Counted from the first letter of the stretch, positions 1 to 35,656 are shown. The stretch: DNA of 35,656 nucleotides from an uncultured bacterium (GCA_964449065.1 CAYVAZ010000011.1:1-35656), one strand, 5' to 3'. The notes: generated by a model not told the origin, from the sequence alone. Translations and numbers: made by a program.

Positions 1-90
1 CTGGATGTGGTTTAACATCAATTCTTCGGCTTGAACGGATACGGATGCAATTAGAGTTACAATACTGCACACAAAGGCGATTCGTTTCAT
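1..90 (-). CDS. 5' end of a secreted protein (partial, runs off the window)
   Basis: Not in the ORF track. AGGAG (ctcct, 98-102) precedes ATG at 90. Reads MKRIAFVCSIVTLIASVSVQAEELMLNHIQ, a typical signal peptide ending VQA. Confidence 0.7.
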   Translation of the reverse strand, partial: MKRIAFVCSIVTLIASVSVQAEELMLNHIQ

Positions 91-492
91 CAAACGGCTC
101 CTAATTTAAGTAATGGTTATGGATTGATAGTTGAAATTCGGCCGACAACCAAGAATCTATCATTCATGATGACCCCATTCTGGATGCCTGGCTGCTATTG
201 ATTTAACTCTATACCAAAATTATTAAATTATGATTAAGATGAACAGTTGTGGTTAAACCTCAGCCCAACGGGCGAGGGCGATTGATATAACGAATGTTGA
301 AATATACGGCCGTTTGGGTTGATGCAATATACCCACATCGATGAAAGCCGATTCAACGCGCTTTCTGAGACGGGATATACTGGAGGGTTGTTGGAAACGA
401 AATATGCGAAATCCTGGTCATCCTGTAATCCATTTTATTGCCAGGAAACGAAATGCGGAAAGGGTGTTGAATGTGAAAAGTTCCATTGCAAT

Positions 493-1284
493 TCAAATCA
501 TGATCCATTGAAGGCATCCAAAATGTTCTATTAATGGAATGTTGAAAATGTAAGAAATAACAGAAGAGTAAGTATGATTATGATAAAACTTCATCAGCGA
601 GTTCCATTGATTGGGGGTCCAATTCCGTGCGGTATGCGAGCGGAGTTGTTTTTCAAACGAGCGTTTTAACCGCAGGATGTTTTTTTGCTGCCGCTGTTGA
701 TTTTTGCGGGTAAGAGTGCCGCGGTCAAAATCGATCAGATAAACATTTCCGGATGCATCCAGCAATATATTTTTGATATTCAGGTCGGCATGGTCCACAC
801 CGGAATTGTGAAACCTTGCAATGGTCATAGCAATGGCTTCGATTTCGGAGTGGGTAAATCTTCGGAAGGATAAAATATCTTGCAGGCTGACGGCGCCGGG
901 AATGGCTTGCGTAATGATATCGCCGCGGTAGATTAATCCGTTTCGGCTGATTTTGGCGGCAATGGGTGTTGGCACAGGCAATCCCATTTCGTGCAAGTGG
1001 CAGAGCATGGCGAATTCGCGGTACATTCGTGTATAAGGCAGCCCAAGATACAGGTATTGGTCGTTCAACAAGTTTCCGATTAACCCCCCGCGCCAATAAT
1101 GGCGCAGCACGGCTTGCAATTGGTGATGTTGAAAAAACCACGTGTTGCCCCGGCCGGCTTTTTTCCCTATGATTCGGTTGCGTTCCCGCCAATACCCGGC
1201 ATCAAACCAATCGAGGGATAAATCCGAGGGGCATTGAGATGATTGCAGCACGACCTCACCATCAATATAGGTTTGTTGAATCAT
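493..1284 (-). CDS. kdkA: 3-deoxy-D-manno-octulosonic acid (Kdo) kinase
   Basis: Motifs GRGNTWF, VLRHYWRGGLIG, HADLNIKNIL and YLIDFDRG match the KdkA/LPS kinase family. The C-terminus appears extended. Confidence 0.9.
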   Translation of the reverse strand: MIQQTYIDGEVVLQSSQCPSDLSLDWFDAGYWRERNRIIGKKAGRGNTWFFQHHQLQAVLRHYWRGGLIGNLLNDQYLYLGLPYTRMYREFAMLCHLHEMGLPVPTPIAAKISRNGLIYRGDIITQAIPGAVSLQDILSFRRFTHSEIEAIAMTIARFHNSGVDHADLNIKNILLDASGNVYLIDFDRGTLTRKNQQRQQKNILRLKRSFEKQLRSHTARNWTPNQWNSLMKFYHNHTYSSVISYIFNIPLIEHFGCLQWIMI

Positions 1285-1606
1285 TTAAGTTGTCCCTAAG
1301 GTCTGGTTGATTTCTTGTTTTTACCTATTCGGCTTTGGTTCTACTTTTTAAATTAAAATACGTTGCAAAAGCGGTTTTCATAATTTAAGAAAGCAAAGTG
1401 AGCCACCGGAATTTGTTAAGATTTGATAAAGTATACATAATGATTTGATAAAATCCAATTAATAATTGGGATATTATACTGCAATGGAACGTGACAATAT
1501 TACCATAGGAAATATTGTGGTGTAATATTCAGTAGCATATTAGTATGCTATGTACGATCTGCCTTAATCATGGTTTACCTTACATTCAAAGGATACGAGT
1601 GGTGGA

Positions 1607-2683
1607 ATGAAAGACGTATTCTGTACGAATCCCCAAACCATTTGCATTTTACGGCTTTCATCCATTGGGGATGTATGCTACGCGGCGGCTGTGGTGCAAG
1701 CGGTGCAAAAGCATTATCCCAATGCCCGCATCACGTGGGTGATTGGCAAAACCGAAGCCGCGCTGTTAGAAGGAATGCCCGGCATTAGGTTTGTGGTGTT
1801 TGATAAATCGCAGGGATGGAGAGCCTATCAACAATTGCGTAAACACATGCAAGGTAAGCGGTTTGACGTGCTGCTGCACATGCAGGCCGCGTTCCGGGCC
1901 AACGCGGCGGCGTTGTGCATCCCCGCGGATGTTAAGATAGGGTTTGATTGGTCCCGCGCGAAAGAAGGCCATGCCTTGGCGGCTAGGAACCGCATCCCTC
2001 CCCAAATTGAGCCCCATGTGTTTGAGGGGTTTCAAGCTTTTGCACGAGCGATTGGGGTAGGGGATTGCCGGCCGGAATGGCAAATGCCTTACAGAGATGA
2101 AGATTGGCAATGGGCAAATGACAGGCTCGGTGAAACCGGCAGGGTGTTTGCGATTTCTCCGGCGGCCAGCAAACCGGAACGCAACTGGGAGGCCGGATCG
2201 TATGCGGTTCTGGCGGATTTCGCGGCACAGCAGGGATTTCAAGTGGTGTTAACCGGCGGTCCCACAGATATGGAACGCCAATTGGCGTCGGATATTCAAT
2301 CCCAATGCCGAAGCAATCCACTCAATTTGACTGGGCAAACCACACTCAAACAACTATTGTGTGTGTTGAAAAGGGCGGATGTATTGCTTGCGCCCGATAC
2401 CGGTCCCGCTCACATGGCGGTTACCGTCGGCACACCCATCATTGGCTTATACGCGCATTCCAACCCCAAACGCACCGGACCGTATACCTATCAGCACTAT
2501 GTGGTAGAGGTATATCACCAAAACCTTGTTCAGCAATATGGCAAGCCGGCTGATCAATTGCCGTGGGGTGCGCGCAATAAAGGGAACGATTTAATGCGGC
2601 AGATTTCGGTAGATCGTGTGTTGGATATGTTTCACCGGGTTTTATCGCAAGAACAGATACATACCGCCAGCAATGCCGGCTAG
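1607..2683 (+). CDS. Glycosyltransferase family 9 (LPS heptosyltransferase, OpsX-like)
   Basis: ICILRLSSIGDV N-terminus and DTGPAHMA...GTPIIGLYA motif. Divergent from kdkA. Confidence 0.9.
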   Translation: MKDVFCTNPQTICILRLSSIGDVCYAAAVVQAVQKHYPNARITWVIGKTEAALLEGMPGIRFVVFDKSQGWRAYQQLRKHMQGKRFDVLLHMQAAFRANAAALCIPADVKIGFDWSRAKEGHALAARNRIPPQIEPHVFEGFQAFARAIGVGDCRPEWQMPYRDEDWQWANDRLGETGRVFAISPAASKPERNWEAGSYAVLADFAAQQGFQVVLTGGPTDMERQLASDIQSQCRSNPLNLTGQTTLKQLLCVLKRADVLLAPDTGPAHMAVTVGTPIIGLYAHSNPKRTGPYTYQHYVVEVYHQNLVQQYGKPADQLPWGARNKGNDLMRQISVDRVLDMFHRVLSQEQIHTASNAG

Positions 2684-2883
2684 CCTAGCGGCGCTTTCTG
2701 CCAAGCCCGGGGATCTCGTGCAAGATGAACTGTTCCCAATACTCTTGCAAATGGATTTACCGTGTAACCACGGTGTTGGGCCTCCGCGAATGGAAGCCGA
2801 AGTGGTTTATACTCAAGAATTCAAAATAGATTGCTATTAGAGTAATTCCGGTTTGAGTAGATAGAAAGAGATCGTCTTTGATA

Positions 2884-2912
2884 CCCCTTCCCCCTGTTAA
2901 TAAGGGGGGGAA
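2884..2912. repeat. C-run/G-run palindromic element between convergent genes, possible terminator
   Basis: ccccttccccctgttaataagggggggaa forms a hairpin and resembles the elements at 6362-6490 and 7244-7452. Confidence 0.45.
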
Positions 2913-2956
2913 CAAGGACAGATTCAGTCTATCCAACTCTGAAACGCTTTAAATGA

Positions 2957-3760
2957 TTATTGGTTGTTGTCTAAAACGCGGTCAGCAACCACATACCGAT
3001 CTTGTTTAAGAATCCCATACAGGATACCCGGCTGCCAGCGGTCAAACGCGATGCCTTGCCCCCAGTTAATGAATGGAACCACTTCAACCAGCTCCAAAAC
3101 ACTTCCTGCTTTGGGGAGTTTCATCTGATACAACTCAGCCAAATCATGACCGGTGCAATAGAGATATCCATCCGGCCCCCACGAACCGCCCGAGCAACTA
3201 TATACCCCAAAGCGCTCAATCACTTCTTGCGGAAATACCCATGATTCCAACCGGTTCCAATTGTCATCCATCTTCACCAGCGATGTCCATTTGTTGGACT
3301 TGTCCGGATAGCCGCTCTCTTTGTTGTAATGCGCAAACATCACCCACCAATACCCGTCATGCCGGTCGATCCACGTGCATGATCCCATGAAGATGCCGAA
3401 ACTGTGGGTATCGATGTGCTCCAGCGTTTCCGCATGCCATATCTCAACCGAACTGGTCATCGGCAGTTCGGGATAGTTCGAGTGGCTGCAATACAGTTTT
3501 TCCTCATGAATGACCCCGCTATCCAAATGAACGAGGGGCGTCTTCTCATTCGGCTGCCACTGTTTGATCAGTTCACCTGAGAACTTGTCATATTTGCCCA
3601 AAATGGTCGATCCCACCACATAAGCATATTTTGCATCCACCGCGATACCTTGCCGGGCTTCCGGGGCACGAAAACGCAGGGGATAGACTGAATCGTTGGC
3701 GAAAATGTTTAGTGGAAAAAGTACAACAAAAATATACCGGCAACATTGAAAACGATTCAT
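2957..3760 (-). CDS. Secreted hypothetical protein, probable beta-propeller-like fold
   Basis: 267 aa with a hydrophobic N-terminus ending IFA. Motifs EARQGIAVD, HSNYP, SGGSWGPDG and GQGIAFD. Function not assignable. Confidence 0.7.
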   Translation of the reverse strand: MNRFQCCRYIFVVLFPLNIFANDSVYPLRFRAPEARQGIAVDAKYAYVVGSTILGKYDKFSGELIKQWQPNEKTPLVHLDSGVIHEEKLYCSHSNYPELPMTSSVEIWHAETLEHIDTHSFGIFMGSCTWIDRHDGYWWVMFAHYNKESGYPDKSNKWTSLVKMDDNWNRLESWVFPQEVIERFGVYSCSGGSWGPDGYLYCTGHDLAELYQMKLPKAGSVLELVEVVPFINWGQGIAFDRWQPGILYGILKQDRYVVADRVLDNNQ

Positions 3761-3835
3761 AGTAAAATCCTTAAAATTGGTTTAACTATTCTTTCAAAAG
3801 GGGGGCTATAGTCTGGGCTAGGGTGAATCGCTAAT

Positions 3836-4438
3836 TCATATCCAATCCGGCCCGATGGTTTCCCGGCCTCCTTTGCGTTCCCGGAACCAGCGGGGAACAT
3901 AAGAACCACCTGCCCGAAGAATATCCCCGAAGCTGCGCAATCCATTGGTGGAATCATAAAATTCAAAGTTAATTGGGTGGCTGGGAAAACTGGACGATGG
4001 GGCAAAGGAATCCGTCTGATCGGGACCGATACTCTCCAACAGATACATGTTCTGTACATTGAAAGAAAAAGGATGCCGGGCTGTAATAAACTCATAATAA
4101 GGGTCAGGTGACAAACCGCTTGAAAACGCAAATCCTTCTATATCCAAAGGCACAAAGGGTTCGGCCATCATGCTCTTTAAGTATGGTAACGGTGTTGTTA
4201 GAAAGCGGTAGCCGATGTACCCGTTCCCCGAAGTCGCGCGAATGGGAGGAAACCCTCCATGATCCAATTGATACTGCTCAAACGCAAATGCAATGGTTTT
4301 TAATTCACTCTGCACCCGGGCCACCTGCGCGCGAATTTGCGCGTTTAAAAAGTTGGGGATTGCAATGGCCGCTAGTATGCCAATGACGGCGACTACTATC
4401 AATAATTCGATTAAAGTAAAACCCAATCTTTGTTTCAT
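3836..4438 (-). CDS. Prepilin-type N-methylation domain protein (pilin/pseudopilin, GspG-like)
   Basis: MKQRLG|FTLIELLIVVAVIGILAAIAIPNF. Likely start ATG at 4438. C-terminal SIGPD and STNGLRSFGD. Confidence 0.88.
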   Translation of the reverse strand: MKQRLGFTLIELLIVVAVIGILAAIAIPNFLNAQIRAQVARVQSELKTIAFAFEQYQLDHGGFPPIRATSGNGYIGYRFLTTPLPYLKSMMAEPFVPLDIEGFAFSSGLSPDPYYEFITARHPFSFNVQNMYLLESIGPDQTDSFAPSSSFPSHPINFEFYDSTNGLRSFGDILRAGGSYVPRWFRERKGGRETIGPDWI

Positions 4439-4456
4439 AATAAACCGAATATACAT

Positions 4457-4486
4457 GGGAAAGTCCACCCTTGGGTGGACTTTCCC
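4457..4486. terminator. Perfect hairpin between the DNRLRE-like gene and the pilin gene (terminator or mRNA-stabilising stem)
   Basis: gggaaagtccaccc-tt-gggtggactttccc, a 14-bp perfect inverted repeat 25 nt after the upstream stop. No strong U-tract on the minus strand. Confidence 0.6.
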
Positions 4487-4510
4487 GATTGTACATAGTT
4501 CTCACATGGA

Positions 4511-5815
4511 TTATTTGTATAATTCAAAGTTCTCTACATCGGATGTAGTGCCACCGGTGAAGGTTGCGGTTATTTTCGGGACAAAATTACCGGTTTCTTT
4601 GGTTCCGATAGCCCCATTGCGGGTCCCCAACGCTTCGATCAACCAGCCGTAATTTTCCAACGTACCGTTTGACCACTTTTCAACAGAACTGGTTACGTCT
4701 ACTTCAACAATACGCGAACCGCCGAAGAGGTCAACTTCACCGACAATGGAGTCGTTCACTTCAATACCGGTTTGGATATCCACACCGTTATCGATAAAGT
4801 TGTTCCAGGTTACTGTGTCTTCATTGAAGAATGTATCCACACCGAATTGTTGGTTGGTGTGTGGAATAATTTCACGAACTTGCGAGTTGGCACCAGCATT
4901 GATGACCGCAACGCGCAATGTCGCGCTGTTGATCGGCGTTCCAGGAGGGATTTGACCAGGTCCGGTACCGAAAATATCGTCAAAACGAATCAAGGCATAG
5001 TTAAAATCAGGCGGCGGGTCTTTTTCGATGTTAGCGATCGGTTCATTACCCAATGGGGTATCAGGAGACGCCGAGCCGCGAATCGCGGCATCTTGCAATC
5101 CGTCATAACCGTTCAAACCTTGTTGGAATGTAAAATTGCCGTTGGGAGTTATGATTTGCAATGTCGGGCCGAGTGTTCCTTCGGTGGAAACAAGCGACAT
5201 AGCATCCACAAAATTTTCATCGGGAATAATCCAAATCCCTTTGTTTTCCAAACCGTTCATATACTGCTGAATCAATGGAGCGATATCGGCGGACCAAACG
5301 TCGCCGTCATCAACACCGGGGGCTTCAACAAACACACTGCCTGGTTCACTAGCAGGAACAAAAAACGGCTGACCGAGAGGGATATCACCACCCATCGAAT
5401 TGTAGGTGGCGGTCAGTACGTCAAAATCCATTAGGTTGTTATAGAGAACAACGAACGTGTTTTCATTGCCATCATCGGAAACAAACATCTCTAGCACAGC
5501 GGATGTCAACTCCGCGTCTGGTGGTATCTGGCCCGGACGGTTTCCAATGATGTCATCGAATTGAATCCAAGCATAGGAAATGCCGTTGTCTGGATCTGCT
5601 AAATCAAACCCGGCAGAAAGTACGGAACTTCCGGCCAAATTGGAGTCTGCGAGTGGAATTTCTTCTCTCACTTCGGCAAACATGGTATCGGTAGTTCCTT
5701 GGTAACCATTTGTACCATTTTGAAAAACAACAGTTGTTTGCGCATGAACATTGAAAGTAAACAATTGAGATGCAAGCGACGCAATAGCACAATACTTGAA
5801 AACAGATTGAAACAC
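4511..5815 (-). CDS. Secreted protein with two DNRLRE/CBM96-like domains
   Basis: Signal peptide ending VHA|Q. Two repeats starting VFQNGTNGYQGTTDT and TFQQGLNGYDGLQDA, each with IxFDDI(I/F)GxxPGQIPP and NxG(I/W). AGGAG RBS before GTG. Confidence 0.75.
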   Translation of the reverse strand: MFQSVFKYCAIASLASQLFTFNVHAQTTVVFQNGTNGYQGTTDTMFAEVREEIPLADSNLAGSSVLSAGFDLADPDNGISYAWIQFDDIIGNRPGQIPPDAELTSAVLEMFVSDDGNENTFVVLYNNLMDFDVLTATYNSMGGDIPLGQPFFVPASEPGSVFVEAPGVDDGDVWSADIAPLIQQYMNGLENKGIWIIPDENFVDAMSLVSTEGTLGPTLQIITPNGNFTFQQGLNGYDGLQDAAIRGSASPDTPLGNEPIANIEKDPPPDFNYALIRFDDIFGTGPGQIPPGTPINSATLRVAVINAGANSQVREIIPHTNQQFGVDTFFNEDTVTWNNFIDNGVDIQTGIEVNDSIVGEVDLFGGSRIVEVDVTSSVEKWSNGTLENYGWLIEALGTRNGAIGTKETGNFVPKITATFTGGTTSDVENFELYK

Positions 5816-6361
5816 GACTTACTCCTTTAAAAAAGTATATTGTTTTAATTACAGACTAAGTTTTAACGACTTTCAGTTAATTAAACGTTAAGTAAATATT
5901 AGAAAAATGTTAATAGTGTTTCGGATAAGAATCGGATCAAAAGGCGGTGAATCTTGAATGCAAATCGTTTCCTGCTGCATGGTGAATGAATAGAACCCAA
6001 AAGCATTACCCTTGTATAATCCTTACGGCTTTCTCTGAGAAAATATTCAAGATATTTATTTCTGCTTTTACTGCCAACAAGCAAAAACAGCATCATCTTT
6101 CAAAAGCAATCCATTATTCCATCTCTGGATTAACAGATTCCATTACCGGTTACTGAAAGAAAACGTATTTTTCAATCACTTCGATTCCCCTTTTTATTGC
6201 AAAGGCTAGAGCGGCGTTAAAAAGCAAGGCTCTATTAACGGAAGCCTAACATAAAATACTTATAGTTATTTACTGATGTTACGCAATTCATGATTGACGA
6301 TTGCTTGAAAAATGGGTTTTGTTGTGAGCCAACTATTCTAAGTCAAACGCAGTGTCTATCG

Positions 6362-6490
6362 TCTTCTCCCTTTGGGAGAAGATAAGAGATGAGGGCGAAG
6401 AGAGCGATGGCTCCCCATGACGCAGTAGCGTCATTAGAGGTTTATTCCTCCCGAACCCTCACCCCGTCCTTCTCCCGGTGGGCGAGAGTG
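6362..6490. repeat. Inverted pair of CCCTCACCCC/CTCCC-GGGAG palindromic intergenic repeats
   Basis: tcttctccctttgggagaaga...gatgagggc (6362-6396) and ccctcaccccgtccttctcccggtgggcgagag (from 6456) in opposite orientation. Confidence 0.6.
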
Positions 6491-6584
6491 ATCAATTCAG
6501 CGAAGGATGAGAAAAACGGGCATATTATAATGTAGTGCGTAACGTGAGTAATTTATTCTCTCCAACAGTGATTGGGATAATGAA

Positions 6585-7148
6585 ATGCGTGGATTTACGT
6601 TAATTGAGCTGTTAATAGTTGTCGCCATTATCGGGATATTGGCAGCGATTGCCGTACCCAATTTTGTCAACGCGCAAGTCAAAGCCAAGATCGCCCGTGT
6701 CGAAGCCGACTTCCAAGCCATTGCCACCGCGCAGGAAATATACCGGTTGGATAACAATTCCTTCACCATGCGAGGGCAAAGCGGTTTCAGAATGCTGCGC
6801 GAGCCGGTGGCATACATGAGCATCGAACCCATTGATCCGTTTACCGATGATGTGGTTGGCGGGGTTAGCTTTGGCGGCAACGTCATGAAAGGCCGGTATC
6901 AATTAGGTGCCGGGAACTCCAATCCGGAGAAATCTTTTGACTACACTCATCACGATATCTATCTTATCGCCAGTAACGGCCCTGACAAAGAAGATGATTC
7001 CCAACCCATTGGTTCCTGGCCGGTTTCACCGGTTACCAGATACATCGCTTTCGAAATTACCAATGGTCTCCACTCCAAAGGTGACCTTTGGCGATACGGC
7101 GGTCCCATCCCCGCGTACTTCAAAGAGCAAGTCCGATACGATTTTTAG
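6585..7148 (+). CDS. Prepilin-type N-methylation domain protein (pilin/pseudopilin, GspG-like)
   Basis: MRG|FTLIELLIVVAIIGILAAIAVPNF, with DPF, SNGPD and ITNGLHSKGD motifs. Paralog of 3836-4438. Confidence 0.9.
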   Translation: MRGFTLIELLIVVAIIGILAAIAVPNFVNAQVKAKIARVEADFQAIATAQEIYRLDNNSFTMRGQSGFRMLREPVAYMSIEPIDPFTDDVVGGVSFGGNVMKGRYQLGAGNSNPEKSFDYTHHDIYLIASNGPDKEDDSQPIGSWPVSPVTRYIAFEITNGLHSKGDLWRYGGPIPAYFKEQVRYDF

Positions 7149-7209
7149 TGATACCATTTTCAAATAGAAACGTTCACTATGAATGACGGAACGGCAAAAC
7201 GTCTTTTAT

Positions 7210-7452
7210 GGTGGTGCAGGCTTCCAGCCAGCCGATGCTATTGTCTCCCCCAAAATGATTGGGGGAGATGTCCAACGTAAGGAGGACAGAGGGGGTGTGA
7301 AGAGAGCCATAATCCGTAAAGTATCAGGTCAGCTGTTTGAAGAGAGATTTCCCCTCCCAAGACTGGGTGGGGTTCGGGGAGGGTTGATTCGATTCTTTGA
7401 GAAAATGCCTTAACCCCCTCCTAACCTTCCCCATTGCATTGGGGGAGGGAAA
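7210..7452. repeat. Cluster of REP-like palindromes
   Basis: ggtggtgcaggcttccagccagcc (7210-7233), tctcccccaaaatgattgggggaga (7244-7268), and an inverted pair at 7349-7385 / 7412-7452. Confidence 0.55.
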
Positions 7453-7542
7453 AGTAAATCAAACCCATTTTTCCATTTCATACCGCTGACCGGTTACCCC
7501 CTGACATTTTCCTTGTGGCTTAACAATAAGATTTTTCTTCGG

Positions 7543-7570
7543 TTGACTTTTAATCGACTAGGGGTAAATT
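7543..7570 (+). promoter_or_regulatory. Putative sigma70 promoter of the riboswitch-pilin transcript
   Basis: TTGACT-16 nt-TAAATT ends 4 nt before the riboswitch P1 stem. Confidence 0.55.
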
Positions 7571-7573
7571 TAA

Positions 7574-7854
7574 TTGAGTGAAAGGTGCGGTTATTTTTCC
7601 ATACGATATAACCGCCAAAAGGGAAGTCCGGTGAAAAACCGGCGCGGTCCCGCCACTGTAACTGGGAACGAAACCTCAAATGCCATTGTCCTTGTTGGAT
7701 GAGAAGGCGAGGGAGTAGGAGCGGTCGGTTAAAGAATTGAGTAAGTGCGGCGTAAAGCCCAGCGCGAGGAAGTGATAAGTCACTACACACTTCAATTCTT
7801 TGATCAAGTACCGTAAAAAATGCCCGGGAGCCAGGAGACCTGCCTTTCAATCAA
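7574..7854 (+). ncRNA. Cobalamin (B12) riboswitch with a long internal insertion
   Basis: AGGT...AAAAGGGAAGTCCGGTGAAAAACCGGCGCGGTCCCGCCACTGTAA core, GCCATTG...GAGAAGGC, and B12-box GAGCCAGGAGACCTGCC. P1 is ttgagtgaaagg / cctttcaatcaa. Confidence 0.93.
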
Positions 7855-7892
7855 TCCAATATCGGCACGCCAACCGAGGAGAAGGCATTGCT

Positions 7893-8606
7893 ATGCGCAA
7901 ATTTTGTTCTTGTACCACCCCGTCGGGCTTTTCACTAATTGAGCTCTTAATCGTCGTTTCGATTATCGGAATCCTAGCAGCCATTGTTTCCGCCAATTAT
8001 ATCTTTTCGATTGAACGCGCCCATGCGGCGGCGTGTCAACAAAATCTTAAGACCATCCATCAATCCCTGCTGTCCTACCGGGTTGACTACGGTCAATTTC
8101 CGCTCGCGGATTGCATGGCCGATACCCAACCGCGCTCCGATGTTACCGCCTGGGGCTGCGGCCCGGCCGCAAACGGCTACTGGTGCGGAGTTCCGCTTAT
8201 TTTAGCCGAACAGGGATACGCTCCGGAAAACGCGTTGTTTTGCCCCGCGTTAAAACATCAGCATAAACATTCGATTGAAGCCTATTCCGGATGCGGCGGT
8301 TCTTCATTTGCCGGTAAAGATGTCCCCGGCTGGCGATTCTTTCGCTATGCCTATAATAGCGCGGCGGCGGATACAGGCGGCTACGACGGCGGGCAGCATA
8401 ACATCGAAGACGATTGGGCGCCGGATGTTTGGCTGGCCCGCTGCGCCCATGTAGATGTCGGTGAGTTTTTCCCCGACCGTGATTTTACGTTTCCGCACCG
8501 GTTTGATATTGAAGATGAGGGTGAAGTCACAGCGTGGTATGGTGAGTTTGATTTATCCATTCATGGATCGATTCGGCAACGGTCGGTGCAATTGAAGAAA
8601 TTTTGA
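7893..8606 (+). CDS. Prepilin-type (type II secretion/type IV pilin-like) protein under B12 riboswitch control
   Basis: GAGGAG RBS then ATG at 7893. SG|FSLIELLIVVSIIGILAAI, ACQQNLKTI...YRVDYGQFP, LFCP. 237 aa, Cys/His-rich. Confidence 0.88.
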   Translation: MRKFCSCTTPSGFSLIELLIVVSIIGILAAIVSANYIFSIERAHAAACQQNLKTIHQSLLSYRVDYGQFPLADCMADTQPRSDVTAWGCGPAANGYWCGVPLILAEQGYAPENALFCPALKHQHKHSIEAYSGCGGSSFAGKDVPGWRFFRYAYNSAAADTGGYDGGQHNIEDDWAPDVWLARCAHVDVGEFFPDRDFTFPHRFDIEDEGEVTAWYGEFDLSIHGSIRQRSVQLKKF

Positions 8607-8626
8607 ACAAATTAAATGTCGAACCT

Positions 8627-9547
8627 CTACCGTGAGCGTTGGGTGTAGGCCATCCGGGGGCCGTGCGGGCCGCCGTCTTTTTTCTCTTCATGGCCTTCTT
8701 TCTCTTCTTTCTTTTTGAGAGAGGATTCAAGAGTATCGACAATGCCTTCAAGAAATTCAATCATCTTATGAATGGCTTGCAGTTCCGAGCGTTTTTTTTC
8801 CAATTGCGATTTGAGTTCATCGAGTGCGTCGCCCACAATTTTCAGTTTTTCATTGCTGGTGATATCGGGAACCGAGATGCGGGTGCTGCGCAAAATATTA
8901 TAGGCTTTTTTGATGGCCGTGATCGTGGAAATTTTTGCCCGCGCTTTGATATCGCCAAAGTTTTCACGGATAAATTTTTGCGCATTGTTCGCGAAAGAGT
9001 CACCCAGGTCAACTTCTTTAGAATAAACAGAGTGTTGGCATTTCATTTGCACCAATGAGGTTTGAAAGTATTCCGTCATGACGGTTTTGGTGGCGGATTC
9101 GGAGGGTTTGACATCCGACTTCATCATTTTCGCGAGTTTCTTTTTTGCTTCGACCAAGTCGATTACGTAGGTGTGGCTTTGCTCTTCCTTGCGCTGCAAA
9201 AAGTGAATGGTCTCGCTTTTTTCCATATCCCCAAAGGAGGTATAAGGGGCTTCGTAAAGCCAATCGACATATTGGCGGGAGGTACTGATGGATTCCAAAC
9301 TGGCGGCATAGCGAAGATCGCCGCCGCGCGCGAGTTCTTTTAACAAGCGTTTTTCGGAAGGAGAACGGACCGGTGCACGCAGAGAAATATCCTTAAAGAC
9401 ATCCTTAATCTGCTCGCACACCATGCGACCGTTGACATATTTTACAACCACTTCCGCACGGCGTGTGCCGGGATTGTCTTTTAAAAACTGCGTTATGATC
9501 TCTTCTTTAAATTCTTCTGCCGCTTGGGCATAGTCATCCATTGCCAT
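8627..9547 (-). CDS. Hypothetical coiled-coil protein
   Basis: 306-aa ORF with a charged helical C-terminal half, ending RMAYTQRSR. Confidence 0.7.
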   Translation of the reverse strand: MAMDDYAQAAEEFKEEIITQFLKDNPGTRRAEVVVKYVNGRMVCEQIKDVFKDISLRAPVRSPSEKRLLKELARGGDLRYAASLESISTSRQYVDWLYEAPYTSFGDMEKSETIHFLQRKEEQSHTYVIDLVEAKKKLAKMMKSDVKPSESATKTVMTEYFQTSLVQMKCQHSVYSKEVDLGDSFANNAQKFIRENFGDIKARAKISTITAIKKAYNILRSTRISVPDITSNEKLKIVGDALDELKSQLEKKRSELQAIHKMIEFLEGIVDTLESSLKKKEEKEGHEEKKDGGPHGPRMAYTQRSR

Positions 9548-9698
9548 GAGAAAACCACTCTCTGGTGTGGTGAGGTTTCATCACCATCAACAGTCTCCAT
9601 TGATTGCATTGATATTATCAAGTTATCATAAGATTATTATAACAACATTCTGAAGAATACAAATTAGAAAATTCAGAATTTCCATTGGGTGTCTCTAA

Positions 9699-11141
9699 TT
9701 ATAATTCCGGCTCTAAATTTTTCTCAGGCGGCCGCGATGAGACGGTAGATCGTAACAACCCATACCCATTCTGGATGGAACGGTAGAGTTCTACGGATGT
9801 CTTCCAGCCGGTAGCTTTGCGCCACAAATAAGAGGGACGTAGATGGAATTCACGAATGGCTTGATTGCGCAATTCTTTTACTCTCTCACTGCTGATTGTT
9901 CCTATATCCATCTGAGGAAATGGAGTTGAATTATCCACACTATCAATATCTTTCGGCGTCCAGCCTTCGCGGATGGCTTCCTGGCGAAGATCGGTCCCCA
10001 TGCGCGGGGCCGCTACGTTGAACGAAACAAAATCCGGATCCAGTTCTTTGGCATATTCGATAGAAGCACGTGCGGTTTTTTCGGTTTCTCCCGGCAGGCC
10101 GAGAATAAAGTGGGCAAGAGTACGAATACCAAGACGGCGGCACAGGGCGAAAATTTCTTTCACACGGGCAGGCTCGATTCCTTTTTCGATGGAATTGAGA
10201 ATATCCTGATCGACAGATTCCACACCGAATTGAATGGTGTGGCAGCCGGCGCGCGCCATGAGGGTTAACATCTCCTCGTCCATCACATCCACCCGGGAGA
10301 GGGTTACCCAATCAAAGTTTAATCCTTCGCTGATAAGACGGTGTAAAAATTCACGGCTGTGCTGCTTGTTTACACCAAACGTCAAGTCTTTGATCCACAA
10401 TTCTTTGATGCCGGCATCGCGCAGGTAGCGCAGTTCCTGCATGGCGTTATCGATATCGCGCAGTTTATGCGCCCATTTGCCGTTGAAGCAAAAACTGCAA
10501 GTGTAGGGGCATCCAAAATCTGTTAAAAACGACGCGAAGTGCTTTTGGCGGCCATGCGGGATTCGGTATTTGTGCATCGGGATAAGATCGTAACGTGGGA
10601 TTGGAAATGAGTAATATCGTTTGCCGGGATCGATTCCTTTCAAAAACTCATCATCTTTCTTAAAGAGAAAGTTGGGAATCGGTTCTTTTGAAAGGGATGA
10701 AGCGGTGGTTTGATCCCACGATTGTAAAAAAGAATCTACTGCTTCAGCCGTAAAATCAAGTAACACGCCGGAGAGCCAGGGATGTTTGTTCATCAGTTCC
10801 CTACCTTTGCTGACCATGACATCACCGGTGCCGATAATGGGGACGGATTTAGGTAGATTCAGTTGCTCAATAAAGGCTAAATCTTGGTTGTATGAAACTC
10901 CGCCTGTGAGAAACAGCATGGCATCCGGCTCAAAGGCGCGGATGCGTTCTTCGGCTTCACCCCATGACATCATGTACAAATTGGCATCGAGATATTCGAC
11001 TTCATGGTTGCGCGATAGAATCCCGCTTTGCACAACCAGGTCATACGGGTGCCAATAATAGTTAGACTTTGCCGTGTGGCTGCAATAATAGTCGCGCAAA
11101 TACGGCTTATCGCCGGGTGGATTTAACAGTAAGACTCTCAT
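9699..11141 (-). CDS. B12-binding domain radical SAM protein
   Basis: VLLLNPP N-terminus, GCPYTCSFC (CxxxCxxC), GVES, FILGLPGET. Confidence 0.9.
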   Translation of the reverse strand: MRVLLLNPPGDKPYLRDYYCSHTAKSNYYWHPYDLVVQSGILSRNHEVEYLDANLYMMSWGEAEERIRAFEPDAMLFLTGGVSYNQDLAFIEQLNLPKSVPIIGTGDVMVSKGRELMNKHPWLSGVLLDFTAEAVDSFLQSWDQTTASSLSKEPIPNFLFKKDDEFLKGIDPGKRYYSFPIPRYDLIPMHKYRIPHGRQKHFASFLTDFGCPYTCSFCFNGKWAHKLRDIDNAMQELRYLRDAGIKELWIKDLTFGVNKQHSREFLHRLISEGLNFDWVTLSRVDVMDEEMLTLMARAGCHTIQFGVESVDQDILNSIEKGIEPARVKEIFALCRRLGIRTLAHFILGLPGETEKTARASIEYAKELDPDFVSFNVAAPRMGTDLRQEAIREGWTPKDIDSVDNSTPFPQMDIGTISSERVKELRNQAIREFHLRPSYLWRKATGWKTSVELYRSIQNGYGLLRSTVSSRPPEKNLEPEL

Positions 11142-11144
11142 GGT

Positions 11145-11600
11145 TTAGTTTTCCTTTGCCAACTCAAGCGTATGATTGTAAAGTGAATCTTTAATTCTGA
11201 AATCCACTTGATTCAGTTCGTCAAGAATTGGTTTAATTTCTCTAATCAATCCATTGCTTTTGGCTCGAAGAAGAATACCAACAGTTCCAATAACACGCGG
11301 TGAAAACTGTTGTGCAATTCTCCGCGCTTTTTTATCATCCAGTATCAAAATAACGTTTCTCATTTCAACAGATAAAGCGATTGCTTCTGATTCACCGGCC
11401 CCTATTTGTGTTTCCAGGGCTGTAACAAGTGATTGGTTTTGAACCGGTTTTTCAACGAACCATGATTTGGAAAATCCTATTTCTGTTTGAACAGCCGGAG
11501 GAATGTAAATCGTATTAAAACTTTCTGAGAGTAGCCTCAATCTCTGAATACGCTCAAGTGCAATCAAACAAGAACTGTTACAAACTGCCATATTACTCAT
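11145..11600 (-). CDS. DUF3368 PIN-domain protein (putative toxin)
   Basis: AVCNSSCLI, IPPAVQTEI, GAGESEAIAL, LILDDKKAR, VIGTVGILLRAK. Confidence 0.88.
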   Translation of the reverse strand: MSNMAVCNSSCLIALERIQRLRLLSESFNTIYIPPAVQTEIGFSKSWFVEKPVQNQSLVTALETQIGAGESEAIALSVEMRNVILILDDKKARRIAQQFSPRVIGTVGILLRAKSNGLIREIKPILDELNQVDFRIKDSLYNHTLELAKEN

Positions 11601-11818
11601 AGATTCATTTCTTTATCCAAATCCTCCGTTGGATAATCAAAGACCGCTACACCGTTTTTGCCCAGCAGTTCCATAAATGCAGGTTTTGAATATCCAGCCA
11701 TTTGTGCAGCTTGCCCAAGTGAAAGCCGGGAGGTTTCGTAACATTTGATTGCAAGCATAAGTTTGGCTTCTTCCGCATTGATTTCTGGCGGCAATTGCAT
11801 TTGAAGTTCGCTGGTCAT
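11597..11818 (-). CDS. UPF0175 family protein (putative antitoxin)
   Basis: LAIKCYETSRLSLGQAAQMAGYSKPAFMELL. Overlaps the PIN gene by 4 nt (ATGA). Confidence 0.88.
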   Translation of the reverse strand: MTSELQMQLPPEINAEEAKLMLAIKCYETSRLSLGQAAQMAGYSKPAFMELLGKNGVAVFDYPTEDLDKEMNL

Positions 11819-11945
11819 TATCCCTTTCCATTCATGTAAAATATAGTGTAACTAGAGTGTGCGGCTGCAATAATAGTCGCGCAAATACGGCTTATTGCCG
11901 GGTGGATTTAACAGTAAGACTCTCATAATGATAACCTGACTTTTG

Positions 11946-12140
11946 CTATTTTTGGCTATATTGATTTCCAAGAGTGGATTGAGAATCTGCATGTTCTTTA
12001 TTTTCTGTTGATATTGATGACCCACTTCCCATGCCTTGGACCACTATATCTGGTTTCGGACGTGATGGGTGGCCTATCACTCCACCTTTTTTGACTTTTC
12101 CTTCTTCAATTATAACGTTTCGCGCTTGATTTTTTGGCAT
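11946..12140 (-). CDS. Small hypothetical protein directly downstream of the DUF6338-like gene
   Basis: 64 aa, KKGGV...PSRPKP. ATG lies 2 nt after the reconstructed upstream stop. Confidence 0.5.
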   Translation of the reverse strand: MPKNQARNVIIEEGKVKKGGVIGHPSRPKPDIVVQGMGSGSSISTENKEHADSQSTLGNQYSQK

Positions 12141-12142
12141 TG

Positions 12143-12853
12143 TTACTCTTCCTTTCTTCTATCATCTGTTCTTATTATATCCTTTACAAATGGAAATTCT
12201 ATGATGTATTTGTCTTTTGGCTTTGAGAGATAAATACCCGGTGATGTCATCAATTCCATACCTGTTTGTATTGTCGTATATCGTTACATCAACCAGAAAT
12301 AATTCGTTGCGTTCTTGACCAGTCGAGTAGGTATGAATCCAACCGTAATATGCAAGATGATCTTCTTTGTCGCGGACGATAACCCACGCTTCTTGCTGTA
12401 AGTCTGAATTCATCAGGAACGCAAACGTATCTAACTCTCCATGCTTTTTTGTAATCCAAAGGTTGTATTTTTCCCACCGTTTTTCAAGACCGATTAGCCA
12501 ACACAGTGGATTTCGCGCGAATCGATAAAAAATTTATGTGTATCGATTATCGTTATTGCCAATCCTGTAAAGAAAGCAAAAAAAGAAACGATGACGATTT
12601 CATTGTAATTGGCTTGACTTGGGTCTTTTAACGTTTCGGGAAAGTGAAAAGCAATAGAATACCCCATTACGAATGATATACATTTGATTAGAGCAAAGTA
12701 TCCAAAATAACTGAGGCATCCGAAAAGAAATGAATAGATCACGACTTCATGGACTTTATGCTCACGGTGTTCGGTCAGTTCATCAAACACTTTATACGCG
12801 ATGATTCCCGGCAGAAAAATCAGCATCATATAAAGCGTGAATTCAGACATCAA
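12143..12853 (-). pseudogene. DUF6338-like membrane protein with two frameshifts
   Basis: Adding one T in the T-run near 12530 and removing one A near 12266 gives one frame: ...LIFLPGI...HKFFYRFAR...KKHGELDTFAFLMNS..WVIVRD...YYGWI..S...NELFLVDV.IYDNTTGMELMTSPGIYLS...IIEFP...*. Confidence 0.7.
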
Positions 12854-12983
12854 TACCTCTTCTAATCATCTGCAAAGTTGCTCTAAAAACTATTCATCAA
12901 AAAAATTACAAGCTGCGACTGGTACATGTCACTATTCAAGATACATTCACTTTCCATCGTTATTGAAATAAACGAAATGGGCA

Positions 12984-13310
12984 TTATTTTTTGTGATCGC
13001 AGTTGTTTTGTACCAATTTTATTTCGAGATGACATCCCACTGCTTGTGCATACTTTTGAAGTGTAGGGTATGAAGGAAAGTGTTTCTCACCTGATTCAAG
13101 ACGGGAAACAGCACTTTTGGTCGTTCCCATTTTCTTTGCCACTGCCTCCTGCGTCAAACCGGATTTGGCACGGGCGGCAATCAACTCTCGAATCAATGTG
13201 TATTTCTCTTCCAGATCATCATACGCTTTTTTGAATTCTTTTCGTTTCATTGAGTTCTTCAAAAATTGTTGGTGGTCATGTGGAACCGGTTCGTATTTCA
13301 ATTCTTCCAT
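12984..13310 (-). CDS. XRE-family HTH antitoxin (HigA-like)
   Basis: ARAKSGLTQEAVAKKMGTTKSAVSRLESG...PSYPTLQKYAQAVG. Overlaps the toxin gene end. Confidence 0.9.
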   Translation of the reverse strand: MEELKYEPVPHDHQQFLKNSMKRKEFKKAYDDLEEKYTLIRELIAARAKSGLTQEAVAKKMGTTKSAVSRLESGEKHFPSYPTLQKYAQAVGCHLEIKLVQNNCDHKK

Positions 13311-13630
13311 AGCAACACCTCTTTCATTCTTCTTCTCGCGGTCTGAATTTCTTTGACCGGCGTTTTTTGTGTTTGCTTTAAAAACGCGTGAAGTAATACT
13401 ATACGTTGCCCGGAAAAAAAACAGTAAAACACCCTCCCAATTCCTTCTTTTCCCCGTAGCCTCAATTCGAATAACCCTTTTCCCATAGCCCGGGAATATG
13501 GCAAACGCAGATACGCACCAAACTCCATTAACAGTTCGATTTTTCGGGCAAAATCAGCCAAGATACCGTCCGGCCAAGATTCAATTTCTTCTTTGACATG
13601 CAAATGAAAATATTCAATGCTATATTTCAT
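13298..13630 (-). CDS. RelE/ParE-family toxin (HigB/Gp49-like)
   Basis: LRLPYSRAMGKGLFELR...GIGRVFY...IVLLHAFLKQTQKTP. Toxin-first gene order. Confidence 0.9.
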   Translation of the reverse strand: MKYSIEYFHLHVKEEIESWPDGILADFARKIELLMEFGAYLRLPYSRAMGKGLFELRLRGKEGIGRVFYCFFSGQRIVLLHAFLKQTQKTPVKEIQTARRRMKEVLLWKN

Positions 13631-13636
13631 CTAATG

Positions 13637-13665
13637 AAGTTAGCAAAATTGTAAACTTTCGTCAA
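13637..13665 (-). promoter_or_regulatory. HigBA promoter with overlapping operator palindrome, likely leaderless transcript
   Basis: TTGACG (13665-13660)-17 nt-TAACTT (13642-13637). Imperfect palindrome aagttagcaaaattgtaaactt at 13637-13658. ATG begins 7 nt after the -10. Confidence 0.6.
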
Positions 13666-13770
13666 CCGTATTTTTATGAATTCTCATTCAGAGAAAGGAA
13701 AACATTAGCAGGAGGGAATGATAAGAGAATTTTTAAACAGCAAAGTTTCAATAATAATTGTAATTTTTTT

Positions 13771-15225
13771 TCACCTCAGACTCACCAAATCGTGGAGTTG
13801 CCGCAATCCATAAATCATATAGTTGCTTAGCTGCCGGGGCGAACGGGCTTTCGCTAGCGTTTTTAAAATATACCCCGGACGCAGATAAAACGCCCGCAAG
13901 GCTTCCGAACGCATGGTAGACAGTTCTTCCAAGGTGAGGTATTTTGTGGGGATTGCCGGCCCGTTGTAGGCGGATTCAGGCAACACCCCTTCTTTCAAGA
14001 GACCCTCTTCAACCGCAATGCGGTAGAAATCCGTCCCGTAGAATGGATAACTGTAGAAGTATTCGATAAAGTCGGGATTGAGTTTGACGGCGAATTGTTT
14101 GGTGCGTTCAAAACTTTCGCGGCTTTCCCACGGCAGCCCTATCAACATATAAACACTGCTTTTTACGCCAACTTTTCTACATAACTCGATGGCCGGTTGA
14201 ATCTTTTCGAAATCCACCAACTTCTTCATTTTTTCCAGCATCTCTGGATCACCGCTTTCGACACCGAATGAAATCAGCCAGCAGCCCGCTTTTTTCATCT
14301 CTATCAGCATGTCTTCCCGCAGGGTATCGACCCGGCTGTTGCAAGACCAGTTGATATCCAGCCCTTGTTTTTGAATCAGTTTGCAGAGGTCGATCACCCA
14401 GCGTTTGTTGGCGGTGAATAAATCCGAACGGAAAAGAAAACTTTTGATGCCGTGTTTTTCCACGCATTCTCTGATCTCACCCACCACGTTTTCTGGGGAA
14501 CGGACACGGACTTTGCTTCCGGAAACCGCGGGGGCCAAGCAAAACACGCAAGGAAAGGGGCAGCCGCGGCTGGTGACGATGGTGGCTTGTAATTCACCGG
14601 TATCTTGGCGAAAGTAGGGTGTGTTGTCAATCAAGTGCCGGGCGGGAAAGGGGATGTGATCGATATCTTGAATAAAGCCGCGCTCGGGATTTTGTTTGGG
14701 TTCGCCGTTTTGGCGGAAGGTGATGCCGTTGATTTCTTCAAACGCTTTGCCTTGGGAAAGTTCGCGGATGGTGTCTTCATACTCCCCGCGCATGATGACA
14801 TCCAGCGAGGGATATTCGGCAATGGACTGAAGGTCAAGTTTGATGAAGTGAGCGCCTTTTGTGACGGTGATGATGTTGGGATTAATTTCTTTCGCGATTT
14901 TAGCGGCCTGCATGTCATCGGTCAGAGTAGGGGTCGTGATGGAAATGATGACGGCATCCGGTTGGAATGTCTTTAAGTCTTCACGGAAATTGCCCCAATT
15001 CATGTTATGCGCGGGATAGTCTTTGACCATGCATTCAACACCGTCTTGCTCGAGACTTGCTGCCATGTAGAGTAAGTCCATCGGTGGACGCAGCGCGACC
15101 GTGTGGAGATTTTTGATCGGTGTTTGGCAGCGCTCTTCGCGGATATATTTACCCGTCGGCGGGACGATCAGATAGACTTTTTTCCAAGCTGGGTTCGACA
15201 ACTTCATACTCCTTTTTGCCTTCAA
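13771..15225 (-). CDS. B12-binding domain radical SAM protein (HpnJ/BchE-like superfamily)
   Basis: SRGCPFPCVFC, WSCNSRVD, GVESG, IGLPWES. Start uncertain (TTG 15225 or ATG 15207). Confidence 0.9.
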   Translation of the reverse strand: MKAKRSMKLSNPAWKKVYLIVPPTGKYIREERCQTPIKNLHTVALRPPMDLLYMAASLEQDGVECMVKDYPAHNMNWGNFREDLKTFQPDAVIISITTPTLTDDMQAAKIAKEINPNIITVTKGAHFIKLDLQSIAEYPSLDVIMRGEYEDTIRELSQGKAFEEINGITFRQNGEPKQNPERGFIQDIDHIPFPARHLIDNTPYFRQDTGELQATIVTSRGCPFPCVFCLAPAVSGSKVRVRSPENVVGEIRECVEKHGIKSFLFRSDLFTANKRWVIDLCKLIQKQGLDINWSCNSRVDTLREDMLIEMKKAGCWLISFGVESGDPEMLEKMKKLVDFEKIQPAIELCRKVGVKSSVYMLIGLPWESRESFERTKQFAVKLNPDFIEYFYSYPFYGTDFYRIAVEEGLLKEGVLPESAYNGPAIPTKYLTLEELSTMRSEALRAFYLRPGYILKTLAKARSPRQLSNYMIYGLRQLHDLVSLR

Positions 15226-15252
15226 CTATCGAACGATAAGTAACCATTTCTT

Positions 15253-15307
15253 GGTGGGCTACGCTTTGCTTTGAGCCCACCCTACAATTACTCACCCTAC
15301 AATTACT
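15253..15307 (-). repeat. GTAG-type REP palindrome plus a 15-bp tandem duplication
   Basis: Minus strand GTAGGGTGGGCTCAAAGCAAAGCGTAGCCCACC. caccctacaattact occurs at 15278-15292 and 15293-15307. Confidence 0.7.
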
Positions 15308-15410
15308 CAATATTCTTGATGTTCAAGGTAAAGATTATAGCCATTCGTGAAAAACGAAATATGGGGATAGACGTAACAAGTTGTCACGCCTGAAAAGAGA
15401 AGTTGGATAT

Positions 15411-16229
15411 TTATTTTTGGGTTTTCGGTAGCACATGATCCGGCAAATACTCATAAACCAGATTATGGATTTGCCGCACGGTTTCTTGGGCGGATTGCGC
15501 GGATTCCATCACGGGATCGGTTTCTTCCGAGTACCGGCTGTCGATGGCGAAAGGAGAGAGTTCTTCGAAATCAAAATCATGGATAGGGAAATCCGGAATC
15601 TTTTTGATACACAGCGCTTGCAGTTTATCAATATTATGGATTTTAGGATATTCAATACCATGAAACGCAATCACGGCTTTGATCATTTTCTCGATGGCCT
15701 GCTGCGCGTGAAAACAGGCTGGATCGTAAGGCCCTTCATTGTCCATAGCCAAGTTGATCATGACGATATCCTTTTCCGCTTTTTTGAGCAACTCCGTGGC
15801 ATGATCCGCATCGGTTTTCTTTTTCATTTCGCCGTTATGCCTCCTGCCGTTTCCAGTATTGTCCTGCTGGTGAGGTTTCTTTTCATACAACACTTTGCCT
15901 TCACGACGGGCGACTGCATAAATGTGATTAATCGTATCCGACCAGGCTTCATAATCTTGCGGTGTGCAAACCAGTACATCTTTGGGATAGCCAAGTTTTT
16001 TTAATGCTTTGAGGTACCGCACCGTGTTGTCATATTTCGGTAAACCGGAATCATCGACGATGAGCAAATCCAAATCGCTTTCGGGCGTGGCATCGCCGCG
16101 CGCTTGCGAGCCGAATAGAATGATCTTCTCCGGATTTCCCGCCTGCAATAGCCTCGAGACCACGTCTTCCAGAATGGAAGGTTCGATTTGAAAGGATGCG
16201 GTTTGTATTGCCATGATACTCACTTTCAA
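15411..16229 (-). CDS. Fused minimal nucleotidyltransferase (MNT) + HEPN domain protein
   Basis: ILFGSQARGDATPESDLDLLIV (MNT), then ACFHAQQAIEKMIKA...PKIHNI...SRY (HEPN) in a single frame. Confidence 0.85.
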   Translation of the reverse strand: MKVSIMAIQTASFQIEPSILEDVVSRLLQAGNPEKIILFGSQARGDATPESDLDLLIVDDSGLPKYDNTVRYLKALKKLGYPKDVLVCTPQDYEAWSDTINHIYAVARREGKVLYEKKPHQQDNTGNGRRHNGEMKKKTDADHATELLKKAEKDIVMINLAMDNEGPYDPACFHAQQAIEKMIKAVIAFHGIEYPKIHNIDKLQALCIKKIPDFPIHDFDFEELSPFAIDSRYSEETDPVMESAQSAQETVRQIHNLVYEYLPDHVLPKTQK

Positions 16230-16286
16230 GACAGCTTGCTCTATATCATTATAGAAGAATAATGAAGAAATGAAATTAGATCATGG

Positions 16287-17009
16287 GTGAATTCTATGCG
16301 GGAACCACGCAAACGCGAATGGGTGTTTATGGACGCGGGGGATACGTTTATCTATGGATATCCCACTTTATATGACGCGGTGATGGATTGCTGGAAACAG
16401 GAGAACTGTGCCATTGAGAAAGAAGCCGTAAAAGCGGTTGTTAACCATTTTTTGCAGGAGAACCCCCGCAATGAATTTCATTCGCAGGAGCGGTTTGAGC
16501 AATATCTACGATCTCTATACGCCTACATTTTAAAAGAACTTCGGTTCCCCGGCGGCCATCTTCAGTATTGTGATATGCTCTGGGACGAATGGCAAAGCGG
16601 CAGACGGTTAAAGTTGTTTGATGATGTCTATCCTGCCCTCACGAAATTGAAAGATGCCGGATTTCGACTCGGTGTAATTACCAATTGGGATACGTCTTTC
16701 GAGCGGACGTTGAAACGGTTGGATGCCGATCATTTTTTTGATGTGTGCGTGGTTTCTTGTGTAGAGGAAATAGCAAAACCGGATGAAAGAATTTTTCGGT
16801 TGGCTTTGGAACGCGCGGATACCACGCCGGAAGTCTGCTGGTATCTCGGTGATCATGTGGAGTATGATCTGAAACCGGCGAAAGCGTTGGGGATGAAAAC
16901 GGTGCATGTGGATATCTATCAAAAAGGGCAACACGGCGAATTGGCGGATTATTACGCCCTTACTTTCCGTGAAGGAGTTGAGCACATACTGCAAGCATCA
17001 CTGGATTAG
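16287..17009 (+). CDS. HAD-superfamily hydrolase (subfamily IA)
   Basis: VFMDAGDT, GVITNWD, KPDERIF, YLGDHVEYD. Confidence 0.88.
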   Translation: MNSMREPRKREWVFMDAGDTFIYGYPTLYDAVMDCWKQENCAIEKEAVKAVVNHFLQENPRNEFHSQERFEQYLRSLYAYILKELRFPGGHLQYCDMLWDEWQSGRRLKLFDDVYPALTKLKDAGFRLGVITNWDTSFERTLKRLDADHFFDVCVVSCVEEIAKPDERIFRLALERADTTPEVCWYLGDHVEYDLKPAKALGMKTVHVDIYQKGQHGELADYYALTFREGVEHILQASLD

Positions 17010-18097
17010 CGCTGGCGCACTCTCGCCATGCGTTTCACCGCTTTCGCGTCTTCCTCTTCCACTGGTTCTGTTTTAGAACGTTCGGGTTCTTTTGCCGGCG
17101 GCGTTTTTTCTGCTTTGGCAGGGGGGGCGGATTCCGGAGATTCTGAAAGTTCTACTTCCATTTTTTGGATCACTTCTTCGGTTTCTTTCTCTTTCTTTTC
17201 AAAAATCACGCGCTCTTTTTGTACGACATTCAACTCGGTTTCGGTTTTGGTTTGGTTTTCTTCACCGGTCTTCAGCAACTGTTCGTATTTTAGCCGTCCT
17301 TCTCCCGCTTCTTTTGCCAATACGGCTTGGATATTTTGGATGGATTTCCGTTGGTCTTGTAATTCCGATTGCAAGACGCCTTCGCGTTGAGCCGCCAGAT
17401 ATCGTTGGTTGCTTAAGATGGTTTTTTTGTGCCGTTGGGTATCCAACCGGTAATGATGAGACTGGTTTTTGTCGTTGTTCAGCACCTTGGAAACAATCAA
17501 ATACCGTTTTTTTAGATGGACCAACTCTTTAGCCAGCAAGGCCGCTTTCTCTTTTTCCCCTTTTTTTTGTAACGTGAGGAATTGAGCCATTTTTTTCTCA
17601 AACTCATCCAGCACGGGATTTTTTTGGCGGGTTGAGACCATGTTTTGTTCGACTTGCCGCAGTTGATCCAATGTGGTGAGAACCGCCCTTCCGGTTCGCT
17701 GCAAGGCTTGGCTAATACGATTCAGTTCTTCGTCTGGAATCATTTGTCCTTTTTGGTATTGCTGGATCGTGCTGAATGCCATGGACAACAAGATTCGAAT
17801 TTCTTGGGATAAAAATTTCGCGTCCCCACGCAGGGATTCTTGAATTTTCTTTTCGATATCATTTTTGTGTTCTTCATCCATACCAGCCATATATTGTTCG
17901 GCTTGTTCGGCGGTCATCCAAAATACTTTGCCTTTATCGACAAATCGGATAAGTTCATTTGGATTGATTTTGGTATTGTGAAAACACTCTTGAATGGCTT
18001 TTTCCAGAAAGGAATCGATTTTATCTAAAGAGATTGTCTCTGAGGCATTGCCAAAGATGGCGTCAAAAGAAATGGAGGCTTCGGATTGAATATTCAT
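17006..18097 (-). CDS. Hypothetical coiled-coil protein, paralog 3 (most diverged)
   Basis: SFDAIFG, FLEKAIQ, NPNELIRFV..GKVFWMT and HYRLDTQRHKK align with the two upstream genes. Confidence 0.8.
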   Translation of the reverse strand: MNIQSEASISFDAIFGNASETISLDKIDSFLEKAIQECFHNTKINPNELIRFVDKGKVFWMTAEQAEQYMAGMDEEHKNDIEKKIQESLRGDAKFLSQEIRILLSMAFSTIQQYQKGQMIPDEELNRISQALQRTGRAVLTTLDQLRQVEQNMVSTRQKNPVLDEFEKKMAQFLTLQKKGEKEKAALLAKELVHLKKRYLIVSKVLNNDKNQSHHYRLDTQRHKKTILSNQRYLAAQREGVLQSELQDQRKSIQNIQAVLAKEAGEGRLKYEQLLKTGEENQTKTETELNVVQKERVIFEKKEKETEEVIQKMEVELSESPESAPPAKAEKTPPAKEPERSKTEPVEEEDAKAVKRMARVRQR

Positions 18098-18142
18098 GAT
18101 CCTACTATTGATCTATTTGTATAATTATCGTTGTGTATCAAT

Positions 18143-19258
18143 TTACTTTCTTTTATGTACGTGCATTCCGATCCGCTTTTTTTCCGGTTCCACGGTTTTG
18201 GTTTCGGTTTGAATTTTGGGTTGTTGCACGCTTTTCAGCACATTTTGAACATCGTTTTTTAAATCCGGTTCGTTCAGTACATCTTCGGCAATATTGTTGA
18301 TAACCGATTGCACCTGACTTTCCTGTTTGTCAATAATCGCACTTTCGCTTTCCAGCGCGTTCATCTCGGATAGTTTTTCGTTCATCATTTTTTGCGCTTC
18401 ATAGGGGTCAAACTCATGGTCTTTTAATTCCATCTCTTGCAATTTCGACTCCAACGCTTCGCTTTCGGAAGAGGATACGACATCCTTTACGGATTGGATT
18501 TGAGTTTGCAGTTCATCCAGTTCAAATTTGAGTGTATCTTGCCGGGTTTTGCACAGATCGTTTTGCGTGTTGAGAATTCTTTTTTTGGTTTTTTGCAGAT
18601 TTAACCGGTGATAGTAAATGGTTCGGACATCCGGCTCAATCGAGCGGGACAACAACAGGTATTTCTTTTTGCGCATCGAAAGTTCGTGCGCCAGTTGGGA
18701 GGCCCGCTGCATGTTGTTTTTGGATTTTTCGTGGATAAACTCGCCCATCAATTGCTCATATTCTTCCAAAAGAGGAGCACGTTTTCTCTTCTGGGCAAGA
18801 ATGGCTTCACTTTCGGCGGTTTCGTTGACACCGTCGGTTAATTCGCGTTGCCGTCGCTTTAGGCTGGGTTCGATCCGTTCGATTTCTTTGGTTTCGATGG
18901 CTTGATTTTTTTTAAACTGATCCAGCGTATAGCGGGCCAGTGCAATGAGTATTTCAAGTTCTTGCCGGATAAACTTTAGGTCCGCGCGTAAAGCTCGTTC
19001 CACATCTTGGCGCATCTCTTCTTCCGGGGCTTCGGATTGTAAAAAATCTTTTGCTTGTGCCTGCGTCATCCATTGGACTTTACCATAGTGGACTACCCGG
19101 ACGAGTTGATAGGGATTTTGATCCGATTGATTGGAGGCGACTTGAACCGCTTTGTCTAAAAACGCATTAACCCTCTCAAACGAAATTCCTTCCGCATTCG
19201 AACCGAAGATTTCTTCAAACGACACACCCGCCAAGGATTTTAAATCAAATGAAGTCAT
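18143..19258 (-). CDS. Hypothetical coiled-coil protein, paralog 2
   Basis: GVSFEEIFG and LLSRSIEPDVRTIYYHRLNLQKTKKRI are near-identical to paralog 1. Confidence 0.82.
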   Translation of the reverse strand: MTSFDLKSLAGVSFEEIFGSNAEGISFERVNAFLDKAVQVASNQSDQNPYQLVRVVHYGKVQWMTQAQAKDFLQSEAPEEEMRQDVERALRADLKFIRQELEILIALARYTLDQFKKNQAIETKEIERIEPSLKRRQRELTDGVNETAESEAILAQKRKRAPLLEEYEQLMGEFIHEKSKNNMQRASQLAHELSMRKKKYLLLSRSIEPDVRTIYYHRLNLQKTKKRILNTQNDLCKTRQDTLKFELDELQTQIQSVKDVVSSSESEALESKLQEMELKDHEFDPYEAQKMMNEKLSEMNALESESAIIDKQESQVQSVINNIAEDVLNEPDLKNDVQNVLKSVQQPKIQTETKTVEPEKKRIGMHVHKRK

Positions 19259-19387
19259 AAATGGACCAGCAAAAAATGCATGAAATTAATAGAATCGGAA
19301 TAAGCGTAATTTGTGATTCTACACGGACTTACAATAAGATACAAGAGTATAAAGAGCCTTCAAAATGTAAGAAATTCACCGTCCACT

Positions 19388-20524
19388 TTATTGCCGCCTT
19401 TGCTTTCCGATATGCATGCCGGAACCGCTTTTTTTGGGAGTGTTGGGGGGAGAGTTCTTTTTGGTTTCGATAACCGGCTTTGCTGTACTTTGAATGGCAT
19501 GGCTGACATCTTCGGACAGATTGGGTTCGTTTAAAACATCGACCGCAATGTGATTGATAACGGATTGCACTTCGTTGCTTTGCTTTTCCAGCACCGCGCT
19601 TTCTTTTTGGAGCGCGGAAAGTTCATTGTTTTTCTCTTCCAGCTTTTTATGGGCTTCTTGGATCTCGATTCCCTCATCCAGACGGCTTTGATCATTTAAA
19701 TTTTCGACAGCAGACACGATCCCCTCCCCTTCAGCAGAGGTGGTGGACATTTTGATCGTATTGAGTTGAGACTGGATATTAGCCATTTCCATTTGTAGAG
19801 CATCTTGCCGGGATACACAAAGTTCGTTTTGGGTATTGATGATGCGTTTTTTGGTTTTTTGCAAATTTAAGCGGTGGTAATAAATGGTTTTGACATCGGG
19901 TTCTATGGACCGGGATAACAACACATACTTTTTCTTGTTTTCTTGAAGCAGTTTGGCTAATTTGGCGGCCTGCTGCATGTTGCCGTTGGCTTTGGCGGTT
20001 AAAAATTCCGCCATCCAATTTTCGTATTCATCCAAGATGGGAGCGCGTCTGCGTTTTTCGGAGAGCAGCGCTTCACTTTGGGCGGTTTCGCTGACTCCAT
20101 CTTGCAGTTCCCGGTTGCGGCGCTTCAAACTGGGTTCCAGTTTTTGGATTTCGCGTTCATTCAGGATTTCGTTTTTCTTGTAATGCTCAAGAGTGTAGGT
20201 GGCAATGGCCAGAAGGATTTCCAACTCTTGCCGGACCACTTTGAGTTCGCCGCGCAAGGCTTGTTCGATATCCTTCTTCATTTGGTCGGTATCGTTGATT
20301 TTCAAAAACGTGAGGGCTTGTTCTTGCGTCATCCATGTCACGGTACCATGCGATACAACCCGAACCAATTGATTGGGATTCTGTTTGGCTTGTTCGGATG
20401 CCACTTGAACCACTTTATCCAAGAAAGCCTCAACCCGTTGAAATGAAGGCTCTTCAGAATCGCTATTACCAAAGATTTGTTCAAATGAGACACCCGCAAC
20501 CGCTTCAAAATCAAATCCAGTCAT
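19388..20524 (-). CDS. Hypothetical coiled-coil protein, paralog 1
   Basis: GVSFEQIFG and LLSRSIEPDVKTIYYHRLNLQKTKKRI. Confidence 0.82.
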   Translation of the reverse strand: MTGFDFEAVAGVSFEQIFGNSDSEEPSFQRVEAFLDKVVQVASEQAKQNPNQLVRVVSHGTVTWMTQEQALTFLKINDTDQMKKDIEQALRGELKVVRQELEILLAIATYTLEHYKKNEILNEREIQKLEPSLKRRNRELQDGVSETAQSEALLSEKRRRAPILDEYENWMAEFLTAKANGNMQQAAKLAKLLQENKKKYVLLSRSIEPDVKTIYYHRLNLQKTKKRIINTQNELCVSRQDALQMEMANIQSQLNTIKMSTTSAEGEGIVSAVENLNDQSRLDEGIEIQEAHKKLEEKNNELSALQKESAVLEKQSNEVQSVINHIAVDVLNEPNLSEDVSHAIQSTAKPVIETKKNSPPNTPKKSGSGMHIGKQRRQ

Positions 20525-20756
20525 AAACCTATAACCATATCTGCTGATCAGAATTTATTTCAAATCATTCAAACCATATTGAGTACAGAGTGTACAATCG
20601 CCTGAGAAATGATACAAGCAATTTTGTTTTATTTCTTTCTACGGTATATTACAATTATTGTTCTTTTCTTTCCGAATAGAATGACCTACTATATAACATT
20701 TTACAGAGAAGGCAGGTAGATCAAAAGGCCTTATTGGCAACCCACAGGCAACCGAT

Positions 20757-21530
20757 ATGATACGAATCGAATTTTTAACCAAATATTATGGCAAACACAG
20801 GGCGGTCAACGAGTTGAATTTGGATATACCGCGCGGCCAGTTTTTCGGTTTTTTGGGGCAAAACGGCGCGGGAAAAACCACGACCATAAAAATTATCGCC
20901 GGTTTGCTGCGTCCAACTTCGGGCAATGTTTTTGTCAGCAACGGGCAAGGTAAGGAGTTTAATATCCTGCAAGAACCGGAGAAAGCAAAAGCGGTTACGG
21001 GATACATTCCAGACAGCCCGTATTTATATGAAAAACTGACCGGCTATGAATATGTACATTTCGTAGGGGGCTTATACAGTATTCCCACCGCGGAGATAGA
21101 CCGGCATATTGAGGAATACTTTTCGATGTTTGATTTGCTGGATTCCGCCCATAACTTGATTGAGTCGTATTCTCACGGGATGCGGCAAAAGGTGGTGATG
21201 ACCGGTGCCATGGTGCATGACCCCAGTGTTCTGATTGTTGATGAGCCGATGGTGGGGTTGGATCCGCGCAGCAGCCGTTTGGTGAAAGACCTATTAAAGC
21301 AAAAAAGCCAACGTGGAACCACGATATTCCTTTCCACCCATACATTGGATGTTGCGGAAGAACTTTGCGATCAAATCGGCATCATTCATCAAGGCCAATT
21401 AATCGCCAAAGGTTCGATTGAAGAACTGCGAAGACGGATCGAATCGGACGGCTCAGACTTGCGTCTGGAATCCGTATTCCTTAAACTAACAGAAGAGTCA
21501 AACGATCTTCCGGTTCGTCCACTTAACTAA
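20757..21530 (+). CDS. ABC transporter ATP-binding protein (ABC-2 exporter type)
   Basis: Walker A GQNGAGKTT, signature YSHGMRQK, Walker B LIVDEP, H-loop STH. Confidence 0.93.
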   Translation: MIRIEFLTKYYGKHRAVNELNLDIPRGQFFGFLGQNGAGKTTTIKIIAGLLRPTSGNVFVSNGQGKEFNILQEPEKAKAVTGYIPDSPYLYEKLTGYEYVHFVGGLYSIPTAEIDRHIEEYFSMFDLLDSAHNLIESYSHGMRQKVVMTGAMVHDPSVLIVDEPMVGLDPRSSRLVKDLLKQKSQRGTTIFLSTHTLDVAEELCDQIGIIHQGQLIAKGSIEELRRRIESDGSDLRLESVFLKLTEESNDLPVRPLN

Positions 21531-21585
21531 TACGGTATGCCGTACTGAGTGTTCGAGTGCGTTCAACAAAATTGAGAAACCGTTT

Positions 21586-22113
21586 ATGAGTACAAACCAA
21601 ACCAATCTTTCGCCCGTGACTTTTTACACCACCCGTTTTGGAGACATAGAAACGGATGAAGGAAAGATCATTACATTTGCCGAAGGATTGTTAGGGTTTG
21701 CCTCGCTCAAGCGATATCACATCATACAAGATCCGGATCAAGAACCGTTTTTGTGGTTGCAGGCTGTGGATGAATCGGATTTGGCGTTTGTTGTTGTCGA
21801 TCCTTTTTTGTTTTTCCCGGGGTACGAAATTCAGGTGAAACCCCACGAATTGCATTCCATTCAATTAACCGATGTCAGTCATGCCACGGTTTTAACCATT
21901 GTGACCATTCCAAAAGATCCCAATCAGTTGACCGCCAATTTACGAGGCCCCTTGGTGTTTAATATGGAAGCGAGATTGGGAAAGCAGTTGGTGTTGATAG
22001 ATGACCGGTACAATACCCGGCACTATATGCTGAAAGAGATTCCGGATTATTTAGCTTCTCCTCCGGAATTGATAAAGCATAACAGCAATGAGATCAAATC
22101 ATCCGGGAATTGA
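21586..22113 (+). CDS. fliW: Flagellar assembly factor / CsrA antagonist FliW
   Basis: TTRFG, ITFAEGLLGF, WLQ, LAFVVVDPF, TANLRGPLVFN, GKQLVL. Adjacent to csrA. Confidence 0.93.
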   Translation: MSTNQTNLSPVTFYTTRFGDIETDEGKIITFAEGLLGFASLKRYHIIQDPDQEPFLWLQAVDESDLAFVVVDPFLFFPGYEIQVKPHELHSIQLTDVSHATVLTIVTIPKDPNQLTANLRGPLVFNMEARLGKQLVLIDDRYNTRHYMLKEIPDYLASPPELIKHNSNEIKSSGN

Positions 22114-22218
22114 GCGGCGTGAAAAGAATGAAGACGTTTTGGCGGATTCTTGAGAATAGAAGGTACAAAATCCGGTTGGAAGAACCGTTGATCGTGCGGC
22201 ATTTCATGGAGGAAACAT

Positions 22219-22467
22219 ATGTTGGTATTAAGCCGCAAATGTGATGAAAGCATCATTATAGGAGACGACATTGTCATTACGGTTGTGGATATCCGCGGAG
22301 AACAAATCAAAATCGGCGTCACGGCTCCCAAGGATGTCTCCATCCACCGAAAGGAAGTTTATGAAGCGATCCAAAATGAAAACAAAGCCGCCGCGAGAAG
22401 CAATCTGCAAAAATTGAGTGGTGTGGTAAACGTGTTGAAATCCAAACCCACAGCGGAATCGTCTTGA
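22219..22467 (+). CDS. csrA: Carbon storage regulator CsrA
   Basis: MLVLSRK..ESIIIGDDI...KIGVTAPKDVSIHRKEVY. GGAGG RBS. Confidence 0.97.
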   Translation: MLVLSRKCDESIIIGDDIVITVVDIRGEQIKIGVTAPKDVSIHRKEVYEAIQNENKAAARSNLQKLSGVVNVLKSKPTAESS

Positions 22468-22470
22468 TCG

Positions 22471-23595
22471 CTAGCCCCATAACCGCTGCAAGCGATTGAA
22501 GATTCCCTTGCCGGAATCCAATGGTTCGAGTGTCCAAACAAAACAGCCCGGATAGGAATGAAGGCTCTCGAACGTATCCACAGAGGCCGGCACAGTCTGG
22601 TAATGCAACGCGGTTTTATTGGTGGAAATCGGGGTTTGATTTTTCCAGGAAGGGAAACTGGATTTCGGTTGAGCATAGAAGCGGTACTGCATGCGGAATT
22701 CTTCCGGGGTATATTGGTTGTCTTTAATTGCGGTTTGGATGGCTTGATTGTGGTCTTGCACCTTCTTCACGGATGCGTTGAAAACCGGTTTGATTCGATT
22801 GGAATCTTGAATGGATGTAAGTTGACTTGCCGCCTCCAGGATTTGCCGTGTATATTGTTCGGTTAACGACAGCAATTTTTCGCGGATTAACAACAATTCA
22901 TCCGAAGTCATTAGATTCCACTCTTTGGGGACAAAATAGGGATATTCGAGTATGAGGCGAGTCAGTTGTTTTTCGCCGGAACCGGATTGATGCAGGGCTT
23001 CAATGACGGTTGCCAACCGGTCATGCTCGGGATGGTCGGTGCAGCGGGGAAGTTGCTGGTCTTGTTGATATTCAACGGTTGCGCAGGTGACAAAGAGTTG
23101 CACCATTTTCGGCGTTGACATACACCAGGACCCGGACAAATCCGGTTTGGCAAATCCTAAGGCCTGCATCTTTTCCACCGCAGGCTCCAACTCACTCAAG
23201 CGGCTAAAATGAAAGGTCTTGGTGGCGGTTCGTTCCACGCCAAATTTTTGCAGAACGGGAAAGTAATTCTCGTTCTTCTTTTCATACGCTTCCTGCAGTA
23301 CATTGATGAATCGCTGGATTGCTTTATCTTGGTGTTGTACCACCCGATTTTCCGGATACTGCAACGCGGCAATTAGTTGCTTGACTTGTTTATCATCCCG
23401 TGTTGGACGGTCTGAAGAAAGAAGGCGTTCCAAGGATTCTGTATACAAATATTGATGCCGAACGAGTGTATCGTTGGAGAGATAAAAATGCGGAAACAAA
23501 AATAATTTCATGAGTGGTTTTCCTGCTGGTTTCGAGAATTCGGTTGATATGGAAATGACCGATTGTAGCATTGCCGTTTGATTTGTAACCGTCAA
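22471..23595 (-). CDS. Hypothetical protein
   Basis: 374-aa ORF with no recognised motif. The true start may be the ATG of MKLFLFPHFY. Confidence 0.6.
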   Translation of the reverse strand: MTVTNQTAMLQSVISISTEFSKPAGKPLMKLFLFPHFYLSNDTLVRHQYLYTESLERLLSSDRPTRDDKQVKQLIAALQYPENRVVQHQDKAIQRFINVLQEAYEKKNENYFPVLQKFGVERTATKTFHFSRLSELEPAVEKMQALGFAKPDLSGSWCMSTPKMVQLFVTCATVEYQQDQQLPRCTDHPEHDRLATVIEALHQSGSGEKQLTRLILEYPYFVPKEWNLMTSDELLLIREKLLSLTEQYTRQILEAASQLTSIQDSNRIKPVFNASVKKVQDHNQAIQTAIKDNQYTPEEFRMQYRFYAQPKSSFPSWKNQTPISTNKTALHYQTVPASVDTFESLHSYPGCFVWTLEPLDSGKGIFNRLQRLWG

Positions 23596-23600
23596 AGGAC

Positions 23601-24308
23601 TTGTTCATGGAACCTTTTATGCCCACCTTTGTTAATACCGTTGCCGTTATTATTGGTTCTCTCACCGGTCTGGCGTTGCATAATAAACTGGAAGAACGGT
23701 TTCGAATTATTCTTTTTCAAGTATTGGGTTTACTCACAATTTTGATTGGATTACGGGATGCAATGGGGAGTGAAGATATTCCTATTCTTGCATTGAGTTT
23801 GATAGCCGGTGCAATGATGGGAGAGTATATGAAAATGGAAGAGTATTTCTCCCACTTGGGGAAATGGCTTTATCACGCCTTCGCTATAAAAAGCCGCGGA
23901 TTTTCTGAAGGGTTTATCACAGCCAGTATCTTGTTTTGTGTTGGCGGAATGACAATTGTCGGTTCCTTTCAAGCTGGGGTGAACGCGAATGGAGAGCTCT
24001 TGTATACCAAAGCCTTGCTGGATGGACATGCGGCACTCTTTTTAGCGGGCGCAATGGGATACGGTGTATTATTCAGCGCGCTGACCGTTTTCATTGTTCA
24101 AGGAACATTGACTTTGCTATTTATGTTTACGGGTTCTTTTATCAGCCCGGAACTCATCACGGAAGTGACAGCCATGGGTGGACTTCTTATTTTAGGAATT
24201 GGTTTGAATCTGCTTGGAATTGTGAATATCCGTACAGGAAACCTTCTTCCCGCATTGATATTTATTGTTGTATTGAGTTGGGGGAAAACGTATATAATGA
24301 CGATTTGA
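23601..24308 (+). CDS. DUF554 family membrane protein
   Basis: TFVNTVAVIIGS, GFITASILFCVGGMTIVGS, KALLDG, NLLPAL. Start probably the ATG at 23619. Confidence 0.88.
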   Translation: MFMEPFMPTFVNTVAVIIGSLTGLALHNKLEERFRIILFQVLGLLTILIGLRDAMGSEDIPILALSLIAGAMMGEYMKMEEYFSHLGKWLYHAFAIKSRGFSEGFITASILFCVGGMTIVGSFQAGVNANGELLYTKALLDGHAALFLAGAMGYGVLFSALTVFIVQGTLTLLFMFTGSFISPELITEVTAMGGLLILGIGLNLLGIVNIRTGNLLPALIFIVVLSWGKTYIMTI

Positions 24309-24358
24309 TTTAAAGGCGGAATTCTTGAAACGGATTGAACAGAAAACGAATATACGGT

Positions 24359-24386
24359 TTGACTTTAATCTAGGGTAGAATACAAT
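24359..24386 (+). promoter_or_regulatory. Putative sigma70 promoter of tRNA-Trp
   Basis: TTGACT-16 nt-TACAAT, 20 nt upstream of the tRNA. Confidence 0.6.
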
Positions 24387-24406
24387 CGTAGACTGGAACA
24401 AGACAA

Positions 24407-24480
24407 AGGCGTGTGGCTCAATTGGCTAGAGCAGCTGACTCCAAATCAGCAGGTTGGGGGTTCGAGTCCCTCCACGCCTG
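24407..24480 (+). tRNA. tRNA-Trp (anticodon CCA), 3' CCA not encoded
   Basis: Acceptor stem aggcgtg/cacgcct, anticodon arm gctga-ctCCAaa-tcagc, T-arm ggggg-ttcgagt-ccctc. Confidence 0.96.
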
Positions 24481-24503
24481 GTTCATTTTACTGGACTTAC
24501 GGT

Positions 24504-25637
24504 TCATGCGTCTACGCGCATAGACGCATCGTGCAATGATCGTGCAATTTTCCGCCGGGCGCCTCCCTTCACCATCCGCAGCCCCGGTAGCAATACCGAA
24601 TCCTCCGGACCATCCCATTCCCGAATCGACGACTCGATATGTCCAACGACTTTTTCACGGAACAACGGAAGCAGCAGCTTCCCCTGATCACCGCAGTAAT
24701 GACGCTCACCGATGGTCTGCGGGGAATGGCCGACGTAACGCTGCACATAATAGCTATACCACCCTTCTTCGATGGCAGCTGTTTGGATGGTGTTGCGAAG
24801 ATCCTTCGGACAGATTTCCACTTTCGGGTTCCACCTTCGCATCTGACGCACGATGGATTGCGAATAGGAAGTAAACTCAGCGTAGTCCGGAATGACATAA
24901 TCGGAATGGCGGTTGTCCCTGCGCCGCTGCCGCAGCAGCCAATGCACAATACCGGCAACCGGAATCTTGCGGATGCGGAACCGGTTCTTCACTTCTCCTT
25001 CAATGACGATGGTGCCGTTTTCCACATCCACTTTATCCCAGGTCAAGCGGAAGGCTTCCTGCAATTGCAGCCCCGCCAGTCCCTGCAAGGCCACTCCCAC
25101 CGTCAAACGATCACGCACCGGATCGCGGGACAGCCAATCGAGAAAATCCAATATCCGGTTAACCGGCAGATAAGGATTTCCCGATTCCTCATCATAGCGT
25201 CCGGACTGGCAGCTGAATTTTTTCAAACGGATGGACTTGCAAAAATCCACATACTCGCGGGGCCAGTTCGCCGCCATCCACGCCGAGGTGCGGCGGACCG
25301 GCAACAGATACAAGCGCACCGTATCAAACGCATAGTTTTTCTGTTCCAACACTTTTTGATACGCTTGCACATGCTCCAAACGCAGTTCATCCCAATAGTG
25401 CAATTCTTGTTTGTCTACCCAGTCCAAAAAATAATCGCAATACAAGGTATCCTTCAAACGGGTATAGTCCGACCAATTTCGGGACTTGGAGGCACGGTAC
25501 AGGGACTCACTGATGCGGATTCTTGGAGTGGATGATCCGGCTTCGCTCTCTCCATTCTCTTTGTGAGCAGCACTTCCTGGAGAGGACAGGATTTTTAAAA
25601 AGGTGTCGGGGTGGAAGTTGGGAAAAACTATTCCATT
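24504..25637 (-). pseudogene. Tyrosine recombinase/integrase, probably 5'-truncated
   Basis: GLQLQEA..LTWDKVD, VKN, KDLRNT, YVGH, RHY. The frame stays open to about 25637 with no start codon upstream of TTG 25457. Points toward the tRNA 3' end. Confidence 0.75.
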
Positions 25638-26970
25638 TCAAATCCCTGATTGGTAAATTTCAATGTGCGTCCATTTTCAGTGACAATACGCACAATGTTT
25701 TCCGGTGCGCCATTGGGGATATCGGCTTTAATCTCAAGCGTAACATTCACGGATGAGCCTACTAAACCGACAAGATGAGTCATCACCTCTTCGGCAATTT
25801 TTCCTGCATCTCTTCCAACCCGTTCCGGATCAAGAGTAACAGTTCCATGATACCGCTTTGGCTTCGCAGGTTCTGAAGGAGTCGGTTTACCGGAATCAAA
25901 CGGTTTATTGGTTGAATCAGTTGTTGTTGCTTCGGTCGTATCCGTTGGTGTAGGAGTATCTTGCTGCGTCTCTTTGTTTAGTTGATTTAAAGCCACTTCA
26001 GGACGTACCAGTAATCCAGTAAAACTTTTGTCCAATGTTACGTTTTCACAAACACGAAGCCCCCGGTATCTTTCCGTCGCTTCATCAAAACTTTCTGCGT
26101 AGGCAAATGAGTCTTGTTCCCATGTGAGTATATCGAGTCCATCACGCAACGCATCCAAAAGAACACCGGAATGTTTCAACCGGGGTAGGTAAAGATAGCG
26201 GGCAAAATCTTCAACGATTTGCTTGATTTCAACATGATTGCCTCTCCATAATGGAATGCGGTCCACTTCCATTCTTAGCCTTGTGCAAGCAAGTTTCGTT
26301 ATTAGTTGTTCTTCATTGATCAGTTTTTTACTGGCTCGCACCGCTAATGCATCTTGACCGGATAATCGAAAACCTTGCCATTTTATTTTATCCTGCGGTT
26401 TCTCTTGTACTGGAGCCAGCATTCATTGGTAGGCTTCCGGTAAGCGCGCAGTTACAACTCCATCAGCTGCTTTTCTCTGTGTCTCGGCTTGTTTTACTTG
26501 GTGGGGTGATAGGTCTAGTTCTTCTTGTTCATTCAGAATGGATTCCCATGCAAGATAACGTCTTACCGCTTCATCCAAATCCTGTAGTCGCATTTTATCT
26601 ATTGCCAAAAATACCAGCGAATTTCGGTAAAGTCGGGGTGTGTTTCCACGTGATTCAAAAATGGCTTTGGCGGCTTGTTCTGCCGGGTTGCCTTGTTCTT
26701 TGCTATAAGGGCAATCGATCCCCAACACAACCAAACGGGCGTCCAAATCATCCGGAACCTCTGATCCAGAATTGGGTAGTGGATGAATTCGGTTGAAATC
26801 TCCGATCTTTGTCACATCATCACGAATGCGAAGCTCTACCTCTTTTGCAACAGCGTCCGGGTCACGTTTTAACTGCTCTGCCCGGTCTTCCGCCATTTTT
26901 GTGACGGTTGGCTGGGTGGAATACCAGTAATGAGCGGCATCATGATAAAGATAGGTTGCCGCACTTCTTA
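25628..26970 (-). pseudogene. C-terminal remnant of a DUF499-type AAA ATPase, with an in-frame TGA and 5' end lost at the IS
   Basis: AATYLY...YWYSTQPTVTKMAEDRA, PRLYRNSLVFLA, FARYLYLPRL, KRYHGTVTLDPERVGRDA, VTENGRTLKF...FE. The two ORFs are in frame and split by TGA at 26423-26425. Confidence 0.8.
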
Positions 26971-28262
26971 ATACTCGTCCATAAATAAATTGAACAAATA
27001 AATTACCCATGCTATAATATCGGTATGGATAGAGAATTGGAAAATACTATACGCGAAAAATTTGTAGTGCTCAAGCCAATATTGGATGAACAAGCGCGAC
27101 GACTGTGGGCGGCCACGGAAGCGAAATCCTTGGGTCGTGGCGGAATTTCCATAGTGTCCCGAGCCACGGGGATTTCGCGTACAACCATTCACGAAGGGAT
27201 CAATCACTTGGCTGCGAATGAATCTCCTTCTCCTCAAAAGGGTGGACGGATTCGCCGTGCGGGTGGAGGTCGTAAACCGATTACGGAATACGATCCAACT
27301 GTATTGGCGGACCTGGAGCGGCTTGTAGAACCGGTCACACGCGGAGATCCAGAGTCCCCGTTGCGCTGGACCTGCAAGAGTGTACGCCAACTGTCGGCGG
27401 CTCTACAAGAGCGGGGACATGTGATCGGACGCCAAAAAACTGCACATCTTCTTTCGGAATTGGGGTACAGTTTGCAAGCGAATCGCAAGACCAAAGAAGG
27501 GAAACAACACCCGGACCGAGACGCTCAATTTCACTTCATTAGTGAACGTGTGACTCAGTTTCAGCGTCGCAAGCAACCGGTAATTTCTGTAGACACAAAG
27601 AAGAAGGAACTGGTGGGGGACTTTAAGAACACGGGGCGGGAATGGCGCCCAGAAGGAAATCCCGAACCCGTCCGCGTGCATGATTTCATGGATAAACAAA
27701 AGGGGAAAGCCAATCCCTATGGCGTCTATGATCCGATAGCCAATCAAGGCTGGGTGAGTGTAGGGACGGATTATGATACCGCAGAATTCGCAGTCGAGAG
27801 TATTCGCCGCTGGTGGAAGAAGATGGGGACAGACTTGTATCCAAACGCCAAAGAACTTTTAATCACAGCCGATTGCGGCGGCAGCAATGGGAACCGTATT
27901 CGGTTGTGGAAAGTGGCTTTGCAACAGTTCTCCAATGACACAGGATTGACGATAACGGTCAGCCATTTTCCGCCTGGGACCAGCAAATGGAATAAGATTG
28001 AACATCGGATGTTTTCTCACATTAGCATGAACTGGAGAGGAAAACTTCTAATCAGTCATGAAGTGATTGTGAATCTTATCGGGAATACGACAACCAAAAA
28101 CGGCTTGAAAATCCAGTCCGAAATTGACACCAATCAATACAAAAAAGGGATTAAAATTACAGACGAAGAACTGAATAACATCAATTTAATTAAAGACGAT
28201 TTTCATGGTGAATGGAACTATTCCATCGCCCAGAATTGTTTATGTTAATTATGGACAACTCC
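26971..28262 (+). mobile_element. ISAzo13-family insertion sequence
   Basis: Imperfect ~29-bp terminal IRs (atactcgtccataaataaattgaacaaat vs reverse complement ggagttgtccataattaacataaacaatt). TTA flanks both ends. Confidence 0.85.
27025..28248 (+). CDS. ISAzo13-family DDE transposase
   Basis: RIRRAGGGRK, GDPESPLRWT, HPDRDAQF, ISVDTKKKELVG, ADCGGSNG, PPGTSKWNKIEHRMFS, FHGEWNY. Confidence 0.95.
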   Translation: MDRELENTIREKFVVLKPILDEQARRLWAATEAKSLGRGGISIVSRATGISRTTIHEGINHLAANESPSPQKGGRIRRAGGGRKPITEYDPTVLADLERLVEPVTRGDPESPLRWTCKSVRQLSAALQERGHVIGRQKTAHLLSELGYSLQANRKTKEGKQHPDRDAQFHFISERVTQFQRRKQPVISVDTKKKELVGDFKNTGREWRPEGNPEPVRVHDFMDKQKGKANPYGVYDPIANQGWVSVGTDYDTAEFAVESIRRWWKKMGTDLYPNAKELLITADCGGSNGNRIRLWKVALQQFSNDTGLTITVSHFPPGTSKWNKIEHRMFSHISMNWRGKLLISHEVIVNLIGNTTTKNGLKIQSEIDTNQYKKGIKITDEELNNINLIKDDFHGEWNYSIAQNCLC

Positions 28263-28455
28263 TTAGTTAGAAAATGAGTACATTATACACTTACAAAACA
28301 AGGCAAGACTCTATCTTATTTACCCTCTGTTTTTGTCCAAAAAATGGGGAGTACCTCAATTGACAGAATAATTGACAAAAAAATTCTTGTAATATTATTG
28401 AAATTGATTTTAATGTTTCTCAATGTTAATGTCGGATCAATGTATGGATTAGAAA

Positions 28456-31400
28456 ATGATTTGTTATTTGCATAGATTATCTTCCTTGGTGAATGGATCC
28501 CTTTTTCTTCTTCTACCAATTTCTGCTTCTCTCTGTTCATCCATTCAATTTGATTCTCCCATAGAAATCACCACATCTTCAAAACAAATTATCGATATCC
28601 ATGCCATTGATATCGATCAAGATTCCGATTTGGATGTCTTCTATACAGCGCAAGACAGTTTCAAAGTTACATGGGTAGAGAATTTACAGCCGGAACATTC
28701 AATTTGGAACAACAATCCCATTGTTTTTGTTGGCACGCAAAGGCCGAAACAAGTGATATCTTTCGATATGGAAGGAGATGGAGATTTAGATGCCGTTTCG
28801 CATTATTTCAATACCGTTGCGATACATACCAACATAGATAATTACTTTTCAACAGATGAATATGCTTTTGATATGTTTGAAACGATTCGTGATCTAATTC
28901 CAGGAAAGATTGATCAGGATAGATATACAGATTTAGCGTTGCTCGCAGAAAGAAATTTATACTGGCTGAAAAGAATCCCTGGTCAACCGTTCGAATGGAG
29001 CGTGACTGCTCTAGGAAACGAGGTTGAATCTCCGGCTTTGATGAAATTATTGGATTTTGATTCAGACCGGGATTTGGATATTGTCATTGTTGATTCATCC
29101 GGCAAACTCTTTTGGCTTGAGAATGTCTCGTATGCCTCTCAATGGAATACGCATTTCATTGACGATGCGAATACATCAATTGGCTCTCTGCATGTGGAAG
29201 ACTTCACCGGCAACGGTAAACTCGATTTTCTTGTAGCAACGTTAGAAGGAAACCTTCTTTTGTTGGAACAATTTCCATCCACCTTCAAGGTCGGTAAACC
29301 ATCGAATTTGTATACTTCAATTGCAGGCGATGTTCAGATAAGTACGGCCGATTTGGATCAAGATGGTGATCTGGATATATTGTATTCTTCTCAAAGTCAA
29401 TCCAAGATAGGCTGGCTGGAAAATACGATTCGGGACAATAAACCTTGGCAAAACCATTCAATCACTTCGGATATTCCCAATCCGGTAAAAGCCGTTTCCG
29501 GTGATTTTGATAACGACGGCGGCATAGATGTAATGGCTGCTTATGAGGGCCATAAAAAACTGTACTTGTTTTCAAACACAACTCCACGAGATAGTATCAC
29601 CTTCGCACCTAAAAAAATTATCCATGAAGCCCCGCATCCCATTCACGACATCAACATAGCGGATACCGATGGAGATGGTGACCAGGATATTGCCGTAGGG
29701 TACGGACAGTATTGGATTGATACCATATCTCTACTGAACAACCGCTTTCCGGAGTGGTTTCCTAATCAGACCATTACCCATTTGGATACAGTGATTAGCC
29801 TTGAATTCGCATACATCAATCAAGATTCCTTTATTGATTTATTGCTATGGTATAGCCGCTTTAGCGAACTGTATGGTTTATACGGTCATAACTACTATCA
29901 GCAGCCTCATTTTCTCACACAATATTATGATATTATTTCCTTAATTGCTGCCGTGGGTGATTTTGACCGGGATCACGATATGGATATCATTGCTGCCGTG
30001 CAACTTTATGACGAATCATTTGTCATGAGTTTTAAAGATGAAGACTATGTGAAACAAAGAAAGAAAAAACGATCGAACTTAGTCTACTGTCAAAATCCGG
30101 GGAACAATCATCAGAGTTGGACGTTTCAACCCATCTCAACAACGTTGAATGAACCGCAAAAATACGCACGGGTTCTCGATTTTGATCAAGATGGCGATTT
30201 GGATTTTGTGATAGGGTTTGATCCCAGCAATCCCTATTCGGGTATCTCCTGGTTTGAAAACCGCTTGGATGAACAGAACAAATGGATTGAGCATATCATA
30301 ACCGGTCAGCGCTATGGTTATATGTCTTTTGACGTGGCCGACGTGAATCAAGATGGAAAGTATGATGTTCTGACATCGTCATCACAAGACAACAAATTGT
30401 CTTGGTGGATTCAAGAAAATGATCGGCAATGGACCGAATCGATCGTTGCCCATAGTCAAAATGGAATCAATTCCGTTGCCGTTCATGATTTTGACAAGGA
30501 TGGAGATGTGGATTTTGCCGTATCCGCTCAAGGGACTTCTTCCGTTTTATGGTATGAACAGCGAAACCGCCAATCCCAACAGTGGCATGAGCATTTCATC
30601 GCACAAGACATACCGGATACTCGCAAATTGATGACGGCCGATTTAAACCGGGACGGACTGATGGATTTAACCGGATTCTCCAAATCAGAGCGGCAAGTAT
30701 TTTGGTTTGAAAATCAGAATGATTCGAAAACCAATGGGTTCCCTTTCATAGCCGGATTGTTTATTCTTGCAGTGATAGGGGGGCTTTGGTTTTTCCTCCC
30801 AACATTATCCCGTACGATTCGTTCCGTAGCAGACCGCCTATCCGGCAGATATCAGCCCTATTCGCAAGGCGTGAGCGGTTTGCTTCATGCGTCTCCCATG
30901 GGAATGGTGACAGTCAATGCGGATTTAAAAATCGAATCGGTTCTCAATCCCGCGGCCATGAATCTCTTTAACTGGACTGACCATTCCGCGATTCCCGACA
31001 ACCTGCATCAATCCATCGTGGATGCGAACTCGTTTATCACAAAACTCCAGCAAACCAAGGAGTGGCAATTGTTCAACTGCCATGTGCAGCGGGATGACCA
31101 ATCCGTTCGGGATGTTCAGGTGATGGCTTCCAAGATCGACGAGAACGGGCATTCCAACAAATTTATGCTGATCATGGATGATGTGACCGAGCGGAAAAAC
31201 CTGGAACGCGCGGTGTTGGAAATCAGCGAGCGGGAACAGCGCAATATCGGCCACACCTTGCACGATCAAGTGGTGCAGGACTTAGCAGGAATCGCGAATA
31301 TGGGTGAAGTGTTGTTCCAAAAAATGCAGTCGAAGTCGGATGAAGACGCGGAATTCGTGAAACGCATTGTGAACCTGATTGACGAAACCATGAAACAAAC

Positions 31401-31827
31401 CCGCACCTTGGCCAAGGGATTGTCTCCAGTAGAACTGAATGATGTAGGTCTGATCAGCGCGTTGGAAGATATGGCGAAATCGGTTTCATCCTCCCATCCG
31501 ATTCAATGCGAAGTCACCGGAACCCGGGACATTGGAGAGATCAATGAAGATCAGGCAATCAATCTATACCGCATCGCGCAGGAAGCGGTGGCGAATGCCG
31601 TGAAACACGCGGATGCATCTTCCATTCGCATCGATTTGCAGCGCAGAGAAACCGAATTGCAGATCGCCGTGACCGACGATGGCATCGGATTTCAAAACGG
31701 AAATGGAAACGGCCAAGGCATGGGGATGCATATCATGAAGTACCGGTCGGACCTCATCCAAGCCGAATTGCAAATCGTGCGCGAATACGACACGACGAAA
31801 ATTGTTTGTACCATGCCGCTTCCGTGA
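28456..31827 (+). CDS. Sensor histidine kinase with extracytoplasmic FG-GAP/VCBS repeats, TM, PAS-like, HisKA_3 and HATPase domains
   Basis: About a dozen DxDxDGDxD repeats, TM FIAGLFILAVIGGLWFFL, DVTERK, EREQRNIGHTLHD, LYRIAQEAVANAVKHA, DDGIGF, GMGM. Confidence 0.9.
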   Translation: MICYLHRLSSLVNGSLFLLLPISASLCSSIQFDSPIEITTSSKQIIDIHAIDIDQDSDLDVFYTAQDSFKVTWVENLQPEHSIWNNNPIVFVGTQRPKQVISFDMEGDGDLDAVSHYFNTVAIHTNIDNYFSTDEYAFDMFETIRDLIPGKIDQDRYTDLALLAERNLYWLKRIPGQPFEWSVTALGNEVESPALMKLLDFDSDRDLDIVIVDSSGKLFWLENVSYASQWNTHFIDDANTSIGSLHVEDFTGNGKLDFLVATLEGNLLLLEQFPSTFKVGKPSNLYTSIAGDVQISTADLDQDGDLDILYSSQSQSKIGWLENTIRDNKPWQNHSITSDIPNPVKAVSGDFDNDGGIDVMAAYEGHKKLYLFSNTTPRDSITFAPKKIIHEAPHPIHDINIADTDGDGDQDIAVGYGQYWIDTISLLNNRFPEWFPNQTITHLDTVISLEFAYINQDSFIDLLLWYSRFSELYGLYGHNYYQQPHFLTQYYDIISLIAAVGDFDRDHDMDIIAAVQLYDESFVMSFKDEDYVKQRKKKRSNLVYCQNPGNNHQSWTFQPISTTLNEPQKYARVLDFDQDGDLDFVIGFDPSNPYSGISWFENRLDEQNKWIEHIITGQRYGYMSFDVADVNQDGKYDVLTSSSQDNKLSWWIQENDRQWTESIVAHSQNGINSVAVHDFDKDGDVDFAVSAQGTSSVLWYEQRNRQSQQWHEHFIAQDIPDTRKLMTADLNRDGLMDLTGFSKSERQVFWFENQNDSKTNGFPFIAGLFILAVIGGLWFFLPTLSRTIRSVADRLSGRYQPYSQGVSGLLHASPMGMVTVNADLKIESVLNPAAMNLFNWTDHSAIPDNLHQSIVDANSFITKLQQTKEWQLFNCHVQRDDQSVRDVQVMASKIDENGHSNKFMLIMDDVTERKNLERAVLEISEREQRNIGHTLHDQVVQDLAGIANMGEVLFQKMQSKSDEDAEFVKRIVNLIDETMKQTRTLAKGLSPVELNDVGLISALEDMAKSVSSSHPIQCEVTGTRDIGEINEDQAINLYRIAQEAVANAVKHADASSIRIDLQRRETELQIAVTDDGIGFQNGNGNGQGMGMHIMKYRSDLIQAELQIVREYDTTKIVCTMPLP

Positions 31828-31887
31828 TCCCTAGATTTATGGGCAGGTATTTCGTAGTCTGGTGTATCGTGCAGAACGAATCCAATC

Positions 31888-32562
31888 ATGATTGGTAATG
31901 GTATGAAAACTTCAACGTCAATAACGCGAATCTTGTTGGTTGATGATCATCCCATCGTGGTCGAAGGCTTATCGTTGGTGATTCAACAGCATAAGGCCTA
32001 TGAAATATGCGGCTATGCCAGGCGGCTGGATGCGGCGGTCGAGCAACTCAAAACCCTTCAACCGGATTTGATTCTGTTGGATATCTCACTGGAGAAGGGA
32101 AGCGGGATCGACCTGCTGAAATACATCAAGCAAAACCGTATACCCGTTTATACACTGGTCATTTCCATGCACGAAGAATCCATCTATATCGAACGGGCGA
32201 TGCGGGCGGGGGCCAACGGATATTTGGTGAAGCGCGAAGCCATCAATGATATTATGACGGCAATCGAATGTGTGTTGCAAAACAAAGTCTATTTAAGCCA
32301 AAGCGCCGTCGATCAATATGTCGCGCGTCCGGAACCGAAAGAAGTATCCACCATCAATCCCCGGGATGTTCTCAGCAAGCGGGAACTGCAAGTGTTTTAT
32401 CTGCTGGGTACTGGATACCGCAGAGCAGGGATTGCGGAAGAACTGTACGTGAGCGTGAAGACCATCGATACCCATTTGGAGAACATCAAGCGGAAACTGG
32501 AAATCAACTCTATCGAGGGCTTGTATCGGTACTCTGTTGAATATAGCCATGATCTAACCTGA
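31888..32562 (+). CDS. NarL/LuxR-family response regulator
   Basis: ILLVDDHPIV, LLDISL, GANGYLVK, LSKRELQV, SVKTIDTH. Confidence 0.94.
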   Translation: MIGNGMKTSTSITRILLVDDHPIVVEGLSLVIQQHKAYEICGYARRLDAAVEQLKTLQPDLILLDISLEKGSGIDLLKYIKQNRIPVYTLVISMHEESIYIERAMRAGANGYLVKREAINDIMTAIECVLQNKVYLSQSAVDQYVARPEPKEVSTINPRDVLSKRELQVFYLLGTGYRRAGIAEELYVSVKTIDTHLENIKRKLEINSIEGLYRYSVEYSHDLT

Positions 32563-32736
32563 CCTTAACCCGAATTAACTAACGGAATCATTAATTCTTC
32601 AATATTTTACTTAAATTAGGTAATTCTTCCGATATCTTTCTTCCCCGGTAATTGTTAACTTACCCCACTAATTCTTTATGTAGAACCAAATCACAAGTTC
32701 ATCATCCTTGTGCAAAACAGGATGATGCAGGGGAAA

Positions 32737-35656
32737 ATGACTATGCGCAGGCAATCGATTTTCAACTCTGTAGGTATGTTTCTGTTTATTCTATTTGTAA
32801 ATGCTAATAACGGTTGGACCGCTTTCCCAATCGCATCCGATTCAACTCATAATGTGATACAGCCGGTACCAAGTAGAATACAGTTGAGTGCACAAGATGC
32901 CGATTCTGATCCGCTAACCAGCACCATTACTTCACTTCCATCGCACGGAACAATTACGGGAACAACAACCGATCTCACCTACACCCCCAATTCCGGATTC
33001 ATCGGAACAGACACCTTCCAATACAAAGTGAATGACGGCGTGGCTGACAGCAACATCGCAACCGTCACCATAGAAGTGGTGAGTTATAAATGGCGTCTGG
33101 TTTCAGCAGGAGGAAGTATCCCTGATTACCCTGAATACCGCTCCGCCCATGCCATGGTTTACATCCCAACCACGAACAAAGTGTTGATGACGGGCGGATT
33201 TCATAACAGCACGATACGAAATGATACCTGGGAATGGGCGAACAACGCGTGGACAAAGGTCGGCACTTCCAATCCGTTTGATAACGGACGTTACAACCAC
33301 ACCATGGCGTATGATCCTATCCAGGATGAAGTGATTTTGTTTGGTGGATACAATTTTAATTCGGGAATCCATTTCAATGACACGTGGGTTTGGGATGGTA
33401 ATTCATGGACACAAACGTTTCCGGCTAACTCTCCGAGCGGCCGCCGCGGCCCCCGCATGGTGTTTGACGATGTACGGCAGAAGATTCTTCTATTTGGCGG
33501 TTTTGATGGCAGCATATACTACAACGATGTATGGGAATGGGACGGCACCAACTGGACCGAAGTCACGATTCCAGGAACCAAACCCAGTGCCCGAAAAGGC
33601 TCGGCGTTTATTTTCGATCAAGTGCTGGGCATCCCCATTATGGCTTCTGGTTGGAACGGCAGTTGGGCCGGTGAAACGTGGGCGTTGAATGGAAATGTTT
33701 GGAATCAATTGAGTTCGAACAGTCCATCACCAAGAGACGGTGCTGCCTTCGCTTATGATTCCTTGATTGAAACACCGATGATTTTTGGAGGTCAGTTAAA
33801 CAGCAATACTATTGGCGGAAATGATACGCTGATTTGGGATGGCAGTTCTTGGAGCCAACTCCCTCTATCTGGGCCGGATGGGCGCTGGTCTACGGCCATG
33901 GCGTACAACAGCACAGAGAACAAGATGGTGCTGTTTGGCGGCTTAAACAACTCGTTCGGATTTTTTAACGACACCTGGGAACTCTCTCTCAACGAGCCGC
34001 CCGTAGTTGAGGATGATACAAAAAAAGGCGCATCCAATTCATCCGTCACTGTGATTTTGTCCGCGACCGATGCCGATGATGACAACTCATTAACCTTCCG
34101 GATTGTCTCTCCTCCAGCCAACGGACAGATCAGCGGCACGACACCTGAACTCATCTACACACCAAATCCAGGGTTTGAGGGAATCGATACCTTCCAATAT
34201 GTCGCCAATGATGGCGCTGCCGACAGCAGCATCGCATCCGTGACGTTTGTAGTGGTTGAATACAACTGGGTGCAACAAACGCCCGCCAATTCTCCCTCAT
34301 CCCGCTGGACATTCGGTATTACGTATGTCGAGAGTATTGAAAAAATCTTTCTATTCGGCGGCGCCGTTGATAGCCTTATGCGTCCCGATACCACATGGCT
34401 TTGGGATGGAGAAAATTGGGAAGACATTACCGATCCAGCTGGACCTGTACCACGCAAAGCGGTTCACATCGCCTATGACAAAGACCGCGGCAAAGTGGTA
34501 TTGTTTGGCGGCAACACAGCCGAATCTAATACCAATTTCCGCGACGATACCTGGGAATGGGACAGCGCAAGCGGTTGGGTGGAGAAGTTTCCGGTAACCA
34601 AGCCTGGAGCAAGAAACTTTCACGGAATGGCATACGACGAAGTCCGTCAGAAAATCGTGTTGTTTGGCGGGCTGTCGGATGGAAACTCTCAAAACAATGA
34701 AGTGTGGGAATGGGATGGTGTAGACTGGACTCCTGTAACAATAACCAGTTCAAACAGTCCCGGTTCCAGGCATTGGCCGCCAATGGTATTTGATCCCATT
34801 CGGCAAGTGATTGTGTTGTTATCTGGATTTAATTTTTCCTTGGGAAGTTTGTCGGATACCTGGGAATTGGATGGAACCGAATGGACCAACAGAAATAGTT
34901 CCGGTCAACCCAGCCGCAGCCTTCATGCCGCGGCTTACGATACCTTTCTGGAACAAATGGTTATTTTTGGCGGGTGGAATAACTCCGGTACGATTTATGG
35001 GGATACCCGCTCATGGGATGGCGAAAACTGGCATTCTCATTCGTTCCCCGGTGGGAGCCCACCCGCACGGACTCATGTTTCCATGGCCTATGATAGCAAG
35101 CGCGGCAAGCATGTTCTCTTCGGCGGGCAAAACAACGGTAGTGTGAAAGGCGATACCTGGGAACTGGGACCAACAGGTGTAAACGAACCACCAATCGCCG
35201 ATGCAGGCGGCCCGTACATTGTTCATGATGGCGATGATCTAAACTTGGATGCCTCCGGGTCTGCCAGCGCGTTATTCGGCACCACCGAATTGCTGACTGG
35301 CTTTGAATGGGATTTAGACAACGACGGCAATTTTGATGACGGCACCGGCCAATTCGTAACGGTAACACCGGCAGAACAAACCGCGCTGGGCATTGGCTTA
35401 GGCACCCAAACCATCTCTTTAAAAGTAACGGATTACTTCGGCGAGACAGATACCGATTCTGCCGTTGCTAAAATTATTATACCCCCTACACAAGTTGCCA
35501 AACTGCTTGCCTCGGATGGCGCGGCGGGTGATGAATTTGGTGTTTCCGTCGCCGTTTCCGGCGATACGGCGGTGGTGGGAGCACTTAGGAATGATGACGC
35601 GGGCAGTGATTCCGGCTCGGCGTATGTGTTTGAACAAAGCGGCGGGGTGTGGACGC
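32737..35656 (+). CDS. Large secreted/surface protein: 2x(cadherin-like Ig + kelch propeller), PKD, FG-GAP repeats (partial)
   Basis: Not in the ORF track because it has no stop in the window. MTMRRQSIFNSVGMFLFILF signal, then DADSDPL...TYTPNSGFIGTDTFQYKVNDG, repeated LFGG/DTWEWDG, PPIADAGGPY...WDLDNDGNFDD, and KLLASDGAAGDEFGVSVAVSGDTAVVGA. Confidence 0.88.
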   Translation, partial: MTMRRQSIFNSVGMFLFILFVNANNGWTAFPIASDSTHNVIQPVPSRIQLSAQDADSDPLTSTITSLPSHGTITGTTTDLTYTPNSGFIGTDTFQYKVNDGVADSNIATVTIEVVSYKWRLVSAGGSIPDYPEYRSAHAMVYIPTTNKVLMTGGFHNSTIRNDTWEWANNAWTKVGTSNPFDNGRYNHTMAYDPIQDEVILFGGYNFNSGIHFNDTWVWDGNSWTQTFPANSPSGRRGPRMVFDDVRQKILLFGGFDGSIYYNDVWEWDGTNWTEVTIPGTKPSARKGSAFIFDQVLGIPIMASGWNGSWAGETWALNGNVWNQLSSNSPSPRDGAAFAYDSLIETPMIFGGQLNSNTIGGNDTLIWDGSSWSQLPLSGPDGRWSTAMAYNSTENKMVLFGGLNNSFGFFNDTWELSLNEPPVVEDDTKKGASNSSVTVILSATDADDDNSLTFRIVSPPANGQISGTTPELIYTPNPGFEGIDTFQYVANDGAADSSIASVTFVVVEYNWVQQTPANSPSSRWTFGITYVESIEKIFLFGGAVDSLMRPDTTWLWDGENWEDITDPAGPVPRKAVHIAYDKDRGKVVLFGGNTAESNTNFRDDTWEWDSASGWVEKFPVTKPGARNFHGMAYDEVRQKIVLFGGLSDGNSQNNEVWEWDGVDWTPVTITSSNSPGSRHWPPMVFDPIRQVIVLLSGFNFSLGSLSDTWELDGTEWTNRNSSGQPSRSLHAAAYDTFLEQMVIFGGWNNSGTIYGDTRSWDGENWHSHSFPGGSPPARTHVSMAYDSKRGKHVLFGGQNNGSVKGDTWELGPTGVNEPPIADAGGPYIVHDGDDLNLDASGSASALFGTTELLTGFEWDLDNDGNFDDGTGQFVTVTPAEQTALGIGLGTQTISLKVTDYFGETDTDSAVAKIIIPPTQVAKLLASDGAAGDEFGVSVAVSGDTAVVGALRNDDAGSDSGSAYVFEQSGGVWT

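Follow-up and report, generated by a model that had tools for sequence, protein, structure and literature searches.

Why would a cobalamin riboswitch control the gene of a type IV pilin-like protein? To our knowledge, import of vitamin B12 across the outer membrane proceeds almost only via BtuB/TonB, and in uptake of the E. coli type BtuB-TonB and BtuFCD are placed under a cobalamin riboswitch. A preliminary description of the DNA analyzed here, a 35,656-nt stretch from an uncultured bacterium (hereafter the window), had pointed out a riboswitch in front of a standalone prepilin gene and proposed that the pilin binds or imports corrinoid or cobalt. The window is the entire contig C11 of G000, an 87% complete genome of 5.2 Mb in 515 contigs. 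We studied this locus and its relatives, mainly in 35 genomes of the same phylum, which may be Ca. Hinthialibacterota. The accessible part of a published account of that phylum mentions cobalamin ABC transport and Tad pili, and nothing resembling the prepilin gene (PMC9324843).

A complete cobalamin riboswitch precedes a single prepilin gene

Searching Rfam with cmscan returned RF00174 at positions 7566-7861 (plus strand) over the whole model (1-189), with 106.6 bits against a gathering score of 31.5 and an E value of 6e-26, which bore out the complete B12 riboswitch of the preliminary description. Within the aptamer, cmscan placed an insert of ~100 nt (~7727-7825, plus strand), in which a long stem closes two hairpins. 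This insertion folds by itself (−32.9 kcal/mol, z −2.8), 3 of 200 shuffled sequences folding equally well. It is missing from a sister riboswitch on another contig of the same genome (G000:C10:34864-35069), to which the C11 riboswitch is closely similar, sequence past P1 included. The insertion looks like a three-way junction, and a 36-nt portion of it resembles a stretch on G000:C132.

The promoter and the ribosome-binding site that had been described both called for qualification. The candidate sigma-70 promoter at 7543-7570 (plus strand; TTGACT-16-TAAATT) agrees with the consensus at 9 of 12 positions and, taken alone, is not above chance, 3 sites being found against 1.6 ± 1.3 in shuffled sequences; yet TTGAC recurs in the corresponding region ahead of 12 of 21 orthologous riboswitches, as counted by eye, and ahead of both other cobalamin riboswitches of G000. 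As to the ribosome-binding site, GAGGAG (7876-7881) is embedded in GCC-AACCGAGGAGAA-GGC (7869-7886, plus strand), and most orthologous leaders of the same order have a GCC...GAGGAGAA-GGC-like element after P1, at any distance from the start codon. Since it is kept in relatives whose start codon lies ~100 nt further downstream, we read the element as probably the P13 kissing-loop hairpin of the riboswitch, with GAGGAG in its loop doubling here as a likely ribosome site. The kissing-loop role is that known from class I cobalamin riboswitches. The P13 hairpin was not returned when the leader was folded in isolation.

The prepilin-like gene occupies 7893-8606 on the plus strand (ATG at 7893, stop at 8606). 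The next ORF (8627-9547, minus strand, 306 aa, no Pfam family above cut-off) is convergent and bounds the unit without belonging to it, so that the pilin is, as described, the only target of the riboswitch at C11. Upstream of the riboswitch and outside its control lies a neighbor prepilin of a large local family with an NGL-x-S-x-GD C-terminal motif (6585-7148, plus strand); between it and the promoter, and also outside the system, is a dispersed MITE- or REP-like repeat (7181-7497) with dozens of partial copies of about 70-94% identity across G000. The window holds a further prepilin at 3836-4468 (minus strand). Two genes for B12-binding radical SAM proteins, at 9699-11141 and 13771-15225 (minus strand), are situated less than 7 kb away, on the opposite strand and outside the riboswitch unit. 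Farther along (24407-27010 and 27025-28248) lies a probable integrated element, with a tRNA ahead of an integrase-like ORF and an ISAzo13-type transposase.

The protein is pilin-like and matches no named subfamily tested

The 237-aa product, P0001, consists of a 12-aa leader, a G|F-x-x-x-E site, a helix (residues 15-66) and a 170-aa head. N_methyl (PF07963) was its sole Pfam match and TIGR02532 scored above cut-off; the G|F-x-x-x-E site with its hydrophobic helix is characteristic of a class III signal peptide. F13 and E17 (F1 and E5 of the mature protein) are invariant in 115 of 115 aligned sequences. From residue 62 on, 14 positions are invariant (Y62, P70, D73, A76, P91, G95, W97, P118, R151, A153, Y154, W180, P201, and E218), and C117 and C184 nearly so. 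An AlphaFold2 model built on 115 sequences (pLDDT 94.7) predicted the same helix, a loop-rich head and a C-terminal three-strand sheet. Its top three structural matches were type IV pilins or pseudopilins, with modest Z scores (6.0, 5.8, and 5.3; rmsd 3.1-3.3), and Foldseek gave no match at E ≤ 0.001. No known B12-binding fold (BtuF, BtuG, BtuH, transcobalamin) was among the matches of the whole model, as part of which the head was searched. The named major pilins GspG, PilA, and ComGC matched only the N-terminal 30-70 residues, all below their equivalog cut-offs. PF07596 (DUF1559) did not match P0001, and 11 of the 120 homologues listed carry it as a precomputed label. Judged by its sequence, P0001 is a type IV pilin-like protein outside all named subfamilies tested.

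The family is small and discrete: a search of 1.84 billion representatives gave 22 clusters at E ≤ 1e-30. The few homologues with a source name were labeled "bacterium", Ca. Omnitrophota, Ca. Poribacteria, or Ca. Sumerlaeota. Of the prepilin-motif ORFs of G000, which number at least 117, 101 belong to one family, and P0001 and one paralog (on C31) are in their own. The 101-member family bears an NGL-x-S-x-GD-like C-terminal motif.

The preliminary description had stressed a head rich in Cys, His, and aromatic residues and had considered cobalt as a ligand. The peptides it quoted (HQHKH, RCAHVD) are present in P0001, and by Cys+His content its head comes 2nd among 116 prepilin-motif proteins of G000, but by aromatic content only 29th. 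Moreover, of the 42 closest sequences, 1 retains H122, 21 retain H124, and 13 retain H126 of the HQHKH motif, and 5 retain C98. This lack of conservation removed the basis for a His/Cys cobalt-binding site, which we rejected. C89 was found in 42/42 closest sequences vs 0/73 distant members, and the distant subgroup without C89 includes riboswitch-linked copies.

The riboswitch-pilin link is conserved

A full-length alignment search of the contigs matched generic pilin N-termini and no family members (five of the genomes it covered later served as probes of other phyla), and family counts were taken from a head-only profile search. It returned 44 copies in 34 of the 35 phylum genomes. Orthologs do carry the riboswitch, a check that the preliminary description had proposed: 24 copies in 23 genomes stand directly behind a cobalamin riboswitch and 9 others lie within 4 kb, on the same strand, in riboswitch-led operons, which makes 30 of the 34 genomes in all, although these genomes are kin and not independent. 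The remaining 11 copies comprise 3 at contig ends (G006, G017, and G025) and 8 of a separate paralogous type treated below. G003 and G025 also have, at a contig end, a riboswitch with an N-terminal pilin fragment ~160-200 nt downstream of it.

In metagenomes, a riboswitch was found upstream in 21 of 39 family loci, several of which repeat identical organisms. In most of the 18 negatives the upstream DNA is short; three (L170, L176, and L189) have 1.4-3.9 kb of it and gave no match. As a control, we read the TPP riboswitches of the phylum, which precede ThiC-like genes (judged by eye) and a pilin in 0/23 loci (25 loci examined, 2 too short downstream). Direct and operon layouts alternate on the tree, with 8 changes, 2 of them forced by starred branches. 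From this genomic evidence, membership of the pilin in the B12 regulon of the phylum is close to certain.

The regulon contains a B12 importer, salvage genes, and secreted partners

The term "standalone" proved right for the C11 locus only. In relatives, the pilin shares operons with genes for two secreted proteins, with btuF/C/D, and with genes for salvage (cbiB, cobD-like, cobO, cobQ, cobU, cobT, cobS, and cobC, several of them assigned by sequence similarity). Three genomes (G004, G011, and G016) have the arrangement cbiB, riboswitch, pilin, propeller-like gene, cobO, cobQ, and btuF/C. The operon on G000:C10 is of this type (cbiB/propeller/cobO/cobQ/btuF/C) minus the pilin. Because that operon lacks the pilin and its riboswitch closely resembles the one on C11, the simplest reading would be that the pilin left a C10-type operon and kept its own riboswitch.

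Under the control of the two other riboswitches of G000 are the genes for BtuFCD and salvage and those for two secreted proteins, one propeller-like and one with a predicted transcobalamin beta fold. The model of the latter, a 288-aa tandem protein behind the third riboswitch (G000:C387), matched the beta domains of transcobalamin, haptocorrin, and intrinsic factor and the DUF4430-type structure 3U7Z with Z scores of 13.5-14.0, the next match scoring 7.6; rmsd was 1.6-2.1 over 96-101 residues, and Foldseek also found such matches. These fold matches, at 13-16% identity, are those of the bacterial secreted partner and not of the pilin. The propeller-like partner occurs in 33/35 genomes, with 31 of 50 matches within 4 kb behind a riboswitch; it is BNR-like by weak Pfam and Atlas matches, the Atlas matches of the partner families being all <0.9 and hence leads only. 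A complex prediction of the pilin head (38-237) with the propeller-like protein of G000:C10 scored 0.08 (mark 0.32). In distant loci, a LIC_13355-like secreted gene, whose product may resemble BtuH, stands between riboswitch and pilin. Profiles of the three partner families gave no useful sequence match to solved structures, Btu proteins included for the propeller-like and LIC_13355-like families.

By eye, the partners have signal-peptide-like N-termini and a common short C-terminal tail. A tail of this kind (S-x-V-x-x-W/F-x-L/M-Y/F-like) is seen on many secreted proteins of the lineage, for instance on products of partner genes in L034-L070 and, in the window, on a DNRLRE/CBM96 protein encoded directly upstream of a pilin (4511-5815, minus strand), and it may be a sorting or secretion signal.

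We also read the genes downstream of all 23 riboswitches that have neither pilin nor propeller within 4 kb. Their targets are btuF/D/C, the gene of the transcobalamin-fold protein, nrdDG, a methyltransferase gene, and genes of unnamed secreted proteins; some have no clear target, and no beta-barrel receptor was recognized behind them. Some loci deserve separate mention. At L041:16149-16892 (G020:C45), two back-to-back cobalamin riboswitches head divergent units, with pilin and salvage genes one way and transcobalamin-fold and propeller genes the other. L235 (G009:C6) has a cobalamin riboswitch before nrdD/nrdG, the known pattern of a B12-independent isozyme. In the distant metagenome loci L171 and L177, larB, joined in L177 by larC, follows the riboswitch-linked pilin; both are nickel-pincer cofactor genes.

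The phylum needs B12 and shows no riboswitch-linked receptor

Signs of a diderm envelope were found in the window (LPS kinase and heptosyltransferase) and elsewhere in G000 (TonB-dependent receptors and TonB). G000 encodes MetH and NrdJ, and among ring-synthesis genes CbiC was not found in G000 and CbiD in 0/35 phylum genomes, which indicates that B12 uptake is needed. When we looked for the E. coli-type importer, as the preliminary description had advised, its two parts fared differently. BtuFCD is present behind a riboswitch, in the G000:C10 operon and in relatives, but TonB-receptor matches within 10 kb behind a riboswitch numbered 0/65 in 23 phylum genomes, against 5 in 4 of 6 outgroup genomes. 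Over the 35 phylum genomes, which are incomplete, none of the 77 cobalamin riboswitches found had a TonB-dependent receptor behind it. The TIGR01779 BtuB cut-off is a weak test here, since the riboswitch-linked outgroup receptors fall short of it too. G000 has 6 TonB-dependent receptors (831-1056 aa) and 3 TonB matches, and one of these receptors could import B12 without a riboswitch, or with a riboswitch lost at a contig break.

Machinery for filaments is encoded in G000, with 7 secretin matches, 11 matches to T2SS/T4P assembly or retraction ATPases, a prepilin peptidase, and T2SS-like clusters. Filament assembly genes adjoin none of the family copies examined.

A paralogous clade lies under a predicted NikR operator

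The 8 paralogous copies form one clade (99/98), nested in the riboswitch-linked set, and have no riboswitch directly upstream. The pilin is at the head of their clusters and is followed by propeller, ExbB-like, DUF2149, and CobN-like genes. At the promoter, a 27-bp inverted repeat is present in 8/8 copies (G000:C31:12099-12125 in L070 and L225; likewise in L041 and L064-L069). It matches closely or exactly the delta-proteobacterial NikR signal, given as GTGTTAC-N13/14-GTAACAC in the accessible part of the source (PMC545781). NikR_C is found in 33/35 genomes. With a matrix made from the other seven sites, the G000:C31 site ranked 2nd in its genome and the window promoter scored near zero; the 1st site precedes two genes without known nickel link and the 3rd a DUF4198 gene. 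On these motif matches, the paralog lies under a predicted NikR operator, and the pilin-propeller-ExbB-DUF2149-CobN-like cluster is a candidate nickel-tetrapyrrole salvage system.

In G000, a second NikR-type site lies at the start of the propeller gene, and nikR adjoins a propeller-like gene on the opposite strand at G029:C5, G033:C208, and G034:C53. A Fur-type box upstream of the CobN-type copies was also considered and rejected, the best reaching only 14/19 of the consensus.

Other pilins are found behind cobalamin riboswitches

G026, the sole phylum genome without the P0001 family, has one riboswitch, and ~290 nt downstream of it stands a prepilin of the large local family (L246:4203-4763, on G026:C1115), a single case in a fragmentary genome with 7% contamination. 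In Armatimonadota, taking the best match per genome, the 30 riboswitch loci have a pilin first in 18, a pilin second in 1, and a BtuB-like receptor first in 3; 16 of the 28 loci above the Rfam cut-off open with a pilin. Two planctomycete genomes have a pilin directly behind the riboswitch in 1/1 and 3/7 loci, and a Lentisphaeria genome has one behind a sub-threshold riboswitch match. In a Kiritimatiellia genome, 3 of the 4 riboswitch loci were read and none had a pilin. These probe genomes came from a pilin-motif scan, which favors pilin-rich organisms.

The riboswitch pilins of these other phyla have heads of the H-X9-DG type, and no significant profile alignment with the P0001 head was obtained (probability 2.8%). 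The H-X9-DG motif is absent from P0001; the H-X9-DG model missed clear carriers too, and the order of motifs is similar by eye, so a remote kinship of P0001 to these prepilins may exist.

Discussion

The question was what a pilin does under a B12 riboswitch. We propose that a type IV filament takes up corrinoids in place of BtuB and that the pilin is the subunit that gives this route its specificity, a reading to which we assign a probability of roughly 45%. That the pilin has some role in corrinoid acquisition, whether in this import route, as an export adaptor or as an anchored binder, seems highly probable. The riboswitch, the gene, their conserved link, the content of the regulon, the predicted folds, and the machinery present in G000 could fit together as follows. 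When B12 is scarce, the riboswitches would be on, as we infer the direction of regulation, and the secreted capture proteins, that is, the tandem transcobalamin-beta-fold protein and the propeller-like protein, would be made. The pilin, produced alongside BtuFCD and the salvage enzymes, would be matured by prepilin peptidase and built as a minor subunit into a T2SS pseudopilus or type IV pilus by the general machinery. Its head would then carry corrinoid, or a loaded capture protein, through the secretin to BtuF. When B12 is plentiful, binding to the aptamer would close the P13 element and turn expression off.

Several observations favor the filament import route: the link is conserved in 30 of 34 family-holding genomes despite changing gene orders; the phylum has no riboswitch-linked TonB receptor, vs 5 in the outgroup; a different prepilin stands behind the riboswitch of G026, and pilins outnumber BtuB-like receptors 18 to 3 in first place at the Armatimonadota loci; and the NikR-type paralog heads a CobN-like cluster, at the usual place of the TonB receptor. 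It is weakened by the six TonB-dependent receptors of G000, one of which could import B12, by the lack of adjacent assembly genes, and by the head, for which searches with the whole model returned no known B12-binding fold. Besides, a pilin fold does not imply a filament, because a published uptake pilin worked without PilD, PilT, and PilQ, according to the accessible part of that report (PMC13170364).

The pilin might instead join a T2SS pseudopilus only for the export or display of B12-capture partners, the vitamin entering via another, unregulated pore. The propeller-like gene accompanies the family in its riboswitch, NikR-type, and distant metagenome versions, the partners have signal-peptide-like N-termini and a common tail, and T2SS-like clusters are present, all in keeping with such an adaptor. 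We nevertheless consider it unlikely, for it leaves entry through the outer membrane unexplained, with no riboswitch-linked receptor in 35 genomes, and the place right behind the riboswitch is taken in Armatimonadota by either a pilin or a BtuB-like receptor. Doubtful, too, is a membrane-anchored periplasmic binder, with the helix as inner-membrane anchor and the head passing corrinoid to BtuF/BtuCD without a filament. Its precedent is the piliation-independent uptake role of a pilin, as given in the part of PMC13170364 that we could access; the pilin gene often adjoins btuF or btuC/btuD (G001, G022, G024, and G028), and no copy examined has assembly genes beside it. However, mature F1 and E5 are invariant in 115/115 sequences, which fits processing and assembly, the regulon already includes BtuF, and the outer-membrane step is again unexplained.

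Adhesion is a common role of minor pilins, and a starvation-induced adhesin might attach the cell to B12-producing neighbors or particles in a lineage that shows no ring synthesis. We find this quite improbable, as conservation of the head is strong, with 14 positions invariant from residue 62 onward, and the gene is mostly single-copy, in contrast to the 101-member variable family, and as the pairing with a CobN-like cluster would be unexplained. A cobalt-ion binder could draw on the high Cys+His rank of the head and on the paralog, which is under a NikR-type operator beside a chelatase-like gene; but apart from its unconserved histidines and C98, a lineage in which no ring-synthesis genes were found would have little use for B12-repressed cobalt import, and the cysteines of an exported protein are more likely disulfides, which makes this ligand very improbable. 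Lastly, with at least 117 prepilin-motif ORFs in G000, a pilin might by chance neighbor a riboswitch left by rearrangement in a single genome and be unrelated to B12. Such a passenger is hardly credible when the same family follows the riboswitch in 30 genomes across the class and in 21/39 metagenome loci, and when none of 23 TPP riboswitch loci in these genomes has a pilin downstream.

How does the proposed filament import route compare with known systems? With BtuB-TonB/BtuFCD it has in common the riboswitch family, homologues of BtuF, BtuC, and BtuD, and salvage genes; here, however, a pilin and secreted proteins are behind the riboswitches, and a TonB-dependent receptor at none of 77. Regarding the paralog, we take the genes of hmuYRSTUV to match the domains of its cluster. 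As far as the accessible parts of the sources go, the CobN-like, MotA/ExbB, and DUF2149 genes are shared with the hmuYRSTUV/BtuS tetrapyrrole-salvage clusters, which have a hemophore and a TonB-dependent receptor where the paralog cluster, with its NikR-like operator, has a pilin and a propeller-like gene (PMC12583661, PMC6460266). The Bacteroides BtuG/BtuH/BtuJ loci, likewise from partial sources, also co-regulate exported capture proteins with the importer, and a propeller-like partner is found here too, but they are centered on BtuB, and the propeller-like and LIC_13355-like partners have no sequence match to solved Btu proteins (PMC6143338, PMC10404256, bioRxiv 10.1101/2025.07.01.662609). 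Legionella PilA2 (PMC13170364) and Synechocystis PilA1 (cited therein) are type IV pilins tied to nutrient uptake; as described in the part accessible to us, they are major pilins, concerned with iron, and neither is a dedicated riboswitch-controlled pilin for an organic cofactor. The DUF1559/H-X9-DG prepilins of Planctomycetota, Armatimonadota, and Lentisphaeria resemble P0001 in N-terminal helix and size and have a subfamily behind cobalamin riboswitches, but P0001 is without the H...DGH motif and its head gives no significant profile alignment with theirs (probability 2.8%). We found no literature report of a riboswitch-controlled pilin, although regulon tables in supplements could already list such genes. 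The riboswitch itself is a known element, and the whole system matches no described B12 importer that we found in the literature.

Another route across the outer membrane is implied by a whole diderm phylum in which B12 is needed, ring synthesis is not seen, and a pilin takes the regulatory slot of the receptor. In terms of gene arrangement, the conserved riboswitch-pilin link, without a switch-controlled outer-membrane importer, points to an undescribed pilin-based B12 uptake. Large pilin-like families would thereby gain a named ligand, an inducing switch, and a cheap assay, and with the NikR-controlled paralog the idea would take in another metal tetrapyrrole as well. B12 riboswitches are followed by at least three types of head, those of the P0001 family, of the H-X9-DG subfamily, and of a single pilin from the large local family. 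More speculatively, and in our view with rather less than even odds, expanded pilin families may be interchangeable specificity subunits of a filament-and-secretin importer that does the work of TonB receptors, one paralog having been re-wired to NikR beside a CobN-like dechelatase candidate for nickel tetrapyrroles such as coenzyme F430. If so, the remaining ~100 pilins of each genome would serve as receptors for other nutrients.
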